Shown here in pieces: positions 1 through 61,050 of a DNA stretch of 61,050 bases. This stretch comes from Candidatus Berkelbacteria bacterium (GTDB lineage Bacteria; Patescibacteriota; UBA1384; XYA2-FULL-43-10; CAINNR01). The stretch lies in contig JAPLVG010000023.1 of NCBI GenBank assembly GCA_026397235.1, forward strand, positions 1-61,050, given 5' to 3'. Within the stretch, counting starts at the first letter, position 1. Each line of letters begins with the position of its first letter. The translations under genes were made by a program, and so were the position numbers. The notes beneath the pieces are model-generated. The model was not told the DNA's origin, did not search any database, and saw only the letters and a list, made by a program, of their open reading frames with translations.

Positions 1-1
1 T

Positions 2-127
2 TATATTCGGGCCGACGAAGTTGATTTGATAATTAAAGAATATGGAATTAGCAAATATGTAGCCTATTTGCGGGTTGATAAAACTGATATTGAATCTCAT
101 CTTAAACGATTATTTAATCTGACCTAA
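2..127 (+). CDS. 3' end of an unidentified upstream gene (partial at window edge)
   Basis: Frame starting at nt 2 is open from the window edge to TAA at 125-127 (...IRADEVDLIIKEYGISKYVAYLRVDKTDIESHLKRLFNLT*); no family recognised. Confidence 0.3.
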   Translation, partial: YIRADEVDLIIKEYGISKYVAYLRVDKTDIESHLKRLFNLT

Positions 128-137
128 TCTGGGCTGA

Positions 138-173
138 TATACTGATTTGAGTCGATCGACTCAAATCAGTATA
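138..173. repeat. 36-bp perfect palindrome (possible terminator/operator) after the upstream gene
   Basis: TATACTGATTTGAGTCGA|TCGACTCAAATCAGTATA; arms contain ACTGAT/ATCAGT, the core of the heptamer family seen elsewhere; no T-run follows. Confidence 0.7.
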
Positions 174-276
174 AATACATCACTAGTAAGCCAGTAAGAT
201 TGTTTTTTAAGCGTAAGAGTGATACAATTGAATTCACGGCATTTAAAAAACGAAAACTTTCAAAGAAGTTCAACTA

Positions 277-307
277 CACGGATTTTTGACACGGATAAAA
301 CACGGAT
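277..307 (+). repeat. Heptamer array, forward arm only (3 x CACGGAT) immediately upstream of infB
   Basis: CACGGAT at 277-283, 290-296, 301-307 with 6- and 4-nt spacers; 5' flank TTCAACTACACGGATTT also found at 47864-47880. Confidence 0.85.
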
Positions 308-315
308 AAAATAGA

Positions 316-2175
316 ATGGCTTTTAAGAAGAGAAAATTTTCAAAGAAGGAAATTAAGGCTGCGGCAAAACTGCCGGCTTTTGTTGAACGCGATACAACAG
401 ATATTGCCGATGCCACGCCAAAAGCTAAAAAGAAAGTTTTGTTGTCGGAAATCGTTTCTGTCAAGGATTTTGCTGAAATTTCCGGGCTTCCTGTTACTGA
501 AATTATTGGCCAGCTAATCAAAAACGGTGTCCTGGCAAATATCAATGAGAATATTGATTTTGAAACTGCTCAGATTGTTGGCGATGATTTGGGATTAGAA
601 ATTTTGCCAAAAGACGCTCAGGCCGAAGAGTTTTCTGAAAAGGCGCAAGTAACGGATTCTAAATCTCTTGAAACTCGACCGCCAGTAGTTTCGATTATGG
701 GTCATGTTGATCACGGAAAAACTTCACTTTTGGATAAAATCCGCGAAACCCATGTAGCGGCGGGGGAGTCGGGTGGAATTACTCAGCATATTTCGGCCTA
801 CAATATTGAAGTATCTGATCCTGAAGACAAAAAGAAAACTCGAGCTATTACTTTTATAGATACACCTGGTCACTCTGCCTTTTCGGCTATGCGATCGCAC
901 GGAGCAACCATTGCTGATATTGTTGTTCTAATAGTAGCCGCAGATGATGGAGTGATGCCGCAAACAAAAGAGGTAATTGAAAGTGCAAAAGCCCAAAACG
1001 TCCCTATTATAGTAGCGATCAATAAAGTTGATCTGCCGGATTCCGATATTATGAAAATTCGTCAGCAGCTCTCTGAATATCAACTTATTGGTGAAGATTG
1101 GGGCGGCAAAACTATTATTGTCGAAGTTTCGGCCAAAACCGGTAAAAACATTGATCAACTCTTAGAAATGATACTTTTGCAGGCTGATTCGATGGATTTA
1201 AAAGCTGACCCCGAGGTTCCTGCTACTGGCATTGTGATAGAATCCCATTATCACAAAGGCGCTGGTGCATTAGCTATTATTCTGATAGAAAATGGAACCT
1301 TGAAATTAGGTGACGCAATGGCAATTGGCCCGGTTTATGGCAAAGTGCGAATTCTTCAGGACTGGACTGGGGAAAACATTGTCTTGGCTGGTCCAAGCAT
1401 GCCGGTTCGTGTTGCGGGCTTAAAGTCGCTGCCAAACTTTGCCGAGAGATTGGTAACTTTTGAATCAGAAAAAGAAGCCAAAAATGCCGCAAAGAGATTT
1501 CTTGAGCGTAACACCACTCGTCGCTACATTGCTAAATCTGTCAGCAAAACCGATTCTGATATCGTTGAACTCAACTTAATTATCAAATCTGATGTTGCCG
1601 GATCACTCGAAGCGATCAAAAAATCACTGGGCGAAATATCAAATCCAGGGCTTAAAATTAAAATTGTTTCCGACGGTGTCGGAGCAATTTCCGAATCAGA
1701 TGCCGCAATGGCAAATGCCACTAAGGCAGTAATTTTAGCTTTTCGCGTTTCAATCTCGCTACCTGCTAAAAAAATAATTGATAAAGAAAAAATTAACGCC
1801 GTTGAATATCAAGTAATTTATGAACTAGTTGATGATGTCAAAAAGATTTTAGAAGAAATGTTGCCGCCAATCGTTACTGAAATTGAAACAGGAAGCGGTG
1901 AAATTCTAGCCGAATTTAGAAATGACAAAAAAGGTGTTGTCGTCGGTTTCCGCTCGAACGATGGAGAATTCAAAACCGGTGAAATGCTGAAAATTATCTC
2001 TGCTGGAGAAGAAATTTGGCGCGGTAAAATTGAGTCACTCCGTCGAGAAAAGGATCAAGTTTCATCAATTTCGGCTGGAAGCGAGGCTGGCGTTGGGCTT
2101 GCTGCCGGTGCCAAATATACAATTGGTGACAAAGTCGTAGCTTTTCGTATCGAAGAAACTAAACAAACATTATAG
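316..2175 (+). CDS. infB: Translation initiation factor IF-2
   Basis: 619 aa; GTPase motifs [21 protein letters not shown] followed by IF-2 C-terminal domains; short N-terminal region. Confidence 0.97.
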   Translation: MAFKKRKFSKKEIKAAAKLPAFVERDTTDIADATPKAKKKVLLSEIVSVKDFAEISGLPVTEIIGQLIKNGVLANINENIDFETAQIVGDDLGLEILPKDAQAEEFSEKAQVTDSKSLETRPPVVSIMGHVDHGKTSLLDKIRETHVAAGESGGITQHISAYNIEVSDPEDKKKTRAITFIDTPGHSAFSAMRSHGATIADIVVLIVAADDGVMPQTKEVIESAKAQNVPIIVAINKVDLPDSDIMKIRQQLSEYQLIGEDWGGKTIIVEVSAKTGKNIDQLLEMILLQADSMDLKADPEVPATGIVIESHYHKGAGALAIILIENGTLKLGDAMAIGPVYGKVRILQDWTGENIVLAGPSMPVRVAGLKSLPNFAERLVTFESEKEAKNAAKRFLERNTTRRYIAKSVSKTDSDIVELNLIIKSDVAGSLEAIKKSLGEISNPGLKIKIVSDGVGAISESDAAMANATKAVILAFRVSISLPAKKIIDKEKINAVEYQVIYELVDDVKKILEEMLPPIVTEIETGSGEILAEFRNDKKGVVVGFRSNDGEFKTGEMLKIISAGEEIWRGKIESLRREKDQVSSISAGSEAGVGLAAGAKYTIGDKVVAFRIEETKQTL

Positions 2176-2217
2176 TTAAAAGTTCATAAAGTTCATAAAG
2201 TAAAAACCAAAAAAGCC

Positions 2218-2246
2218 TTGACAAGATTTTCAATGGCTGATAAACT
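2218..2246 (+). promoter_or_regulatory. Sigma70-like promoter for the LysM-CHAP gene
   Basis: TTGACA (2218-2223), 17-nt spacer, TAAACT (2241-2246). Confidence 0.6.
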
Positions 2247-2309
2247 TGATGATGTGTTTCCAAAAAACAGGCCAACCCGGATAGAGATTAATAATTAGTA
2301 AGCATAGGG

Positions 2310-3470
2310 TTGGTGAGGATTAAGGAGATCATTATAGCTTTGCTTCCGTCTGATGAACCTCCGCTTAGTACGGAGTCGATAAAAATAAAAGTTCAAGGGG
2401 AAAACGTTTTGCGGGATAAGCTAACAAAACTCGCGAAGCTGGTCAAAAGCAAAAACCATTTCAAACTTTCAAATCAATTCTTGGCTTTCTGGTCACGGCT
2501 TTCTGATAAAGAAGCCTTGTCTGCTACCACTTTTAAAGCGGTAGAAAGAATTAAATCGGCCAAGAATTTTATAGTTGAACAAAAACTTGTTCCACACTTC
2601 GTTATCGTGATTCTTGGTTTGGGTGTCGCGCTCTGTAACGTCATTGTTGCTCGCGGAGCTGATAATTTGTATAATCTGATTCCTGCCGATCCACAAAGCC
2701 AAATTGCGATTGCAACATCGATTTCAAAGTACACGCCAATTATTCAAAATAGCGGTACTGCAGTTGCGCAAATTGTATCAGCTCCAACTGATCCAAACAG
2801 TGGTGTTTTTTCTGTTGCCGCAAAAACTACTGCGACTCAACTTACGGTGTCAGATACAACTGCAACCGCTATTGACACAACTGCTGGCCCGCGAACTAAA
2901 AATATCTCCTACACTGTTCAGGCCGGTGACACACTAACTGGCCTGGCAATGAGATTCAATATTAAAGCTTCATCTGTTAAATTTGCCAACAATATGACAA
3001 ATATAGATTTAATTAAGCCTGGTGATACCTTAAAAATTCCGCCTGACGGTTGGGAGCCAACGGCTGCACAAATCGCCGCAGCAAATAAAACTGCTGCTAA
3101 AACTATTGCCGGGACGACTAAAAACTCTAAAGGCATTGTTGTTAATCTAAAAGCTGGGACCAAGCTCAATGGATATCCTTACGGTTATTGCACTTATTAT
3201 GTTGCAACTCGCCGCGCAGTTCCTGCCAGTTGGGGCAATGCTGGACAGTGGCTTGGAAGCGCTCAACGCGCAGGCTATGCAACTGGATCTACTCCGGTTC
3301 CAGGCGCTATTATGGTCACCCGTGAGTCATGGTGGGGCCATGTTGCCTACATTGAATCTGTCGATGGCGACTCATTTACTGTCTCGGAAATGAATTACGC
3401 TGGTTGGGGAGTAACCTCCCGCCGAGTGGTTTCTACTCATGATTCAGTGATAAAAGGCTTCGTTTATTAA
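2310..3470 (+). CDS. Membrane-anchored LysM + CHAP-domain peptidoglycan hydrolase
   Basis: 386 aa; TM segment (HFVIVILGLGVALCNVIVA), LysM (YTVQAGDTLTGLAMRFNI...IKPGDTLKIP), C-terminal CHAP with Cys (GYCTYYVA) and His (GHVAYIESV). Start (TTG at 2310) is uncertain: AAGGAG at 2322-2327 suggests a slightly later non-ATG start. Confidence 0.85.
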   Translation: MVRIKEIIIALLPSDEPPLSTESIKIKVQGENVLRDKLTKLAKLVKSKNHFKLSNQFLAFWSRLSDKEALSATTFKAVERIKSAKNFIVEQKLVPHFVIVILGLGVALCNVIVARGADNLYNLIPADPQSQIAIATSISKYTPIIQNSGTAVAQIVSAPTDPNSGVFSVAAKTTATQLTVSDTTATAIDTTAGPRTKNISYTVQAGDTLTGLAMRFNIKASSVKFANNMTNIDLIKPGDTLKIPPDGWEPTAAQIAAANKTAAKTIAGTTKNSKGIVVNLKAGTKLNGYPYGYCTYYVATRRAVPASWGNAGQWLGSAQRAGYATGSTPVPGAIMVTRESWWGHVAYIESVDGDSFTVSEMNYAGWGVTSRRVVSTHDSVIKGFVY

Positions 3471-3494
3471 ACAAAAGATTTTTGTAATATCTAG

Positions 3495-3526
3495 AAATGG
3501 TTTCCAATTGACTGGAGACCATTTTT
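3495..3526 (+). terminator. Rho-independent terminator after the LysM-CHAP gene
   Basis: AAATGGTTTCCA (3495-3506) / TGGAGACCATTT (3513-3524), 12-bp stem with 1 mismatch, followed by T-run. Confidence 0.7.
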
Positions 3527-3536
3527 AGTTTATAAT
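3508..3536 (+). promoter_or_regulatory. Consensus sigma70-like promoter of obg, overlapping the terminator hairpin
   Basis: TTGACT (3508-3513), 17-nt spacer, TATAAT (3531-3536); the obg ATG is only 7 nt downstream of the -10 box. Confidence 0.7.
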
Positions 3537-3543
3537 CATATAA

Positions 3544-4512
3544 ATGACAGATGAAGTAACAATTCGAATAAAAGCAGGCAGGGGTGGAGATGGATCCGTC
3601 TCTTTTTTGCGTGAGAAATTTCGTCCAAATGGTGGTCCAGATGGTGGAGACGGCGGAAATGGTGGTAGCATAATTTTCGTTGCCGATAATAATGTTAACA
3701 CACTAACTTTTTTTGATAGTCGCAAATCATTCAAAGCCGCGGATGGCGAAAATGGTACAGGCAAAAACATGCACGGCAAAGAGGCAGAAGATTTAACTCT
3801 TTTGGTTCCGCAAGGGACAACAATTTCTGAAAATGGAAAAATCGTCATCGATATGACCAAAGTCGGTCAAACCTTTATTGCCGCACGCGGAGGCAATGGG
3901 GGTTGGGGAAACCAGCACTTTGCGTCATCAATCAAGCAAAAGCCAGAGTGGTCCAAACAGGGTTTGCCAGGCGAAGAGAAAGAGATTAAATTGGAGCTTA
4001 AACTTATAGCCGATGTTGGACTTGTTGGATTTCCAAATGCTGGTAAATCCACTTTACTTTCCGTTGTCTCAAATGCTCGGCCAAAAATTGCCGATTATCC
4101 ATTTACAACTCTGGAGCCGAATTTAGGCGTGGTAACTATTTATGATAAGGAATTTATTTTTGCTGATATTCCAGGGCTAATTGAAGGCGCATCTGTTGGC
4201 CGCGGTTTAGGGGACAAATTCTTAAAACATGTCGAGAGAACAAAAGAACTATTGCTAATGATTTCAGCTGAATCAGAAAATCCAGCAGGGGACTATAAAA
4301 TTTTGCTTAAAGAGCTAAATGATTATTCTAAAGTTTTAGCCAAAAAACGAATATTAGTCACAATCTCAAAATCAGAAATCTTGGATGAAAAAAGCAAGAT
4401 AAAAATTGCAAAAGATTTTAAAAAAATTAAAATAATTCCAATATTTTTCTCCGCTGCGATCAGAGAAAATTTAGATAGCTTACTTGGCAAAATTTTTGAC
4501 TTTATAAAATAA
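3544..4512 (+). CDS. obg: GTPase Obg/CgtA
   Basis: 322 aa; glycine-rich Obg fold (GGDGSVSFLREKF...GGPDGGDGGNGGSIIF) plus G-domain (GFPNAGKST, DIPGLIEGA). Confidence 0.95.
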   Translation: MTDEVTIRIKAGRGGDGSVSFLREKFRPNGGPDGGDGGNGGSIIFVADNNVNTLTFFDSRKSFKAADGENGTGKNMHGKEAEDLTLLVPQGTTISENGKIVIDMTKVGQTFIAARGGNGGWGNQHFASSIKQKPEWSKQGLPGEEKEIKLELKLIADVGLVGFPNAGKSTLLSVVSNARPKIADYPFTTLEPNLGVVTIYDKEFIFADIPGLIEGASVGRGLGDKFLKHVERTKELLLMISAESENPAGDYKILLKELNDYSKVLAKKRILVTISKSEILDEKSKIKIAKDFKKIKIIPIFFSAAIRENLDSLLGKIFDFIK

Positions 4513-4584
4513 GAGTTTAGTCAAAAGCGTGCTCAAAAGACCTGTGGTGAGTCGGTCGAATCCAGAACCGTCCCCCTTACTTGG

Positions 4585-4612
4585 TTGACAATATTTTTAA
4601 TCGCACTATACT
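4585..4612 (+). promoter_or_regulatory. Sigma70-like promoter (distal, upstream of rpoB)
   Basis: TTGACA (4585-4590), 16-nt spacer, TATACT (4607-4612). Confidence 0.55.
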
Positions 4613-4700
4613 ATTATATGTACTATCAAATAAGTGCAGGAATAACTGCATGCACACAAGGTTAATAAAAGGAGGGGTTTTCCGTTGCCAGCCGGAGGGG

Positions 4701-4729
4701 TTGACAAAGTTTTTTGTGTCTGATAATAT
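4701..4729 (+). promoter_or_regulatory. Sigma70-like promoter (proximal, upstream of rpoB)
   Basis: TTGACA (4701-4706), 17-nt spacer, TAATAT (4724-4729); predicts a ~155-nt rpoB leader. Confidence 0.6.
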
Positions 4730-4837
4730 TAATTTGTAAGAAATAATTGAGCGGTTAATGAGTTCTATCACAGCATAAAAGGGATAGGTTTTTCAGTGCC
4801 CCAACATTGGGTAAGTTTTTTGTTTAAAAAATACCAT

Positions 4838-4870
4838 CTTAAGTCACTTAAATCTCTTGAGTCACTTGAG
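4838..4870. repeat. Tandem 15-nt word repeat in the rpoB leader
   Basis: CTTAAGTCACTTAAA (4838-4852) and CTTGAGTCACTTGAG (4856-4870); each unit is itself nearly palindromic. Confidence 0.75.
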
Positions 4871-4890
4871 AATAAAATAAGGAGAGAGTA

Positions 4891-7800
4891 ATGGCAGTGA
4901 AAACTCAACTTGTGAATAAGCGTCTTCTAGAAAAGAAAAAAGCTCATGAAGTTCCACTACCGAACTTAATTGAGGTACAAACCGAGTCATATAACTGGTT
5001 TTTTGCCGAGGGAATGCGAGAACTCTTTGATGAAATCTCTCCAATCGAGGATTTTACTGGCGAAGTGATGTCATTATCCTTTGGAGATTATTTTCTTGGC
5101 GAGCCAAAAGTGCCAGAAGCGGTGGCCAGAGAAAAAAATTTAACCTATAAAGCGCCTCTTAAAGTACGCGTGTCGTTGCTTAACAAGAGAACTGAAGAAA
5201 TTAAAGAAGCTGACGTGTTTATGGGCGATTTTCCAATTATGACTCACCGAGGAACTTTTATCATCAATGGAGTTGAGCGCGTCATTGTTTCTCAAATTGT
5301 TCGCTCCTATGGAGTACTTTTTGCTAATAATGAAGTTGCCGGCAGAAAACTTTTTGGTGCAAAAATTATTCCATCACGTGGCGCTTGGCTGGAAGTTGAA
5401 ACAGATCTTAAAAATGTCATTTCAGTTAAAATTGATCGAAAACGCAGAATCCCGGTCACCACATTTTTACGTGCTCTTGGTGTTGGCAATGACGAAGAAA
5501 TTAAAGCCTTGTTCGCCGATGTCGATGTCAATGACGAAAATCATTACATTGAAGCCACTCTTAAAAAAGATCCAGCCAAAAATTATGAAGAAGGCTTGGT
5601 TGAAACATACAAAAAAATTCGTCCAGGAGACTTAGCAACAGTTGAAAGCGCAAAATCTTTTATTGAAGCGATGTTTTCCAATATCAAACGCTATGATATT
5701 GGTCGCGTCGGCCGATATAAAATTAATGCCAGACTTAAGGTTGATACTAAAAATGTTCCGGAAAACCGCGTTCTATTAAAAGAAGACTTTGTAAATATTA
5801 TCCGAGAAGTGATCGAATTAAATAACAATCCAGCAGCTTTGCCTGATGATGTTGATAGCTTGAAAAATCGCCGAATTCGTGCCGTTGGTGAGCTAATTCA
5901 GGGCCGCGTTCGCGTTGGTTTGCTCCGTGTTGAGAGAATTGTCAAAGACCGAATGAGCATATCCGAACCAGATGAGACGACTCCGGCGCAATTAATTAAC
6001 TCCCGTCCGATTGTTGCAGCTCTTCAAGAATTTTTTGCTTCCTCGCAAATGTCACAATTTATGAATCAGACTAATCCCCTTTCCGAACTTGAACACAAGC
6101 GAACACTTTCTGCTACCGGTCCAGGCGGACTTTCAAGAGAAAGGGCCGGTTTCGAAGTTCGAGATGTTCACGTTACTCACTATGGCAGAATTTGCCCGAT
6201 TGAAACCCCTGAAGGACCAAACATCGGTTTGGTCGGATATCTTGCATCATATGCAAAAATTAACGATTATGGATTTATTGAAACACCTTATAGAAAAGTT
6301 ATTCTCGAAAACGGCAAGCCAAGAGTTACAGACGAAATCGTTTATTTAGATGCTTCAAAAGAGGAAGACACGATTATTGCCCCTGCTTCAGTTGAAGTTA
6401 ATGAGCAAGGATATATTAAAGACAAAAAAGTCATCGTCCGACATGGCGGTGAGCCAACGATTGCCGATGCAACCTCGGTTGTCTTTATGGATGTTTCACC
6501 AAAACAAATTATTTCTGTTACGGCGGCGCTTATTCCGTTCATCGAACACGATGATGCTGCAAGGGCTTTGATGGGTGCTAATATGCAACGGCAGGCTGTT
6601 CCTTTGGTTGAACCGCAATCAGCAATTATCGGTACTGGTATGGAGAGTGCTGCAGCCAAAGACTCGGGTCAAATTATCTTGGCGATTACACCAGGTACAG
6701 TTAGTCATGTGTCATCAAATTTAATTAGAGTTAAAGAGGCAAAGGGTAATCAACGTGAATATTTCTTGTCAAAATTTGTTCGTTCAAATCAGGGCACTGT
6801 AATTAATCACAAACCACGCATTAATGTTGGTGATATTGTTAAATCCGGGGATTTATTGGCTGACGGTTCAGCAACCCAAGACGGTGAAATTGCCCTGGGT
6901 CGTAACTTAAAAGTAGCCTTTATGTCTTGGGGTGGTGGAAACTATGAAGACGCTATTATTATCTCGTCAAAATTAGTAAAAGACCATGTTTTGTCATCTA
7001 TTCATATTGAAAAATATACTTTGGAAGTTCGTGACACCAAACTAGGTCCAGAAATTCTAACTCGCGATATTCCAAATGTTTCAGAGGAAGCGTTGTCAAA
7101 CTTGGATGAAAATGGAATTATTCGTGTCGGTGCCGAAATTACCGCTGGTGATATTCTGGTTGGGAAAATTTCGCCAAAAGGTGAGACTGAACTTTCTGCT
7201 GAAGAAAAACTGCTCCGGGCAATTTTTGGTGAAAAAGCTAAAGATGTCCGTGATTCCAGTTTGCGTTTGCCTCACGGTGAACGTGGAAAAATTGTTGAAG
7301 TTAAAATTTTCTCTCGGGAATCCGGAGATGAGCTTCCTGCAGGAGTTTATCAAATGGTGGAGGTCTCGGTTGCGCAACTGCGAAAAATTTCTGTCGGTGA
7401 TAAACTTGCCGGTCGTCACGGTAATAAAGGTGTTATTTCAACAATATTGCCAGAAGAAGATATGCCTTTTATGCCAGATGGCACCCCGGTTGATATTATT
7501 TTGAACCCGCTTGGTGTTCCGTCCCGTATGAATATCGGCCAACTTTTTGAAACTCATTTGGGCTGGGCAATGGAAGCACAAGGTATTAAAGTTGCGTCGC
7601 ATGCTCTAGATGGTATTAAGCTTGAAGAAATTCGCCAAGAATTAAAGAAAGCTGATTTACCGGAAGACGGTAAAATTCAGCTCTATGACGGAAAAACCGG
7701 CGAACCATTTGATCATCGAACTGTTGTGGGTATTATTTATATTATGAAACTTTTTCACTTGGTTGACGATAAAATGCATGCAAGGTCTATTGGACCATAT

Positions 7801-8181
7801 TCAATGATTACCCAGCAGCCGCTTGGGGGTAAGGCTCAATTTGGCGGTCAACGTTTTGGTGAAATGGAAGTTTGGGCGATTGAGGCCTATGGCGCTGCCC
7901 ACACCTTACAAGAGCTTCTGACTATTAAGTCTGACGATGTTATCGGTCGAAGCCGAGCTTACGAATCTATCATCAAAGGTGAACCAATTCAAAGTCCAAC
8001 AATACCACAAGCTTTTAACCTTGCCCGACTTGAACCGCCTATCGACGAGAAATTAGTTGAGCCGTTGCCAGATGAAAAAAGTGAGCTTGACGAAGAAATA
8101 GATGAAAAATTAACCGAGCTCGCAGCCGAGCAGGTTTCGGAAGACGAAGATATCGTCTCGGAGGAAGTCGTGGAAATTTAA
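4891..8181 (+). CDS. rpoB: DNA-directed RNA polymerase beta subunit
   Basis: 1096 aa; conserved blocks incl. [29 protein letters not shown]; acidic ~50-aa C-terminal tail. Confidence 0.98.
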
Positions 8182-8215
8182 CTTAAGTATCTTAAGTAAC
8201 TTAAGTTGCTTAAGT
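8181..8215. repeat. Four CTTAAGT words at 9-nt period in the rpoB-rpoC spacer
   Basis: CTTAAGT at 8182, 8191, 8200, 8209; ACTTAAGT is self-complementary. Confidence 0.85.
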
Positions 8216-8228
8216 TTAAAGGAGAATA

Positions 8229-11200
8229 ATGCCAAAATTAGAAGTTAAGGATGCGGTCAATGTTACCGACTTCAAATCGATGAGGATTTCTGTTGCCTCA
8301 CCAGATGACATCCTTTCTTGGTCTCATGGTGAAGTTATGAAACCAGAAACGATTAATTACCGAACTCAGAAACCAGAGCGCGATGGTCTTTTTGCTGAGA
8401 ATATTTTTGGTCCGACTCGGGACTGGGAGTGTTATTGTGGAAAATATCGCAAAGTTCGTTATTCCGGAGTCGTTTGCGATAAATGCGGTGTCGAAGTTAC
8501 CAAATCATCTGTTCGCCGTATCCGCATGGGCCACATCGACTTAGTTGTTCCAATCGCTCATATTTGGTATGTACGAAGCGTCCCTTGTATTATGGGTCAA
8601 ATTCTTGATCTCTCTTCGTCTGATCTGGAAAAAATTATTTATTTTGCCAGTTTTGTAATAGTTGATGTTAATGAAGAATTGCGCCAGGAAATTTTAACTA
8701 GAGTTGAGAGTGAATTTACCAATATGAAAGATGAGAAAACCTCTTCGGCAGATCCAACAATTTCATCTGCTTCAAAAGATATTACTGCTGAAGAAATTAA
8801 TCAGGCTTATAAGACCGCTAAATCACAACTTGAGTCACTCAAAATTGGAAAAATCATCTCTGAGCGTGATTATTATAGTTTGTCGCATAGTTATGGCAAT
8901 GTTGTTCGAGTTGGCATTGGTGCTGAAGCGATTTTGGAACTTTTGGAAAAAATTGATGCTGACTCAGAAATTAAAAAACTTGAAGAACAAGCTGCATCAT
9001 CAATCGGATTACAAAAACGCAAAATTGTTAAACGCATCAGAACCTTGCAAGGGTTAAAAGCTGCCAGCTTAAAACCGGATTGGCTTGTTCTTCGACGATT
9101 ACCAGTTATACCGCCGGATCTTCGACCGATGGTTCAATTAGACGGTGGTCGATTTGCCGCTTCAGATTTGAACGATTTATACCGTCGTGTTATCAACCGA
9201 AATAATCGCCTAAAACGACTTATTAACCAGGGTGCACCTGAAGTTATTTGTCGAAACGAAAAACGCATGTTGCAGGAAGCTGTTGATGCTTTAATTGATA
9301 ATTCAGCCAGGCGTGGTCGGGCAACTACTACCGCCAATAATCGTCGAAAGCTGAAATCACTCTCAGACATGCTTCGAGGCAAGCAGGGCCGCTTCCGCCA
9401 AAATCTACTTGGAAAACGTGTCGATTACTCCGGCCGATCGGTAATTGTCGTCGGTCCGGAACTTAAACTTCATCAATGCGGTTTGCCGAAGGTGATGGCT
9501 ATGGAACTTTATAAACCGTTTGTTATTGGTCGGCTAATTTCTGAAGGCTATGTTCATAATGTTAAGAATGCTACCAGATTGATTGAAAAAAATGAACCTT
9601 TCGTCTGGGATATTCTTGAAGATATTACCAAAGATTCGCATGTACTTTTAAACCGTGCCCCAACGCTTCATAGATTGGGAATTCAAGCATTTCAGCCGAT
9701 TCTGATTGAGGGCAAAGCAATAAAAATTCATCCGCTTGTTTGTCCAGCTTTTAATGCTGATTTTGATGGTGACCAAATGGCTGTTCATTTACCACTGTCG
9801 GCTGAAGCTCAAAGAGAAGCCAGAGAAATTATGCTTTCAAGGAAGAATCTTCTAAAACCATCATCTGGTGAGCCGGTTATTTCTCCAACACTTGATATGA
9901 TTTTGGGCTGCTACTTCTTGACCACAATTGGAGAAGGCAGAACGGGTGAAGGCAAAGTTTTTGCTTGCAAAGAAGATGCGCTTTTGGCTTATGATTCAAA
10001 AATCATCGACCTTAAGGCCAAAATCAAAGTTAGAATCGATGGTGAGATGCAAGAAACTACTGTCGGCAGAATTATCTTTAGTGCCATTATTCCCGTGGAA
10101 CTTGGATATCGAAATCAGGATTTTGACAAACCAAGTATCTCTAAATTAATTGCAGAGTCGTTCAAAAAATCTGGACTTGATTCTACCGCATCCTTCGTTG
10201 ATCATATTAAGGAGTTAGGTTTCCGCTATGCTCAAATGTCCGGAATTACTTTTTCAGCTTTCGATATTCAAGTTCCACCGCAAAAGAAAGCAATTTTGAC
10301 AAAAGCTGAGAATCAACTTGAGATTATCAATCAACAATATAGACGCGGTTTAATTACTGAAGAAGAAAGATACGCCAAAACGGTTGAAATCTGGATGAAT
10401 GCTCAAGGTGAACTACAAGAGGCAATGTTGGCAAACTTTGACAAAGACAATGATATCAATATCATCCGAGTCTCTGGCGCACAGGGAAAGGTTTCCCAGC
10501 TCAATCAGTTGGCCGGCATGAAGGGTTTGGTTGCTGATCCAACCGGTAATATTATTGAATTGCCGATTAAATCAAACTTTAAGGAAGGTTTATCTGTGTT
10601 TGAATATTTCGTTTCGTCTCACGGTTCGCGAAAAGGACGAGCTGATACAGCTCTCCGAACCTCTGAAGCAGGATACTTGACTCGCCGATTAGTTGATGTT
10701 TCACAGGATACTGTAATTACTTCGCCTGATTGTGGTACCAAGAGAGGTGTTATTATCAGTAAAGATTTTTATCAATCACTAAATGATGATTGGGCCAAAC
10801 ACTTGATTGGTCGAAATTTAAATAAAGAAGTTGCCGGTTTTCCAAAAAATACTTTAATTGACGCCGCGGCTTTGGAGAAGATTTTGGCGACTGGCGTCAA
10901 AGAAGTTGAAATTCGATCACTTTTAGTTTGTGAACAATCATGGGGAGTTTGCCAACATTGCTACGGAGAAGATCTTTCAACCGGCAGATTAGTTGAAATT
11001 GGCTCGGCTGTTGGTATTGTTGCCGCTCAAGCTATTGGAGAACCAGGGACTCAGCTTACTATGAGAACCTTTCATACTGGTGGTGCGGCTGGAGTTGATA
11101 TTACTGCTGGTTTGCCGCGAGTCGGTGAGCTTTTTGAGGCTAGAACTCCGCGCTTGGTTGCTGTAATGTCTGAAATTGACGGCAAGGCCAACATCCGAAA

Positions 11201-11975
11201 GGAAAAGAACAAAAATATCATCACCGTTCTTGGTCGTGGCCAATTGGAGACTGAATATCAAATTCCGGAAGGTTATAATATTGCCGTTAAGAACGGCGAA
11301 ATGGCTAAATCGAAGCAAATTATTGCTGTTTCTACGGATGAGACTATTGATCCGGTTAGAGCTAAGTCTGCCGGTACAATTAAGGTTTCCGATAACTCTA
11401 TTATCATTGTTGCCAAAGGTAAAGCGGTTAAAGAATATGTTGTTTCCGAAATGGTTGGTTTAAAAATTATGGACGGCGATGAAGTAAAACGTGGGCAGGT
11501 TTTAACAGATGGTCACATTGACCTTCAAGTTGCACGCGAACTTGCCGGACGTGATTTCACAGAGCGTTATGTCATGACTGAGGTTCAAAAAATTTATGCT
11601 TCACAAGGTCAGGAAATAAATGATAAGCATTTGGAAGTCATTGTCCGACAAATGAATTCAAAAGCCCGAATTGTCGAACCTGGTGATTCCGAATATCTCG
11701 AGGGTTCAATCCATGACGTCACCGCTATTAAAATCCAGAATCTGGCTCTCAAAGCCAAGGGCAAAAAAGAAATTGATTATGTTGAAGTCGTAATGGGAAT
11801 TACCCGCGTGGCTTTGAAAACCGAAAGCTTCCTTTCCGCTGCATCTTTCATGGAAACAACCTCAATTCTGATCAATGCTGCGATTACTGGCGCAACCGAT
11901 AACCTTCGCGGATTGAAGGAAAATGTTATCATTGGTCGCCTAATTCCAGCCGGAACTGGATATCGTAAAGTTTAG
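8229..11975 (+). CDS. rpoC: DNA-directed RNA polymerase beta' subunit
   Basis: 1248 aa; Zn-binding N-terminus ([20 protein letters not shown]) and catalytic NADFDGDQM motif. Confidence 0.98.
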
Positions 11976-12039
11976 GTATTTACTTTTAAAGAAATTTCTG
12001 CAATAATCAATTAGTTACATAATAAAGGAAGTGTATAGC

Positions 12040-12108
12040 CACAGATCTACGTCACAGATAGTCACAGATAAGGAAATAATCGGTTTAAATCTGTGGTAAT
12101 AATCAGTG
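12040..12108. repeat. Full heptamer palindromic array (3 forward + 3 reverse) upstream of rpsL
   Basis: CACAGAT at 12040, 12053, 12063 (spacers 6 and 3 nt); 9-nt loop; ATCGGTT 12079, ATCTGTG 12089, ATCAGTG 12102 (spacers 3 and 6 nt, mirrored). Confidence 0.9.
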
Positions 12109-12129
12109 GCAGGACACATCAATTAGAAC

Positions 12130-12549
12130 ATGCCAACAATAAATCAATTAATTAGACACGGGCGCCGCAAGCCAGTTAACAAGTCCAAAACAACGGCCCT
12201 AAAACGCGGTTTCAACTTTTTGAAAAACCGCCCTGTTGATATTCGCAAAGGTTGCCCGCAGAAACGCGGAGTTTGTATTAAAGTTTCAACCATGACTCCG
12301 AAAAAACCAAACTCTGCCTTGCGTAAATTTGCGCGTGTCAGACTAACAAATGGTATGGAAGTCAATGCTTATATCGGTGGAGAAGGCCATACTTTACAGG
12401 AGCACTCAGTTGTAGTCATTCGTGGTGGTCGTGTCAAAGATTTACCTGGTATGCGATATCACATTGTTCGCGGAAAACTTGATCTTGCCGGTGTTAAAGA
12501 CCGTAAGCAAGGCCGGAGTAAATATGGCGTTAAAAGAGGAAAAGAGTAA
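12130..12549 (+). CDS. rpsL: 30S ribosomal protein S12
   Basis: 139 aa; MPTINQLIR..., [10 protein letters not shown] motif; str-operon position. Confidence 0.98.
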
Positions 12550-12552
12550 AAC

Positions 12553-12668
12553 CAGGTTAGGGTTAAGAAGCCGGTTTAGAAATAGAAGTTGGAAATTGAG
12601 GTAGGATTAATCCAACTTCTCCATCAAATTTCTACTTCCAAACTGGCATCCTAACCCAAAACCTAACT
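12553..12668. repeat. Long imperfect palindrome filling the rpsL-rpsG spacer
   Basis: Core stem AGAAGTTGGA (12584-12593) / TCCAACTTCT (12611-12620) with 17-nt loop; outer arms GGTTAGGGTTA.../...CCTAACCCAAAACCTAAC also complementary, with bulges. Confidence 0.7.
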
Positions 12669-12679
12669 TCTAAAAAATT

Positions 12680-13156
12680 ATGTCACGAGGTCATCAAAAA
12701 ATTAAAAAACACCGATTGTTGCCGGACCGAAAATACGGCAGTATTTTGGTGACTAAATTTACCAACTATGTTATGGATAACGGCAAAAAATCTGTTGCTG
12801 AAAATATTATCTACTCTGCACTGGAAAACTCATCCAAAAGATTAAACGCACGTCCACTTGATGTTTTGGAGCGAATGATAAAGAATGTAGGGCCACTGTT
12901 GGAAGTAAAATCCAAACGAATCGGCGGAGCCAATTATCAAGTTCCAATGGAAGTAAATAGCGCCCGCAAGGAAACTTTGACACTTCGCTGGATTATTACC
13001 GCTGCTAAAGCCAGAAAAGGTGCTCCAATGGCACAAAAACTAGCATCAGAGTTAGTCGATGCCTGCAACAATACCGGTGCTGCGATTAAAAAGAAAGAAG
13101 ATACTCATCGCATGGCCGAAGCCAACAAGGCCTTCGCCCACTTCGCCAGACTGTAA
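12680..13156 (+). CDS. rpsG: 30S ribosomal protein S7
   Basis: 158 aa; typical S7 sequence (PDRKYGS..., GGANYQVPMEV, MAEANKAFAHF). Confidence 0.97.
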   Translation: MSRGHQKIKKHRLLPDRKYGSILVTKFTNYVMDNGKKSVAENIIYSALENSSKRLNARPLDVLERMIKNVGPLLEVKSKRIGGANYQVPMEVNSARKETLTLRWIITAAKARKGAPMAQKLASELVDACNNTGAAIKKKEDTHRMAEANKAFAHFARL

Positions 13157-13212
13157 AATACTGTTTTGATAAAACAAAAGCCACGATCTCTCGGGGTTTT
13201 TGTTTTGCTGAA

Positions 13213-13947
13213 ATGATAAAATTGTGCTATAAATTAGTAATCCTAAGCATTCGAGGTGCTCTAGTGAGCTTGCTATTTTCCGCCTTAGAAGAACAGGGTG
13301 TCCGGAACGGTTGGTTAGTCGAGTCGCACAGGAATGGTTTTCCATGTGTCAAGATGGGGAAGGATTGTCGCAGTGGGGAGGAGAAATGGATTTCTCTTCA
13401 TCCAGCGTACAGGAACATCGCATCCGGGAGCCGGATCGAGCGAGGCGTAGTTTACCTGAATGGTAATGGCAAATGGGTGCTTCGTCCCGAGTCCAAGAGG
13501 AGTGAACAGACTGATGGTACCGCTTCAGTGATAGTTCGGGGTTATTTCTATCCCTTTCCAACGTCAACTCACTATCGCTTGGTGCCATGCCCGCAGCGTG
13601 GTATGACGAAGGTGGCTTGGGGTGAGCCGATCTGCAATGTTTGTTTTGAAGGCTATCATGACTGGGTTCACCCGATGTCGGGCGAAAAGAAGCTGTTTCT
13701 GCGCGAATCTGTTCCCGAGACTTTCTGCGCAGATGGTTGGTTCCAACTGGCTACGGAGTCCGTGGTCATCGCTCCAGGAGAGAAGGTGGCAATCAAGCAG
13801 TTGCTGCTCACACTTGTGCCAGGTGGAGCATTCCGTTTGCCAACACTGTCTGAGTATCTGATTGGCACTGATCACATATTGTCGCTATCCCGCGAAGGAC
13901 GGCAGCTGACATTTGAACGACACTGGGAATGGAATCGTGTCGAGTAA
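13213..13947 (+). CDS. Hypothetical protein in a GC-richer cassette (start uncertain; alternative ATG at 13354)
   Basis: 244-codon open frame in a ~0.75-kb stretch visibly richer in G+C than its flanks; no SD seen at either start; no family recognised; followed by its own terminator. Confidence 0.45.
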   Translation: MIKLCYKLVILSIRGALVSLLFSALEEQGVRNGWLVESHRNGFPCVKMGKDCRSGEEKWISLHPAYRNIASGSRIERGVVYLNGNGKWVLRPESKRSEQTDGTASVIVRGYFYPFPTSTHYRLVPCPQRGMTKVAWGEPICNVCFEGYHDWVHPMSGEKKLFLRESVPETFCADGWFQLATESVVIAPGEKVAIKQLLLTLVPGGAFRLPTLSEYLIGTDHILSLSREGRQLTFERHWEWNRVE

Positions 13948-13951
13948 CCGC

Positions 13952-13981
13952 ATCGCCGTGTGTATTCCGGCGATTTTTTTG
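13952..13981 (+). terminator. Rho-independent terminator closing the GC-rich cassette
   Basis: ATCGCCG (13952-13958) / CGGCGAT (13968-13974) followed by T7. Confidence 0.7.
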
Positions 13982-14056
13982 TCACATCGTCCGACTGATT
14001 TGCGCCGATCGGTCACAATCGGTCGGAAGTTTTAAGGTTCAGCTTTTTTGTCTTGT

Positions 14057-14086
14057 TTGACAAGAGTTGAATATTTATGATATAAA
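14057..14086 (+). promoter_or_regulatory. Sigma70-like promoter re-starting transcription for fusA
   Basis: TTGACA (14057-14062), 17-18-nt spacer, TATAAA (14081-14086). Confidence 0.6.
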
Positions 14087-14137
14087 TGTAAGTGCTAAGG
14101 AGGGAGTTTTTTATTTTGGCCGAAAGCCAAAATTCCC

Positions 14138-14216
14138 TACTAAATTACTAATTTAGCCAATATACTAATAATTTCTTATTTCTTATTTGTATATTAGGGG
14201 GATTAGTATATTAGTA
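14138..14216. repeat. Palindromic word array using TACTAAT/ATTAGTA words (fusA leader)
   Basis: Forward TACTAA(A) 14138, TACTAAT ~14146 and ~14163; reverse ATTAGGG, ATTAGTA, ATTAGTA ending at 14216. Same forward/reverse logic as the CACNGAT arrays but a different word. Confidence 0.7.
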
Positions 14217-14235
14217 GTTAATGATTAAGGAGAAT

Positions 14236-16311
14236 ATGCCCCGGGATTATTCACTGGAAAAAACTAGAAACATTGGAATCGCCGCTCACATTGATGCCGG
14301 AAAAACTACCGTCACCGAGCGTATTCTTTACTATACTGGCAAAAAACACAAAATCGGTGAAGTTCATGAAGGCGCTGCCGAAATGGACTGGATGGAACAA
14401 GAAAAAGAGCGCGGCATTACCATCACTTCTGCTGCGACGACCTGTTTTTGGAAAGATAATCGAATAAACATTATTGATACTCCGGGTCACGTTGACTTTA
14501 CAGTTGAAGTTGAGCGCTCTATGCGTGTTCTCGACGGTGCCGTTGTGGTTTTTGATGGTAAAAACGGTGTTGAACCACAATCAGAAACGGTTTGGCGCCA
14601 AGCTGACAAATATAATGTTCCGCGTATTTGTTTCATTAACAAGCTAGATGCTATTGCCGGTGATTTTTATATGAGCTTTAATTCCATAATCGATCGCTTG
14701 AAAGCTAATGCTGTTGCTATGCAACTTCCGGTTGGCAAAGAAAGTGATTTGCGCGGCGTTGTTGACTTAATAGAGCAAAAAGCATACATCTACACTTCTG
14801 AGGATTTGGGAAAAACCTACAAAGTTCAGGATATTCCTGCCGAGATGAAAGCCGACGTTGAAAAATGGCGCGCTGACATGATCGAAAGAATTTCCGAAAC
14901 TGATGACCTACTTTTGGATAAATATCTTGCAGGCAAGGAGCCAACAATTCCTGAGCTTAAAGCAGCTGTTCGAGCTGCTACCATTAAAGGCGAAATGTAC
15001 CCGGTTTTTGCCGGTACTGCACTCAAAAATAAAGGTGTCCAGCCACTACTTGATGCTGTCGTTGATTATTTGCCTTCGCCAATGGATGTTCCACCACTAA
15101 AAGCCAAGGTTTTAGGTTCTGACGAAGAGGTTGAAATTAAAATTGATGACGATGGTCCATTTGTTGCTCTAGCTTTCAAAATCGCTGCCGACCCATTTGT
15201 TGGGAAATTAACATTTTTCCGTGTTTATTCTGGCAAACTAACGTCTGGTAGTTACGTACTAAATACCAGGTCGGGTGAGAAGGAACGAATTGGCCGTATT
15301 CTACGAATGCATGCCAATCACCGAGAAGATGTTTCCGAAGTTTTCTCCGGTGAAATCGCTGCTGCCGTTGGGATGAAAGCGACTGTTACTGGTGATACAT
15401 TATGTGATGTAGGTCAGAAGTATATACTAGAACAAATTATTTTCCCTGAACCAGTTATCTCTATTGCAATTGAGCCAAAAACTAAGGCTGATCAAGAAAA
15501 AATGGGTATTGCTTTGCAAAGACTTTCAGAAGAAGATCCAACCTTCCGTGTTCATACCGACCTAGATTCTGGTCAAACGATTATTGAAGGTATGGGTGAA
15601 CTACACTTGGAAATTATTGTCGATCGAATGAAGCGAGAATTTAAAGTCGAAGCCAATGTTGGAAATCCACAAGTTGCCTACAAAGAAGCAATCCGCAAAT
15701 CTGTTGAGCAAGAAGGTAAATATGTTCGTCAGTCTGGTGGCCGTGGTCAATACGGCCATGTATACTTGAAAATCGAGCCAAATGAAGAAGGCGCCGGATT
15801 TGAGTTTGTCAACAAAATTGTTGGTGGCGCAATTCCAAAAGAATTCATCAGTCCGGTTGAGGCCGGTGTCAAGGAGGCAATGGCCAAAGGAGTTATTGCC
15901 GGCTACCCGGTTGTTGATACCAAAGTTACGCTTTACGATGGAACTTTCCACGATGTTGACTCTTCAGAAATGGCTTTCAAAATTGCCGGTTCCTATGCTT
16001 TTCAAGAAGGTTTTAAGAAAGCCGATCCAATTATTCTCGAGCCTATTATGAAAGTTGAGGTAACAATTCCTGAAGAGTATACTGGAGATGTTGTCGGCGA
16101 CTTAAACGCAAAACGTGGTCAAATTGAAGAAATGATTGATCGCGCCGGAGCCAAGATCATCGACTCTAAAGTTCCGCTATCATCCATGTTCGGCTATGCC
16201 ACTTCACTAAGGTCAATGACTCAAGGCCGCGGAAATTACACCATGGAATTTGATCATTATTCCGAGGTTCCAGGCAATATCGCAGTTCAAATTATAGAGG
16301 GGAAGAAGTAA
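14236..16311 (+). CDS. fusA: Elongation factor G
   Basis: [21 protein letters not shown] motifs. ATG at 14236 is preceded by AAGGAG and aligns with the canonical EF-G N-terminus (the ORF track starts 5 codons earlier at 14221). Confidence 0.97.
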
Positions 16312-16329
16312 GCTTAATGATAGCACTAC

Positions 16330-16398
16330 CACAGATCTATTTCACGGATTAGCACAGACAAATGAAAAATCAGTGAAAATCAGTGAACAAAATCTGTG
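16330..16398. repeat. Full heptamer palindromic array downstream of fusA
   Basis: CACAGAT 16330, CACGGAT 16343, CACAGAC 16353; ATCAGTG 16369, ATCAGTG 16379, ATCTGTG 16392; spacers 6/3 then 3/6. Confidence 0.9.
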
Positions 16399-16423
16399 GG
16401 TGTGTAATCAGTCTTGAATATTG

Positions 16424-16452
16424 TTGACTTTCAGAAAAATTTAGGTTAGTAT
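16424..16452 (+). promoter_or_regulatory. Sigma70-like promoter for tuf
   Basis: TTGACT (16424-16429), 17-nt spacer, TAGTAT (16447-16452), overlapping TATAAT at 16450-16455. Confidence 0.55.
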
Positions 16453-16479
16453 AATAAAGAAATAATAATGAAGAAACAA

Positions 16480-16543
16480 CACTGACAATTACACAGAATA
16501 GACACAGAAAAAATCCGTGTTTGTTCAGTGTGTAATATCAGTG
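16480..16543. repeat. Second (degenerate) heptamer palindromic array in the tuf leader
   Basis: CACTGAC 16480, CACAGAA 16492, CACAGAA 16503; ATCCGTG 16513, TTCAGTG 16524, ATCAGTG 16537. Confidence 0.8.
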
Positions 16544-16559
16544 TAGTTAAGGAGAAAAA

Positions 16560-17738
16560 ATGGCTGCAGAAAAATTTGAAAGAAACAAGCCTCATGTAAA
16601 TGTTGGCACAATTGGACACGTTGACCACGGTAAAACCACACTAACCGCGGCAATTTTGAAAGTCCAAGGCGACAAAGGTATGGCTCGAATTGAGAAATTC
16701 GATGAAATCGACAACGCTCCAGAAGAAAAAGAGCGTGGCATTACTATCGCCACTCATCACTCTGAATATGAAACTGAAAAGCGTCACTACGCTCACGTTG
16801 ACTGCCCAGGTCATGCTGACTACGTCAAAAACATGATCACCGGGGCTGCTCAAATGGATGGTGCTATCCTTGTGGTTTCTGCCGCAGACGGTCCAATGCC
16901 ACAAACCAGAGAGCACATTCTTTTGGCCAAGCAAGTTGGTGTTCCAAAAATTGTTATTTTCTTGAATAAAGTTGATATGGTTGACGATTCTGAGCTAATC
17001 GACCTTGTTGAAATGGAAATTCGCGAACTTTTGACCAAATATGAGTTCGATGGTGATAACACTCCAATCATTCGTGGTTCCGCTCTTAAAGCTCTTAACG
17101 GCGATGCTGATTCCGTCAAAGCCATCGGCGATCTTATGGATGCTATCGATTCTTGGATCCCAGAGCCAACTCGCGATATCGACAAACCATTTATGATGCC
17201 TGTTGAAGACGTTTTCTCAATCAAAGGACGCGGGACAGTTGCTACCGGTAGAATTACTCGCGGTATTGTCAAAGTTAACGACGAAGTTGAAATCGTTGGT
17301 ATTAAAAAGACATCAAAAACTGTTGTTACCGGTGTAGAAATGTTTAGAAAAATGCTTGATCAAGGTCAAGCTGGCGACAATGTCGGAGTGTTGCTTCGTG
17401 GTGTTGAGCGAGAAGATATTGAGCGCGGTCAAGTTTTGGCCAAACCAGGTTCCGTTACTCCACACACAGAATTCGAAGCTACCATTTATGTTTTGACCAA
17501 AGAAGAGGGTGGCCGACATACCCCATTTACCAAAGGATACAAACCACAATTTTACATTGGCACGACCGATGTAACGGGTGAGGTTGAGTTCGAAGGTGAA
17601 ATGGTTATGCCTGGAGACGAAGTTAAAATTACCGTTAAGCTTATCGTTCCAATTGCACTTGAAGAAAATCTACGATTCGCAATCCGCGAAGGTGGAAAAA
17701 CTGTTGGTGCCGGTGTTGTAACAAAGATTGTTAAGTAA
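16560..17738 (+). CDS. tuf: Elongation factor Tu
   Basis: 392 aa; [22 protein letters not shown] motifs. Confidence 0.98.
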
Positions 17739-17760
17739 AATCATTAAATTGTAATTCTAA

Positions 17761-17828
17761 CACAGATTGATTACGCAGATCAGCGCAGATGGAAAGAAAT
17801 CAGCGAAAATCAGCGAGAAAAATCAGTG
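17761..17828. repeat. Full heptamer palindromic array upstream of rpsJ, with compensatory word change
   Basis: CACAGAT 17761, CGCAGAT 17774, CGCAGAT 17784; 8-nt loop; ATCAGCG 17799, ATCAGCG 17809, ATCAGTG 17822. CAC->CGC in inner forward units is matched by GTG->GCG in inner reverse units. Confidence 0.9.
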
Positions 17829-17848
17829 TAAGAATATCCGCAAAAAAT

Positions 17849-18175
17849 ATGCCAGTTGCTAAAGAAACAATTAAACAGAAAATTCGCATTAAGCTCAAGG
17901 CTTATGATTATCGGATAATCGATAAATCAGCAGCTGAAATTATTGAAACTGCAAACCGCACAGGCGCTAAGGTAATCGGCCCGATTCCGCTTCCAACCGA
18001 AATATCAAAGTTGACTGTGATCAAGTCGCCAAATGTTTTCAAGAATAGCCGAGAGCAGTTTGAAATGCGAGTCCACAAGCGGCTAATCGACGTTATTAAT
18101 CCGACATCGAAAACAATTGATTCGCTGATGTCGCTCGATTTGCCTGCAGGTGTGGACATTGAGATCAAAATGTGA
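17849..18175 (+). CDS. rpsJ: 30S ribosomal protein S10
   Basis: ATG at 17849 gives [25 protein letters not shown]..., a normal-length S10; the ORF-track start at 17789 lies inside the repeat array. Confidence 0.95.
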
Positions 18176-18182
18176 TAACTTA

Positions 18183-18294
18183 CCTATAGTCTGCTGGCCA
18201 CCATCGGTGGCTAGTGACTAGGGGTAAAAATCAAATAATCCAAACCGAGGATAACAGTCGCCACGGCGACAGGTTCCTGGTTGATTTATTTTTT
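18183..18294 (+). promoter_or_regulatory. GC-rich double-hairpin spacer with terminator-like 3' end between rpsJ and rplC
   Basis: Hairpin 1 spans 18183-18224 (inner GGCCACC/GGTGGCT). Hairpin 2 spans 18228-18287 (AAATCAA/TTGATTT outer, GTCGCC/GGCGAC inner) and is followed by T6 at 18289-18294. Confidence 0.5.
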
Positions 18295-18308
18295 AAAAAG
18301 GTTGCTTT

Positions 18309-18887
18309 GTGAAAATCTTAATTGGCAAAAAATTAAAGATGACTAGAATCTTCACAGATGAAGGTCTGGTTCGTGCCGTTACCGCTGTGGAAGCAAAGCC
18401 ATGCGAGGTTTCTGAAATCAAATCAGTTAAAAAGGTTGGTTACGACGCAATCAAAGTCAAAACCCAAAATCGAAAAAAGACCAAATATTCTGAATTTCGA
18501 GTAAAACCTGCCTCGCCGGCAGGCAGGGATGGTGAGGTCGAAGCTAAAATTGGCGACAAAATCACTGTGGAAGCTTTCAATGTTGGTGATATGATTACTG
18601 TTATCGGAACCAGCAAAGGAAAAGGTTTCGCTGGTACAGTTAAGCGATATCACTTTGTCAAAGGCCCAGCATCACATGGCTCAAATCAGCAACGCCGAGT
18701 CGGTTCAATTGGGGCAGGTTACCCACAGCGAGTTATTAAGGGTCAGAGAATGCCAGGCCATATGGGTGCCGAGCGAGTTACAGTCAAAAATCTTCAAGTT
18801 GTTGATATCGATGCGAAAAACAACATTATGCTGATTGCCGGTCCAGTTCCAGGTGCTACCGGATCAGAAGTAAGAATAATAGGCTAA
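18309..18887 (+). CDS. rplC: 50S ribosomal protein L3
   Basis: 192 aa, GTG start; SKGKGFAGTVKRYHF and GQRMPGHMG motifs; S10-cluster position. Confidence 0.95.
   Translation: MKILIGKKLKMTRIFTDEGLVRAVTAVEAKPCEVSEIKSVKKVGYDAIKVKTQNRKKTKYSEFRVKPASPAGRDGEVEAKIGDKITVEAFNVGDMITVIGTSKGKGFAGTVKRYHFVKGPASHGSNQQRRVGSIGAGYPQRVIKGQRMPGHMGAERVTVKNLQVVDIDAKNNIMLIAGPVPGATGSEVRIIG
18507..18527. repeat. GC-rich palindrome inside rplC coding sequence
   Basis: CCTGCCT cgccggc AGGCAGG, translated in frame as PASPAGRDG; same core as the rplX palindrome. Confidence 0.8.
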
Positions 18888-18888
18888 T

Positions 18889-19575
18889 ATGAAAATCGAA
18901 TTTTACAAAAAAAACGGCGAGGTTGACGTGCCAGTAGAATATCCCAAGAATCTAGTCTCCGAGGTTTCGGACGCTAGATTGTTGGAATATGTGCGAATGA
19001 TTCGTGCCAACATGCGGGCAAACAACGCTCAGACAAAAGACCGAAGTGAAGTTTCCGGCGGTGGTAAGAAACCATGGAAGCAAAAAGGTACTGGCCGTGC
19101 GCGTGTCGGCTCGTCCCGCTCGCCAATTTGGAGTGGTGGTGGCGTAACTTTTGGTCCAACCAATGATCGCAATTATACAATCAAATTAAACAAAAAAGAA
19201 AAACGTGCTGCGCTTTTGGCTGCAATTTATGCTAAAGTTTCTGCTAAAAAAGCAATTGGCATTTCTGATTTGAAATTTTCGGCGCCAAAAACCGCTGATG
19301 CCGCCAAGGCGCTAGAAAAACTTCCAATTAACGGTAAAGTTATGGTTTTCGTTCCAGCTGCAGATGAAAACGCCAAAAAGTCATTTCGCAATATTCCAAT
19401 TGTCACACTAGCTGTTGCTAATACCATCGATATCATTTCTATTATTTCTGCTGATAGCATTTTGTTCACCAAGGAATCATTGACCGAGCTTGGAGATCAT
19501 TTTACAACCACAGATCGAAAATCACAGATCAGCACTGATAAATCAAAGAAATTGAAAGAGGTAGTAAGTGAATAA
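18889..19575 (+). CDS. rplD: 50S ribosomal protein L4
   Basis: 228 aa; GGGKKPWKQKGTGRAR motif; C-terminal ~20 aa encoded by a heptamer half-array. Confidence 0.95.
   Translation: MKIEFYKKNGEVDVPVEYPKNLVSEVSDARLLEYVRMIRANMRANNAQTKDRSEVSGGGKKPWKQKGTGRARVGSSRSPIWSGGGVTFGPTNDRNYTIKLNKKEKRAALLAAIYAKVSAKKAIGISDLKFSAPKTADAAKALEKLPINGKVMVFVPAADENAKKSFRNIPIVTLAVANTIDIISIISADSILFTKESLTELGDHFTTTDRKSQISTDKSKKLKEVVSE
19509..19539 (+). repeat. Heptamer array, forward arm only, inside the 3' end of rplD
   Basis: CACAGAT 19509, CACAGAT 19523, CACTGAT 19533; translated as ...TTTDRKSQISTDK... Confidence 0.85.
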
Positions 19576-19945
19576 TTTAGTAATAAAAAGCCCAGTAATA
19601 TCCGAAAAAAGCTTTGCTCTTGCTAGCACTGGTGTTTATGTATTTTTGGTTACACCGGAAGCTAACAAGAAAATTGTTGCTACCCAAGTGCACGAAATGT
19701 ATAAAGTCGATGTCGAAGAGGTCAGAATTATTAATATTCCTGGTAAAATTAAAAGAGCTGGTAAGAAAATGGGCCGTCGCTCTGACATCAAAAAGGCTTT
19801 AGTAAAAGTTAAAAAAGGTCAAAAAATTGCAATCTTCGAAGAAGAAAAATCGGACAAGAAAAAGGAAGAAACCACACAGATTGTTGACACAGAAAAAACA
19901 CAGAAAAAACCAAAGGCTGAAGTCAGTGAAAAGTCAGTGAAATGA
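19568..19945 (+). CDS. rplW: 50S ribosomal protein L23
   Basis: 125 aa, GTG start overlapping the rplD end; L23 core (PVISEKSF..., VKKALVKVKKGQKI) plus a ~28-aa tail read through a full heptamer array. Confidence 0.93.
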   Translation: MNNLVIKSPVISEKSFALASTGVYVFLVTPEANKKIVATQVHEMYKVDVEEVRIINIPGKIKRAGKKMGRRSDIKKALVKVKKGQKIAIFEEEKSDKKKEETTQIVDTEKTQKKPKAEVSEKSVK

Positions 19946-19953
19946 AGTCAGAG
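19875..19953. repeat. Full heptamer palindromic array overlapping the rplW 3' end
   Basis: CACAGAT 19875, CACAGAA, CACAGAA; then AGTCAGTG, AGTCAGTG, AGTCAGAG ending at 19953; the rplW stop (19943-19945) lies between reverse units 2 and 3. Confidence 0.85.
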
Positions 19954-19976
19954 TTAGAATTACAATAAAAAACATT

Positions 19977-20804
19977 ATGGCAATTAGAAAATTAAAACCA
20001 AATATGAATTCACAGCGTGGCACAAGCTACTCAGATTTTTCGACTCTTTCAAAAGTCGCCGGTCCAAAGTCACTTCGAGCAATTTTAACCAAAAAAGCAG
20101 GTAGAAATAATACTGGTAGAATCACTGTGGCCCACCGTGGTGGCGGATCAAAGCGATTCTATCGAATCGTTAATTTTGGCACAATTTTAGAAGAATCTGC
20201 CAAAATTGTTGCAATCGAATATGACCCAAACCGCTCTGCTAATATTGCGCTTATCGAATACAGCAATGGCTCACAGGATTATATTCTTGCCCCAGAAAAG
20301 GCTATCGTTGGTACAAAAATCGAAAACAAGGAATTAACAGCTGTAAAACCTGGCAACCGAATGATTTTAAAGAACATTCCAGTTGGAACCGCCGTTCACA
20401 ATATTGAACTGCTTCCGGGCCAAGGTGGAAAACTTTGTCGCAGTGCTGGAAATTCCGCGACACTGCTTTCCATCGATGGCGACATTGCCCAGATTAAACT
20501 CCCTTCATCTGAGGTTCGCCGAATTTCATCGTTTTGCTTTGGTTCAATTGGAACTGTCGGAAACTCTGATACAATGAATAAAGCAGTAGGACGTGCTGGA
20601 AGAACCCGTCACATGGGAATTCGTCCGACTGTTCGCGGTAAAGCCAAAAACCCTTGCGATCATCCACATGGTGGTGGTGAAGGAAATACTTCAATCGGTT
20701 TAACACATCCAAAAACACCATGGGGTATGCCAGCATTGGGTTACAGAACTAGAAATAAAAAAAAGAAATCAAAGTTGATGATAATTAAACGCAGGAGCAA
20801 ATAA
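19977..20804 (+). CDS. rplB: 50S ribosomal protein L2
   Basis: 275 aa; [17 protein letters not shown] motif. Confidence 0.97.
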
Positions 20805-21097
20805 TGTCGAGGTCACTTAAAAAAGGTCCATACATTGACGAGCGACTTTTGAAAAAAGTTGTCGAATCGAAAAAAGCTTCTGGCCGCATTATTGTTAAAA
20901 CCTGGTCAAGAGCATGCGCAATTTCACCAGAAATGGTTGGCGCCACAATCGGGGTTCACAATGGTCGCGAACATACACCGGTTTTAATTGTCGAAGATAT
21001 GATAGGTCACAAACTCGGTGAATTTTCTCCGACCAGAAAATTCCGCCGACATGGTGGCAAAATGGCTAAGGATCAAGCGGTTGAGGAGAAAAAATAG
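20804..21097 (+). CDS. rpsS: 30S ribosomal protein S19
   Basis: 97 aa; [12 protein letters not shown]..., GVHNGREH motif. Confidence 0.97.
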
Positions 21098-21106
21098 CAT
21101 AAGGAA

Positions 21107-21192
21107 GTGTCCAGCCACAGATTTATGTCACAAATTGACACAAATAATACCAAATCTGTGAAAATCTGTGGTAAAGATTTGTGGCTATACAC
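21107..21192. repeat. Full heptamer palindromic array with extended outer stem upstream of rplV
   Basis: GTGTCCAGCCACAGAT...CACAAAT 21129...CACAAAT 21139 / ATCTGTG 21154, ATCTGTG 21164, ATTTGTGGCTATACAC (21177-21192); spacers 6/3 and 3/6. Confidence 0.9.
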
Positions 21193-21204
21193 TACAAAAA
21201 TAAT

Positions 21205-21594
21205 ATGGAAATTAAAGTTAAAAGTAAATATTTGCGGATTTCTCCCCGAAAACTTCGGCCGGTTGTTAACTTTGTACGTGGAATGAACGCAATCGAGGCT
21301 AAATCAAAATTAAAGTTTCAGCCAAACAAGGGCGCAAATATGATTGTTAGCTTAATCGACAACGCCATGTCAGTAGTAAAAAGCGGAGATATGGCATCAG
21401 AGTCATTTTATGTAGCAGCTATTGCTTGCGGCGACGGCCCAAGACTAAAACGTGGCACACCGGTATCGAAAGGCAGAATGGCGCCGATTGTCAAAAGACA
21501 ATCTCACATGACTTTGACACTTTCAGATCAAGCACCTAAGTTACCAAAGAAACTTAAGGCACCTAAGGAGACCCCAAATGGGACAAAAAGTTAA
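21205..21594 (+). CDS. rplV: 50S ribosomal protein L22
   Basis: ATG at 21205 gives MEIKVKSKYLRISPRKLRPV...; the ORF-track GTG start at 21181 lies in the repeat array. Confidence 0.93.
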   Translation: MEIKVKSKYLRISPRKLRPVVNFVRGMNAIEAKSKLKFQPNKGANMIVSLIDNAMSVVKSGDMASESFYVAAIACGDGPRLKRGTPVSKGRMAPIVKRQSHMTLTLSDQAPKLPKKLKAPKETPNGTKS

Positions 21595-22237
21595 TCCAAC
21601 AAGCTGGAGAATCAAAATAAACGAGACCTGGAAGTCCCGCTGGTTTGGTGGCGCAAAATATGCTGAAATGCTGCACGAGGATTTGGCAATTCGAAAATAT
21701 ATTATGACCGAGTATAAATCTGCTGCCATTTCTCGCGTTGAAATTGACCGAGATGCCAATAAAATCACTGTTGCCATCAAAACTGCCCGTCCTGGTGTTA
21801 TTATCGGCAAAGGTGGAGCTGGAGCCAGTAAAATTAAAGAAGGAATTGAAAAATTGCTTCGTGGTAGCAAAGTTAAAATCAATATTGAAGAAATCAGAAA
21901 TCCAGACGCAGATGCCAATGTTGTTGCTCAGAACATCGCCAATCAATTGGAAAAGCGAATGCCTTATCGCCGGGCAATGAAACAAGCAATCGAAAAAGCC
22001 GGTCAATCAAACGTCAAAGGTATTAAAGTTCAAATTTCAGGTCGCTTGAACGGTGCCGAAATCGCTCGGAGTGAAAAAGCCATTTCCGGACTTGTCCCAC
22101 TTTCAACCCTAAAAAGCCAAATCGATTATGCCTATGTGCCAGCACAAACAACTTTCGGCGTTATTGGTATTAAGGTTTGGATTTATAAAGGCGATACACA
22201 GAAATTCGATATGCACACCGGTTACGAAAGTAAATAA
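21578..22237 (+). CDS. rpsC: 30S ribosomal protein S3
   Basis: 219 aa; MGQKVNPTSWR..., KH domain, GRLNGAEIAR motif. Confidence 0.97.
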   Translation: MGQKVNPTSWRIKINETWKSRWFGGAKYAEMLHEDLAIRKYIMTEYKSAAISRVEIDRDANKITVAIKTARPGVIIGKGGAGASKIKEGIEKLLRGSKVKINIEEIRNPDADANVVAQNIANQLEKRMPYRRAMKQAIEKAGQSNVKGIKVQISGRLNGAEIARSEKAISGLVPLSTLKSQIDYAYVPAQTTFGVIGIKVWIYKGDTQKFDMHTGYESK

Positions 22238-22259
22238 AATAATAAAAGGAAAACACCAC

Positions 22260-22325
22260 CACAGATTTTATTCACAGATTGACACAGAAAAATGAATCGG
22301 TGAATATCAGTGAAATAGATCAGTG
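22260..22325. repeat. Full heptamer palindromic array upstream of rplP
   Basis: CACAGAT 22260, CACAGAT 22273, CACAGAA 22283; ATCGGTG 22296, ATCAGTG 22306, ATCAGTG 22319; spacers 6/3 and 3/6. Confidence 0.9.
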
Positions 22326-22342
22326 GAAGTGAAATCAATATT

Positions 22343-22750
22343 ATGTTGTTACCAAAGAAAATGAAACATCGCAAACAACATCGGGGAAAACTACCTGGCA
22401 ATGCCACGCGAGGTTTTGAAATTAACTTTGGTTCATATGCCATTAAAACACTGGAACGCGGTTGGATTTCTGCCCGTCAAATCGAAGCCGCGCGTCGTGC
22501 CATGACCCGCTATATCAAACGCGGTGGCCAAATTTGGATTCGAATCTTTCCAGACAAACCAGTTACACTGACATCAGCTGAGACTCCAATGGGTTCAGGC
22601 AAAGGCGCAGTTGATCACTTTGTTGCAACAGTAAAACCCGGGACCATTCTATTTGAAATGGATGGAGTCGCACCGGAAGTTGCTAAGGAAGCTATGCGGT
22701 TGGCGGCATATAAACTTAGTGTCAAAACTAAATTCTTGGTTAAAGAATAA
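22343..22750 (+). CDS. rplP: 50S ribosomal protein L16
   Basis: 135 aa; [15 protein letters not shown]..., RMGSGKG-type motif (PMGSGKGAV). Confidence 0.97.
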
Positions 22751-22843
22751 GGAATCCAGCTCTTTCATGGGCTGTAATAAAAATAACATCAAAATTATGA
22801 ACATCATCAAATTCAATATAGTAAATTCAACCGAAAGGGCTGG

Positions 22844-23050
22844 ATGAGCAGAGAAAGAATTGAAAAACTAAAAAACATGAAACCAGCGGAGCTTGAAAAA
22901 GAGCGCGGAGTTTTAGTAGCCCATATTCTTGCTTTGCGTGTCGATATTGCTAATCACAAAACCAAGGGAATCCACAAAATTAAGCAAATGAAACGCGATA
23001 TTGCTCGAATCAATACTATTGCCACAATGCGAAAGGAAATCAATGACTAA
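22844..23050 (+). CDS. rpmC: 50S ribosomal protein L29
   Basis: 68 aa; helical L29-like sequence in the canonical position between rplP and rpsQ. Confidence 0.9.
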   Translation: MSRERIEKLKNMKPAELEKERGVLVAHILALRVDIANHKTKGIHKIKQMKRDIARINTIATMRKEIND

Positions 23051-23300
23051 TGAAAAAGCAAAATCTGGGAAAACGCTTAACGGAACAGTTGTTTCAATTG
23101 CAATGAACAAAACAGTGGTTCTTGATGTTGAGAGATCGAAAACCCATCGTCTTTATGGCAAGAGTTTTACAGTTAATACAAAGATAAAGGCCCACAACGA
23201 ATTTGAAAACGTAGCAATTGGTGACACAGTTACAATTACCGAAACCAGACCAATTTCCAAAGAAGTAGCATTCAAAGTTATTAAAGTGGGTGAGAAATGA
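23043..23300 (+). CDS. rpsQ: 30S ribosomal protein S17
   Basis: ATG at 23043 (ATGA overlap with the rpmC stop) gives [18 protein letters not shown]...; S17 OB-fold sequence. Confidence 0.93.
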
Positions 23301-23662
23301 TCCAGCCAGGAACACGACTAATCGTAGCTGACAATAGTGGCGCAAAGGTTGTCGAATGCATCACCACACTTTTTAATTCCAGCCGTGATAAAGCTCACAT
23401 TGGCCAGGTAATTTCTGCATCAGTCAAATCAGCAACACCACGAGCTGGCGTAAAGAAAAAAGAGATTGTTCGTGCCGTTATTGTCCGACAAGCCGCACCT
23501 TTTGGTCGCCCAGATGGCTCGACAATCAAATTCTCTGAAAATGCTGTTGTGATTGTCGATAAAGATGGAAATCCACGTGGAACGCGCGTATTTGGCCCAA
23601 TCCCACGGGAACTTCGAGATGGTTTTATGAAAATAATTTCCTTAGCACCAGAGGTAGTATAA
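23297..23662 (+). CDS. rplN: 50S ribosomal protein L14
   Basis: 121 aa; [17 protein letters not shown]... Confidence 0.97.
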
Positions 23663-23665
23663 CCA

Positions 23666-23696
23666 CACAGATTTATTACACAGAATTAACACAGAA
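23666..23696 (+). repeat. Heptamer array, forward arm only, upstream of rplX
   Basis: CACAGAT 23666, CACAGAA 23679, CACAGAA 23690. Confidence 0.8.
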
Positions 23697-23709
23697 AAAA
23701 TAAAATATT

Positions 23710-24072
23710 ATGAAGATAAGAAAAAATGACAATGTATCAGTAATAGCAGGCAAAGACCGTGGCAAAACCGGTGTAGTTGAGCGTGTTTTCCTAGCCGATG
23801 ACAAAATTGTTGTTACCGGTATTGCTGTTTACAAAAAAAGTGTCAAACCTACCCGCAGAGCCCCAAAAGGTGGAATTATTGAAGTAAATGCCAAAATTCC
23901 TGTTAGTAATGTTGCCATCATCTGCCCCAGCTGTTCAAAAATCACAAAAATTGGTTATTCCGTTTCCGGCGACCTGCCTGCCCTGCCTGCCGGCAGGCAG
24001 GCGGTAAGGCACGGTAAAAAGATTCGTATTTGCAAAAAATGCAAAGCTAGTCTAGAGGTTGAAAAGAAGTAA
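23710..24072 (+). CDS. rplX: 50S ribosomal protein L24 (with CxxC...CxxC and an in-frame palindrome insertion)
   Basis: 120 aa; KOW motif (KIRKNDNVSVIAGKDRGKTG); CPSC...CKKC; extra DLPALPAGRQAVRH segment encoded by a GC-rich palindrome. Confidence 0.93.
   Translation: MKIRKNDNVSVIAGKDRGKTGVVERVFLADDKIVVTGIAVYKKSVKPTRRAPKGGIIEVNAKIPVSNVAIICPSCSKITKIGYSVSGDLPALPAGRQAVRHGKKIRICKKCKASLEVEKK
23971..24001. repeat. GC-rich perfect 20-bp palindrome (plus partial tandem copy) inside rplX
   Basis: CCTGCCTGCC|GGCAGGCAGG at 23982-24001, preceded by a partial tandem copy CCTGCCTGC (23973-23981) that abuts it; in frame. Confidence 0.9.
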
Positions 24073-24073
24073 T

Positions 24074-24652
24074 ATGACAAACTTAAGAACCCGCTACAAC
24101 CAGGAAATGAAAAAAACCCTCAGGGAAGAATTCGGATATAAGAACGATTTTCAAATTCCGAAAATCACCAAAGTTAGCATCAACATGGGTCTTGGTGAGG
24201 CAAAAGATTCCGAAGAAATTCTTAAGAACGCAATTTCCGCCATGGAGCAAATCACTGGACAAAAACCAAGAATTAACAAATCTCGTAAATCAATTTCTGG
24301 TTTTAAACTTCGCGAAGGTCAAATTGTCGGAATTTCAGTTACACTTCGCGGCGATAGAATGTTTGATTTCATTGAAAGGTTAACTACTGTTGCACTTCCT
24401 CGCATTCGAGATTTCCGCGGTGTAAACGACAAAAGCTTCGACAAATGCGGCAATTTTTCACTCGGAATCCGCGAACACATTATTTTTCCGGAAATCAAAT
24501 TTGATCAAGTAAAAAATTCAATCTGCTTGCAAGTAAATATTTCGACAACTGCCAAAGATCAAGCAGAAGGAAAAAGACTGTTGGAACTTTTTGGCTTTCC
24601 TTTTAACAAAAAAGCAGCCCCTGGGGTAAAGACTGGAGAACAAAATGGCTAG
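24074..24652 (+). CDS. rplE: 50S ribosomal protein L5
   Basis: ATG at 24074, 1 nt after the rplX stop; [11 protein letters not shown]..., typical L5. Confidence 0.95.
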
Positions 24653-24830
24653 AGAAGCGTTGGTTGTAAAAGCAAATAGAAAACCAAAATTTTCAACACG
24701 AATAGTAAGACGTTGCCGTGTTTGTGGTCGTAGACGCGGATATTATAGAAAATTCCAAGTATGCCGAATCTGCTTGCGAGAAATCGCTGGCCGTGGTGAG
24801 CTTCCTGGTGTAACAAAATCTTCATGGTAA
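24645..24830 (+). CDS. rpsN: 30S ribosomal protein S14, short zinc-binding type
   Basis: 61 aa; [20 protein letters not shown] (CxxC...CxxC). Confidence 0.95.
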
Positions 24831-24852
24831 ATAATAAGGAAGTAAAAACTCT

Positions 24853-24922
24853 CACAGATCAATTGTCACAGATGAACACAGATAAGAAAAAATCAGTGAA
24901 TATCAGTGTTGACAGATCAGTG
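24853..24922. repeat. Full heptamer palindromic array upstream of rpsH
   Basis: CACAGAT 24853, 24867, 24877; ATCAGTG 24892, 24902, 24916; spacers 7/3 and 3/7. The 5' half, including AATAAGGAAGTAAAAACT, is ~90% identical to the array at 58181. Confidence 0.9.
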
Positions 24923-24959
24923 AAAGTTTATATTACATTTTAGAATAAAGAGAGACAAC

Positions 24960-25337
24960 ATGGATCCAATAGCTGACATGCTAACAACAATTCGAAACAA
25001 CATGGCTGCTGGTAACGAGCAGGCACTAGTTCCACATTCCAAACTGAAACTAGCTGTTTTGGAGCTTTTGAAGCTGAAACAAATCATTGATGGTTTTGAA
25101 GTCGAAGAAATCGAATTCAAAAAAATGATCAAAGTTTCAGTCAAACGAAGCAATATTTTGCCTCACTTAAAGCGAATTTCTAAACCGGGACGTCGTGTTT
25201 TTGTAAAAGCTAAAGATATCAAAGCTCCGCTTTCTGGTCTTGGCTTCGTTATTGTTTCCACTCCAAAGGGGATACTAACAGGCGCACAAGCGAAAAAGAT
25301 TGGTGTTGGCGGTGAATTAATCTGTGAGGTTTGGTAG
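24960..25337 (+). CDS. rpsH: 30S ribosomal protein S8
   Basis: 125 aa; MDPIADMLTTIRN... Confidence 0.96.
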   Translation: MDPIADMLTTIRNNMAAGNEQALVPHSKLKLAVLELLKLKQIIDGFEVEEIEFKKMIKVSVKRSNILPHLKRISKPGRRVFVKAKDIKAPLSGLGFVIVSTPKGILTGAQAKKIGVGGELICEVW

Positions 25338-25339
25338 AA

Positions 25340-25416
25340 CACTGACCAATCCCACTGATTTAGCACTGATAAATGAATTCTTTGGTCAGTGAAAAGTCAG
25401 TGTAGATAAGTCAGTG
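25340..25416. repeat. Full heptamer palindromic array (CACTGAC/GTCAGTG words) upstream of rplF
   Basis: CACTGAC 25340, CACTGAT 25353, CACTGAT 25364; GTCAGTG 25385, 25396, 25410; here all 7 positions can pair (one G-U). Confidence 0.9.
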
Positions 25417-25443
25417 TTAGAATAATCAATTAATGGAATTATC

Positions 25444-25989
25444 ATGTCAAGAGTAGGAAATAAAATTATCATCATTCCCGAAGGCGTAACAGTTGTTAAC
25501 AGTGGCGCTAAAGTAACTGTAACTGGGCCAAAAGGCACAAGCGATTTTACTTTGTCCGAAGGAATTACAGTCAAAGCTGAAGATGGTGAAGTCAAAGTTT
25601 CCCGCCGCGATAATAGCAAAATTCAGAGATCACTTCGTGGTACCAGTGCGCGAGTAATTGGAAACATTATCACTGGGCTTTCTACCGGCTTTGTCCGCAG
25701 GCTAGATTTCAAAGGTGTTGGTTTTACCATTGTTGTTGAAGGGAATATTATGACCATGCGTTTGGGTTACTCTCACCCGGTGATTCTTAACATCCCAGAA
25801 GGCATTACAGTGACGGTTGTCAAAAGCGCTATCAATATTGAAGGCTCGAGCAAAGAAGCCGTTGGTGCGTTTGCTGCCAAACTTAGAGATACCAAAAAAC
25901 CGGAAGTTTATAAAGGTAAAGGTATCAAATATCACGAAGAAATTATTAGAAAGAAGGCCGGAAAAGCCGCTCAGGCAACAGCAAAATAA
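25444..25989 (+). CDS. rplF: 50S ribosomal protein L6
   Basis: 181 aa; MSRVGNKIIIIPEGV... Confidence 0.96.
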   Translation: MSRVGNKIIIIPEGVTVVNSGAKVTVTGPKGTSDFTLSEGITVKAEDGEVKVSRRDNSKIQRSLRGTSARVIGNIITGLSTGFVRRLDFKGVGFTIVVEGNIMTMRLGYSHPVILNIPEGITVTVVKSAINIEGSSKEAVGAFAAKLRDTKKPEVYKGKGIKYHEEIIRKKAGKAAQATAK

Positions 25990-25998
25990 GGAAATAAT

Positions 25999-26325
25999 AT
26001 GGCATTAAAGATACAAAGAAAAAAACGAATAACCAATAAAATCACTGCTAACTCTGCGCGACCTCGCATGGTTATTTTCCGATCAAACAAAGAAATCTAT
26101 GCTTCAATTATCGATGATTCTGGTAAAGTTATTGCCGCTTCCTCTAGCCTAAAAGTAAGTGAAAAAAATAAAACTAAGGCTGCTGAACTTGTCGGTGCCG
26201 ATATCGCTGCACGTGCCAAGGAGAAAAAAGTTTTAGAAATTGTTTTTGATCGTCGCGGATACCGTTATCACGGACGAGTTGCGGCATTGGCCGAAGCTGC
26301 CCGAAAAGCCGGACTAAAATTCTAA
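25999..26325 (+). CDS. rplR: 50S ribosomal protein L18
   Basis: 108 aa; RPRMVIFRSNKEIYASIID..., FDRRGYRYHGRV motif. Confidence 0.93.
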   Translation: MALKIQRKKRITNKITANSARPRMVIFRSNKEIYASIIDDSGKVIAASSSLKVSEKNKTKAAELVGADIAARAKEKKVLEIVFDRRGYRYHGRVAALAEAARKAGLKF

Positions 26326-26361
26326 TGGCGCTCAGCGCCATATTAACCACGCTCAGCGTGG
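26326..26361. repeat. Twin GC-rich mini-hairpins in the rplR-rpsE spacer
   Basis: TGGCGC tca GCGCCA (26326-26340) and CCACGC tca GCGTGG (26347-26361), same loop. Confidence 0.8.
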
Positions 26362-26373
26362 AAGGATAATATT

Positions 26374-27090
26374 ATGGATAAACCAAGAAGAGAAAGAAAA
26401 GATCGCAACGACCAAGGCTCAGAATTTGAAGAGCGGGTAGTTGAAATTTCCCGCGTTTCCCGCGTGGTTAAAGGTGGCCGCAGAATTCGTTTCCGTGTTC
26501 TCATTGTTATTGGTGATAAAAAAGGCAAAATTGGTTACGGCATTGCTAAGGGCAATGAAATTGCCGTTGCGGTTAAAAAAGCTGTTTCCTTTGCTAAGAA
26601 AAAAATGATTATCGTTCCTGTGGTAAATGACACCATTCCATACGAAGTCAACCAAACTCTTGGAAGCGCTCGTGTATTTCTAAAACCAGCAGCCCAAGGT
26701 ACGTCAGTCGTTGCTGGTGGTGTTGTCCGCGTCATCGCTGAACTTTCTGGAATCAAAAACCTGCTGTCAAAAACTATTGGTACATCAAATAAAGTAAATA
26801 ATGTAAAAACTGTTTTCTTGGCACTTTCTAGTTTTGATCCAGCAAAAGTTGAAATCGTTAAAAAGCGATATGCGGATAAAAAGGTAGAAACTACACTGAT
26901 TGTTGACACGGAATTGGACACAGAAAAACAGCCGATTGTAGAAGTTGCGCCTCAGTCAAAGGTTGATGGGTCTATGACCCAAGTTGCTGATATTGCTGAA
27001 GCAGGTGCCGAAGTTATTCCAGCTGAAGCAAAAGCTGAAAAAACAGAAAAGTCAAAAAAGATCGTAAAATCAAAGGCTGTTAAGAAATAA
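26374..27090 (+). CDS. rpsE: 30S ribosomal protein S5 with ~70-aa C-terminal extension
   Basis: 238 aa; S5 core (VSRVVKGGRRIRFRVLIVIGD..., GTSVVAGG); the extension begins at a heptamer half-array. Confidence 0.95.
   Translation: MDKPRRERKDRNDQGSEFEERVVEISRVSRVVKGGRRIRFRVLIVIGDKKGKIGYGIAKGNEIAVAVKKAVSFAKKKMIIVPVVNDTIPYEVNQTLGSARVFLKPAAQGTSVVAGGVVRVIAELSGIKNLLSKTIGTSNKVNNVKTVFLALSSFDPAKVEIVKKRYADKKVETTLIVDTELDTEKQPIVEVAPQSKVDGSMTQVADIAEAGAEVIPAEAKAEKTEKSKKIVKSKAVKK
26894..26925 (+). repeat. Heptamer array, forward arm only, inside rpsE
   Basis: CACTGAT 26894, CACGGAA 26907, CACAGAA 26919; translated ...TLIVDTELDTEK... Confidence 0.75.
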
Positions 27091-27134
27091 AGTTAGTAAG
27101 TTAGTAAAGTTCGTAATTTGGTAGGAGATATTGC

Positions 27135-27602
27135 ATGAAGTTACATGAATTAAAAAAAGTTGATAAAACAGTAAACCGCAAGCGAGTTGGCCGCGGTATT
27201 TCTGCTGGTGGCGGGAAAACTGCTGGTCGCGGTACTAAAGGCCAAAATTCTCGTTCCGGTCACAATATCCCACGAAAATTTGAAGGTGGCCAAACACCTC
27301 TGGCCATGCGTTTGCATAAACTCAAAGGTTTCAAAAGTTTGAAAGCCGATAAAATCGTCGTCACACTAGATGAAATCTCGAAAAATTTTAAAGCTGGCGA
27401 AACCGTATCATCTGCAACGCTGATGGAAAAAGGATTGCTGAAAAAAGGCCAAAAGGCCAAAGTTCTGAATACTGGCACACTAACTGTTGCAATTAAACTA
27501 GCAGAAGATGTTTCTACCTCCGAATCTGTATTAGAAATTATCAACAAACCTCGGCCAAAGGCCGATCAGCCTATGGCTGAGAAAGTCTCGTCGACCAAAT
27601 AA
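27135..27602 (+). CDS. rplO: 50S ribosomal protein L15
   Basis: 155 aa; [21 protein letters not shown] motif; directly follows rpsE (no rpmD). Confidence 0.93.
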
Positions 27603-27612
27603 ATAGTCTCTC

Positions 27613-27650
27613 AAAAAAAACTGGCCGAACTAATTAAGCCAGTTTTTTTT
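27613..27650 (+). terminator. Strong hairpin with flanking A8/T8 runs after rplO
   Basis: AAAAAAAACTGGC (27613-27625) / GCCAGTTTTTTTT (27638-27650). Confidence 0.75.
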
Positions 27651-27721
27651 GTACCTTGTTATTGAGTTTAGCGCACAAAAAGCGTACACTTTAGGCATAA
27701 ACTTGTCGATGCAAGATAATT

Positions 27722-28114
27722 ATGACTGATGAAATATTGAGCAAAATTGCAATCTTCCAGAAAAAAGAAATTCGCCGAGTCATTTTCAAAAATGAATGGT
27801 GGTTTGTGGTTGAAGACGTTGTTTTGGCATTGATCAACTCAAATGATCCAAAACAGTATATACAGCGTATGAAACTACGAGATTCCGAGTTAAGAAAAGG
27901 GTGGGTACAAATTGTACAGACCCTCCCGGTAGATACTCTTGGCGGTAAGCAGAAAATGGTTTGCGCCACAGCTGAGGGTTTGTTTCGCATTATTCAGTCT
28001 ATATCCTCGCCCAAAGCAGAACCGTTCAAACGCTGGCTAGCCAAAGTTGGTTACAAGCCTTCTCTCCCTGTCATTGCGAGCCATTTGTTTTTGTGTGAAG
28101 GCGCGGCAATCTAA
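27722..28114 (+). pseudogene. Bro-N-domain (antirepressor/DinD-like) gene, C-terminally truncated by the GIY-YIG element
   Basis: IAIFQKKEIRRVIFKNEWWFVVEDVVLAL...GGKQKMVCATAEGLFRII...AEPFKRWLAKV resembles Bro-N; the last ~20 codons (KPSLPVIASHLFLCEGAAI*) read into the GTCATTGCGAG repeat. Confidence 0.6.
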
Positions 28115-28441
28115 TAAATGAAATTAAAACGATATTATGTCTATTTGATGGTGAATCCTGCAAACTCTGTAATCTATGCCGGAGTCACAAACAATTTAAT
28201 TCGACGTGTGTTTGAACACAAGTGTAAGTTTATTGAGGGATTTACCAAAAAATACAATACAACAAAAGTAGTATATTGGGAGTGTTTTGATGATGTGAAA
28301 TCAGCCATAAATCGCGAGAAACAAATTAAATCAGGTTCCAGGCAAAAGAAAATTGATTTGATAATAAAACATAATCCCAAATTTAATGATTTGTACGGGG
28401 ATCTTTTGTAAGATTGCTTCGTCGTTCCTTCTCGCAATGAC
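28070..28441 (+). mobile_element. GTCAT...ATGAC hairpin element carrying a GIY-YIG ORF in its apical loop (filled copy)
   Basis: Outer arms GTCATTGCGAG (28070-28080) / CTCGCAATGAC (28431-28441); inner arms GGCAATCT (~28106-28113) / AGATTGC (28411-28417). The ORF lies exactly between the inner arms; an empty copy is at 56452-56555. Confidence 0.7.
28118..28411 (+). CDS. Small GIY-YIG nuclease-family protein
   Basis: 97 aa; YYVYLMV...VIYAGVTNNLIRRVFEHK...REKQIK matches the GIY-(x10)-YIG, R, E pattern. Confidence 0.85.
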   Translation: MKLKRYYVYLMVNPANSVIYAGVTNNLIRRVFEHKCKFIEGFTKKYNTTKVVYWECFDDVKSAINREKQIKSGSRQKKIDLIIKHNPKFNDLYGDLL

Positions 28442-28443
28442 GG

Positions 28444-28566
28444 AACCACGCAAAGGCCGGTGGGAATATTGCCGGTGGGGCGAGAAAAAATCTGGAAAAA
28501 CGGCTAGGCAGATCTGTCATCTCAAAACAAAATTATTTACCAAAGAAGAATAAATCAATTGAATAA
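28444..28566 (+). pseudogene. Possible orphan C-terminal fragment of the disrupted Bro-N/DinD-like gene
   Basis: Frame gives NHAKAGGNIAGGARKNLEKRLGRSVISKQNYLPKKNKSIE*, which I recall as typical of the C-terminus of this family; no start codon. Confidence 0.3.
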
Positions 28567-28570
28567 TCTT

Positions 28571-29305
28571 ATGAAAAACATTTTTTTAAAATCAATTTTG
28601 GGTGTCTTACTGTTTGTAGCATTTGTCGTGCTGGCTTTAGTTGCAATCTCCGGCGACAAAAAAGCAAAAGCTGTCGATGTTTGTTGGCAAAAAAACAATG
28701 GGCGCTACTCTTTTGGTGACTCAAACAAGGACTACGAAACAAAGTCATTGTGCCAATCAAACTATGTCTTGTACATGGAAATCGTAAATGGCACTGGTCC
28801 TCAATGCGTATCTGATCTTACCCAAAATGGAACATTTTCTGGCAGAGGGCAGACGTTCAGCACCAAGGAACAATGCAGAGCCTCTTTGCTTGCAACTTAC
28901 AATATGTCGGAATCCCGACCAACCTCGACTTCAAATGCCCCAACCTGCAATTATTCAAATGAATCAGCAAGTTGGAGGAGTAATTTACAAACAAAAATTA
29001 CCGCTTTGTATGCAGAGCTTTTAAAAAGAACTACCAACTCAAATGATTTTGCATATTGGCAGTCGGCGATGCCTTTTCGCAGTTGTGGCCAAACAATTGA
29101 CGAAACAAGCATTCGAGCATTTATTCAGACATCCGAAGAGTACAAGAATCTTCAAGCCGCGAGTACAACTGTTCAACCAGCTATTACCAACCAAAGTACC
29201 GAAGTTCAACTTGTAACCAAAACCGAAGCTCCAAAAACTGGTTTTCTTAACTATATTAAATCTATTCCTTCTCGCATCGCCAACTTTTTTAAGAGATTAT
29301 TTTAA
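28571..29305 (+). CDS. Secreted/membrane-anchored Cys-repeat protein with DUF4214-like C-terminal segment
   Basis: ATG at 28571 (ORF track TTG at 28559); N-terminal hydrophobic segment; two Cys-bounded ~28-aa repeats; LYAELLKRTTNSNDFAYWQS...IRAFIQTSEEY resembles DUF4214. Confidence 0.55.
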   Translation: MKNIFLKSILGVLLFVAFVVLALVAISGDKKAKAVDVCWQKNNGRYSFGDSNKDYETKSLCQSNYVLYMEIVNGTGPQCVSDLTQNGTFSGRGQTFSTKEQCRASLLATYNMSESRPTSTSNAPTCNYSNESASWRSNLQTKITALYAELLKRTTNSNDFAYWQSAMPFRSCGQTIDETSIRAFIQTSEEYKNLQAASTTVQPAITNQSTEVQLVTKTEAPKTGFLNYIKSIPSRIANFFKRLF

Positions 29306-29341
29306 TAACTTATGAAAAATATTTTTCTAACATCAAATGTA

Positions 29342-29409
29342 ACAAAAACACGTGAATAGCACCAGAAAACAGTAATCTATTCACTACTTATTGACAAAAA
29401 CACGTGAAT
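29342..29409 (+). promoter_or_regulatory. Two identical 16-nt direct repeats 52 nt apart
   Basis: ACAAAAACACGTGAAT at 29342-29357 and 29394-29409 (contains the CACGTG palindrome). Confidence 0.6.
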
Positions 29410-29487
29410 GTAGGCATTTTGTTAAACCGAGTGTATTATCATTTTCACCTTCTGTGAGGGCTAAGGCACTCTAGTATGTGGCAATTA

Positions 29488-29556
29488 TGCATAGTTTCAT
29501 GATATTTTGCATAGTTTATATAAATACTTGCATAGTTTAGCAAATAATGCTAAGAT
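29488..29556 (+). promoter_or_regulatory. Three TGCATAGTTT direct repeats overlapping a putative promoter of the HTH-ATPase gene
   Basis: TGCATAGTTT at 29488, 29508, 29529 (20-21-nt period); TTGCAT (29528-29533), 17-nt spacer, TAAGAT (29551-29556). Confidence 0.6.
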
Positions 29557-29574
29557 ATTGTAAGAGGAAATTAA

Positions 29575-30294
29575 ATGGAAGAAAAATTATTAACAATTGC
29601 TGAGGCAGCCGAAATACTCGGCGTTTCAATTGACACGCTCCGTCGCTGGGATAGTAGTGGGAAATTAGTTCCGATTAAAAAAGATGGCGGCGTACATCGG
29701 TTTTACCGAGAAAAAGATCTTGAAATATTTTCAAGTGATATTGTTGAACTTGCTCATGATTGGGCGAGAGATGGTTCAGAATTGCCTTCTATTTTCTACT
29801 GCGGCAATAGTGCAGTTTTTCAAGCCAGATTGTCAAAACTAGAGCATATCTTAATGAATCAACCGGGTTTCGAGAGGTTATTTTCGGTTATTATTGCCAT
29901 TGCCGGCGAGATCGGAAATAATTCTTTTGATCACAATCTGGGAAAGTGGCCGGATATACCGGGTATCTTTTTTGGATATGATATTAATAAAAAGCAAATT
30001 GTTCTTGCTGATCGTGGACTTGGTATTTTGGAGACACTTCGTCAAGTACGACCCAGCCTAAAAAATCATACCGAAGCTTTGATGGTGGCTTTTACTGAGA
30101 TTCTGTCTGGTCGTTCTCCAGAAAAGCGCGGAAATGGCTTAAAGTTCGTTCGAGAAGTTACAACAACTCAGCCAATTGACCTGTTTTTTGAAAGTGGCGA
30201 CGGTGAAGTTCGCATCAAGGCCCCAGATAAGGAGTTTCGTCTGACGCGCGGCCAAGAAATACTTCGCGGTTGCTTCGTCATAATTCAATTTTAA
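29575..30294 (+). CDS. MerR/excisionase-type HTH fused to a GHKL (histidine-kinase-like) ATPase domain
   Basis: 239 aa; LTIAEAAEILGVSIDTLRRWDSSGKL (HTH); N-box EIGNNSFDHN, G1 DRGLGI, G2 GNGLKF. Confidence 0.8.
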   Translation: MEEKLLTIAEAAEILGVSIDTLRRWDSSGKLVPIKKDGGVHRFYREKDLEIFSSDIVELAHDWARDGSELPSIFYCGNSAVFQARLSKLEHILMNQPGFERLFSVIIAIAGEIGNNSFDHNLGKWPDIPGIFFGYDINKKQIVLADRGLGILETLRQVRPSLKNHTEALMVAFTEILSGRSPEKRGNGLKFVREVTTTQPIDLFFESGDGEVRIKAPDKEFRLTRGQEILRGCFVIIQF

Positions 30295-30328
30295 AATTAG
30301 TTATAAAATAATAACGAAGGACAAATCT

Positions 30329-30619
30329 ATGCGTATTGAATTAAATAAATTTGGCACAACGCTTATTTCGCGTCAAGCAGGGTCTGAGGCTTTTAAGGCT
30401 TTTCAGTCAACATTGCAAGACATGAAGCCGGGTGAAAATCTTGAAATTGATTTTTCCGGTGTTTTAACATTTTCTCCATCTTGGGGAGATGAATTTGTGA
30501 GTCCTTTGTTTGATCAACTTGGAGACAACTTGGTCTTGTTAGCGAGCGACAATATGTCAGTTCAAGCAACATTAAAGCTATTGCAGGAAATCAAAAAACA
30601 ATCTTTTGTTATTCACTGA
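30329..30619 (+). CDS. STAS-like (DUF4325-type) small protein
   Basis: 96 aa; LEIDFSGVLTFSPSWGDEFVSPL matches my recollection of the DUF4325 STAS-like core. Confidence 0.65.
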   Translation: MRIELNKFGTTLISRQAGSEAFKAFQSTLQDMKPGENLEIDFSGVLTFSPSWGDEFVSPLFDQLGDNLVLLASDNMSVQATLKLLQEIKKQSFVIH

Positions 30620-30822
30620 TAATGATAAATAATAGAAACTTTCCGCTCCACGAATTTTTAATGCGGCGCTTCGCCAATCAATTCCTGCTTTCCGCGAACG
30701 CGGTGTCTGGAGAATAGCCAGTAACTATAACAAGATACAATAGTTTCGCCGAAGGCGAACACAGGGCGTTAAAAGCTCTGCTTATAAAATGAAAATTACA
30801 AAATAATTAACGTGGAATAATT

Positions 30823-31362
30823 ATGAAAATTACTTACTTTGTTCATGGCACAACAACTGACAATGAAAAGCACATTTCTTCCGGTTGGAAAGATGTAGAG
30901 CTTTCTGACCTTGGAATTCAACAATCAAAAGACTTGAAAAGTCAGGTAGATGTTAAGAAGTTCGATGTAGTTTTCTGTTCCGATTTAAAACGAGCGGTTG
31001 ATTCGACTAAGCTAACCTTTGAAGGAGTTGTACCAATTAAAATCGATCCACGATTACGTGAATGTAATTATGGCGACTTTAATGCTAACCCATCAGAAAT
31101 AGTTGAGCCAATGCAGGAAGAGAATATTGAAAAACCATTTCCAAATGGCGAAAGTTATGAAGATGTTAAAAAACGCATTAGTGAATTTCTGGAAGACATC
31201 AAAAAAGAGTATGGTAACAAACACATAGCAATTGTTGCTCACAAGGCTTCACAGCTAGCGCTGGATGTTATCATTAAAGGTATGACTTGGGACGAAGCCT
31301 TTGCCACAGATTGGCGTAAAGTTGGGAAATGGCAACCCGGTTGGGAATACGAGGTGAAATGA
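30823..31362 (+). CDS. Histidine phosphatase (phosphoglycerate-mutase-like) family protein
   Basis: 179 aa; ITYFVHGTTTDNE (RHG motif with V in place of R), DLKRA, VAHKASQ. Confidence 0.8.
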   Translation: MKITYFVHGTTTDNEKHISSGWKDVELSDLGIQQSKDLKSQVDVKKFDVVFCSDLKRAVDSTKLTFEGVVPIKIDPRLRECNYGDFNANPSEIVEPMQEENIEKPFPNGESYEDVKKRISEFLEDIKKEYGNKHIAIVAHKASQLALDVIIKGMTWDEAFATDWRKVGKWQPGWEYEVK

Positions 31363-31790
31363 TGGAAATTGTAATTGTCGACAATCCAAACCAATTAGAC
31401 ATCTTGTCGGACAAGACCGCGAATTTTGGTGAATTAAACTTTAAATTTTCACCAAAGTATTTAGCTGAACTAAAATCGCTTGTAAATAAATCACTGCAGT
31501 ACATTGCAACTATCGATGGAAATTTTGCTGGATATTTGGCGGCAAAAGAATCCGATATTTGGCCAGATAGTTTTCAGATTGTTGAATTATTTGTCGACCC
31601 ATCAGCCCAAAGAAAAGGGGTGGCATCTTCGTTGCTAGGAAAATTATTCACCGATGCCCATTGTCAGCTTGTTGTCGAAACTGAAAAAGAAAATCTACCT
31701 GCGATAACACTGTATAAAAAGCATGGTTTTGAAGAAGTCGAAAATGAAAATTGGGATGACATAACCTTGGTGAGAAATGACAATAAATAA
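31359..31790 (+). CDS. GNAT-family N-acetyltransferase
   Basis: ATG at 31359 overlaps the upstream stop (ATGA); VDPSAQRKGVASSLLGKL (motif A), LYKKHGFEEV. Confidence 0.8.
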   Translation: MMEIVIVDNPNQLDILSDKTANFGELNFKFSPKYLAELKSLVNKSLQYIATIDGNFAGYLAAKESDIWPDSFQIVELFVDPSAQRKGVASSLLGKLFTDAHCQLVVETEKENLPAITLYKKHGFEEVENENWDDITLVRNDNK

Positions 31791-32178
31791 AGCCGGTGCA
31801 ATTGTTAGAAAAATAGAAAACGGCGAAGTATATATTTTGCTTTTGCATTTGATTAAACACGACTTTTGGTCGTTCCCAAAAGGGCATATTGAAGAAGGTG
31901 AATCCGCAGAAGACACTGCAAAGCGCGAAATTCTTGAGGAAACAGGGCTTGTAATTAATATCACGAAACCGCTCGGAATCGCGAAGTATAAAGATATTGA
32001 TGGCAATGAAGTTAACTTAAATCTTTTCTTGGCCGATATTGAAAGTGGTGAGTTAGTTGAAGAAGAAGGCCACGAGTTAGTTTGGCTAACAGTTGATGAA
32101 GCAACAGAAAAACTAACCTACCCCGAACTCCGCGAATTTCTTTCTGATAAAAAATACGAAATAATTAACCTGGAATAA
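31777..32178 (+). CDS. NUDIX hydrolase
   Basis: 133 aa; Nudix box GHIEEGESAEDTAKREILEETGL. Confidence 0.9.
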   Translation: MTINKAGAIVRKIENGEVYILLLHLIKHDFWSFPKGHIEEGESAEDTAKREILEETGLVINITKPLGIAKYKDIDGNEVNLNLFLADIESGELVEEEGHELVWLTVDEATEKLTYPELREFLSDKKYEIINLE

Positions 32179-32180
32179 TT

Positions 32181-33080
32181 ATGCCAATTTTTAAAATCAA
32201 ACAAAATGCAGTTAATCAGTTAATGCTTGATAAAAATTATTTTAACAATGAATTCGAACTTAGGGATTTTTTTGCCGCCAATCTTGAACAGTTGCTAGGA
32301 TTAAGATTTTTAGAATCAGAATACCCAACTATAGACGGAAGAATAGATACTTTAGCCATAGACGAAACAAACTCCCCAGTTATTATTGAATACAAATGGG
32401 GACAAGATAATGCCATTTTTGTGCAGGGCTTGTTCTATCTAGACTGGTTGAAGAAAAATAAAAGACATTTTGATTTATTAGTAGCTAAAAAACTTGGTGA
32501 AGACGTAACTGTTAATTGGGCTAGTCCTCGAGTTATATTAATTGCATAAGGCTTTGATAACAGGACTATTACTGCAGTTCAGCAAGTTGATAGTGTTGAA
32601 CTTATAAAATATTCGCCTTATGAACAAGAAATTATCTACCTGGAAAATGTTTATGTGCCAAATAAGTCTAACCGCATTAAACAAAGTAATGATACAGATA
32701 GTTCGACAACTGAGGGGGCTGAGTTAGAAGAAACACATGATATTAGCTATCACTTGACTCGTCATAATTCGAATGCTGTCATAACCAAAGAGTTTCATAT
32801 GCTTAGAGAAAAAATACAGAATCTCCCTGGAGTAGAAGAAATAGTGAATTTTAAGACCGGAATTACTTATAGAACGACGAAAAGTTTTGCTAGGTTTGAA
32901 TTTGGAAGGACATTCATGAACGTCTTGGTTCGAGAACCGAAGTATAATGATCCTACACACTTGGTTCGTGATATCACTTCGCATATGTGGGGGTACAAAG
33001 GTAAAATCAAAGTTACATCTTCTGAAAATACTGACGCTGTTTTTGATATAATCAAACAGTCGTATGAAGAAACCTTGTGA
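32181..33080 (+). pseudogene. PD-(D/E)xK nuclease-like + DUF5655-like protein interrupted by one in-frame TAA
   Basis: ORFs 32181-32549 and 32655-33080 are in the same frame, and the frame is open between them except TAA at 32547-32549; paralogue of 33192-34115 (IDTLAIDETNSPVIIEYK vs IDSVALDESTNSVVLIEYK). Confidence 0.6.
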
Positions 33081-33191
33081 TGCTAACAGCTAATTTTACT
33101 AAGGTTAAATAACTGTTTACAGAAAAAGAAAACTCTCGCAATCTCAAGAGCGAAGTGCTATACTTTAGGCGTAAAATTAAGTGAAATAATT

Positions 33192-34115
33192 ATGGCAATT
33201 TTTAAAATTAATGATCAAAAGCTTGAAGCGATTTCTGAAAAGAAAATTGATTTAGAGCGCGATATTCAGAAACTCACCGAGCAAAACCTTGAAAATGTTT
33301 TTGGATTAAAATTTGTATGTGGTGCAAGCAACCAAGAATTTTGTGTTCGCGCAAATGAACAAGATTTCTACATTGATTCTGTAGCCCTAGATGAATCGAC
33401 TAACTCTGTTGTTCTTATTGAATACAAAAAGGATCGCAGTTTTTCAGTTATTGACCAGGGTTTTGCTTATCTATCTGCGATGCTGAACAATAAAGCTGAA
33501 TTTGTTTTGGAAATAAATGAGCGGCTTAAAAAAAATCTATCAAAAAAAGATATCGATTGGGAGCAATCTAGAATTATTTTTATTTCAAACGAATTCACAA
33601 ATTATCAAAAGAACGCCATCAACTTTAAGGATCTGCCAATGTTTTTGTACGAAGTAAAAATATATGACAACCTTATTGATTACAATCCAATCAAACCCTT
33701 CAAAACCAGTGAATCAATTAACAAATTTATCAAAGATAAAAAAGTCAGGGAAGTAGTAAATGAAGTCAAAGTTTATTCGATTGAAGATCATTTATCGAAA
33801 TCATTACCTGAAATTGTCGAAATCTATAACACGCTTAGCCAAAAAATTCATTCACTTGATACCAGAATTTTAGAGAAACCAGTAAGGGGCTATATCGGTT
33901 TTAAAATTCGCTACCATAACTTCTGTTCTCTCGCGGTACAAAAAAATAAAATCGGGGTTTATTTACGCGCCCAGAAAATATCTGATGGAAATAAACTTCT
34001 TAAAAGGATACCAAGTCAGAGTTCTTTGTGGCGATGTGATATAACTTCGCTTGATCAAATTGATGAGGTGTTTTTACTTATCCAACAATCATATAATCAG
34101 GCACCAGATAAATAA
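33192..34115 (+). CDS. PD-(D/E)xK nuclease-like N-domain + DUF5655-like C-domain protein (intact paralogue)
   Basis: 307 aa; D...E-x-K signature in YIDSVALDESTNSVVLIEYK; C-terminal YIGFKIRYHNFCSLAV... Confidence 0.65.
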   Translation: MAIFKINDQKLEAISEKKIDLERDIQKLTEQNLENVFGLKFVCGASNQEFCVRANEQDFYIDSVALDESTNSVVLIEYKKDRSFSVIDQGFAYLSAMLNNKAEFVLEINERLKKNLSKKDIDWEQSRIIFISNEFTNYQKNAINFKDLPMFLYEVKIYDNLIDYNPIKPFKTSESINKFIKDKKVREVVNEVKVYSIEDHLSKSLPEIVEIYNTLSQKIHSLDTRILEKPVRGYIGFKIRYHNFCSLAVQKNKIGVYLRAQKISDGNKLLKRIPSQSSLWRCDITSLDQIDEVFLLIQQSYNQAPDK

Positions 34116-34166
34116 AACAATAATGTCCGAAGCATTTTCACGAGTAGTAATTTGATAAATAAATAT

Positions 34167-35303
34167 ATGGCTAGAATATCCTCAATCAAAAATCTTAAGA
34201 AAGCAAGAAAAGCAAAAAATGATGAGTTCTATACTCAGTACATTGATATTCAAAAAGAGATTGAAAAGTATCTTGAATATAATCCTGATACTTTTCGCGA
34301 GAAGGTAGTTTATTGTAACTGTGATGACCCGTTTGAAAGTAATTTCTTCCGTTATTTTGTGCTAAATTTTAATAAGCTTGGATTAAAACAGCTCATCACA
34401 ACGAGCTACAAACCATCGCCTGTTGCCAATACGCAGCTAGGATTATTTGGTGATGACAAAACACTTGCAAATGAAAAAGGACGTCCAAAAATAACTGCAA
34501 ACAAATTTATTATCAACGAAGTGCGCGACATAGACGAAGATGGTGAGTTCAATTTGGAAGATGTTGCCAAGCAACTGAAGGTAAATAAGCACAATGAATG
34601 GGCGCCACTGGATGATGATGGCGATTTTCGTAGTGATGAGTGTGTCGAACTACTCAAGCAATCTGATATAGTAGTAACCAACCCGCCATTCAGCTTGTTT
34701 CGTGAATATGTTAAGCAGCTTTTCGATTATAATAAAAAGTTTTTGATCATCGGCAATATTAATTGCCTAACTTATAGAGAAATATTCCAAAAAATTAAAG
34801 AAAATAAAGCATGGCTTGGTAATGGGATGGGGAGGTGGATTTCTGGGTTTATTGTTCCTGAATCCTACGAATTGTATGGGTCGGAAGCTCGAATAGATGA
34901 AAATGGAGATAGAATTGTCGCCACTAACAATTGTTTGTGGCTTACTAATCTTGATCACGGACGACGCCATCAACCGTTACCGCTTATGACAACGGCTGAA
35001 AATTTAAAATATAGCAAACATAAAGAAATCAAAGGGAAAGAGTCGTATGATAAATACGATAATTACAACGCAATAGAGATACCTTTTACCGATGCTATAC
35101 CAAGTGATTATAAAGGCGCAATGGGTGTGCCAGTTACTTTTCTTGATAAATATAATCCTGATCAGTTTGAAATTTTAGGAAATTCTAATGTGCGAGGAGA
35201 CCGAGAACATTTAATGAATAATATTAAAAGCGCATCGGGTTGCACCTATATAAACGGTAAGCCACAATTTGCTCGTATTTTAATAAAACATAGGGAAAAA
35301 TAA
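34167..35303 (+). CDS. DNA N6-adenine methyltransferase (EcoRI-methylase-like family, by recollection)
   Basis: KNDEFYTQY...VYCNCDDPFESNFFRYF N-terminal signature and catalytic VVTNPPFSLF (NPPF); ATG 34167 preferred over ORF-track TTG 34152. Confidence 0.8.
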   Translation: MARISSIKNLKKARKAKNDEFYTQYIDIQKEIEKYLEYNPDTFREKVVYCNCDDPFESNFFRYFVLNFNKLGLKQLITTSYKPSPVANTQLGLFGDDKTLANEKGRPKITANKFIINEVRDIDEDGEFNLEDVAKQLKVNKHNEWAPLDDDGDFRSDECVELLKQSDIVVTNPPFSLFREYVKQLFDYNKKFLIIGNINCLTYREIFQKIKENKAWLGNGMGRWISGFIVPESYELYGSEARIDENGDRIVATNNCLWLTNLDHGRRHQPLPLMTTAENLKYSKHKEIKGKESYDKYDNYNAIEIPFTDAIPSDYKGAMGVPVTFLDKYNPDQFEILGNSNVRGDREHLMNNIKSASGCTYINGKPQFARILIKHREK

Positions 35304-35304
35304 T

Positions 35305-36474
35305 ATGAAAACAATTTTAACAACTACCACAACCGTAAAAGAAATCTGCGATGGATTTGTCTATAACGAGCTTGAAGGCAAGGGATTATTTGGCTTGTCG
35401 GGAAAGCTGACCATTCAACCGGAATATCAACGAAACTATATTTATGCTTCGGATGGCGGAAAAAGAGAAGCAGCTGTCATCGCATCTGTTTTGAAAGAAT
35501 ATCCCATTGGTTTGATCTATTTTAACAAGGTTAGCGATGATAAATTTGAAGTTTTGGACGGTCAGCAACGTATTACGAGCCTTGGCCGATTTATCACGGA
35601 CAAATTTGCAATAATCGATCAAAATGGCATGCCTCAGAATTTTAGCGGCATGGCCAAAGATAAGCAAACCAAGATTTTGGAAACAAAACTAACTATTTAT
35701 GAATGCGGGGGCAAAGAAAGCGAAATAAAAGAGTGGTTCAAGACGATTAATATTGCCGGTGTCCCGCTTAATAACCAAGAGCTCTTGAACGCGGTTTATT
35801 CGGGACCATTTGTGACGCGAGCCAAAGAAGAGTTTAGCAACAGTCAGAATGCCAATATCCAAAAATGGAGCGCGTATGTTAGCGGTAGCGCAAATCGGCA
35901 AGAGTTTTTAGAGAGAGCGCTAGACTGGTCTAGTAAAGGTGAGATCGGTGAATATATGAGTAGCCATCGATTTGATGATAATATTACCGAGCTAAAGAGC
36001 TATTTCAATTTAGTAATTGATTGGGTTTCTAGCGTTTTTAGTGATGTTGAAAGCGAGATGCGAGGTTTGCCATGGGGCCATTTCTATGAACAATATCACA
36101 AAAATTCATACAACCCCGGGAATGTGTCTGACAAGGTCCATAAGTTTTATAGCGATCCTTATATAAAAAGTCGCAAAGGCATTTTCGAATTTATCCTCGG
36201 GGGAGAAGTTGACACAAAATTACTTGAGATTAGAGTGTTTGACGAGGCGACTAAAAGATTGGTCTATTCCAAACAGACAGAAGCTGCAAAAGCTAAAGGC
36301 GTATCAAATTGCTCGTACTGTGCAATCGGTCACGATGCTAATAGAGACAAAATCTGGAGTTTAGACGAAATGGATGCCGATCATGTCGAAGCTTGGAGCA
36401 AGGGCGGCTCAACAGATATGATAAATTGTGAAATGTTGTGCAAAACACACAACCGAGCAAAAGGTAATCGATAG
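35305..36474 (+). CDS. DUF262 (ParB/GmrSD-N-like) + C-terminal HNH nuclease protein
   Basis: 389 aa; IQPEYQRNY, LDGQQRITSLG (DUF262); CSYC...DADHVEAWSKGG...NCEMLCKTHNRAKGN (HNH); starts 1 nt after the methyltransferase stop. Confidence 0.85.
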   Translation: MKTILTTTTTVKEICDGFVYNELEGKGLFGLSGKLTIQPEYQRNYIYASDGGKREAAVIASVLKEYPIGLIYFNKVSDDKFEVLDGQQRITSLGRFITDKFAIIDQNGMPQNFSGMAKDKQTKILETKLTIYECGGKESEIKEWFKTINIAGVPLNNQELLNAVYSGPFVTRAKEEFSNSQNANIQKWSAYVSGSANRQEFLERALDWSSKGEIGEYMSSHRFDDNITELKSYFNLVIDWVSSVFSDVESEMRGLPWGHFYEQYHKNSYNPGNVSDKVHKFYSDPYIKSRKGIFEFILGGEVDTKLLEIRVFDEATKRLVYSKQTEAAKAKGVSNCSYCAIGHDANRDKIWSLDEMDADHVEAWSKGGSTDMINCEMLCKTHNRAKGNR

Positions 36475-36479
36475 CTCAC

Positions 36480-37175
36480 ATGGAATATCAGATTATTCTA
36501 AAACACAAGGATAAAACTTATCGTGTCTCAAAATTGGTAGCGGCGGGTGACGGTTCTCTGTACTGGTATTTTCCAAATTCTCAAAAATATTATGTTCGTG
36601 CTGTCAAAGTTGTCAAATGGAGACCTGGAAAATCTAAAATAAAATTGGAGGGGAGACACAGGTTTTGCTCCGATCCATATGTCAGCTTTCATCCCGGTAA
36701 AGGAATAATTCACGCGAAAGGTAAAAGCAAGCTCGGCCAAAGCATTAATCTTGTTGAGGATTCTGAGCAAATAAGCTTTGATAAATTGGCTTTAGCATTG
36801 TCTCACCAAGTTATATTCTCATTCGTCGTGCCTAGCAAGCTCAATGTATTAGATGAGTACAACAAAATAGTTTGTTTAGTATCTGATTTGGTATTTAAAT
36901 CTGACAAAGAAGAAATCGATACAAGTTTAAATTTTGAATTTTTTGTCCATAACTCTGGCGGAGTTGTTGATATTGATGACTTGAAAGCTCGTACTAATAG
37001 AAACATAATTGCCGTGAAAGAAATTCAGCTCAGAAATTGTTACTTTACTATAACCTGTGTGGTGAGTTCGATTAGGATTGTCAACTCAAAAGATTTGGTC
37101 TGTGAAATCCCAAGAGGGGCAAAAATTGAACCTGTGTTTTTTGCTCTTAGAAAAAACCCAAAAAATAATGATTGA
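36480..37175 (+). CDS. Hypothetical protein
   Basis: 231 aa, starts 5 nt after the DUF262-HNH stop; no family recognised. Confidence 0.55.
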   Translation: MEYQIILKHKDKTYRVSKLVAAGDGSLYWYFPNSQKYYVRAVKVVKWRPGKSKIKLEGRHRFCSDPYVSFHPGKGIIHAKGKSKLGQSINLVEDSEQISFDKLALALSHQVIFSFVVPSKLNVLDEYNKIVCLVSDLVFKSDKEEIDTSLNFEFFVHNSGGVVDIDDLKARTNRNIIAVKEIQLRNCYFTITCVVSSIRIVNSKDLVCEIPRGAKIEPVFFALRKNPKNND

Positions 37176-37244
37176 CAAAACCATAACGTTTAATAGAAGA
37201 TGAAGCTGTTATAAATTGCAGGATCTAAGATCAATATTTGCCAA

Positions 37245-38252
37245 ATGGACAAAACGCCTAAAAACCAACTAAGCATTTTGATACGTTTTAGTTTTTGTGA
37301 TAGTAACGCTCAAGCAATAGACCTTTATACCAGAAATGCCTGTGTGCTAGCTCAAGCTGAGATAATAACATTTATATTAGGCGGACTCTGCCCCGGTGAG
37401 CCATTTGAAATTTTGACTTTACCACCTCAAAGTGGCTCATTCAAAGACTTAACAGTTGTAAAATTGTTAAATAATAACACAGGCTGCGTTGCAGCATTAA
37501 GCGTTTTGCTTATGGCGCTCCTGTTCAGCAGCCAGTTGAAAGTTAATAATACAACTTCAGACTTGAATGTTCTGGAGATTGTTGAAAAATGCAAAAACTA
37601 TGGAGTGAGTGAGGAGCTCACTGAAAAAGTGAAAAATATATGCAGCTCTTACTACCCTAAAAAACAGAAAAACATTTTCTATGAATCTGTAATAGCTGAC
37701 GAAAGTGTGACGAGCATCAAGCCAACGATAACAGAAGACCACGAAACTTTTGAAAAAGAAATTAATAGAAGTGATTTTCGAGAATTTATTGAAGAAATAC
37801 CGAAAGAAAAAGAATACTTGAAAACGGATTTATTGGGTCATATTCAGTTATCGCAGCCATTTATTGAAAAGCAGCAACAATATGGCAGGGGTGTTGCCTG
37901 GAAAGGGATGTATTTTGGCGAGGATGTAGTAGATGATCGAGGTGAAATAATTATTGAGGATGGCGAGAACATATTTTTCTACATGCAAGATGATGAATAT
38001 AAGGATCAGATATTAAAGCAAGAGGTCTCGTTTACTAGCGGTGATAATATCGGAGTCATTTTTGATGTTAATAGATATTATGATTACATTGAAAGTAGAT
38101 ATGGAAAGCCAAGATTGTATGTAAAAAAAGTGACATCTCATAATGATAACCTAGTTGAGCATAAGAAAGAATTGGAGATTAAAAGACAAGTCGTAAAGAG
38201 AGAAAAGCAAAATAAAAATCAAAAGTCGCTATTTGAGAATATTGAAACATAG
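37245..38252 (+). CDS. Hypothetical protein (one hydrophobic segment, acidic C-terminal half)
   Basis: 335 aa; no family recognised. Confidence 0.55.
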   Translation: MDKTPKNQLSILIRFSFCDSNAQAIDLYTRNACVLAQAEIITFILGGLCPGEPFEILTLPPQSGSFKDLTVVKLLNNNTGCVAALSVLLMALLFSSQLKVNNTTSDLNVLEIVEKCKNYGVSEELTEKVKNICSSYYPKKQKNIFYESVIADESVTSIKPTITEDHETFEKEINRSDFREFIEEIPKEKEYLKTDLLGHIQLSQPFIEKQQQYGRGVAWKGMYFGEDVVDDRGEIIIEDGENIFFYMQDDEYKDQILKQEVSFTSGDNIGVIFDVNRYYDYIESRYGKPRLYVKKVTSHNDNLVEHKKELEIKRQVVKREKQNKNQKSLFENIET

Positions 38253-38500
38253 CGTTAATACGGCAACAAAATTCTTAATAAAGATAGGGATCCAGCGCCA
38301 GTTGTAAATAATTTGGACAATAATTATGCAAAAACTAATTCAAGAATTTTTGAGAGTTAGGGATTTGCCCTACAGAATTCCACTTTCGTACGAAGATATC
38401 GAACATTATCAAAAAATTATTGTCGTCCTAGTCGAAACCAATCTGATTATGAAAGAAATCGACGAGGTTGTCGTTTTGTAAATAATGGTTACAGTTCTAT

Positions 38501-38529
38501 TGACAACTATATTTACATATATTATACTC
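38501..38529 (+). promoter_or_regulatory. Consensus sigma70-like promoter for the DUF2188 gene / TA module
   Basis: TTGACA (38501-38506), 17-nt spacer, TATACT (38524-38529); AAAGGAG SD before ATG 38556. Confidence 0.65.
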
Positions 38530-38555
38530 AGGGTAATTAACAAAGGAGTGTAATT

Positions 38556-38789
38556 ATGTCCGGTAAACAAATCTGGGTTTCGCCGGCTGATGACGGCTGG
38601 CGCGTTCACAAACCAGGAACAGTGAAAGATTCTGCTCGTACTGATACTAAAGCAGAAGCACTAGAAATCGCTGAAAGGATTGCAAGGAATCAAAACTTAG
38701 ACACAAAGGTTCAGCGAGCCGATGGTAAATTGTCAGCAGAGGGGAATACATACCCTCGTTCGCGAGACAAGTTTCCGCCACGAGGTTAG
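38556..38789 (+). CDS. DUF2188-family small protein
   Basis: 77 aa; WVSPADDGWRVHKPG...TKAEALEIAERIARNQ...RADGKL pattern. Confidence 0.7.
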   Translation: MSGKQIWVSPADDGWRVHKPGTVKDSARTDTKAEALEIAERIARNQNLDTKVQRADGKLSAEGNTYPRSRDKFPPRG

Positions 38790-38829
38790 TCAGTGAAGTG
38801 AATAATATAAATTAGCAGGAGGGGCTATC

Positions 38830-39585
38830 ATGAATTATTTTAAGAAATTGTTATTGGAGAAAAAAATTTCGCACGAGAAGCTTGCGGATATTTTTGGTAT
38901 TTCTCGTCCGACAGCCGCTAAAATCGCAAACGGTGATAAAGAAATGACCATAACAGAGCTGAGAAGGTTGGCAGAGGTGCTTGGAATTTCTGTTGACGAA
39001 GTGCTGGGTGAGAAGACGTCCGAAATTGTTTTAGAGTGTCCAAAGGAGAAAGCCAAGCCAACAGAACGAATCAGTGTTCCAGCAGAAGATGCTGAAAAAT
39101 TTAAGAATGTTCTGCTTTACATTACTCAAAAAATTGGAGCTCTTCCTAATGTTGGTCAGACTGTTCTGTATAAAATTTTATATTTCTGCGACTTTGATTA
39201 TTATGAGAAATTTGAAGAGCAACTTACTGGTGCACGGTATATCAGAAATCATTATGGGCCGACTCCAGTTGCGTTTGCAAAAATCGTTAAAACTATGATA
39301 ACTGCTGGAGAAATTGAAGAAGTAAAAACCAAATATTTCAATAAGGAACAAACCAAATATATCCCTGTGATCGAGCCGAACTTATCTGTATTGTCAGGGC
39401 AAGAGCTTAAACACATTGATGAGGAAATTGAGAAATTGGGAGGAATGACTGCTACTGAATTGTCGAACTTGTCCCATAAAGATGTACCCTGGATCGTCAC
39501 AAAGGAAGGGGATGAAATTCCTTACGAAACTGCTTTTTACAGAACACCTGACACCTCGGTAAGGGATTATGATGATAGTTTATAG
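38830..39585 (+). CDS. XRE-HTH + Panacea (DUF4065) domain antitoxin-like protein
   Basis: 251 aa; HTH ISHEKLADIFGISRPTAAKIANG; LYKILYFCDFDYYEKFEEQLTGARYIRNHYGPTP resembles DUF4065/SocA. Confidence 0.75.
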   Translation: MNYFKKLLLEKKISHEKLADIFGISRPTAAKIANGDKEMTITELRRLAEVLGISVDEVLGEKTSEIVLECPKEKAKPTERISVPAEDAEKFKNVLLYITQKIGALPNVGQTVLYKILYFCDFDYYEKFEEQLTGARYIRNHYGPTPVAFAKIVKTMITAGEIEEVKTKYFNKEQTKYIPVIEPNLSVLSGQELKHIDEEIEKLGGMTATELSNLSHKDVPWIVTKEGDEIPYETAFYRTPDTSVRDYDDSL

Positions 39586-39952
39586 CAAGCATCCAAGATT
39601 CGAAAAGCAGTTGAAAAAACTTCTAAAGAAGTATAGAACCCTGGAAGACGATTTGTTGATTGCCAAAAAAGCTGTAATTGAGCTATCACATGTTAATAAA
39701 ATCGACAACAGATCAGTTGAATTAGTTCCAGGATTTGATCATCAAGAAATTCAAATTTTTAAGATTAAGAAATTTGCCTGTAAAGCACTCGTTGGCAAAG
39801 GTGTTAGGAGTGGAATCCGAATTGTTTATGCATATTTTCCCGAACAAAATCATGTTAAATATTTAGAAATCTATTACAAAGAGAAAGATAACACGGATAT
39901 GGATTATGATTTTGTCAAAAATTATGTAGCAGAAATTATGAAGAGAACATGA
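39569..39952 (+). CDS. RelE/ParE-superfamily-like toxin partner
   Basis: 127 aa; overlaps the upstream gene by 17 nt; GIRIVYAYFPEQNHVKYLEIYYKEKD resembles the RelE/ParE-fold C-terminal strands. Confidence 0.6.
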   Translation: MMIVYSKHPRFEKQLKKLLKKYRTLEDDLLIAKKAVIELSHVNKIDNRSVELVPGFDHQEIQIFKIKKFACKALVGKGVRSGIRIVYAYFPEQNHVKYLEIYYKEKDNTDMDYDFVKNYVAEIMKRT

Positions 39953-39997
39953 CCATGCAATTCGAGTCCATATTACAATAACTATTATATAGAAAAT

Positions 39998-40042
39998 ATG
40001 AGCGAATATTACAAAGCAAATCGTGATTCATTTATTAGATAA
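39998..40042 (+). pseudogene. 14-codon remnant of the 5' end of a PD-(D/E)xK (Cas4-like) gene
   Basis: MSEYYKANRDSFIR*; the first 8 codons match the intact gene at 43741 (MSEYYKANR). Confidence 0.5.
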
Positions 40043-40090
40043 TATTATGAAAGATTATAAGATTTGGACAGGTAGAGAAAGATTGATTTC

Positions 40091-40687
40091 TTGCAAACCA
40101 ACCAAAAAATAATAGCATTCAATTTTATGGAAAAGCTCTCCTGCAATCTTGATAATACTAACTGGGAGAATATTCGGGTTGGGGCTCGGAAGTATATAGC
40201 CATAATGCAGATGGTTAAGAATACGAATGTTCGAACAGACGAAAGTTTTCGTAGAGCGTTTAATGGATTTTATCGTATAAGGCAGAGATCAAAAGAGTTT
40301 TACGATTTCCTTTATGAATATCTGGAAAGAAATAAAGAAATTAATACTTCTTTCAAACAAACATTATATTCTTTCTATGAGAAGTTTCAGCGTCTTGAGC
40401 CTTCATTTTCGAGTAAGATCGTAGCGACAATCAATCCAAACTTTCCTGTTTGGGATTCGGAAGTTCTGGCTAGGTTTGGGAAGAGAACACTTGGACATAA
40501 TTTAAACAAGGATATTAGACTGAAGGAAATGGTTAAAATATACAGTGAAATATCTGATTGGTATGCCGAATTTTTAGAAACTGACCAAGCAAAAGCAATG
40601 ATTGGATTGTTTGACCAAAAGATCGGCAAGCTAGAAATTACCGACATTAAAAAAATTGATTTAATTCTCTGGCAAACTAGGTCATGA
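40091..40687 (+). CDS. Hypothetical protein (start uncertain: TTG 40091 or ATG 40127)
   Basis: 198 aa; no family recognised with confidence. Confidence 0.5.
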   Translation: MQTNQKIIAFNFMEKLSCNLDNTNWENIRVGARKYIAIMQMVKNTNVRTDESFRRAFNGFYRIRQRSKEFYDFLYEYLERNKEINTSFKQTLYSFYEKFQRLEPSFSSKIVATINPNFPVWDSEVLARFGKRTLGHNLNKDIRLKEMVKIYSEISDWYAEFLETDQAKAMIGLFDQKIGKLEITDIKKIDLILWQTRS

Positions 40688-40782
40688 ATTCTGAATTAAT
40701 CAAAAAGAAAAGAAATACTATGTATAAACTTTCACCATCAGACTTTGCTTACTTGTACAAAGATTGTAAGCTTTGCTATTAG
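40684..40782 (+). pseudogene. N-terminal fragment of a second Cas4-like/PD-(D/E)xK-family gene ending at an in-frame TAG
   Basis: MNSELIKKKRNTMYKLSPSDFAYLYKDCKLCY* ; the S..F......C..C(F/Y) pattern parallels ISRSKLENFMNCSRCFY of 43741-44514. Confidence 0.4.
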
Positions 40783-40820
40783 TTAAAAATTAAACATGAC
40801 ATCACCCGCCAAAGGATTCT

Positions 40821-40865
40821 ATTCCACTTCTATGCGGAGTTTACCCTGTGGGAAGTATAGTAGTG
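40821..40865. repeat. Left copy of a ~45-52-bp inverted repeat
   Basis: The reverse complement CACTACTATACTTCCCACAGGGTAAACTCCGCATAG... matches 42728-42763 at 33/36 positions. Confidence 0.85.
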
Positions 40866-40936
40866 AAATACTGTGTCGGAGACACAAAAAGCTGGTATGG
40901 GTGTTTATGTAAATATCAATATATGACTTATAACTT

Positions 40937-41671
40937 ATGAAACCACAATATGATCTAGAGAAAATTAAGCTTGGAATTGATGAAGGAACGTGGAAGCGCG
41001 CAGTTGCTTTGTACGAATCTAATGCGGTGGAAAACTTCCGGGTACAATTTGGTGATTTTTTCGCGAAAGTAATTGGCGGCGAACCATATAATGTTTTTGT
41101 TTCATCGAAAGTTTATGACGAGGGCAATTGTAATTGTTATCTTGGGCGAAGTGAAATTTTGTGCAAACACATGGTTGCAGTCGCTATTTACGCTGTTAAA
41201 GGTGGACGCAAATTAACCAAAGAGGAAAAGGAATTGAGCCATCAGGTTGTGTTTAGCGGATTAGTTGGTGAACTAACAGAATTAGAATTAACCAATGTTA
41301 AAACAAATATCACAGCGTCACTTAAATATATTAAGTCTTACCATGGTCCCTCTCGGAGTTGGTTTCAATATCAAAATTCACTTACCGAGGGCTGTAATCG
41401 CTTAGCAAAAATTGTTTCTGGATTGCCTATATGCCCGCACACTTCGAGCATTCTAGTTGACTTGTTATTGCGGGCTGACAAGAAATTAACAGCTAGCGGC
41501 ATAGATGATTCAGACGGAATAGTTGGGGCATTCATTGAGGCGGTAGTGTTGTTACTCATGGATTTTTCAAAGTTAGATAAGAATTGTATAAAAACATTTT
41601 CGAAGTTAGTCGGCAAGGAAACCTGTTTTGGCTGGGAGTCCCCACTTTTAGAAATATATGATTCTTTATAA
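40937..41671 (+). CDS. SWIM zinc-finger protein
   Basis: 244 aa; CNCYLGRSEILCKHMVAVAIYA (CxC...CxH SWIM signature). Confidence 0.75.
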   Translation: MKPQYDLEKIKLGIDEGTWKRAVALYESNAVENFRVQFGDFFAKVIGGEPYNVFVSSKVYDEGNCNCYLGRSEILCKHMVAVAIYAVKGGRKLTKEEKELSHQVVFSGLVGELTELELTNVKTNITASLKYIKSYHGPSRSWFQYQNSLTEGCNRLAKIVSGLPICPHTSSILVDLLLRADKKLTASGIDDSDGIVGAFIEAVVLLLMDFSKLDKNCIKTFSKLVGKETCFGWESPLLEIYDSL

Positions 41672-41690
41672 TGGTTGAGATTTGTAATAG

Positions 41691-42441
41691 ATGAAAAGAA
41701 AAAAAATAACACAGAAAGAGCGGCGCACGATTGTTGAAAGTGTTGTCGGTAATGTGCCATGGGAGCAATTTACCCCCGGAATTTATAATAATTGTGATCG
41801 TTGGTGTGAGCGGTGCAGCAAAACTGAGAAATGTTATTTATTTTTTGAAGAGAAAAAAGAAGAGAATCGACGAACAAAAAGAAAAAAAGCCAAGAGATAC
41901 CGCTGGATCACTTAAAAAAGTTGGCGAATCACTTGGGCAAGTAAAGGATTTGATTCAGAAAATTTGTGATGCTGAAGGCATTGATGTTTCCATGACGCCA
42001 GAAGAGGAAGCTGAATATGAAAGAAGAGAGAAATTAACCGATCCGCACAATGATCCGATCGCTATCAGAGCCAGTAGATTATCAAAGTCAATATATAAAT
42101 GGTTGGATTCTGTACCGTCTCTAGACATGGTGAAGTATCAAGAAGCCTACGACCAAGTTTCTTGGCATTGGTCGCTGATTGGAGTAAAAACTGCGATGGC
42201 AATCCATTGCCAAAAGGAAACAGAAATTGAAGAAGGAAGTTCAAGAAAATTTGCCTTGGATCAACAACAGAAGTACAGCTGGATGGCTTATCGCTCGACC
42301 CAGATTTGCAAAAAAGGTTTTGAATTAATGGATGGCTATGTAAAAGATTCCAGAATAAGGCCCATTATTGATGAGAGTCAGAAATTAATGGGTCTAATCG
42401 ATAAAAAATTGTTGGCAACTGATATAATAATAAAGCAATGA
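41691..42441 (+). pseudogene. Cys-rich/helical protein gene requiring a +1 frame change in an A-rich tract
   Basis: ORF 41691-41915 (CDRWCERCSKTEKC...) and ORF 41731-42441 (+1 frame) overlap; plausible coding sense switches frame between ~41845 and ~41912, where A6, A5 and A7 runs occur. Confidence 0.5.
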
Positions 42442-42555
42442 CAGCGAGAGAATTAATGAAAATTAAAGGGTTCGAATTTGACGGGTTTATACGCTAAGAA
42501 AGAGTTTTAATCTTACGGAATCCCATAACATTAAAAAACTAAACTAGGAAAAAAT

Positions 42556-42717
42556 ATGTCAGATTATTACAAAGCAAATCGAACAAAAAATATCTTTGAT
42601 CCTAAATCGGATCAGGCTTTTAAGATCTCTAGAAGCAAACTGGAAAAATGTATTGTGGTTTGTCAGGTCGGTACGGTTAAATCAGCTTTCACAATTAGTA
42701 GAATAAAAAGAGTATAG
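42556..42717 (+). pseudogene. Truncated 5' copy (~30 codons of homology) of the Cas4-like gene
   Basis: MSDYYKANRTKNIFDPKSDQAFKISRSKLEK... parallels MSEYYKANRTKNLYDPKNDQAFKISRSKLEN of 43741, then diverges and stops at 42715-42717. Confidence 0.6.
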
Positions 42718-42727
42718 AATGATACGC

Positions 42728-42779
42728 CACTACTGTACTACCCACAGGGTAAACTCCGTATAGTAATAATAGATGGAAT
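42728..42779. repeat. Right copy of the inverted repeat
   Basis: CACTACTGTACTACCCACAGGGTAAACTCCGTATAG...GGAAT; partner at 40821-40865. Confidence 0.85.
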
Positions 42780-42883
42780 GCCGTAGCTGTTCCGCTTCTT
42801 ATATGTACTTTTCTATATACAAAACCATTGAAAATAGGTTAGAATAGGTATATAATCGGTTGAATTAATATATTGGGAGAATC

Positions 42884-43078
42884 ATGACTGCAAAACAAGC
42901 AGCACAACTTATTTCAAACATCAAAGCGGCAAGAGAAACTATTTCAGAGATGACGCCCGCACAGAGAAAAAACCTCGAGAGATCGTGGGATGTTGAGCAT
43001 GCCTATTATTCCAGTTCTTTAGAGGGCAGCAATATAAGTAGAAAAGAATTTAATAAAATTGCAGAAGATGTAAAATAA
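42884..43078 (+). CDS. Fic-inhibitory antitoxin-like small protein (class I FicA/VbhA-like)
   Basis: 64 aa; contains S-x-x-x-E-G (YSSSLEGSN), the inhibitory-helix motif; directly upstream of the Fic gene. Confidence 0.6.
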   Translation: MTAKQAAQLISNIKAARETISEMTPAQRKNLERSWDVEHAYYSSSLEGSNISRKEFNKIAEDVK

Positions 43079-43084
43079 AGTCTG

Positions 43085-43738
43085 ATGATAACTCGGCCTA
43101 AAGACAATAAAGATCTGGAAAAACGAGCGGCAATCGGAGTAATCCGTGCCGCTCGTTTTGTAAGAAGATACGCGAAATCAAACAAAGTAATTGATGTCTC
43201 AACGATAAGACTTGTTCACAAAGAAATTTGGAGAGATGTTTGGCCAGAAATTGCTGGAGAATACAGGATCGAAAATCTGGAAATTTCGGGATCAAGTTTG
43301 CAGCTACCACATTTTAAAGATGTGCCTAAATTAATGGAGAAGATGGACATTGAGTTTGCTAAAAAAATTAGCAAAACAGGTGATGAATGTAGGGGTGTGA
43401 TCGCAGACTTCGGTGAAATAAATGACGAATTGATAAATTGTATTGATAAAGTTGTTTCTTTGTCTACCTGGGTTCACCATAAGATAACTTTTATTCATCC
43501 CTTTCGAGAAGGAAATGGAAGAACGGCTAGATTGATAGCAAATCTAATTTTAGAACGATATGGTCTGGTCGGTATTTCAGTAAAGGTCGAGCGTGAAAAC
43601 AAGGATGCTTATATTCAGGCACTATCTCAAATTGACAAGATGGCTGACTATGAGCCATTAAAAAATTTAATTTACAAAGGGTTAGCTGAGAGGTATGAAG
43701 GAGTCGCAATGAAATATTATCCATTTGCCAAAGGTTAA
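43085..43738 (+). CDS. Fic-domain protein (AMPylase-type toxin)
   Basis: 217 aa; HPFREGNGRTARL active-site motif. Confidence 0.9.
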   Translation: MITRPKDNKDLEKRAAIGVIRAARFVRRYAKSNKVIDVSTIRLVHKEIWRDVWPEIAGEYRIENLEISGSSLQLPHFKDVPKLMEKMDIEFAKKISKTGDECRGVIADFGEINDELINCIDKVVSLSTWVHHKITFIHPFREGNGRTARLIANLILERYGLVGISVKVERENKDAYIQALSQIDKMADYEPLKNLIYKGLAERYEGVAMKYYPFAKG

Positions 43739-43740
43739 AA

Positions 43741-44514
43741 ATGAGTGAATACTACAAAGCAAATAGGACAAAGAATTTATACGATCCGAAGAATGATCAG
43801 GCTTTTAAAATCTCCAGAAGCAAACTAGAGAATTTTATGAACTGTTCGCGGTGCTTTTACATTGACAGAAGATTAGGGGTTGGCACACCACCAGGGTTTC
43901 CATTTAACTTAAATTCGGCAGTCGATACCTTGCTGAAAAAAGAGTTTGATATTTTCCGCAAAGAAGGCAAAAAACATCCGCTAATTGAAAAATACGGTGT
44001 AGATGCTCGGCCGGTCAGCCATGAAGAATTGGACAAATGGCGTGAGAATTTTGTTGGTATTCAATATTTACACCCAGAAACCAACTTTCTAATTACCGGT
44101 GCCATTGATGACTTGTGGATTAATTCTAAGGGTGAATACATTGTTGTTGATTATAAATCCACATCCAAAAATGGTGACATTGTCGCACTAGATCAAGCCT
44201 GGCAGAGTGGCTACAAAAGGCAGATGGAAATTTACCAGTGGTTGCTACGGAAAAATGGTTTAAAAGTATCAGATACGGGTTACTTTGTTTACTGCAATGG
44301 TGTTACCGATTGCGACAAGTTTGATAACAAGCTGGATTTTGAAATATCCCTAATTGCTTATGATGGTGACGATTCCTGGGTTGAGGATACTATTATAGAA
44401 GCTCACAAATGCCTTTGTTCGGACAAAATCCCTAGCGCCAATCCGGAATGCGATTACTGCAACTATGTATCTGCCGTTTCTGTCATCTCCAATACCAACT
44501 CCACAACCAAATGA
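43741..44514 (+). CDS. PD-(D/E)xK nuclease with Cas4-like four-Cys arrangement
   Basis: 257 aa; N-terminal CSRCFY, GAIDDLWINSKGEYIVVDYKS (D...D-x-K), QMEIYQWLL, C-terminal C...CDYC. Confidence 0.8.
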   Translation: MSEYYKANRTKNLYDPKNDQAFKISRSKLENFMNCSRCFYIDRRLGVGTPPGFPFNLNSAVDTLLKKEFDIFRKEGKKHPLIEKYGVDARPVSHEELDKWRENFVGIQYLHPETNFLITGAIDDLWINSKGEYIVVDYKSTSKNGDIVALDQAWQSGYKRQMEIYQWLLRKNGLKVSDTGYFVYCNGVTDCDKFDNKLDFEISLIAYDGDDSWVEDTIIEAHKCLCSDKIPSANPECDYCNYVSAVSVISNTNSTTK

Positions 44515-44522
44515 TTATGCCG

Positions 44523-44549
44523 CACTACTATACTTCGAAGTGTAGTAGT
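44523..44549. repeat. Near-perfect palindrome sharing the CACTACTATACTTC word with the inverted repeats
   Basis: CACTACTATACTTC|GAAGTGTAGTAGT; the first 14 nt are identical to the reverse complement of 40852-40865. Confidence 0.8.
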
Positions 44550-44566
44550 AGAATATAGTTTAGAAA

Positions 44567-44848
44567 ATGTCAAAAAAGGGAATTGATTCCGAATCAAAAA
44601 TATTGCTAATAGAATCGCTGAAGAAATTGAAAAGCGATGAGTTTATTGATTTTCTTGAATCATTAATGTCGTCAACCGAAATTAAAAACATTTCCCGGCG
44701 GACAATGGCGGCAAAGCTTTTACTGGAATATAATACATATGAGGATGTTGAGTTGTTGATGGGCATGTCGCCCGGTACCATCAACAAAATCCATTTCAAA
44801 ACCAAAGGAAGCCCGGCATTTAGAAAACTATTTACCAAAAAGGATTAA
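44567..44848 (+). CDS. TrpR/YerC-YecD-like small DNA-binding protein
   Basis: 93 aa; ...EFIDFLESLMSSTEIKNISRRTMAAKLLLE...GMSPGTINKI resembles the Trp-repressor-like family. Confidence 0.65.
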   Translation: MSKKGIDSESKILLIESLKKLKSDEFIDFLESLMSSTEIKNISRRTMAAKLLLEYNTYEDVELLMGMSPGTINKIHFKTKGSPAFRKLFTKKD

Positions 44849-44888
44849 TCTGACACTTCGATGCTTCGAATTATAGAAATGGAAAAAC

Positions 44889-45794
44889 ATGAATAATTTA
44901 CTTTCTGACAAAATAATTGTTGATGTTGACACGGGCATTGATGATGCGCTAGCGATTTTATTGTTGGCGAACAAAGCGTCCGACAGAATACTTTGGTTTA
45001 CAACTTGTGGAGGTAATGTTGGCGTTTCACAGACAACTAAAAACACTTTGGCGGTCTTGGAATTGATTGGTTCGAATGTTCCTGTTTACAAAGGCTCGGA
45101 TAAAAATCTTGCTGGAGAAGGTTATATTTTCGCTTACGATTATCACGGCAGAAATGGAATTTGTAATGTCGAGTTAACAAATAGTCGGACTGTGTCAGGT
45201 GATGCGATGAGCTTTATGAAAAAAAGTATTGATGAAAACGGCGGCCAGATTTCGTTTCTTTGTTTAGCTCCTCCAACCAATCTGGCAAAGACTCTCAAAG
45301 AATCCCCAGAGCTAGTGAAAAAAATAAATTCAGTTGTACTAATGGGAGGAGCGTTGAAAGTTTCTGGCAATCAAACAGAAAAAGCCGAGTTCAATTTTTT
45401 TCAAGATCCCTTAGCCGTGGACATTATTTTAAAAAGTGTTAAAAATGTTTATATTGTTCCCCTTGATATTACAAACAGATGTTTAATAGCCGAGCAAGAT
45501 ATTAATGACATCTCCTCAAATTCGGCCCAGGTCAAGTTCTTTAAGCAAGCAATAGAAAATTGGTATGAGTTTTTTGGTAGACCAAAAAATCGAAGTTTCG
45601 AATTATATGATCCGTTAGCTGCCGCGGCAGTTTGTTCTGATGTGCTGAAGTTTGAACGGGAAAGAATTGATGTCGTAATGTCTGGTCAAAATCGCGGTGC
45701 TCTTATTTCCGGCGGTAAAACTGAGGTTAGCCTCGCTACAGACTGCGATGAGATAGAATTTATGGAAATGTTTTACGGTGCTTTCAAAAAGTGA
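44889..45794 (+). CDS. Inosine/uridine-preferring nucleoside hydrolase family protein
   Basis: 301 aa; N-terminal IIVDVDTGIDDALAILLL (DxDxxxDD) signature. Confidence 0.9.
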   Translation: MNNLLSDKIIVDVDTGIDDALAILLLANKASDRILWFTTCGGNVGVSQTTKNTLAVLELIGSNVPVYKGSDKNLAGEGYIFAYDYHGRNGICNVELTNSRTVSGDAMSFMKKSIDENGGQISFLCLAPPTNLAKTLKESPELVKKINSVVLMGGALKVSGNQTEKAEFNFFQDPLAVDIILKSVKNVYIVPLDITNRCLIAEQDINDISSNSAQVKFFKQAIENWYEFFGRPKNRSFELYDPLAAAAVCSDVLKFERERIDVVMSGQNRGALISGGKTEVSLATDCDEIEFMEMFYGAFKK

Positions 45795-45888
45795 ATTGGC
45801 TCATGTATACGATGGTGAAATGGAATATTGAGATTATAATCACTTTGTGCTAGTATTAAAGCAGTCTAAACAACGAATTTTTTAGTTA

Positions 45889-47163
45889 ATGGATACACTG
45901 GCGAAAATTTGGCAGTATAGGGATTTGCGCAACAAAGTTCTCGTAGTTGCAGGTCTTTTAATTTTGACTCGAGTTATTTCACATATACCACTACCTGGTG
46001 TTAACCTTGAACAACTTCGGGCCTTTTTTGAAAATAATCAAATTTTTGGACTTCTAAATATGTTCTCTGGTGGTACAATGAGCTCATTTTCTATTGCTTT
46101 AATGGGAGTTGGGCCGTATATTACTTCATCAATTGTCTTTCAGCTTCTAACCATGATAGTCCCGCGTCTGGAAGAAATACAGAAGGAGGGTGAGGCTGGC
46201 CGTAATAAAATTAATCAATGGACCAGGCTTCTCACTGTTCCTTTGGCAATTGTTCAAGGATATTCAATGTTATTCTTGCTGCGTAGCCAGGGCATTATTC
46301 CGACTTGGACGATTTATCAATTAATAATTATGCTGATTTCCATTACCGCTGGCACCTTGGTTCTAATGTGGATTGGTGAAATTATTACCGAAAAGGGGAT
46401 TGGTAATGGTTTATCTTTGATAATCTCAATCGGCATTTTGGCCAAACTTCCGTCATCTATCCGCAATACAGCATCACTTATTTCTGTTGCTGACACGACA
46501 AAGATTATTGAAATGCTGATTTTCGTCATCATTACGATATTAATTATTGGCGCTATTGTTCTAATAACCGAAGGCCAACGCAATATTCCAGTTTCCTATG
46601 CCAGAAAATCCCGCAACGCCAGTTCATATTCCAGCATCAATTCGTTTTTGCCGATTAAGGTTAACACCGCCGGTGTTATCCCAATTATCTTTGCCATGAG
46701 CCTAATGATTATCCCTGGTGTTGTTGCTAAGTTTTTTGTCAGTGCAACCACACCTTGGGTTGCTCACGCCGCCAGTGTGACCGAAAACTTGTTCAAGAAT
46801 AATTTGTTTTACGGAGCACTGTACTTTGTCTTAGTTGTTGCCTTCACTTACTTTTATACTTCAGTTGTTTTCAAACCGGATCAGATTGCCGAAAACTTGC
46901 AAAAACAGGGTGGATTTGTCCCGGGAATTCGGCCGGGTAGCGAAACAATTCATTTTCTTGGTAATATTATTGTTCGTATTACCTTAACATCATCAATCTT
47001 TTTAGGCCTAATCGCCGTCTTGCCATACATAATGCAAGCAGTAACCAATGTTAACACTCTGGTTATTGGCGGTACTGGAATTTTAATTGTTGTATCGGTT
47101 GTCATTGAAACAATGAATCAATTGCAAGCACAATTGACAATGCATACGTATGAAAACTACTAA
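45889..47163 (+). CDS. secY: Preprotein translocase subunit SecY
   Basis: 424 aa; multi-TM, typical SecY N-terminus and GGFVPGIRPG motif. Confidence 0.97.
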   Translation: MDTLAKIWQYRDLRNKVLVVAGLLILTRVISHIPLPGVNLEQLRAFFENNQIFGLLNMFSGGTMSSFSIALMGVGPYITSSIVFQLLTMIVPRLEEIQKEGEAGRNKINQWTRLLTVPLAIVQGYSMLFLLRSQGIIPTWTIYQLIIMLISITAGTLVLMWIGEIITEKGIGNGLSLIISIGILAKLPSSIRNTASLISVADTTKIIEMLIFVIITILIIGAIVLITEGQRNIPVSYARKSRNASSYSSINSFLPIKVNTAGVIPIIFAMSLMIIPGVVAKFFVSATTPWVAHAASVTENLFKNNLFYGALYFVLVVAFTYFYTSVVFKPDQIAENLQKQGGFVPGIRPGSETIHFLGNIIVRITLTSSIFLGLIAVLPYIMQAVTNVNTLVIGGTGILIVVSVVIETMNQLQAQLTMHTYENY

Positions 47164-47252
47164 CACTACTAATATAATAATTTCTCTAATATACCAATAA
47201 ATCCCATTCGTATATTCGGTAAATTCGTAAATTAGTAGTAAGTGAGGTGATT

Positions 47253-47882
47253 ATGCTACCGAATGTTATTATTCTGCTTGGTGGGCCCGCCTCGGGGAAA
47301 GGGACACAAGCAAAAGTCTTGGCCAAACGTATTGGCTACACCTATTTTGGAACTGGTGATCTGATGCGCGCTGAAGTTGAAAAAGGCACCGATTTAGGTA
47401 AAACCATGGCTGATTTAATGAACCGTGGCAAATTAGTGCCGGACAAATTAACAATCCCAATTGTTATCAACAGGCTTGAAGAACTTAGGAGCACAAATAT
47501 AGTTTTAGATGGTTTTCCTCGAAATTTAGATCAGGCCGAAATTTTGCAGGATGTATTTCCAAATGAAAACTTTTTAGTACTAAATATTGAAGTTTCGGGA
47601 GATGAGTTGTTAAAACGAATGTCATCTCGTCGGATTTGTGATAAATGTGGCAACATAATCACAGTTAAAAATGATGAAAAAGTTTGCGAAAAGTGCGGCG
47701 GCAACCTAATTCAGCGAGATGATGATAAGCCAGAGGTGCTAACGAAGCGGATTCAATCGTACGAGGAGCAGACTAAGCCAATTATTGCCTACTACCGCGA
47801 AAAAGGCTTGGTCCGTGATATTGATGGCCAGCCACCAATTGAAGAAGTTACAAAAGAAATTTTCAACTACACGGATTTCTAA
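47253..47882 (+). CDS. adk: Adenylate kinase (zinc-lid type)
   Basis: GGPASGKGTQ P-loop; CDKCG...CEKCGG lid. ATG 47253 is preceded by GAGGTGA. The C-terminal residues FNYTDF are encoded by a heptamer array. Confidence 0.95.
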   Translation: MLPNVIILLGGPASGKGTQAKVLAKRIGYTYFGTGDLMRAEVEKGTDLGKTMADLMNRGKLVPDKLTIPIVINRLEELRSTNIVLDGFPRNLDQAEILQDVFPNENFLVLNIEVSGDELLKRMSSRRICDKCGNIITVKNDEKVCEKCGGNLIQRDDDKPEVLTKRIQSYEEQTKPIIAYYREKGLVRDIDGQPPIEEVTKEIFNYTDF

Positions 47883-47899
47883 CACGGATTGGAACGGAT
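47870..47899 (+). repeat. Heptamer array, forward arm only, spanning the adk stop codon
   Basis: CACGGAT 47870, CACGGAT 47883, AACGGAT 47893. Confidence 0.85.
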
Positions 47900-47926
47900 A
47901 TTAAAGAATATTAATAAGATTGAATA

Positions 47927-48691
47927 ATGCAGAGAAAATTATTACCAGAACAACTTGCCGATTTCCGAAAATCTGGTCAGATTTTGGCAACGGCTTTAGC
48001 TGAGGTCGTTGTATATGTCAAACCTGGTATTACCACAGCGAATCTTGATGATATTGCGGAGCGAAGTTTGCGCCGCCAAGGTGCCCAACCATCATTTAAA
48101 AATTATAAAACTGGTGACACACCACGCTTTCCGGCATCACTTTGTGTTTCAATAAATGATGAACTTGTTCACGGTATTCCATCTGAAAAGCGGTTTCTAA
48201 AAAACGGCGATATTATCTCACTTGATCTAGGAGCCAATTATTACGGAACTTTTACTGATATGGCAGTCACTGTTGCAGTTGGTAAGATTACAGCTGAAGA
48301 AAAAAAAATAATTGATGTGACCAAAAATGTGTTGGACACAGCAATTAAATTTGTAAAGCCAGGAATTACAACCGGTGATTTGGGCAGTATGATTGATGAA
48401 TATGTGAAGAAAAATAATTTGCTGGTAATTCGGGATTTTGTTGGCCATGGAATTGGTTTAATGCCACACGATGAACCACAGGTACCAAATTTTGGTCAAC
48501 CAGGAAAGGGCACTATTTTGGAAGAGGGGATGGCAATTGCTATTGAGCCAATGTTAACGACTCGTGATATTGACGTAAAAATTGCAAAAGACGGTTGGAC
48601 TGTTCGCATGGCTCACGGTCAACATTGTGCTCATTTCGAACATACTATATTAATCACAAAAACCGGCGCTGAAATTATTACAAAATTGTAA
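47927..48691 (+). CDS. map: Methionine aminopeptidase type I
   Basis: 254 aa; conserved metal ligands in DLGANYYGTFTDMA, GHGIG, EPM contexts. Confidence 0.96.
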   Translation: MQRKLLPEQLADFRKSGQILATALAEVVVYVKPGITTANLDDIAERSLRRQGAQPSFKNYKTGDTPRFPASLCVSINDELVHGIPSEKRFLKNGDIISLDLGANYYGTFTDMAVTVAVGKITAEEKKIIDVTKNVLDTAIKFVKPGITTGDLGSMIDEYVKKNNLLVIRDFVGHGIGLMPHDEPQVPNFGQPGKGTILEEGMAIAIEPMLTTRDIDVKIAKDGWTVRMAHGQHCAHFEHTILITKTGAEIITKL

Positions 48692-48701
48692 AGGAGAAAA
48701 T

Positions 48702-49142
48702 ATGATCGAAACAATCAAAAAAGAATTAAATGGTTACGATGGAAATTGGAAAGACAAAAAAGGCGTCTGGGAATTTAGTTCTGTTATTGCCGAACGCAAA
48801 GCCTTTTTATCAACCAAAAGGTTAACTTACTCCGCGCGAGTGAAAATTGATGAAGATGCGAAGATCATTCATTTCTCAGAGATGTTAATTGAGGCTGGTT
48901 CCGGTTTATCTTCCGGCAGTGGTTTTGATGGTGATTCTGGAATGTCAGCCGGCTTTGGTTTCAAAGCTGAGAGTTACAACACTATGAATGGCGGCCGCGA
49001 AGGCAAAATCGAAGAACAATCGAATCTGTTTGGTAAAAAGTTTGAATATAAATTTGACTATAAAGAAATTCGGGCTAAAATTGAAGAATTAACAAAATCA
49101 GCTGGTTATAAATTCGAATATCAAATTCTGCCAGTGAGATAA
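48702..49142 (+). CDS. Hypothetical protein
   Basis: 146 aa with AGGAG SD; Gly/Ser-rich middle; no family recognised. Confidence 0.55.
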   Translation: MIETIKKELNGYDGNWKDKKGVWEFSSVIAERKAFLSTKRLTYSARVKIDEDAKIIHFSEMLIEAGSGLSSGSGFDGDSGMSAGFGFKAESYNTMNGGREGKIEEQSNLFGKKFEYKFDYKEIRAKIEELTKSAGYKFEYQILPVR

Positions 49143-49175
49143 TTTAGAATAGTTTCTAAATTTAGGGAGGAAATT

Positions 49176-49880
49176 ATGAAAAAGTTTCTAATCGTTCTTG
49201 CTTGTATTATCGTCATCATCACACTAGTTGCAGGTTACTTTGGTTTTATTCCGGGGCTATCAAATGTTATGGGTGCCAATAAGCCAAAAGATTTAGGTGT
49301 AAAATATACTGACGCAGATTTGCAAAAAGGAAGAGGCCTAACCGGGGTTGATTTGCAAAGTTTAATAAGTGATCAAAAGTCGCTTGATTTTACTGGCAGT
49401 AAAAATATCTACGGCGAATATACTAGTGAAATTATTACCGCAATGATTTCCAGCGCTAAATATAAATTCTATCCGTTGTCGAACACACAAGTGCGAATTA
49501 ATGCCGACGGCATAGTTGAAGCTGCTGGTAATTTTGACATTGATAAAGCTTTAAAATGGTCAGCTGATTTGGGCGGCGATACCAGTTTTTCCCGCGAAGT
49601 TGAAAACTATACCAAATACGTTTCAAACAATCCGAGTTATTATCTTAAGGGAAAAATGACTGTTACAAATAATCAAATAACACTCGATATCTCTGAAGCG
49701 CAAATATCTAGGTTTAGGGCTCCGCAATCAGTTATCAACAAGTATCAAGGCGACTTGGCAAATTTTGTCGAACAAAAGATTTCTGCCGTCCCGGGGATGA
49801 ATATCAAATCCGCCGATTTTTCAACTGGCTCTTTAAAACTCGATGCAACGTATCCAGCGATAGAAAAAAGTCTGAAATAA
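49176..49880 (+). CDS. Hypothetical N-terminally membrane-anchored protein
   Basis: 234 aa; GGGAGG SD; N-terminal TM (FLIVLACIIVIITLVAGYFGF). Confidence 0.55.
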   Translation: MKKFLIVLACIIVIITLVAGYFGFIPGLSNVMGANKPKDLGVKYTDADLQKGRGLTGVDLQSLISDQKSLDFTGSKNIYGEYTSEIITAMISSAKYKFYPLSNTQVRINADGIVEAAGNFDIDKALKWSADLGGDTSFSREVENYTKYVSNNPSYYLKGKMTVTNNQITLDISEAQISRFRAPQSVINKYQGDLANFVEQKISAVPGMNIKSADFSTGSLKLDATYPAIEKSLK

Positions 49881-49914
49881 AATACTCTGGGTTAAAGCCA
49901 CAGAGTATTTTTTA
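49880..49914 (+). terminator. Rho-independent terminator
   Basis: AATACTCTG (49881-49889) / CAGAGTATT (49901-49909) plus T-run. Confidence 0.7.
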
Positions 49915-49991
49915 ACGCTTTGTATGCCTGCGGCTTTACTATCAATTGTTTCATCCTCGATCTAAAGCTCGAGGTTTTCACTGTCTTGTTA

Positions 49992-50017
49992 TAAAAAAAC
50001 CGCGGTTTCCCGCGGTT
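49992..50017 (-). terminator. Rho-independent terminator of the minus-strand PHP-ankyrin gene
   Basis: ACCGCGG tttc CCGCGGT with the A7 run on the + strand (T7 on the - strand) on its downstream side. Confidence 0.7.
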
Positions 50018-50033
50018 AGAGTTCTAGTGGCCA

Positions 50034-51755
50034 CTACTCTTTGGCACCCCTAGCCAGGAGCAGTTTAATGACATCATCCAAACTATGTTCCATCGCGCGT
50101 TTGAGCGGACGAACGCCGCTATCGCCAGGCAGATTGACATTGGCTCCTTTTTCGATCAGGAACTTAGCCAGCTCAGAGTGGTCGCTGTCAATTGCCCATA
50201 TTAGCGGGTTGTTGCCGTCGGTACAGATGTTGATGTTGGCACCACTATCCAGAAGCAACTGCGCCTTTTGTACATCACCAGTTAATGCAACTTCCATTAG
50301 TGGTCCAGGTTCGCCGGCGCCCAACCGACAATCCGGTTCGGCACCATGTTGCAGAAGATAACTTACGCAGTCATTGCTGCCAACAACGCATGCAACTGAT
50401 AATGCGAGCGGTTTACTGGAGTGGACCTTAAAGTCATAGCCGCCCCGTTGATCCCTGGCGTTAGCCAGTGATGGATCAGTGTTAAGACATGATTCCATTG
50501 TAGTCAGGTTCCCGGACTTGATGGCATCAAAGAAAGATGCGGTTTGCCCCGGCAATCTGAGCCGCAACGTAATTGGTGAGGTTATCAGCAATGTTTGTTC
50601 TCCCAATTTAGTTGTTCCAATTACACGGACAACATAACGGTATGTGCTACCCGGTGTTACTGATGTGTCGGTCCAACCGGTCTGAAAATCATCGCCTCCG
50701 TTCAGATTGCAGTAGCTCCGTTCTCCCGCGTACTCCTGCCTGGCTACCTCAGTCCCGTCTCGGTAGACGATGATTTTCACGTCACTGGCAGATAACCGAG
50801 CCAGTGCAGTGATGGTCATTTTATCAACGCCTTCAGTATTGAATCCTGGATTTTGTCCGCCATCGCTGACAAAATCTGTGAAGAATGCACCATTGCAAGC
50901 TGCATAGGTTTTGCCTTCAGAAATCGCGCAAATTATTGATTCCTCGCTGAAGTCGTCGGCATAGACCCAGGTTACTCTATCGAGGGATCCGAGCAGTGCG
51001 TCTGGGATACTTGACGCGATGGTGCCGTGGTAATCGGACCCGGCTGTGACAAAAACCAGGAAATTATGCGACACAAGGAGGAGATACCATCTGACACATT
51101 CATCGTCCTGGCCTGGGCCAAGTGTGTTCATATGCTCTACTCCGCACAATCCATCAAAGCCCTGCTGCATGTTGAAGCGGTTGTCTGATCTGGCGAGGTT
51201 AATGCCTGACAACATCTGCGTGGGGTGAGCGGCAACCGGCAACATGCCCAACGTCAGCGCTTGGTTGATAATCGATTGTTGCATGTCCAGCCGATCGACT
51301 ATTGGCTGGTTGGCTCCTGTCCCCAAAGAGTAGCAGTTGACGAAGGCTTTAAACCTCTCGTCCAGATTACCAAACACAACGATATGGCTGTGCGCCAAAG
51401 TGTTTGGCTCCGGATGCCAAAGTGACCCAACTTCGGCACCTGGTATGGCGACGAAGTGATTGTTGCTTTCGGCCCGGATTGATGCCGGATATCCCTTCTC
51501 CCAACCCGGGTGCGCAACGATCTGATCAAAGTGATCCGTGTTAATCCAGGCACATTTGTGATCTGACCGGAGTGAGCCCAGAAGTTCCTGAATCTTCAAG
51601 GCGAGCTGGTTTATAACATTGCCACCATCAGACCATGTTGATGTATGAGTGTGTATCAGCACCGGATACCATTCTCCGCAAAAGCCGGGGGAGCAAATCA
51701 TCAGCAAGAACGTTCCCAACAAGCAAAAAACACTTATGCGCTTCAAGGCAATCAC
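50034..51755 (-). CDS. Secreted PHP-domain-like + ankyrin-repeat protein (GC-rich, opposite strand)
   Basis: 573 aa; signal-peptide-like N-terminus; IHTHTSTWSDGG (PHP-type HxH...D); C-terminal ankyrin repeats (NPLIWAIDSDHSELAKFLIEKGANVN...); sampled lines ~55% GC. Confidence 0.75.
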   Translation of the reverse strand: MIALKRISVFCLLGTFLLMICSPGFCGEWYPVLIHTHTSTWSDGGNVINQLALKIQELLGSLRSDHKCAWINTDHFDQIVAHPGWEKGYPASIRAESNNHFVAIPGAEVGSLWHPEPNTLAHSHIVVFGNLDERFKAFVNCYSLGTGANQPIVDRLDMQQSIINQALTLGMLPVAAHPTQMLSGINLARSDNRFNMQQGFDGLCGVEHMNTLGPGQDDECVRWYLLLVSHNFLVFVTAGSDYHGTIASSIPDALLGSLDRVTWVYADDFSEESIICAISEGKTYAACNGAFFTDFVSDGGQNPGFNTEGVDKMTITALARLSASDVKIIVYRDGTEVARQEYAGERSYCNLNGGDDFQTGWTDTSVTPGSTYRYVVRVIGTTKLGEQTLLITSPITLRLRLPGQTASFFDAIKSGNLTTMESCLNTDPSLANARDQRGGYDFKVHSSKPLALSVACVVGSNDCVSYLLQHGAEPDCRLGAGEPGPLMEVALTGDVQKAQLLLDSGANINICTDGNNPLIWAIDSDHSELAKFLIEKGANVNLPGDSGVRPLKRAMEHSLDDVIKLLLARGAKE

Positions 51756-51866
51756 CTCAGTTGGGAATTTGCAAGACCGTCTCTATAATAGAGTATATAT
51801 CTTGTATTGTCTATGCGTATATCTAAAAAAGTGTATAATAAAGACATAAATAACTAGGGGGCAAAA

Positions 51867-52376
51867 ATGAAAGAACTTTGGAACACACTCAATTCATTAT
51901 ATTCGAGCGTTTTGCGCCCTGAGTCTATTTATGTGGTTAATTTTCTGGCCAATAGCTTGCCGGCAGTAATTGCTTTAATTGCTGTAATTGTTGTTTTATC
52001 CATCATTCGGTCAAAAATAATAAAAAATATTAAATGGCAACAGTTTGTCGATTTTATCGCCGGAATGATTGCTGTACTTTTATTCATTACCGCTTGGTAC
52101 AGCTTCAGTCCGTCGCTGAATAAATATTTTAAGTATGTTCCGTCATCGACTTCAATTAAGTCGACAACAACGACTCCAGGCACAACAACTCAATCATCAA
52201 CTCCATCATATAAACAATTGTATTATTCAGTTGGCTGTTATGATTGTTATGCTGACAGCTGTGTTCGTAATGGCTATAGTTACGGAGGCTATGACGTAAA
52301 TTACTATAATTACATCCGTAGTTTATGCAAAAGTTGTTCCTGCAGTTCTTATCGAGCACAATCCCTTTGGCGGTAA
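51867..52376 (+). CDS. Hypothetical membrane protein with Thr-rich linker and Cys/Tyr-rich C-terminus
   Basis: 169 aa; GGGGG SD-like; two TM segments; C-terminus CYDCYADSC...CKSCSCSSY. Confidence 0.5.
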   Translation: MKELWNTLNSLYSSVLRPESIYVVNFLANSLPAVIALIAVIVVLSIIRSKIIKNIKWQQFVDFIAGMIAVLLFITAWYSFSPSLNKYFKYVPSSTSIKSTTTTPGTTTQSSTPSYKQLYYSVGCYDCYADSCVRNGYSYGGYDVNYYNYIRSLCKSCSCSSYRAQSLWR

Positions 52377-52387
52377 TTAAAAAATAA

Positions 52388-52852
52388 ATGGATGATAAAA
52401 ACAGATTTAGGAAGATAATTTTGCAAGCGCTGATGATTGCAGTTATCGGCGTAGCTCTATTAAACATTACTTTTATGTTTGATTTTGCTTGGCAATCTGC
52501 GGTTAAATTTGTGTTTCTTCGCAACATCGATTTAGGAAATAGTTGGTTCCCGCTCTATATGCACTTGCTTTTTGTTTTATTAATCGCAATAATCTCTTGG
52601 CTTGTTTACCGGATGCATCTTGGTGACATATATAAAGCGACTTATACGATGGTACCGGCGGCGGTTTTGTTAGTCACTGACGGAATATTGTTTTATCGTT
52701 GGCCAATCTATGCATACAGCGTTGGCGTGATAGCATCACTGATAATATTGTATGTTTTCTATCAGAAAAAACTTTCCTGGTTTTATTACTTTGCTGTTTT
52801 GTTTGTGGCTTTAGTATTATTAGTCATGGGTCTAACTGGACAACAGATCTAA
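52388..52852 (+). CDS. Hypothetical polytopic membrane protein
   Basis: 154 aa, ~4 hydrophobic segments. Confidence 0.5.
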   Translation: MDDKNRFRKIILQALMIAVIGVALLNITFMFDFAWQSAVKFVFLRNIDLGNSWFPLYMHLLFVLLIAIISWLVYRMHLGDIYKATYTMVPAAVLLVTDGILFYRWPIYAYSVGVIASLIILYVFYQKKLSWFYYFAVLFVALVLLVMGLTGQQI

Positions 52853-52860
52853 AACAATTA

Positions 52861-52894
52861 AAAAATACCCTGTCGTTTGATGGGGTATTTTTTA
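52861..52894. terminator. Bidirectional terminator between convergent genes
   Basis: AAAAATACCC (52861-52870) / GGGGTATTTTTT (52882-52893). Confidence 0.7.
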
Positions 52895-52906
52895 ATAAGT
52901 CGCTAT

Positions 52907-54160
52907 TTATTCAACAAAAGTCAGTGCCATGCCGGACTTATCACCACGGCCGGTTCTACCAATGCGGTGGCAATAATCATCGTAAGTATTTGGAACAGTA
53001 TAGTTAATAACATGTGAAATATCGCCAATATCAAGTCCGCGGGCTGCGACATCGGTAGCAACCAAGATGTTACAATGATCGTTGCGGAAAGCTGTCAGCG
53101 ATCGCTCTCGTTGGCTTTGTCGTTTATTACCGTGAATTGATTCAGCACGGTGGCCATGACTAGAAAGATCTTCGGCTAGTTTTTCAACATCACGTTTGGT
53201 TTCAGTAAAAATCAAAACCTTTTTAAGCTCAGGTTGATTTAGTAAGTCCTGAAGTTTACTGAACTTTTCCGATCGGTCTCGAACCCGGATGATATCTTGG
53301 AGAATTCCATCGGCGGTGTCACCGGTTTTGACTGCAACAGAAACCGGATTATTCAGATATTGGGTAACCAAGTTCTTAATTTTAAACGGTAGAGTCGCTG
53401 AAAAGAATAGTGCTTGTCGTTGCTTGGGCAAAACACTTAAAATCAGCGTAATTTCTTCAACAAAGCCCATATCCAGCATCCGATCAACTTCATCCAAGAC
53501 GATGTTTTGAAAAGTTTCGAATCTAATCAAACCGCGATCGGATAAATCCTTCAAACGACCAGGCGTTCCAATTACAAAGCTTGAACCGCGTCGTAAGTTT
53601 TGTATTTGACGGCCCATTGGGGTTCCGCCAACACAGACGACTGAAAAAATTCCCATGCCGTTGGCAAACTGGCGAAATTCGTTGTCAATTTGTATGGCCA
53701 GTTCGCGGGTTGGGGCGATGATTAAGACTTTCTGATGTCGATTTTTGAAAACTTTTTCAATCATCGGCAGCAAAAATGCCGCGGTTTTTCCGGTGCCGGT
53801 ATTTGCCAGTCCAATTAAGTCACGGCCAAGCATAATAGGAGTAATTGCTTCGTCTTGAACTGGAGTTGGGGCCAAATAATTACGGCTGTCCAAATTTCTT
53901 TGCAATTCGGTACAAAAACCGAAATCGCGAAATACATGTTTTGCGATAAATTTAACCGTTTGTGCAGTTGGAACTGACCGTTGGATAAACTTTGAGATAT
54001 CAATATTTTCGCTTCGACCGCGTCTTGCTGGTCGAGAACGATTATTGCTTTGTTGACTGGAACTATAACGTTTTGGACCATATCCACCAGAAAGTGGGCG
54101 ATTACCAAAACTGTTTCTACGCGCACCAAAATTACTTTTGGTCTGACTTCTTCCGTACAT
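52907..54160 (-). CDS. DEAD-box ATP-dependent RNA helicase with RG-rich N-terminus
   Basis: 417 aa; NTGTGKTAAFLLP, DEVD (motif II), SAT, HRIGRTGR. Confidence 0.95.
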   Translation of the reverse strand: MYGRSQTKSNFGARRNSFGNRPLSGGYGPKRYSSSQQSNNRSRPARRGRSENIDISKFIQRSVPTAQTVKFIAKHVFRDFGFCTELQRNLDSRNYLAPTPVQDEAITPIMLGRDLIGLANTGTGKTAAFLLPMIEKVFKNRHQKVLIIAPTRELAIQIDNEFRQFANGMGIFSVVCVGGTPMGRQIQNLRRGSSFVIGTPGRLKDLSDRGLIRFETFQNIVLDEVDRMLDMGFVEEITLILSVLPKQRQALFFSATLPFKIKNLVTQYLNNPVSVAVKTGDTADGILQDIIRVRDRSEKFSKLQDLLNQPELKKVLIFTETKRDVEKLAEDLSSHGHRAESIHGNKRQSQRERSLTAFRNDHCNILVATDVAARGLDIGDISHVINYTVPNTYDDYCHRIGRTGRGDKSGMALTFVE

Positions 54161-54213
54161 TTTTTTTGTCTTTCCACAACGAGAAAAAAGATTCCCGAAG
54201 CTTTTGATTAATT

Positions 54214-54338
54214 GTCATTCCCGCCGATTCGACTCTGAGCCCGGAGCAAAGGCTCACGGTTCGAAGAGCGAAGGCGGGAATCTACTATTAGTGGATCCCC
54301 GAATAGGTCGGGGATGACTCAACTATTAAAGTTGAGTC
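54214..54338. repeat. GC-rich compound hairpin element (GTCATTCCCGCC...GGGGATGAC) plus adjacent hairpin
   Basis: ATTCCCGCC (54217-54225) / GGCGGGAAT (54273-54281); GAGCC/GGCTC inside; ATCCCCGA (54295-54302) / TCGGGGAT (54308-54315); GACTCAACT (54316-54324) / AGTTGAGTC (54330-54338). Confidence 0.75.
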
Positions 54339-54553
54339 AATTATTCCATGCTGCTAGCCAGGCTCTAAAATTGGCCCAGATATTGCTGCAATAGAACGTC
54401 GAAACAATTAATCTTTCGGAAATCTATAGAACAATATTTAACAACAATGTAACTATAGCATAAAAATAAAATAAATACAAGGGCTTGACAGTTATTCAAA
54501 TATTTTACATTTCGAGTATAATATATATCAAAAGAATAATTCAAAAAAAGGAA

Positions 54554-55534
54554 ATGATGGCAGAACCAGGATTTAGCGCTGGCAAGGCTGGAATGGACCC
54601 GGTCGAGCCGGTCCCTGATGTCGAAACTGAAAATGACGAAGTCGGCCCGACAGCAATTATCGTTGGCTACATTCGAAGCGTTCCTGAACCAGCACTACCA
54701 TATGCCAAGGAAATGGCTAGGGTGACTCATGCCAAAGAAGTGACTGAACATTTTTTGCATACAGATTTTCAAAGTGATGAAAATCCTCAACTTAAATCGG
54801 TAATTAGTGGCGGATTTCCCATGCTAGAAGGTCGCTATCTTTCAGTACATAATGAAATTATGCGTGCCGGCAATAATCAAGTTCTCGAATTAGCTTCTGG
54901 AATTAATACTCGTGGATTGCACTTAACAAAACCCGAGCTTGTTGGTGGCAGAAATTTCAATGTCTGTTGCACCGATTTACCAAAAATGTCGAAATATGGC
55001 AGGATGAAAGCCGAGGAGGTTCTGGCTGGTGAAAAAAGAGAAAATTTGCGGTATACACCCGCCAGCGCAACATCGGCTGAGCAACTTAGGGCGGCATATG
55101 ATCAATCAGGATTTAGTGGTCCAGTCACTATTGCCAATGAAGGGCTCTTAATGTATTTTGATGATGATGGTGTTAGAAAAATCGGCAAAGCTGTACACGG
55201 TATATTGTCAGAATCAGGCGGAGTTTGGACAACTCCAGATATCTCAATTGGCGAAAGTCGCATAGCCCAATTACTTAAACATCCTGACGAAAATGTTCGA
55301 AAAATGATTCAAAACTTTATTGACATCTTTGGTCTGAACCCAGATAGTTATTTTAAGACTGAAGAGGACGCTCGTGATTTTTATGATTCTATGGGTTTCA
55401 GCATGGATTTAAAAACCCGCGAATATTTAATTGATAGTCTCGGTTGCATGAAAGATAAGAAACTTGGACTTGATCGTGACAGGGTGATTCAATCATTGCA
55501 ATCTCAATATATAGCGACATTGTCACCAAGATAA
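54554..55534 (+). CDS. Putative class I SAM-dependent (LCM/TcmP-like) O-methyltransferase
   Basis: ATG 54554 after AAGGAA (the ORF-track TTG 54485 is a TTGACA box); VLELASGINTRGLHL and ANEGLLMYF resemble the LCM-type motifs; assignment from memory. Confidence 0.5.
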   Translation: MMAEPGFSAGKAGMDPVEPVPDVETENDEVGPTAIIVGYIRSVPEPALPYAKEMARVTHAKEVTEHFLHTDFQSDENPQLKSVISGGFPMLEGRYLSVHNEIMRAGNNQVLELASGINTRGLHLTKPELVGGRNFNVCCTDLPKMSKYGRMKAEEVLAGEKRENLRYTPASATSAEQLRAAYDQSGFSGPVTIANEGLLMYFDDDGVRKIGKAVHGILSESGGVWTTPDISIGESRIAQLLKHPDENVRKMIQNFIDIFGLNPDSYFKTEEDARDFYDSMGFSMDLKTREYLIDSLGCMKDKKLGLDRDRVIQSLQSQYIATLSPR

Positions 55535-55562
55535 TTTTATTGTTAATAATTAAGGAAGAATT

Positions 55563-55814
55563 ATGGCGAAAGAAAAGGACGATGCGGAGTGTGGATGCGG
55601 AAACGATGGCGATTACAAAAAGTATATGTTTAAGCGCCATCACCGAGGCGGCGGAGCCATGGGTGGCAGTGTTTACGGCTTGGCTTTTGTTGGTGCTGCG
55701 ATCTACTTTGTTCAGCATTCGACAACTTTTTGGATGGGAGTATCAGGTGTTTTGAAAGCGATTGTTTGGCCGGCGTTGATCATATATAAAGTACTGGGAT
55801 TATTGCACTTCTAA
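55563..55814 (+). CDS. Small hypothetical membrane protein
   Basis: 83 aa; AAGGAAG SD; two hydrophobic helices; N-terminal CGCG. Confidence 0.5.
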   Translation: MAKEKDDAECGCGNDGDYKKYMFKRHHRGGGAMGGSVYGLAFVGAAIYFVQHSTTFWMGVSGVLKAIVWPALIIYKVLGLLHF

Positions 55815-55936
55815 ACTCGCTTTTTTGAGCGAAAAGTGGCGTGGCTTTTAGCCGCTATTGAATAATTAACTCCTGTAAACGCTATTTTCTGCCAAATGTG
55901 TTGACTCTATTCTTTTTTTATGCTAATATCTACTAG

Positions 55937-56164
55937 ATGACAGAACACGAAGTTATAAATGTTGAGGGCACAGTCGAAGAGGCTTTGCCTAATTCTACTT
56001 TCATGGTTGAATTATCATCTGGTCAAACAATTCTGGCTTATCTCTCGGGCAAAATGAGAAAAAATTTCATTAAAGTTATGCCTGGAGACAAGGTCAAAAT
56101 TGAACTTACACCATACGATTTAACCAAAGGTAGAATAGTCTCCCGTGAGAAAATCACATATTAA
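55937..56164 (+). CDS. infA: Translation initiation factor IF-1
   Basis: 75 aa; S1-like fold sequence ([16 protein letters not shown]...[16 protein letters not shown]). Confidence 0.96.
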
Positions 56165-56192
56165 CGCAAGCGTTAAGGGACGTTTTTTTGTT

Positions 56193-56221
56193 TTGACGTC
56201 GCAAGAAACTGTTAATATACT
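56193..56221 (+). promoter_or_regulatory. Sigma70-like promoter upstream of rpmJ
   Basis: TTGACG (56193-56198), 17-nt spacer, TATACT (56216-56221); preceded by hairpin TTAACGC/GCGTTAA (56161-56176). Confidence 0.55.
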
Positions 56222-56293
56222 ATTCTCACTGAGATGCGGATAGAAATAATTCATTTAACAATGTTGTTAGCGGCGTAAATAATCTGTGTAGTT

Positions 56294-56440
56294 ATGAAGG
56301 TACAAGCATCTGTAAAAAAGATCTGTAGCAAGTGCAAAATTGTTACCAGAAAAAAGAAAAACAGTTCGACTTCTGCCACACTGCATCGAACATTGTTTTG
56401 CATCTGCTCCAACCCAAAGCATAAACAAAGACAAGGATAA
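56294..56440 (+). CDS. rpmJ: 50S ribosomal protein L36 with an ~11-aa internal insertion
   Basis: 48 aa, below the ORF-track cutoff: [48 protein letters not shown]; both ends match canonical L36. Confidence 0.85.
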
Positions 56441-56451
56441 TTAACCGCTCA

Positions 56452-56555
56452 GTCATTGCGAGCCATCAGCATTCGGCTGAGGCACGGCAATCTTAAAAAT
56501 AGATTGCCCACAGAGTCACCTATCGGAAGACTTCGTCGTTCCTCTTCGCAATGAC
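56452..56555. repeat. Empty copy of the GTCATTGCGAG...TCGCAATGAC compound hairpin element
   Basis: GTCATTGCGAGCCA (56452-56465); inner stem GGCAATCT (56486-56493) / AGATTGCC (56501-56508) with 7-nt loop; CTTCGTCGTTCCTCTTCGCAATGAC ends at 56555. Confidence 0.8.
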
Positions 56556-56583
56556 AAGGCGGACAAACAATAACAAGGATAAT

Positions 56584-56970
56584 ATGGTTAGACTGGCTGG
56601 AAATGAAATTCCAAATGATAAAAGAATCGAAATTGCCTTAACATATATTTTTGGTATTGGTTTAACCACAAGCAAAAAAATTCTTGCTGCGGCTAAAATT
56701 GACCCAAATATTCGAGCCAACAAGTTAGGGCAGGATGAGTTAGAGCGAATTCGCCAGATTATCAACAAAGATTATAAAATTGAAGGTGATTTGCGAACAG
56801 AAGTCAGCCAAAATATCAAACGATTAAAAGAAATTGGTACATACCGAGGATACCGTCACACTCGTGGTCTTCCGGTCCGTGGTCAACAGACACAAACAAA
56901 TGCTAGAACCAAGCGTGGTAAAAAAGTTACTGTCGGTTCTGGACGCAAGAAATCAGCGGAAAAAACATAA
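56584..56970 (+). CDS. rpsM: 30S ribosomal protein S13
   Basis: ATG 56584 gives [26 protein letters not shown]...; the ORF-track start 56551 is inside the hairpin element. Confidence 0.95.
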
Positions 56971-56992
56971 GATCATCTAATTGAGGTAAGCA

Positions 56993-57022
56993 CACTAATC
57001 TTAACACGGATATGACACAGAT
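56993..57022 (+). repeat. Heptamer array, forward arm only, upstream of rpsK
   Basis: CACTAAT 56993, CACGGAT 57005, CACAGAT 57016. Confidence 0.7.
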
Positions 57023-57032
57023 AAATTCATTC

Positions 57033-57066
57033 GTATATTAGATAAATTAGTAATTTAGTAGGAGCC
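57033..57066 (+). repeat. 34-nt leader identical to the rpsD leader
   Basis: GTATATTAGATAAATTAGTAATTTAGTAGGAGCC, identical at 57518-57551; includes the SD (GGAG). Confidence 0.9.
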
Positions 57067-57074
57067 GCAAGGTA

Positions 57075-57470
57075 ATGGTCACAAAAGCACCGAAAACTAT
57101 AAAGAAGAAAAAAATATTGCAACCAGTCTCTACTGGTAGTGTTTATATTCAATCTTCATTCAATAACACAATTGTTACGGTTACAGACGAAAAAGGCGGA
57201 GTAATTGCTTGGGCGTCAGCCGGATCAATTGGCTTCAAAGGTGCTAAAAAATCAACTCCATATGCCGCTTCACTTGCCGCATCCGCTGCCATTGAAAAAG
57301 CTAAATTGCGAGGTCTTAGAAAAGCCAATATCTTTATTTCCGGTGTTGGTTCCGGTCGTGATAGCGCAATTAGAGCCTTTCATTCAGCTAGTATTGAAGT
57401 TGATAAAATTCAAGATGTTACCCCAATGGCACACAACGGCTGCCGACGAAAGAAAGTCAGGAGAGTTTAA
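57075..57470 (+). CDS. rpsK: 30S ribosomal protein S11
   Basis: 131 aa; typical S11 (GSVYIQSSFNNTIVTVTD..., TPMAHNGCRRKKVRR). Confidence 0.96.
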   Translation: MVTKAPKTIKKKKILQPVSTGSVYIQSSFNNTIVTVTDEKGGVIAWASAGSIGFKGAKKSTPYAASLAASAAIEKAKLRGLRKANIFISGVGSGRDSAIRAFHSASIEVDKIQDVTPMAHNGCRRKKVRRV

Positions 57471-57473
57471 CTA

Positions 57474-57506
57474 CACGGATTTATCACACGGATATTGATC
57501 ATAGAT
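57474..57506 (+). repeat. Heptamer array, forward arm only, downstream of rpsK
   Basis: CACGGAT 57474, CACGGAT 57487, CATAGAT 57500; 5' flank AACTACACGGATTT as at 271 and 47866. Confidence 0.8.
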
Positions 57507-57517
57507 AAAATACATTA

Positions 57518-57551
57518 GTATATTAGATAAATTAGTAATTTAGTAGGAGCC
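57518..57551 (+). repeat. 34-nt leader identical to the rpsK leader
   Basis: Identical to 57033-57066. Confidence 0.9.
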
Positions 57552-57558
57552 AACAGGC

Positions 57559-58152
57559 ATGAACCACGGATGTAGAAAATGTCGAAGAGAAACTACCAAA
57601 CTTTTCCTAAAAGGCGAAAGGTGTTTTTCGCCTAAATGCGCCGTTACTACCCGTCCGTTTCCCCCAGGTCAGCATGGCCCATCTTCATATACTAAACTTT
57701 CTGAGTATGGAAAACAGCTTCGTGAAAAGCAAAAAGTCAAAAAGGTTTATGGAATTAACGAAACATCACTTCGGAATTATTATACCAAAGCATCCAATAA
57801 ACCAGGTGACACCAGCGAAAATCTGGTTCAGCTTCTTGAAAGCCGTTTAGATTCAATAATTTATCGCTTGGGCGTTGCCCCCTCGAAATCCACTGCTAGA
57901 CAAATGGTTTCTCATAGATTTTTTAGGGTCAACAAAAGAATAGTAAATATTCCGTCGCATATTATCACTTCTGCGAGTGAAATTTCTCCAAATGAGAACA
58001 AAAAGGTTATTTTCGGTGACAAAGTAAATCTGCCATCTTGGATATCATTTGATGCAAAAACAAAGATTATAAAATTAAAAAATTTGCCGAATAAAGATGA
58101 AATTGAACTTCCGTTTGATATTAATTTAGTTATTGAATATTATTCACGATAA
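57559..58152 (+). CDS. rpsD: 30S ribosomal protein S4
   Basis: 197 aa; CRKCRRETTKLFLKGERCFSPKCA Zn-type N-terminus, PGQHG. Confidence 0.95.
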   Translation: MNHGCRKCRRETTKLFLKGERCFSPKCAVTTRPFPPGQHGPSSYTKLSEYGKQLREKQKVKKVYGINETSLRNYYTKASNKPGDTSENLVQLLESRLDSIIYRLGVAPSKSTARQMVSHRFFRVNKRIVNIPSHIITSASEISPNENKKVIFGDKVNLPSWISFDAKTKIIKLKNLPNKDEIELPFDINLVIEYYSR

Positions 58153-58180
58153 TATATAAAAATAATGAAGTAAAAACTAT

Positions 58181-58247
58181 CACAGATCTATTGTCACTGA
58201 TGGACACAGATAAAATAATCCGTGAAAATCCGTGTATAAGATCCGTG
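58181..58247. repeat. Full heptamer palindromic array upstream of rpoA
   Basis: CACAGAT 58181, CACTGAT 58195, CACAGAT 58205; ATCCGTG 58218, 58228, 58241; spacers 7/3 and 3/6. Confidence 0.9.
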
Positions 58248-58264
58248 TGCGTAAAGGAGAGACT

Positions 58265-59203
58265 ATGATTCCCGAGAATGAAATTCCAAAAATTAAAGAG
58301 TCTGTAGTGGACGAAACTAAGTCAGTCTTTATCATTGAACCACTTTTGCCTGGCTATGGCGCTACAATGGGTAACGCCTTGCGTCGAGTTTTACTGTCAT
58401 CTCTTCCGGGAACTGCAATTTCTTCAATCAAAATTGACGGCGTTGCTCATGAGTTTTCGGCAATTCCTCACGTCAAAGAAGATATGATTGAAATAATTAT
58501 GAATTTGCGAAAAATTAATTTCAAATCATTTTCAGAAGAGCCAGTTACGATTTCTTTGCAAGGAAAAGGACCAAAAGTTATTTCTGCCAAAGATTTCAAA
58601 CTAACTTCAGATGTTGAAATTTTAAATTCTGATCAATATATTGCAACACTCGATAAAAGCGCTAATTTCGATATGGAACTTGTTCTTGAGGTTGGCAGAG
58701 GGTTTAGACCTACAGAGGACAGGGAAGTTGAAAAAGGCGATATCGGTCGAATTTCTATCGACAGTGTTTTTTCACCAGTCAAATTGATCAATTTTAAGAC
58801 AGAAAGCACTCGAGTTGGCCAAATGACCAACTTTGACAAAATTGAGCTTGAAATTACCACCAATGGTGCGATCTCACCTCGCGATGCTCTAACACAAGCC
58901 GGTAAAATCCTAGTGCAGCACTTTAATTACATTGCAGAAGGCAAACCATACACCAGCGAAGAAGAAGTTGTTGAAGAGTCAGAAGCTGTCGGTGAAAAAA
59001 CAAATCTTGTTTCGCTTGAAGATGTCGATCCAAAAACTAAAGTAGCTGATTTAAATCTTTCGACCAGAACAGTTAACGCTCTGGTAAACTCCGGTATTAA
59101 AACAGTAGCCGGTCTTAAAAGATTATCAGATCTTAAACTTTCGGAAGTTAAGGGTTTAGGTAAAAAAGGTTTTGATGAGGTAAAAGAATTACTGGAAGGT
59201 TAA
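58265..59203 (+). CDS. rpoA: DNA-directed RNA polymerase alpha subunit
   Basis: ATG 58265 after AAGGAG; NTD (GNALRRVLLSSLPG) and CTD (LSTRTVNALVNSGIKTV); the ORF-track GTG 58232 lies in the repeat array. Confidence 0.95.
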   Translation: MIPENEIPKIKESVVDETKSVFIIEPLLPGYGATMGNALRRVLLSSLPGTAISSIKIDGVAHEFSAIPHVKEDMIEIIMNLRKINFKSFSEEPVTISLQGKGPKVISAKDFKLTSDVEILNSDQYIATLDKSANFDMELVLEVGRGFRPTEDREVEKGDIGRISIDSVFSPVKLINFKTESTRVGQMTNFDKIELEITTNGAISPRDALTQAGKILVQHFNYIAEGKPYTSEEEVVEESEAVGEKTNLVSLEDVDPKTKVADLNLSTRTVNALVNSGIKTVAGLKRLSDLKLSEVKGLGKKGFDEVKELLEG

Positions 59204-59206
59204 TTT

Positions 59207-59734
59207 ATGCCACGCAAATTAGGTAGAAAAATTGGTCACCGAAAATCCCTGATGCGCAATCTTGCCGCTTCTCTTGTTTTGTATGAAAAAATTGAAACTA
59301 CCGAGGCTAAAGCAAAAGATGTTAAATCCTATGTTGAACATCTGATTACAATTTCCAAAGCCCAGGATTTAAGTGCCTACCGACGACTCTTGGCATACTT
59401 CTATGATAAAAATGCTGCCAAAAAAGTTTACGAAGAATTAGCTGCCAGATACACTGACCGACCATCGGGATTCATCCACACCTACCACATCGGCAACCGC
59501 TTGGGTGATAATTCAAAAATGATGCGACTGGAACTTGTTGACCGCAAAGTTTTTTCTGCAACGAAAAAAACAACTGCTGAAAAAGCTAAAGATTCGGAAA
59601 ATACTGAGGAAAAAATTGACAAAAAAGATATTAAAGCTCAAAGAAAGCTAGATAAATTATCTTCAACATCGCAAAAAGGTGGTGTTATTACGTCTGTTAG
59701 ATCAAAAGCAACCAGAAAATTCGGAGATAAATAA
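59207..59734 (+). CDS. rplQ: 50S ribosomal protein L17 with Lys-rich C-terminal extension
   Basis: 175 aa; LGRKIGHRKSLMRNLA... Confidence 0.93.
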   Translation: MPRKLGRKIGHRKSLMRNLAASLVLYEKIETTEAKAKDVKSYVEHLITISKAQDLSAYRRLLAYFYDKNAAKKVYEELAARYTDRPSGFIHTYHIGNRLGDNSKMMRLELVDRKVFSATKKTTAEKAKDSENTEEKIDKKDIKAQRKLDKLSSTSQKGGVITSVRSKATRKFGDK

Positions 59735-60189
59735 TGGATACAAAATATTATCTAATTGACGCCAGCAAATTACCACTTGGAAGATTTTCAACCCAAGCAG
59801 CTTTTTTGCTGATGGGAAAAAACGATCCTAATTATGCCCCGAACGTTGTGGCTAATAATGTTGTAATCATTATAAACAGCGACAAGTTGTATTTAACCGG
59901 CACCAAAGAACTTTCAAAAAAATACTATCGACATTCAGGGTATCCTGGTGGGATTAAAGAACGTGATTTTGCAGATATGAAAAAAAGTGATTCTACGGAG
60001 ATAATTAAAATGGCAATTCGTGGCATGATTCCCCATAATAGGCTCGAGACCGATCTTTTGAAACATCTGAAGATATTTAAAGGAAGCGAACACACATTTG
60101 CTAAACAGAAAATAGAAGAGGTTCACCCTGTTAAATCCGGCAAAGCCGGTTTGCAGGATGCAAAATTTAACGGGGTAAAAAATGACTAA
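59734..60189 (+). CDS. rplM: 50S ribosomal protein L13
   Basis: 151 aa; YYRHSGYPGGIK motif. Confidence 0.95.
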   Translation: MDTKYYLIDASKLPLGRFSTQAAFLLMGKNDPNYAPNVVANNVVIIINSDKLYLTGTKELSKKYYRHSGYPGGIKERDFADMKKSDSTEIIKMAIRGMIPHNRLETDLLKHLKIFKGSEHTFAKQKIEEVHPVKSGKAGLQDAKFNGVKND

Positions 60190-60559
60190 TAGTGAAAAAT
60201 ACTTTTATGGTACCGGTCGAAGAAAAACTGCAACTGCTCGTGTCAGGATTTTTCCTGGTAGCGGAAAAGCAACTGTAAACGATAAAGAAATTGTTTTGCC
60301 GGAAAATGTTGTTGAACCACTAAAAATGGTTGGTAAACTCCAGTCATATGACATATCAGTTAAAGTTAATGGTGGTGGTAAAACCGGTCAACTTGAAGCT
60401 ATCCGTCACGGACTTTCACGGGCTTTAATCGAACTAAATTCTGAATTCCGACCTCAGTTGAAAAAAGCTGGATTTTTGACCCGCGACCAAAGAGAAGTCG
60501 AGCGAAAAAAACCTGGTTTGAAAAAAGCCCGACGTGCTCCACAGTGGTCCAAGCGATAA
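60182..60559 (+). CDS. rpsI: 30S ribosomal protein S9
   Basis: 125 aa; GTGRRKTATARV, GGGKTGQLEAIRHGLSRAL, ...RRAPQWSKR. Confidence 0.96.
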   Translation: MTNSEKYFYGTGRRKTATARVRIFPGSGKATVNDKEIVLPENVVEPLKMVGKLQSYDISVKVNGGGKTGQLEAIRHGLSRALIELNSEFRPQLKKAGFLTRDQREVERKKPGLKKARRAPQWSKR

Positions 60560-60563
60560 CGAA

Positions 60564-60645
60564 CACTGACTAAAATCACACTGATATTCCACTGACTAAA
60601 GGAACCGGTATTTGTCAGTGCTTGGTCAGTGTTGTCAAGTCAGTG
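60564..60645. repeat. Full heptamer palindromic array (CACTGAC/GTCAGTG) downstream of rpsI
   Basis: CACTGAC 60564, CACTGAT 60579, CACTGAC 60590; GTCAGTG 60614, 60625, 60639; all helices fully pairable. Confidence 0.9.
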
Positions 60646-60661
60646 ATAGAATTACAATTTT

Positions 60662-60988
60662 ATGTCCCAACGTCTTGAAAAAGTGAATGAACTGATAAAA
60701 CAAGAGCTTTCTATAGCTTTTGTTTTTGATTTCCCTGGGGAAATAATTACTATTAATTTTATTCATACAGCACCAGATTTATCAAATTCAAAAATTTATG
60801 TTTCTGTAACATCAGGACATCAATCTATCTACGATGGTATCAAAAAGAAAACAGGTGAATACAGAAAAATGCTGGCCGATAAACTATTCATCCGCAAAAT
60901 TCCCAAACTTGAAATTGTTAAAGACGAAATGCAGTCTGAAATAGAACATATCGAAGAACTAATAGAAAAGAACTCTGTAGATTTGTAA
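60662..60988 (+). CDS. rbfA: Ribosome-binding factor A-like protein
   Basis: 108 aa; RLEKVNELIKQELS...ITINFIHTAPDLSNSKIYVSV resembles RbfA. Confidence 0.75.
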   Translation: MSQRLEKVNELIKQELSIAFVFDFPGEIITINFIHTAPDLSNSKIYVSVTSGHQSIYDGIKKKTGEYRKMLADKLFIRKIPKLEIVKDEMQSEIEHIEELIEKNSVDL

Positions 60989-61050
60989 TTATTTATCACC
61001 TGATATTCATTTTGTCGGTGTTTTGTGCTAAAATGTAAATGTGACGACAA

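Follow-up and report, generated by a model that had tools for sequence, protein, structure and literature searches.

The truncated gene starts found between neighbouring defence and toxin-antitoxin cassettes in the genome of a tiny bacterium, Candidatus Berkelbacteria bacterium, probably record repeated cassette uptake, as recombination scars left by a serial acquisition of cassettes anchored on homology within a conserved Cas4-like gene. The process is of a known kind, while its recurrent target, a stand-alone Cas4-like gene, is new. The elements of the island, which is contained within the analyzed stretch of 61,050 nt (the window), are listed in Table 1.

Table 1. Elements of the cassette island, in order of position within the window.
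Feature	Position	Strand	Details
Cassette 1: HTH-SocA/Panacea antitoxin (251 aa) and ORF127	38830..39952	+	Pfam SocA_Panacea 8.8e-19, HTH_3
Remnant of Cas4-like gene start	39998..40042 (14-codon ORF)	+	26 nt, 39998-40023
Cassette 2: ORF198	40091..40687	+	ORF list
5' stub, second Cas4-like subfamily	40684..40825	+	about 47 codons, one in-frame TAG
Hairpin element, inverted copy	40830..40865	-	immediately past the subfamily-2 stub
Cassette 3: SWIM zinc-finger protein (244 aa) and 242-aa gene	40937..42441	+	Pfam SWIM, PADLOC PDC-S62
5' stub, second allele of the Cas4-like gene	42556..42717	+	ORF; homology from 42556 to about 42654, codons 1-31/33
Hairpin element	42728..42763	+	past the stop codon of the 42556 stub ORF
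Promoter-like site	42828..42856	+	TTGAAA-17-TATAAT, 11/12; head of the Fic cassette; consensus scan only
Cassette 4: 64-aa partner gene and Fic toxin (217 aa)	42884..43738	+	Pfam Fic 1.5e-14, PADLOC PDC-S04 6.5e-25
Intact stand-alone Cas4-like PD-(D/E)xK nuclease gene	43741..44514	+	257 aa, N-terminal and C-terminal CxxC
Palindromic hairpin, same family	44523..44549	.	past the stop codon of the intact gene

The gene closing the series had been described as intact and Cas4-like in the initial annotation, and a Pfam profile search agrees, its product matching PF12705 PDDEXK_1 (48.6 bits, cut-off 22; E 1.3e-12). Weak Cas4 matches were also obtained in NCBIfam and PADLOC; assignment to bona fide Cas4 was rejected, as the scores fall below the curated cut-offs of both TIGR00372 (30 bits against 65) and PF01930 (16.8 against 22.7). 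The protein contains the D...(D/E)xK core and four cysteines, with a CxxC at each terminus; in an alignment of 12 sequences, C35, C38, C237, C240, D123-D124 and D137-Y138-K139 are invariant. Cas1 (PF01867) is absent from the genome, which is 99.7% complete, and the neighbours of the gene are Fic and TrpR-like genes: it is a solo gene, located outside any CRISPR-Cas adaptation module. Homologues sharing 50-77% identity were found in 15 of 41 relatives and in 174 of 401 genomes of the phylum. The gene, present in about 40% of the sampled genomes of the phylum, is conserved at the nucleotide level and, at 60-77% amino-acid identity across the phylum, contrasts with its two flanks, which are unrelated between loci.

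The stubs derive from Cas4-like gene starts and are not chance matches. The copy at 42556, reported initially as truncated after some 30 codons at about 75% nucleotide identity, is 76-77% identical to the intact gene over 102-104 nt; amino acids 1-30 are matched by tblastn at 87% identity (E 5e-12), and the stub scores E 3e-10 against a nucleotide profile built from 173 family genes. Homology to the intact gene stops at about nt 93-99 and is followed, within the stub ORF, by 62 nt of unrelated sequence and a stop codon at 42717. The 8-codon remnant at 39998 is likewise real: it begins 45 nt past the end of the SocA-linked ORF127, differs at 3 positions from the first 26 nt of the intact gene and shares an exact 17-mer with the 42556 stub. 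The match is significant, despite its size, since 100 dinucleotide shuffles gave a chance expectation of 0.00. The fragment at 40684, whose ATG overlaps the stop codon of ORF198, belongs to a different subfamily, as had been proposed, but extends to about 40825 rather than to 40782. Read through its TAG, it aligns to amino acids 11-47 of proteins of 213-222 aa from three other genomes (G201, G336 and G315; E 3e-12, 3e-10 and 1e-7), one of which scores PF12705 at 3e-13. The cassettes do sit downstream of these copies, which had been called 'beheaded'; the copies keep their heads and lose their bodies, and are more properly described as truncated.

Comparison of stubs and adjacent genes, in the window and at three other loci, revealed that their differences are mostly synonymous: pS and pN are 0.78 and 0.12 for the 42556 stub, 0.55 and 0.07 for G021, 0.16 and 0 for L035, and 0.16 and 0.02 for G202. 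Each stub is therefore a relic of a separate functional allele, and not a duplicate decayed in place. A binomial test on the four pairs rejects the expectation that the copies were identical at birth, the stub alone drifting afterwards (combined p 3e-5). This result bears on an in-situ duplication of the gene start, by a staggered cut of the target or in tandem, in which the extra copy would decay neutrally. Such an origin might be suggested by the direct repeats which border the inserts, as in 'insertion with long target duplication' (PMC2853133), and by the 95-97% identity of the young repeats; it is nevertheless extremely unlikely, as synonymous differences prevail in all four pairs, young ones included, and the 42556 stub contains serine AGT/TCA and arginine AGG/CGA codon switches, typical of a long divergence under selection.

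The same bias could mean that selection is still acting, the stubs being kept as decoys or as functional short ORFs or leader peptides, involved in regulation or translational coupling of the downstream cassette. The 42556 stub retains its ATG and an open frame of 53 codons, which gene calling recovers in every Logan contig, and in a population variant (L195) three clustered changes within the stub are all synonymous. The end codons of the stubs differ, however, and their tails are unrelated; the oldest one is down to 8 matching codons, while that of G202, 95% identical to the neighbouring gene, is recent. Selection predating the truncation accounts more simply for the synonymous bias, and a present function of the stubs is regarded as highly improbable.

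Similar structures recur elsewhere. An 80-nt 5' stub, whose ATG overlaps the stop codon of the preceding gene, is located 1.1 kb upstream of the gene in G021, and a further 5' stub is found at L048. The young events, 95-97% identical, surround inserts of 1.3-2.1 kb: in L035, repeats of about 110-122 nt, 97% identical, flank a 1.3-kb RhuM insert; in G202, a 243-nt stub (repeat of about 250 nt, 95% identical) precedes a 2.1-kb insert with an AntA-like gene. Fragments found across 176 loci always correspond to gene ends, internal pieces being never detected. The Cas4-like gene makes up 6% of the length of the loci and contains 6-9 of their 63 direct repeats, an enrichment of only about 2-fold over the remainder.

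A mirror arrangement, besides the 5' end initially considered, was also observed, in which 3' stubs lie downstream of the Cas4-like gene. At L078 three successive 3' stubs, with repeats of 40-144 nt, bound cassettes of about 0.9 kb, and a single one (repeat of 112 nt) is present at L055. Upstream location of 5' stubs and downstream location of 3' stubs is respected by 10 of 12 stubs, but by 6 of 8 loci (p 0.14).

Units of about 0.9-2 kb bounded by repeats look like cassettes, and could be small mobilizable elements directed to the 5' or 3' gene end by a recombinase provided in trans, each bringing its own replacement of that end upon site-specific integration, as in dusA or tRNA islands. The genome encodes eight large serine recombinases, and three 5' stubs of independent origin terminate within nt 96-102, just ahead of the first Cys codon. 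The breakpoints are otherwise scattered, 5' stubs ending at nt 26, 36, 80, 96-102 and 243, and 3' stubs beginning at about nt 571, 648, 667 and 703, and both the cargo and the sequence past the break are unrelated from event to event. Searches of Pfam/ORF content and for recombinases detected no recombinase gene in or beside any insert examined; in the case of the window, serine recombinases come no closer than 30 kb. The search for a recombination-site motif, suggested in the initial annotation, also gave a negative result, as the stub junctions share no specific motif and no fixed breakpoint. Site-specific integration is, on these grounds, very unlikely. A gene-end-restoring island of the dusA or tRNA type was specifically rejected, given the variable breakpoints and the inserts devoid of integrase. 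An integron was similarly discarded: no IntI-type recombinase is found beside the array, tyrosine recombinases being absent from the window and represented in the genome by a single PF00589 match, on contig C10. In place of attC sites, the boundaries are coding 5' ends; the hairpins, missing at 39998, are of a generic type located past stop codons.

The content of the island was also compared with other loci. In L136 and L154, full-length Cas4-like genes are immediately preceded by SocA pairs homologous to cassette 1, which in the window directly precedes the 26-nt remnant. A Fic gene holds the same position in L153; in the window, 2 nt separate cassette 4 from the intact gene. In L148 a SWIM homologue, 49% identical, lies upstream of a full gene, with one gene between; in the window, cassette 3 is followed by the 42556 stub, and its 242-aa gene, frameshifted in the window assembly, is intact in Logan contigs. 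Overall, three of the four cassettes have homologues upstream of full-length copies elsewhere, two of them directly adjacent. No family match was found for the remaining one, ORF198, in Pfam, NCBIfam or PADLOC. The surroundings of the Cas4-like gene are hypervariable on both sides, its 140 upstream neighbours falling into 122 families.

The alternative cassettes anticipated at homologous loci were thus found in other lineages, but not within the population of the window: all 16 contigs encoding the identical protein share the same arrangement, and the same holds for the contigs, one each, obtained with two further proteins of the locus. Since the arrangement is fixed, variability at the Cas4-like gene is between lineages, not between strains. 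An isogenic 'empty site' was not detected in either set of contigs. L215 and L035 represent alternative versions of an island, co-existing in one sample; L215 is not a simple empty site, and the junction between the two versions is abrupt, non-homologous and located inside a gene, whose 5' stub remains.

Synonymous bias, recurrence, cassette adjacency and variety of neighbours support the initial proposal of a repeated insertion or recombination of cassettes at the gene start in this family. In the proposed mechanism the Cas4-like gene would act as a portable stretch of homology within otherwise unrelated accessory and defence islands. Incoming DNA, made of a cassette followed by its own Cas4-like allele, would pair with the resident gene; one end would be resolved by homologous recombination within the gene, and the other joined illegitimately in or near the first 26-250 nt of the resident copy. 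The expected product is, in order, the resident upstream cassette, the resident 5' stub, the new cassette and an intact gene, either donor or chimeric. Repetition of the process could have stacked SocA-TA, stub, ORF198, subfamily-2 stub, SWIM pair, stub, Fic-TA and intact gene, where the oldest stubs would be the shortest, and a mirror process could produce 3' stubs downstream. We infer natural transformation as the route, and a single step of homology-facilitated illegitimate recombination or Campbell-type insertion-duplication as the mechanism. ComEC and DprA are present in the genome, as judged from gene content only. The one-sided anchor of homology-facilitated illegitimate recombination is seen here as a conserved gene with flanks unrelated between loci, and the absence of a recombinase in the island was also counted in favor of serial acquisition. 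Counted against it were the failure to find an isogenic empty site for the window, the junctions read, which gave no demonstrable microhomology, the three 5' stubs ending at nt 96-102, unexpected for random illegitimate junctions, the lack of significance of polarity by locus, the enrichment of repeats, limited to about 2-fold, and the hairpins which follow the window stubs, as these could point to internal deletion.

The hairpins could reflect an origin in two steps, whereby units made of a cassette, a complete Cas4-like gene and a terminator hairpin were first joined in series, perhaps when a circular element underwent Campbell integration by way of homology over the full gene, and the upstream copies, now redundant, were then internally deleted, leaving a 5' stub beside the hairpin. 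The window stubs are trailed, within 0-75 nt, by members of the same 8-copy family which follows the intact gene, with distances from the stop codon of 10 nt for the 42556 stub ORF and 8 nt for the intact gene, where the hairpin has a folding z-score of -3.6. The inverted copy at 40830-40865 is a 36-nt inverted repeat, 92% complementary to 42728-42763. The two-step origin likewise predicts synonymous-biased divergence, and is favored by the non-significant polarity test. The hairpin family is, however, a generic element, found elsewhere 5-15 nt past the stop codons of unrelated genes. Moreover, homology to the 3' tail of the gene was not detected past each of five 5' stubs (z at most 1.4; none by nhmmer on isolated segments), and none of the 176 loci contains two full copies within 10 kb; the two copies of G347 are different paralogues, located among housekeeping genes. 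The two-step origin is accordingly held to be rather unlikely.

A more speculative and quite improbable extension of serial acquisition is that the ends of solo-Cas4-like genes are a dedicated cassette-capture site, an integrase-free, homology-based analogue of the integron attI. Breaks might occur preferentially just ahead of the N-terminal CxxC codons, as in three independent events (nt 96-102), and at those of the C-terminal CxxC, and the encoded nuclease might process incoming DNA ends. If this were true, the long-unexplained solo-Cas4 of CPR and DPANN would gain a role in the building of defence islands.

Distribution and selection regime of solo-Cas4 and PF12705 Cas4-like nucleases of CPR bacteria and DPANN archaea have been described, as a widespread family of unknown function (Hudaiberdiev et al. 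2017, PMC5704561). The gene of the window is also a stand-alone, four-cysteine PD-(D/E)xK gene in a small genome devoid of CRISPR; gene-end stubs and a role as recombination anchor are not described in that work.

A close structural parallel concerns restriction-modification genes: accompanied by neither transposase nor integrase, they lie between direct repeats of 30-420 bp ('insertion with long target duplication'; Nobusato et al. 2000; Furuta, Abe and Kobayashi 2010, PMC2853133). At empty sites the repeat is present once; it often extends over a neighbouring gene end, and naturally competent bacteria account for most cases (PMC2853133). Inserts of less than 20 kb between direct repeats larger than 30 bp, as considered in the 2010 study, are found here too (1.1 kb and 102 nt in the window), and no mobility gene is contained in them, on the basis of Pfam/ORF content and recombinase searches. 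In contrast, the repeats are not one duplicated target, as the synonymous bias identifies them as two separately evolved alleles; the cargo is of toxin-antitoxin, SWIM, RhuM or AntA type, not restriction-modification, and one conserved gene is struck repeatedly, in many genomes.

Homology-facilitated illegitimate recombination has been invoked for the effector-immunity arrays of the Vibrio cholerae T6SS (Kirchberger et al. 2017, PMC5361080). These arrays, like the orphan modules of Rhs/CDI systems, feature a conserved anchor, beside which modules are added serially with no integrase, while older modules are displaced, each retaining a piece of the conserved gene. In those arrays the conserved part is a portion of the toxin gene, and what is displaced is a 3' end together with its immunity gene. 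The anchor of the present island is instead an unrelated, stand-alone nuclease gene, with no functional link to the cargo, and stubs derive from either of its ends. Integron arrays are also made of small, co-oriented, promoter-poor cassettes, stacked serially by a fixed point, but rely on an IntI integrase and attC sites, whereas the boundaries in the Cas4-like island are the ends of a coding gene, variable in length.

CPR/Patescibacteria have tiny genomes with few classical mobile elements, and the assembly and turnover of their defence islands are poorly understood. The genome analysed here is of this type (925 kb, 99.7%-complete, 39% G+C), and the window is C3:1-61050. The ORF map and Pfam context place the region of interest close to the right-hand end of an accessory island of 18 kb. 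This island, with every gene on the + strand, interrupts the ribosomal-protein operon just upstream of secY. The intact PD-(D/E)xK gene of the region encodes a 257-aa protein (PF12705, E 1.3e-12), which in profile searches stays below threshold for true Cas4. No Cas1 was found in the 99.7%-complete genome, and the gene is therefore a 'solo' Cas4-like gene, of a kind known in CPR bacteria (Hudaiberdiev et al. 2017, PMC5704561). The family has no sequence relative among solved structures at E <=0.01, and scanning the window for Rfam families and tRNAs gave no matches. A conserved leader upstream of the ATG was rejected, as the only features common to 157 alleles are a bias towards A/T and a T at -1. 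Several alleles (loci L059, L056, L073, L084 and L117) carry a TATAAT-like box 6-10 nt before the ATG and no Shine-Dalgarno, which suggests leaderless transcripts for the gene in some lineages.

Leftover 5' or 3' ends of the Cas4-like gene are called stubs in the following, and the gene blocks between them cassettes. The three truncated gene starts proposed in the initial annotation are real, and the short matches stand clear of the background. The copy at 42556 corresponds to the first 93-99 nt of the intact gene, with 76% identity over 102 nt, and is detected by tblastn (E 5e-12) as well as by the nucleotide profile of the family (E 3e-10). The remnant at 39998, 26 nt long with 3 mismatches against the intact gene start, has an exact 17-mer in common with the 42556 copy; in shuffles, the chance expectation of matches of this type was 0.00. 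The fragment at 40684, with one TAG read through, aligns to residues 11-47 of 213-222-aa proteins from three other genomes, one of which matches PDDEXK_1 (E 3e-13), and thus derives from a second Cas4-like subfamily, as had been annotated. These relatives were found by a phylum-wide search, while a local search gave none in the window's genome or in the fetched loci. The ATG of this stub overlaps the stop codon of ORF198.

Features of the Cas4-like locus in the window and stubs of the gene in other genomes (G) and in fetched loci or metagenome contigs (L)
Source	Feature	Position	Strand	Remarks
Window	SocA/Panacea antitoxin pair	38830-39952	+	cassette; the 26-nt remnant comes next
Window	ORF198	between 26-nt remnant and subfamily-2 stub	+	
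Window	Subfamily-2 stub	from 40684	+	hairpin next
Window	SWIM protein and 242-aa gene	between hairpin of subfamily-2 stub and 42556 stub	+	
Window	5' stub	42556	+	hairpin next
Window	Promoter-like site	42828		between hairpin of 42556 stub and Fic pair
Window	64-aa partner gene and Fic toxin	before intact gene	+	
Window	Intact Cas4-like gene	43741-44514	+	hairpin next
G021	5' stub, 80 nt	1.1 kb upstream of gene		two small ORFs between
L035	5' stub; ~110-nt repeats, 97% identical	either side of 1.3-kb insert		insert with RhuM gene
L048	5' stub			
G202	5' stub, 243 nt, 95% identical			bounds 2.1 kb with AntA-type gene; from genome search
L078	Three consecutive 3' stubs	downstream of gene		bound ~0.9-kb cassettes
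L055	3' stub			
G382	3' stub			

Over 93 nt, the 42556 stub and the intact gene differ by ~13 synonymous and 9 non-synonymous changes (proportions of synonymous and non-synonymous differences, pS 0.78 and pN 0.12), including codon switches for Ser (AGT/TCA) and Arg (AGG/CGA). Under a null model, in which the stub is identical to its neighbour at birth and then drifts, ~70% of the differences would be non-synonymous; the synonymous excess departs from this expectation with p 0.005, and differences are mainly synonymous in all four tested pairs of 5' stub and gene (combined p 3e-5). The divergence of stub and intact copy therefore dates from a time when each was a functional gene. In-situ duplication as origin of the stubs is rejected by this codon-position test, and the 42556 stub is the relic of another allele, not a decayed local duplicate. 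In the Logan contig L195 (ERR15302175), one of 11 population contigs, three clustered synonymous changes at codons 2, 4 and 6 fall in the part of the stub corresponding to window 42556-42580, the remainder being identical; gene conversion over a short tract, with another allele as donor, could account for them.

The Cas4-like family is present in 15 of 41 close relatives and in 174 of the 401 sampled genomes of the phylum. Confirmed matches exceed 590 in the metagenome collection and likewise in the genome collection, other phyla included, and the best 80 loci were kept per collection. A nucleotide profile, built from 173 full genes, was used to scan 176 loci, where its matches, besides the primary genes, were gene ends only. 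The pattern for which cassette recombination at the 5' end of the gene was initially proposed recurs in G021, L035, L048 and G202. The ATG of the G021 stub overlaps the stop codon of the gene before it, and one 3' stub of L078 reaches ~60 nt beyond the stop codon. Stub type agrees with the side of the gene (5' upstream, 3' downstream) for 10 of the 12 stubs, but in only 6 of 8 loci (p 0.14). At positions 6100-8760 of L078, each of the three ~0.9-kb cassettes is followed by a copy of the gene's 3' end (40-144 nt, 92-97% identical), and these copies contain a TAGTATAAT-like -10 box just past the stop codon.

Three of the four window cassettes have homologues upstream of a full-length gene copy in other genomes, so that the window stubs stand where a complete gene stands elsewhere: an HTH-SocA gene and its toxin directly adjoin the gene in L136 and L154, as does a Fic gene in L153, and a 49%-identical SWIM protein is found in L148, with one gene between. 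The Cas4-like gene has no fixed partner, its 140 upstream neighbours falling into 122 families and its 137 downstream neighbours into 123; its relatives do show cassette variability. In several of them, the gene comes after a cluster of three genes (~800-1000, 400 and 500 aa), read from gene sizes and sequences as a putative type I R-M operon, with variable small genes inserted between. A family of 142-145-aa proteins (…RRF[LY]IE[CV]KGKSY…) is a repeated cargo beside both Cas4-like subfamilies, located directly upstream of the gene in G021 (L021, G021:C53) and, with one gene between, upstream of a subfamily-2 gene in L209 (G201:C2, 949-2775).

The variability found between lineages does not extend to the population of the window, where the arrangement is fixed: exact-protein look-up retrieved 16 contigs with an identical Cas4-like protein, and two further proteins of the locus each led to one contig; all of these contigs are arranged as in the window. 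The window and L195 are 99.4% identical over 10.9 kb, and differ mostly in one ~230-bp patch (window 41655-41860) at the junction of the SWIM and 242-aa genes, where ~13% of positions mismatch and there are several indels, including one of 22 nt. In the window, the patch puts the 242-aa gene out of frame; it reflects either local recombination or an artefact of the assembly consensus. In another sample (ERZ27248939), the contigs L215 and L035 share 99.7% identity as far as a point within a DUF6512 gene, beyond which L215 continues into unrelated DNA with an AbiEi-like gene, while L035 keeps a 57-codon DUF6512 stub, followed by a Cas4 stub, RhuM and the intact gene. Two island versions (L215 versus L035/L214) co-exist, with a non-homologous junction inside a gene, a direct example of this junction type and of population-level polymorphism.

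5' stubs extend to nt 26, 36, 80 and 243 of the gene and, in three cases, to nt 96-102; 3' stubs start at ~nt 571, 648, 667 and 703. Such breakpoints are variable, not fixed, and argue against site-specific integration, as does the lack of a nearby recombinase: none of the inserts examined contains a recombinase gene, the only tyrosine recombinase of the genome is encoded on a different contig, and of its eight large serine recombinases the closest lies at a distance of 30 kb. The cluster at nt 96-102, three breaks directly ahead of the codon for the first Cys, speaks for it. The eight large serine recombinase genes, with frames of 301-529 aa, are located on contigs C18, C20, C22 (twice), C12, C3 (at 74843), C15 and C10 of this 0.93-Mb genome, against one tyrosine recombinase.

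By a two-step route, complete tandem units would have formed first and undergone internal deletion afterwards; its main support is that each window stub is followed by a hairpin of a family also found after the intact gene. However, the eight copies of this family include hairpins after the stop codons of unrelated genes elsewhere, a location which also led to their rejection as cassette-specific recombination sites. In addition, none of five 5' stubs is followed by 3'-tail homology, and none of the 176 scanned loci contains two full copies within 10 kb; genome G347, considered as a two-copy intermediate, was discarded, since its copies are distinct paralogues situated among core genes. The boundary hairpins differ in sequence from Ssn-type repeats, and the one behind the intact gene is alone in folding better than shuffled sequence. 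The loop GGAGTTTACCCTGTGGG is found in four hairpins (C1:43529, C8:26506, window 40836 and 42739) with two stems, ATTCCCGCC…GGCGGGAAT on C1 and C8 and CACTAC…GTAGTG in the window, the loop being kept and the stem exchanged.

The simplest account of the stubs is homology-anchored acquisition. Incoming DNA, made up of a cassette and its own allele of the gene, would undergo homologous recombination inside the conserved gene, while its other end would be joined illegitimately within the first part of the resident gene; only products retaining one intact gene would survive. ComEC and DprA are present in the genome. Campbell-type insertion of a circular fragment containing part of the gene would yield the same product, and cannot be separated from anchored illegitimate recombination. 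The initial interpretation, that cassettes repeatedly recombined at the 5' end of this gene family, was right in substance. Direct repeats are only ~twofold more frequent at the Cas4-like gene than elsewhere in these islands, and similar stubs of other genes occur in the window's island too; the process is therefore general in these islands, with the Cas4-like gene a favoured, not unique, target.

A further gene-start stub of this island, 10 codons long (MKNIFLTSNV*), repeats the beginning (28559-28595) of the 248-aa gene at 28559. It is located at 29301-29336, right after the end of that gene, hence downstream of its own intact copy, and precedes the next cassette. A leader of ~35 nt with its start codon (…AAATAATTAAC[G/C]TGGAATAATTATG) is repeated before three successive genes (30789-30831, 32147-32189 and 33175-33211), the first two copies bracketing a three-ORF block (30823-32178), in what looks like the same pattern of repeat-flanked insertion at a different gene.

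The stubs are a legible record of acquisition order, and they show that a single conserved and widespread gene can serve as a landing strip common to different lineages, by which unrelated cassettes move without the help of integrases. Scans for gene-end stubs can provide cassette boundaries, relative ages and donor alleles straight from sequence, and the finding suggests a testable reason for the location of solo-Cas4 genes in hypervariable neighbourhoods. New are the target and the host group: across CPR genomes, a stand-alone Cas4-like gene acts as a common landing strip on which cassettes of defence and toxin-antitoxin type arrive. The mechanism belongs to a known class, that of insertion with long repeats or anchored illegitimate recombination. 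Homology-facilitated illegitimate recombination has been proposed as the way in which the T6SS and Rhs orphan arrays are built (PMC5361080), which resemble the present locus in this proposed mode of construction; the likeness to 'insertion with long target duplication', named by Kobayashi's group (PMC2853133), lies in the structure that the proposed account would yield.

Follow-up and report, generated by a model that had tools for sequence, protein, structure and literature searches.

An inverted repeat in a Candidatus Berkelbacteria genome probably consists of two chimeric copies of a palindrome that brackets a TrpR-like gene

The window analysed here, that is, the whole 61,050-nt stretch of contig JAPLVG010000023.1 from a Candidatus Berkelbacteria bacterium, contains an 18-kb accessory island (27.7-45.8 kb) in which short palindromic sites, P1 to P4 (40.8-44.9 kb), separate three gene cassettes: (i) a SWIM gene, a broken Cys-rich gene and a Cas4-like remnant; (ii) a Fic pair and an intact Cas4-like gene; and (iii) a TrpR-like gene (Table 1). 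All genes inside and outside the segment bounded by P1 and P2 share one orientation. The 198-aa ORF upstream of P1 has no match in Pfam, NCBIfam or PADLOC. A short ORF at 40720 (MYKLSPSDFAYLYKDCKLCY*), considered as a sign that the left arm might be explained by coding paralogy because it resembles the N-terminus of a PD-(D/E)XK protein, has no significant homologue among the 41 relatives searched. The SWIM protein matches the PADLOC candidate PDC-S62 at its N-terminus and has homologues in four other genomes (G005, G030, G037 and G040); an exact look-up recorded no copy on other contigs. The Cys-rich gene (CxxCxxCxxxxxC) is truly frameshifted, in an A-rich run around 41870-41915, because intact homologues of 237-241 aa (P0013 and P0015) cover both of its parts.

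Table 1 Coordinates of the genes, palindromic sites and their parts, as positions of the window
Feature	Coordinates	Strand	Basis or remark
Shortest of three Cas4-like 5'-end copies, ~26 nt, ATGAGCGAATATTACAAAGCAAATCG	39998..40023	+	Direct-repeat family D2
198-aa ORF, upstream of left arm	40091..40687	+	58%-identical homologue in G039
P1, left arm, chimeric palindrome	40818..40865	+	Recovered by half-site PWM census, gap of 17
P1, 5' arm CACTTCTATGC	40825-40835
P1, module GGAGTTTACCCTGTGGG	40836-40852
P1, 3' arm GTATAGTAGTG	40855-40865
SWIM zinc-finger protein, 244 aa	40937..41671	+	PF04434
Cys-rich gene, frameshifted	41691..42441	+	Two overlapping ORFs
Second Cas4-like copy, remnant	42556..42717	+	Direct repeat D1, 102 nt at 76%; tblastn
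P2, right arm	42718..42773	+	Left flank AATGATACGC (42718-42727) homologous to P3 flank
P2, 5' arm CACTACTGTAC	42728-42738
P2, module, reversed	42741-42757
P2, 3' arm GTATAGTAATA	42758-42768
Sigma-70-like promoter match TTGAAA-17-TATAAT, 11/12	42828..42856	+	Best of the region; consensus match only
Two-gene Fic module	42884..43738	+	PF02661; PADLOC PDC-S04 and SoFic
Intact Cas4-like PD-(D/E)XK nuclease, 257 aa	43741..44514	+	PF12705
P3, plain 28-nt palindrome CACTACTATACTTC/GAAGTGTAGTAGTA	44523..44550	+	12/14 pairs
TrpR-like (YerC/YecD-type) predicted DNA-binding protein, 93 aa	44567..44848	+	PF01371
P4, degenerate copy CACTTCGATGCTTC/GAATTATAGAAATG	44854..44881	+	10/14 pairs

The intact Cas4-like protein scores below the cut-offs of the Cas4 models and has 70-76% identical homologues in about ten relatives. 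The 5' end of its gene is repeated upstream of inserted genes, both here and in the genome G021. The remnant is homologous to 43741-43838 over its first ~100 nt (30 aa, 87% identical) and unrelated beyond, and its stop codon lies 10 nt upstream of P2. The translation of the shortest copy ends after MSEYYKANR. The Fic module consists of a 64-aa partner (42884-43078) and a Fic/DOC protein (43085-43738), a pair that is also adjacent in G001, and is preceded by the promoter match. No convincing promoter was found over P1 or P2, where the consensus scan performed no better than on shuffled sequences.

The inverted repeat formed by P1 and P2, pointed out in the initial annotation, is real: 40830-40865 and 42728-42763 are complementary at 33 of 36 positions (92%) with a spacing of 1862 nt, and with one 2-nt gap the match grows to 40818-40865 and 42728-42773, scoring 60, whereas none of 300 shuffles exceeded 26. 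The two share an 18-nt core, CCCACAGGGTAAACTCCG, that occurs nowhere else in the window (expected 0.03; found in none of 100 shuffles). A terminal GGAAT match reported along with it is a mere 5-mer, the significance of which is not demonstrable. The 14-mer CACTACTATACTTC recurs at 44523-44536 as one arm of the P3 palindrome, and this tie between the repeat and the palindrome 3' of the Cas4-like gene, which the same annotation had drawn, was correct and proved to be the key to the locus. As to the content of the segment, the SWIM and the frameshifted Cys-rich genes are enclosed as claimed, and the second Cas4-like 5' fragment had been overlooked.

P1 and P2 are each built from the 11-nt arms of a 28-nt palindrome, YACTWCNNTACTNN/NNAGTANNGWAGTR, placed around the 17-nt module. 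In this chimeric form the 6-bp centre of the palindrome is swapped for a module of 16-17 nt. Within each site the two arms pair with each other around the module and fit the half-site consensus, and the modules of P1 and P2 are the same 17-base insert in opposite orientations. With arms that are palindromic and modules that are oppositely oriented, P1 and P2 are therefore read as a 36-nt inverted repeat. The SWIM start codon follows P1 at a distance of 72 nt. P2 is a degenerate member of the family, homologous to P3 with the flank included: 42718-42739 aligns in direct orientation with 44510-44534, which comprises the left flank and the 5' arm of P3, and the left flank of the right arm thus recurs next to the palindrome that follows the intact Cas4-like gene. 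The 3' arm of P2 has 9/11 positions in common with that of P3, and 7/11 with the 5' arm of P1 when the latter is reverse-complemented. Relative to P3, the outer parts and the left flank of P2 are direct and the module alone is flipped. The suspicion that the repeat might lie in decayed paralogous genes was borne out for the right arm, which is situated at the 3' end of the decayed Cas4-like paralogue. Because P1 and P2 are closer to each other (33/36; module 18/18) than either is to any other copy, a direct copying event between them appears likely from the sequence comparison.

The TrpR-like gene is located ~1.8 kb downstream of P2 and is itself flanked by two of the sites, P3 being spaced 8 nt from the Cas4-like stop codon and 16 nt from the TrpR-like start codon, and P4 being spaced 5 nt from the TrpR-like stop codon and 7 nt from a nucleoside hydrolase gene. 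Its product scores 27.8 bits with PF01371 (cut-off 27) and 30.9 with TIGR02531, below the cut-off of 42.2. Profile matches in the PDB (3g1c, 3kor and 3frw) have E values of about 1e-10, and the top Foldseek matches of an AF2 model (pLDDT 89.7) are all TrpR or TrpR-like (TM 0.6-0.74). Judged by profile and model, the product is a predicted member of the TrpR family; the status of a YerC equivalog is unsupported, TIGR02531 being below its cut-off.

We surveyed the flanks of 20 TrpR-like genes from 13 genomes of the class, accepting palindromes of at least 9/14 pairs. The 28-nt palindrome is found in 39 of the 40 flanks, and the 40th has a long-loop form. It is positioned 12-43 nt upstream of the start codon and, on the other side, mostly 3-16 nt past the stop codon. 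The gene has a patchy distribution, being present in 15 of 162 class genomes with up to three copies, and the palindrome co-varies with the gene lineage (e.g. CACTCCCGCACTCT/AGAGTGCGGGAGTG in G021). Paralogue-specific centres (TTCGAA, TACGTA, TGCGCA, TCTAGA and TTGCAA) and arm variants, G021 again being an example, were observed. The copies flanking TrpR-like genes are direct repeats with a similarity that reaches past the palindrome (G025 and G005:C42), and many copies join different half-site variants.

Non-Watson-Crick pairs in the palindromes (G-T 26, A-C 26, other 48) show no strand bias, and at half-site positions 7-8 pairing is about as frequent as expected by chance. As single-stranded DNA, P3 folds with -5.8 kcal/mol (z = -2.5), P1 with -4.0 kcal/mol (z = -0.5) and P2 with -4.1 kcal/mol (z = -0.6). 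A duplex DNA site rather than a helix is indicated because the mismatches are free of strand bias, pairing at the variable positions is at chance level and the folds of P1 and P2 are shuffle-like. TrpR-family repressors, HisR/YerC among them, bind 20-bp palindromes (PMC9413887). From these sequence patterns, the palindromes are most likely putative operators of the TrpR-like protein, which also behave as a dispersed repeat.

The dispersed behaviour was followed by a PWM census, which detected eight strong and two degenerate copies in this genome (925 kb) as compared to 0-1 in shuffled sequences; four of these approximately ten copies crowd within 4.1 kb. Gene-less copies are situated 2-16 nt past stop codons in a fixed orientation, and the sites are followed by AAAT, not by T-runs. 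Copies have been gained, lost or replaced at orthologous sites among close relatives. The site 3' of recO is a plain palindrome in G000, G002 and G008, chimeric in G003 and absent in G001 and G004, while an in-frame copy is present inside a miaB-like gene in G000, G004, G005, G006 and G008 and missing from the same gene in G001, G003, G007, G009, G012 and G014-G016. On another contig (L219) a palindrome, a TrpR-like gene, a second palindrome, a Cys-rich gene, HicAB, another gene and a third palindrome follow each other in this order. Nested inserts are concentrated at the palindrome centre, a hotspot that has taken up the module (P1, P2 and the G003 recO site), a 22-nt piece (G005:C1) and a GC-rich piece of 45 nt (G005 miaB). 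Copies behind stop codons and within coding sequence are odd for an operator and suggest a second role, selfish or structural. The repeat does belong to a family that behaves like a mobile element and delimits gene cassettes; for the initial view of the two arms as one functional pair we found no support.

We propose that P1 and P2 are separate, complete copies of the palindromic element of the TrpR-like gene and not the two ends of a larger element, a reading we consider probable. The 28-bp palindrome would serve as the duplex operator of a dimeric TrpR-like protein and would double as a dispersed repeat that punctuates the cassettes at P1-P4. P2 may have arisen as a paralogue of P3 through duplication of the Cas4-like gene together with its palindrome, and may afterwards have acquired the chimeric form by conversion, its module facing the other direction. 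Because the module parts the half-sites by 13 bp more, the repressor probably binds P1 and P2 less well or not at all.

A different function of the palindromes, as hairpins of RNA or single-stranded DNA (3'-end stabilisers, terminators, processing sites or nuclease targets of the NTS/SRM type) of which P1 and P2 would be loop-enlarged forms, is unlikely. It would agree with the fixed orientation of the sites just past stop codons, with compensatory changes between copies (e.g. T-A to C-G between P1 and G003), with the derivation of the module from Ssn-type hairpin loops (PMC11893778) and with the presence of an Ssn gene, at 28118-28411, in the same 18-kb island as P1-P4. On the sense strand, however, G-U is not in excess over A-C, the stems are AT-rich and weak, with folds of P1 and P2 no better than those of shuffled sequences, and one copy is translated within a gene. 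An intrinsic terminator was rejected: there is no terminator call at P1-P4, the folds amount to -4 to -5.8 kcal/mol and a U-tract or downstream T-run is absent. No Rfam covariance model matched with E <= 1 in 38000-47000, and for 20 other loci with a related ACCCTGTGGG motif the Rfam search gave just one sub-threshold FtrB match. General hairpin finders that allow G-T pairs and mismatches returned noise and were uninformative.

Recombination sites of the attC or dif type, used for the capture of cassettes, with P1 and P2 as the junctions of one captured cassette, are likewise improbable. Palindrome-bounded cassette arrays occur both here and on L219, the flanks of TrpR-like genes are direct repeats with similarity past the palindrome, the mixing of half-site variants in many copies is what hybrid sites would show, and repeats of the Cas4-like 5' end precede inserted genes here and in G021. 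Against this, integrase families are absent from the 18-kb island, the sole constantly linked gene encodes an HTH protein that lacks a catalytic domain, no single cassette was seen at two different sites, and the inverted arrangement of P1 and P2 is unlike the product of an insertion by a tyrosine recombinase. A tRNA or att-site fragment was discarded (the window contains no tRNA), and so was a CRISPR repeat, which the 36-nt length and the vicinity of the Cas4-like gene might suggest: there are merely two copies, inverted and 1.86 kb apart, with no array.

Most likely, P1 and P2 do not mark the termini of a single 1.9-kb cassette that moves or inverts. That the arms are the terminal inverted repeats of a 1.95-kb non-autonomous (MITE-like or foldback) element which imported the SWIM and Cys-rich genes is very unlikely, even if the 33/36 match is far above chance, the locus belongs to an accessory island and the palindrome family is polymorphic for insertion and absence. 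The flanks (...CCAAAGGAT/TCTATTC... and ...AATAGA/TGGAATGCC) have no direct repeat in common that would represent a target-site duplication, and neither the unit nor the pair of arms was found again in the genome, in the 162 class genomes or in the metagenome scan. The SWIM homologues in G005, G030, G037 and G040, as well as a SWIM and Cys-rich pair on the contig L222, are unbracketed. A Pfam search detected no transposase in the 18-kb island. The P2 flank and the outer arms are accounted for by paralogy with P3, the segment also holds the Cas4-like remnant that belongs with P2, and each "end" is itself a complete palindrome. The last point also speaks against a long hairpin whose loop acquired genes, since each arm is already a whole palindrome and not half of one. 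Inversion of 40866-42727 through recombination of the two arms, whether site-specific or homologous, as known from phase-variable switches, is highly improbable. Inverted repeats with an identical 18-nt core 1.86 kb apart speak in its favour; on the other hand, the Pfam search of the ORFs of the island (27.7-45.8 kb) gave no invertase or recombinase family, the uniform gene orientation means that a flip would put SWIM antisense with no obvious gain, the assembly shows one orientation only, and 18-36 nt of homology is short for a RecA-type inversion.

Under the proposal that P1 and P2 are two copies of the TrpR-linked palindrome, the source of the module can be traced in part. It occurs at 11 sites in the 162 class genomes, eight of which lie within GATTCCCGCC/module/GGCGGGAATGAC hairpins, i.e. 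loops of the Ssn/NTS type, while inside the TrpR-linked palindrome it is limited to one genus (g1). The chimeras number three in total, all from this genus: P1, P2 and the G003 recO site. A metagenome-wide scan for the chimera returned the G003 locus again and nothing further. A scan with the 16-base pattern GGAGTTTACCCNGTGGG was unspecific, with ~277 chance matches expected, and among the matches listed only a few CPR ones are real. A small ORF starting from the module GTG at 40847 was dismissed, the conservation of the peptide between G000 and G003 ending after seven residues. It is conceivable, if rather doubtful, that GGAGTTTACCCWGTGG (16-17 nt) is a unit in its own right (a very small insert that is mobile or convertible, or else a motif recognised by a protein) that can hop between the centres of unrelated palindromes and passed from Ssn/NTS-type loops, its usual home across CPR phyla, to the TrpR-like operator. 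If this were true, the transfer of the module would rewire or disable the operator and yield a chimera that spreads within the genus, and P1 and P2 would record the cross-talk of two repeat-plus-protein systems in one very small genome.

The analysis most likely removes a false lead at this site, that of a 1.9-kb foldback transposon or invertible switch, and illustrates that a palindromic unit present twice in opposite orientations may look like a pair of terminal inverted repeats. It also provides a clear example of a TrpR-fold gene bracketed by its own palindrome, an arrangement that literature searches did not find described. The array of four palindromes delimits defence-type cassettes, with one centre insert taken over from Ssn-family hairpin repeats; the nested module within the palindrome is a new detail of this analysis. 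If the predicted binding is true, the gene and its site constitute a simple regulator-operator pair that can be read from sequence in the genetically intractable CPR bacteria, and a transcription-factor site that acts like a selfish repeat.

The array can be compared to several known systems. It is unlike an integron attC array, as an IntI integrase with attI is absent from the island. The insertion sequences IS1397 and ISKpn1 insert into the loops of REP palindromes; similarly, an element is nested here exactly at the palindrome centre, although the nested pieces are gene-free, measure 16-45 nt and are not insertion sequences. The Rickettsia palindromic elements (RPE) reportedly reside in-frame in protein genes and are 100-150 nt long. 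Like these, the palindrome is tolerated as an in-frame insertion that is present or absent among relatives (the miaB-like gene), but it is shorter (28-45 nt) and has a dedicated associated gene. REP/BIME sequences and REPINs are short imperfect palindromes just past stop codons that flank a cognate RAYT gene, repeat and gene co-evolving. Intergenic palindromes after stop codons, a flanked cognate gene and joint evolution are found here as well; the flanked gene, however, encodes a 93-aa TrpR-fold protein and no HUH/Y1 transposase, copies are few, and P1 and P2 are spaced by 1.86 kb, unlike a REPIN doublet with its tens of bases.

Ssn single-strand nucleases have NTS/SRM hairpin repeats (Chenal et al. 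2025, PMC11893778). The resemblance consists in a small gene flanked on both sides by its own palindromic or hairpin repeat, in the dispersed gene-less copies and in the 17-nt module of P1 and P2, which otherwise occurs in NTS-type loops (GATTCCCGCC...GGCGGGAATGAC). Unlike in the Ssn system, the associated protein is an HTH regulator instead of a GIY-YIG nuclease and there are about ten copies, not hundreds; the arms of P1 and P2 (CACTWCTATRC/GTATAGTAGTG) are not of the NTS type GTCATTCCCGC...GCGGGAATC, the loop module alone being in common. With the TrpR of E. coli (trp, aroH and trpR operators) and the HisR of Firmicutes (YerC/YecD; PMC9413887) the protein shares the TrpR fold. In contrast to both, a second copy of the site is always present past the stop codon, further copies lie behind unrelated genes and in-frame, and the gene is patchy, multi-copy and without a link to tryptophan or histidine genes, the operator role being putative. 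As in the autoregulated trpR, a palindrome of ~20-28 bp directly precedes the regulator's own gene, and the site is lineage-specific.

A repeat search recovered the inverted repeat of the initial annotation as a 36-nt match (40830-40865 against 42728-42763, 92% complementary, spacing 1862 nt), and a local alignment that contains a single 2-nt gap lengthens it to 40818-40865 against 42728-42773, scoring 60 (maximum of 26 in 300 shuffles). The 18-mer core CCCACAGGGTAAACTCCG is the same in the left arm (P1) and the right arm (P2) and has no further match in the window at up to 3 mismatches (0.03 expected), and a 101-nt left-arm region matches only itself and the right arm in the whole assembly of this genome (G000; 925 kb, 28 contigs, 99.7% complete). 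The 14-mer CACTACTATACTTC does have another occurrence, 44523-44536, where it forms one half of a palindrome (P3).

Coordinates of features in the window
Feature	Position	Remark
Ssn-type GIY-YIG gene with own repeats	28118-28411	same island as P1-P4
Cas4-like gene, 5' end repeated upstream	39998-40023; 42556-42653	same 5' end in the intact gene 43741-43838; unrelated genes between
P1, left arm	40818-40865	chimeric palindrome
Cys-rich gene	41691-42441	broken
Cas4-like second-copy remnant	42556-42717	first 30 codons 87% identical to intact gene's
P2, right arm	42718-42773	chimeric palindrome
Promoter-like site	42828-42856	region's best, ahead of the Fic pair
Fic/DOC and 64-aa upstream partner	42884-43738
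P3, palindrome	44523-44550	behind the Cas4-like gene
TrpR-like gene, 93 aa	44567-44848	flanked by P3 and P4
P4, palindrome	44854-44881
NTS-type hairpin	54214-54283	loop of about 50 nt

P1 and P2 are each a complete unit by themselves; P1 has the order CACTTCTATGC / GGAGTTTACCCTGTGGG / AA / GTATAGTAGTG, with 11-nt ends complementary to one another. P3 reads CACTACTATAC TTCGAA GTGTAGTAGTA. Since P1 and P2 have the same ends as P3, they are, on sequence grounds, P3-type palindromes with the 6-nt centre swapped for a 16-17-nt module. A half-site position-weight search allowing a central gap returned eight strong copies in G000 (0-1 in shuffles), beside which P2 and P4 are two degenerate copies. 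Four of the ten copies, P1-P4, sit in one 4.1-kb stretch of the window; the remaining six, among them the one at the recO stop on contig C1, lie 2-12 nt past a triplet reading as stop in the frame of the upstream gene, this triplet being out of frame at the contig C27 copy because that copy sits within a gene.

The family is associated with the TrpR-like gene. Its product matches Pfam Trp_repressor, a profile search relates it to the solved TrpR-like structures 3g1c, 3kor and 3frw (E ~1e-10), and its AlphaFold model (pLDDT 89.7) retrieves exclusively TrpR and TrpR-like proteins at the top of the structure list (TM 0.6-0.74). Among 20 homologues, drawn from 13 class genomes, the 28-nt palindrome (consensus YACTWCNNTACTNN/NNAGTANNGWAGTR) was present in 39 of the 40 gene flanks, 12-43 nt ahead of the start and mostly 3-16 nt past the stop; the copy in the 40th flank has 22 nt inserted at its centre. 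Bases at the centre and at some positions of the arms co-vary with the lineage of the TrpR-like gene, as in genome G021, where CACTCCCGCACTCT/AGAGTGCGGGAGTG stands on both sides of the gene. The gene is patchily distributed (15 of 162 class genomes, with at most three diverged copies each); none of the other three genomes in this genus has it, and an 84%-identical copy is found in a genome of another family.

A site on duplex DNA is favoured for the palindrome, rather than an RNA or single-stranded DNA helix, by several results. Watson-Crick symmetry holds at 82% of positions in the 39 gene-flanking copies; the non-symmetric positions show no strand bias (G-T 26, A-C 26, other 48); half-site positions 7-8 are paired about as often as base composition predicts; the single-strand folds of P1 and P2 (-4 kcal/mol) are not better than those of shuffles, and that of P3 is -5.8 kcal/mol (z = -2.5); and a scan called no terminator-like sites at P1-P4.

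The TrpR-type palindrome also acts like a repeat element and is polymorphic between genomes. At the recO 3' end a plain palindrome is present in G000 and in two other class genomes, G002 and G008, a chimeric one in G003, and none in G001 and G004. The flanks in G002 and G003 are near-identical and three arm positions and the centre differ, which suggests that the entire palindrome unit was replaced. Directly 3' of recO and the palindrome lies a convergent, markedly G+C-rich gene, both in G003 (locus L015 on contig C1, 5880-6800) and in G000 (locus L133 on contig C1, 2290-2520); the two genes differ, and each has a strong G+C-rich terminator hairpin. Outside the window, at 13780-13807 of contig C27, a palindrome lies in frame within a miaB-like radical-SAM gene (...LISNFSTVQYGSEKPK...), where it adds 8 residues. 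This insertion is shared, at the same site, by five of 13 genomes compared (G000, G004, G005, G006 and G008), that of G005 with an extra G+C-rich stretch of 45 nt nested in the centre of its palindrome; the gene lacks it in G001, G003, G007, G009, G012 and G014-G016.

The module, GGAGTTTACCCNGTGG, occurs at 11 sites in 7 of the 162 class genomes (reversed control, 0). Eight of these are loops of NTS/SRM-type hairpins, the repeats of Ssn nucleases, in the constant orientation GATTCCCGCC/module/GGCGGGAATGAC; the same layout is found in Saccharibacteria and in another Berkelbacteria genome, and these hairpins are variants of the NTS repeat. Inside a TrpR-type palindrome the module is restricted, among the 162 genomes, to this genus (P1, P2 and the recO site of G003), and a 26-base degenerate chimera pattern matched a metagenome collection once, at the G003 locus again. 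In G112 (locus L224 on contig C70, ~10806-10821) the module stands twice in tandem, ATTCCCGCC ahead of each copy, followed by a canonical NTS hairpin; the tandem suggests that module and left NTS arm can duplicate locally. The NTS-type hairpin of the window (GTCATTCCCGCC...GGCGGGAATCT) is again a palindromic repeat with material nested in its apex.

The decamer ACCCTGTGGG is found in 23 copies in the 925 kb (~2 expected), within the window at 40843 and 42741 only and elsewhere for example at C3:91719-91774, C1:38180, C5:6314, C10:57114, C15:39227 and C23:10072. Most copies have a common core, TCTTCC-loop-GGTGACCCTGTGGGC, with a co-varying 2-bp stem (CC/GG, GC/GC, GT/AC, AGC/GCT) and GNRA-type loops (GAA, GACA, GATA, GCAA, GTAA); Rfam returned no match. 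Some copies split the arms of GTCATTGCGAGGAGG-type (Ssn SRM-like) repeats, and another subgroup lies on the antisense strand ~40 nt upstream of gene starts.

The possible readings given in the initial annotation treat the arms as a functional pair: terminal inverted repeats, an invertible segment, or a hairpin with genes in its loop. None of these is supported; no direct repeat adjoins the arms as a target-site duplication, further copies of the bracketed unit were found neither in G000 and the class genomes nor in a metagenome scan, and no ORF of the 18-kb island has a Pfam match to a recombinase or transposase. P1 and P2 are best explained as two of four TrpR-like-protein palindromes punctuating this end of the island, both in the genus-specific chimeric form, with the Ssn-hairpin-derived module in opposite directions. 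P2 lies 10 nt past the stop of the Cas4-like remnant; its left flank and 5' arm (42718-42739) align in direct orientation with those of P3 (44510-44534), and its 3' arm agrees with that of P3 at 9 of 11 positions (7 of 11 with the reverse complement of the P1 5' arm). The outer parts of P2 are thus a paralogue of P3, derived from duplication of the Cas4-like gene with its palindrome. The inverted match comprises the module and arm bases that are palindromic anyway, and nothing else; the 36-nt inverted repeat thus results from one module present in both copies with opposite orientation, plus arms that match either way. The module could have reached both sites by conversion of an existing palindrome by a chimeric copy, the apparent course of events at recO in G003, or the centre could have flipped between the arms; the route of chimera copying is in either case conjectural.

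The Cas4-like PD-(D/E)XK gene has its first 26-100 nt repeated upstream, and a 5' fragment, two inserted genes and the intact gene are similarly laid out in G021 (locus L008 on contig C53, 3211-3288); this 5' end may be a recurrent point of cassette insertion or duplication. Homologues of the enclosed SWIM protein in G005, G030, G037 and G040 have no Cys-rich partner, and palindromes bracket none of them; the single palindrome upstream of SWIM in G005 is there because a TrpR-like cassette comes before it. The Cys-rich gene is truly broken, by a frameshift accompanied by a small insertion, within an A-rich stretch, because unbroken homologues (237-241 aa) are known. One of them directly follows a TrpR-like gene in a three-palindrome array (L219), and another comes after a 544-aa SWIM protein, there with no palindrome (L222), hence SWIM and the Cys-rich gene may form a two-gene unit. 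The Fic/DOC gene and its partner are kept as a pair in same-genus G001 (locus L161 on contig C12, 3406-4241; 45% and 58% identity), probably an antitoxin-like inhibitor with its Fic toxin. The island carries further defence and toxin-antitoxin-type cargo (Bro-N, Ssn, EcoRI-type methylase, GmrSD-HNH and HTH-Panacea).

HisR (YerC) and other TrpR-family repressors bind 20-bp palindromes (PMC9413887), and we propose that the palindrome is an operator bound by the TrpR-like protein, in which the module would disable or alter binding. A TrpR-like gene bracketed by its own palindrome was not found described in the literature searched. Ssn nucleases bind and cleave the NTS repeat (PMC11893778), and the new element here is a nested module common to the two repeat types.
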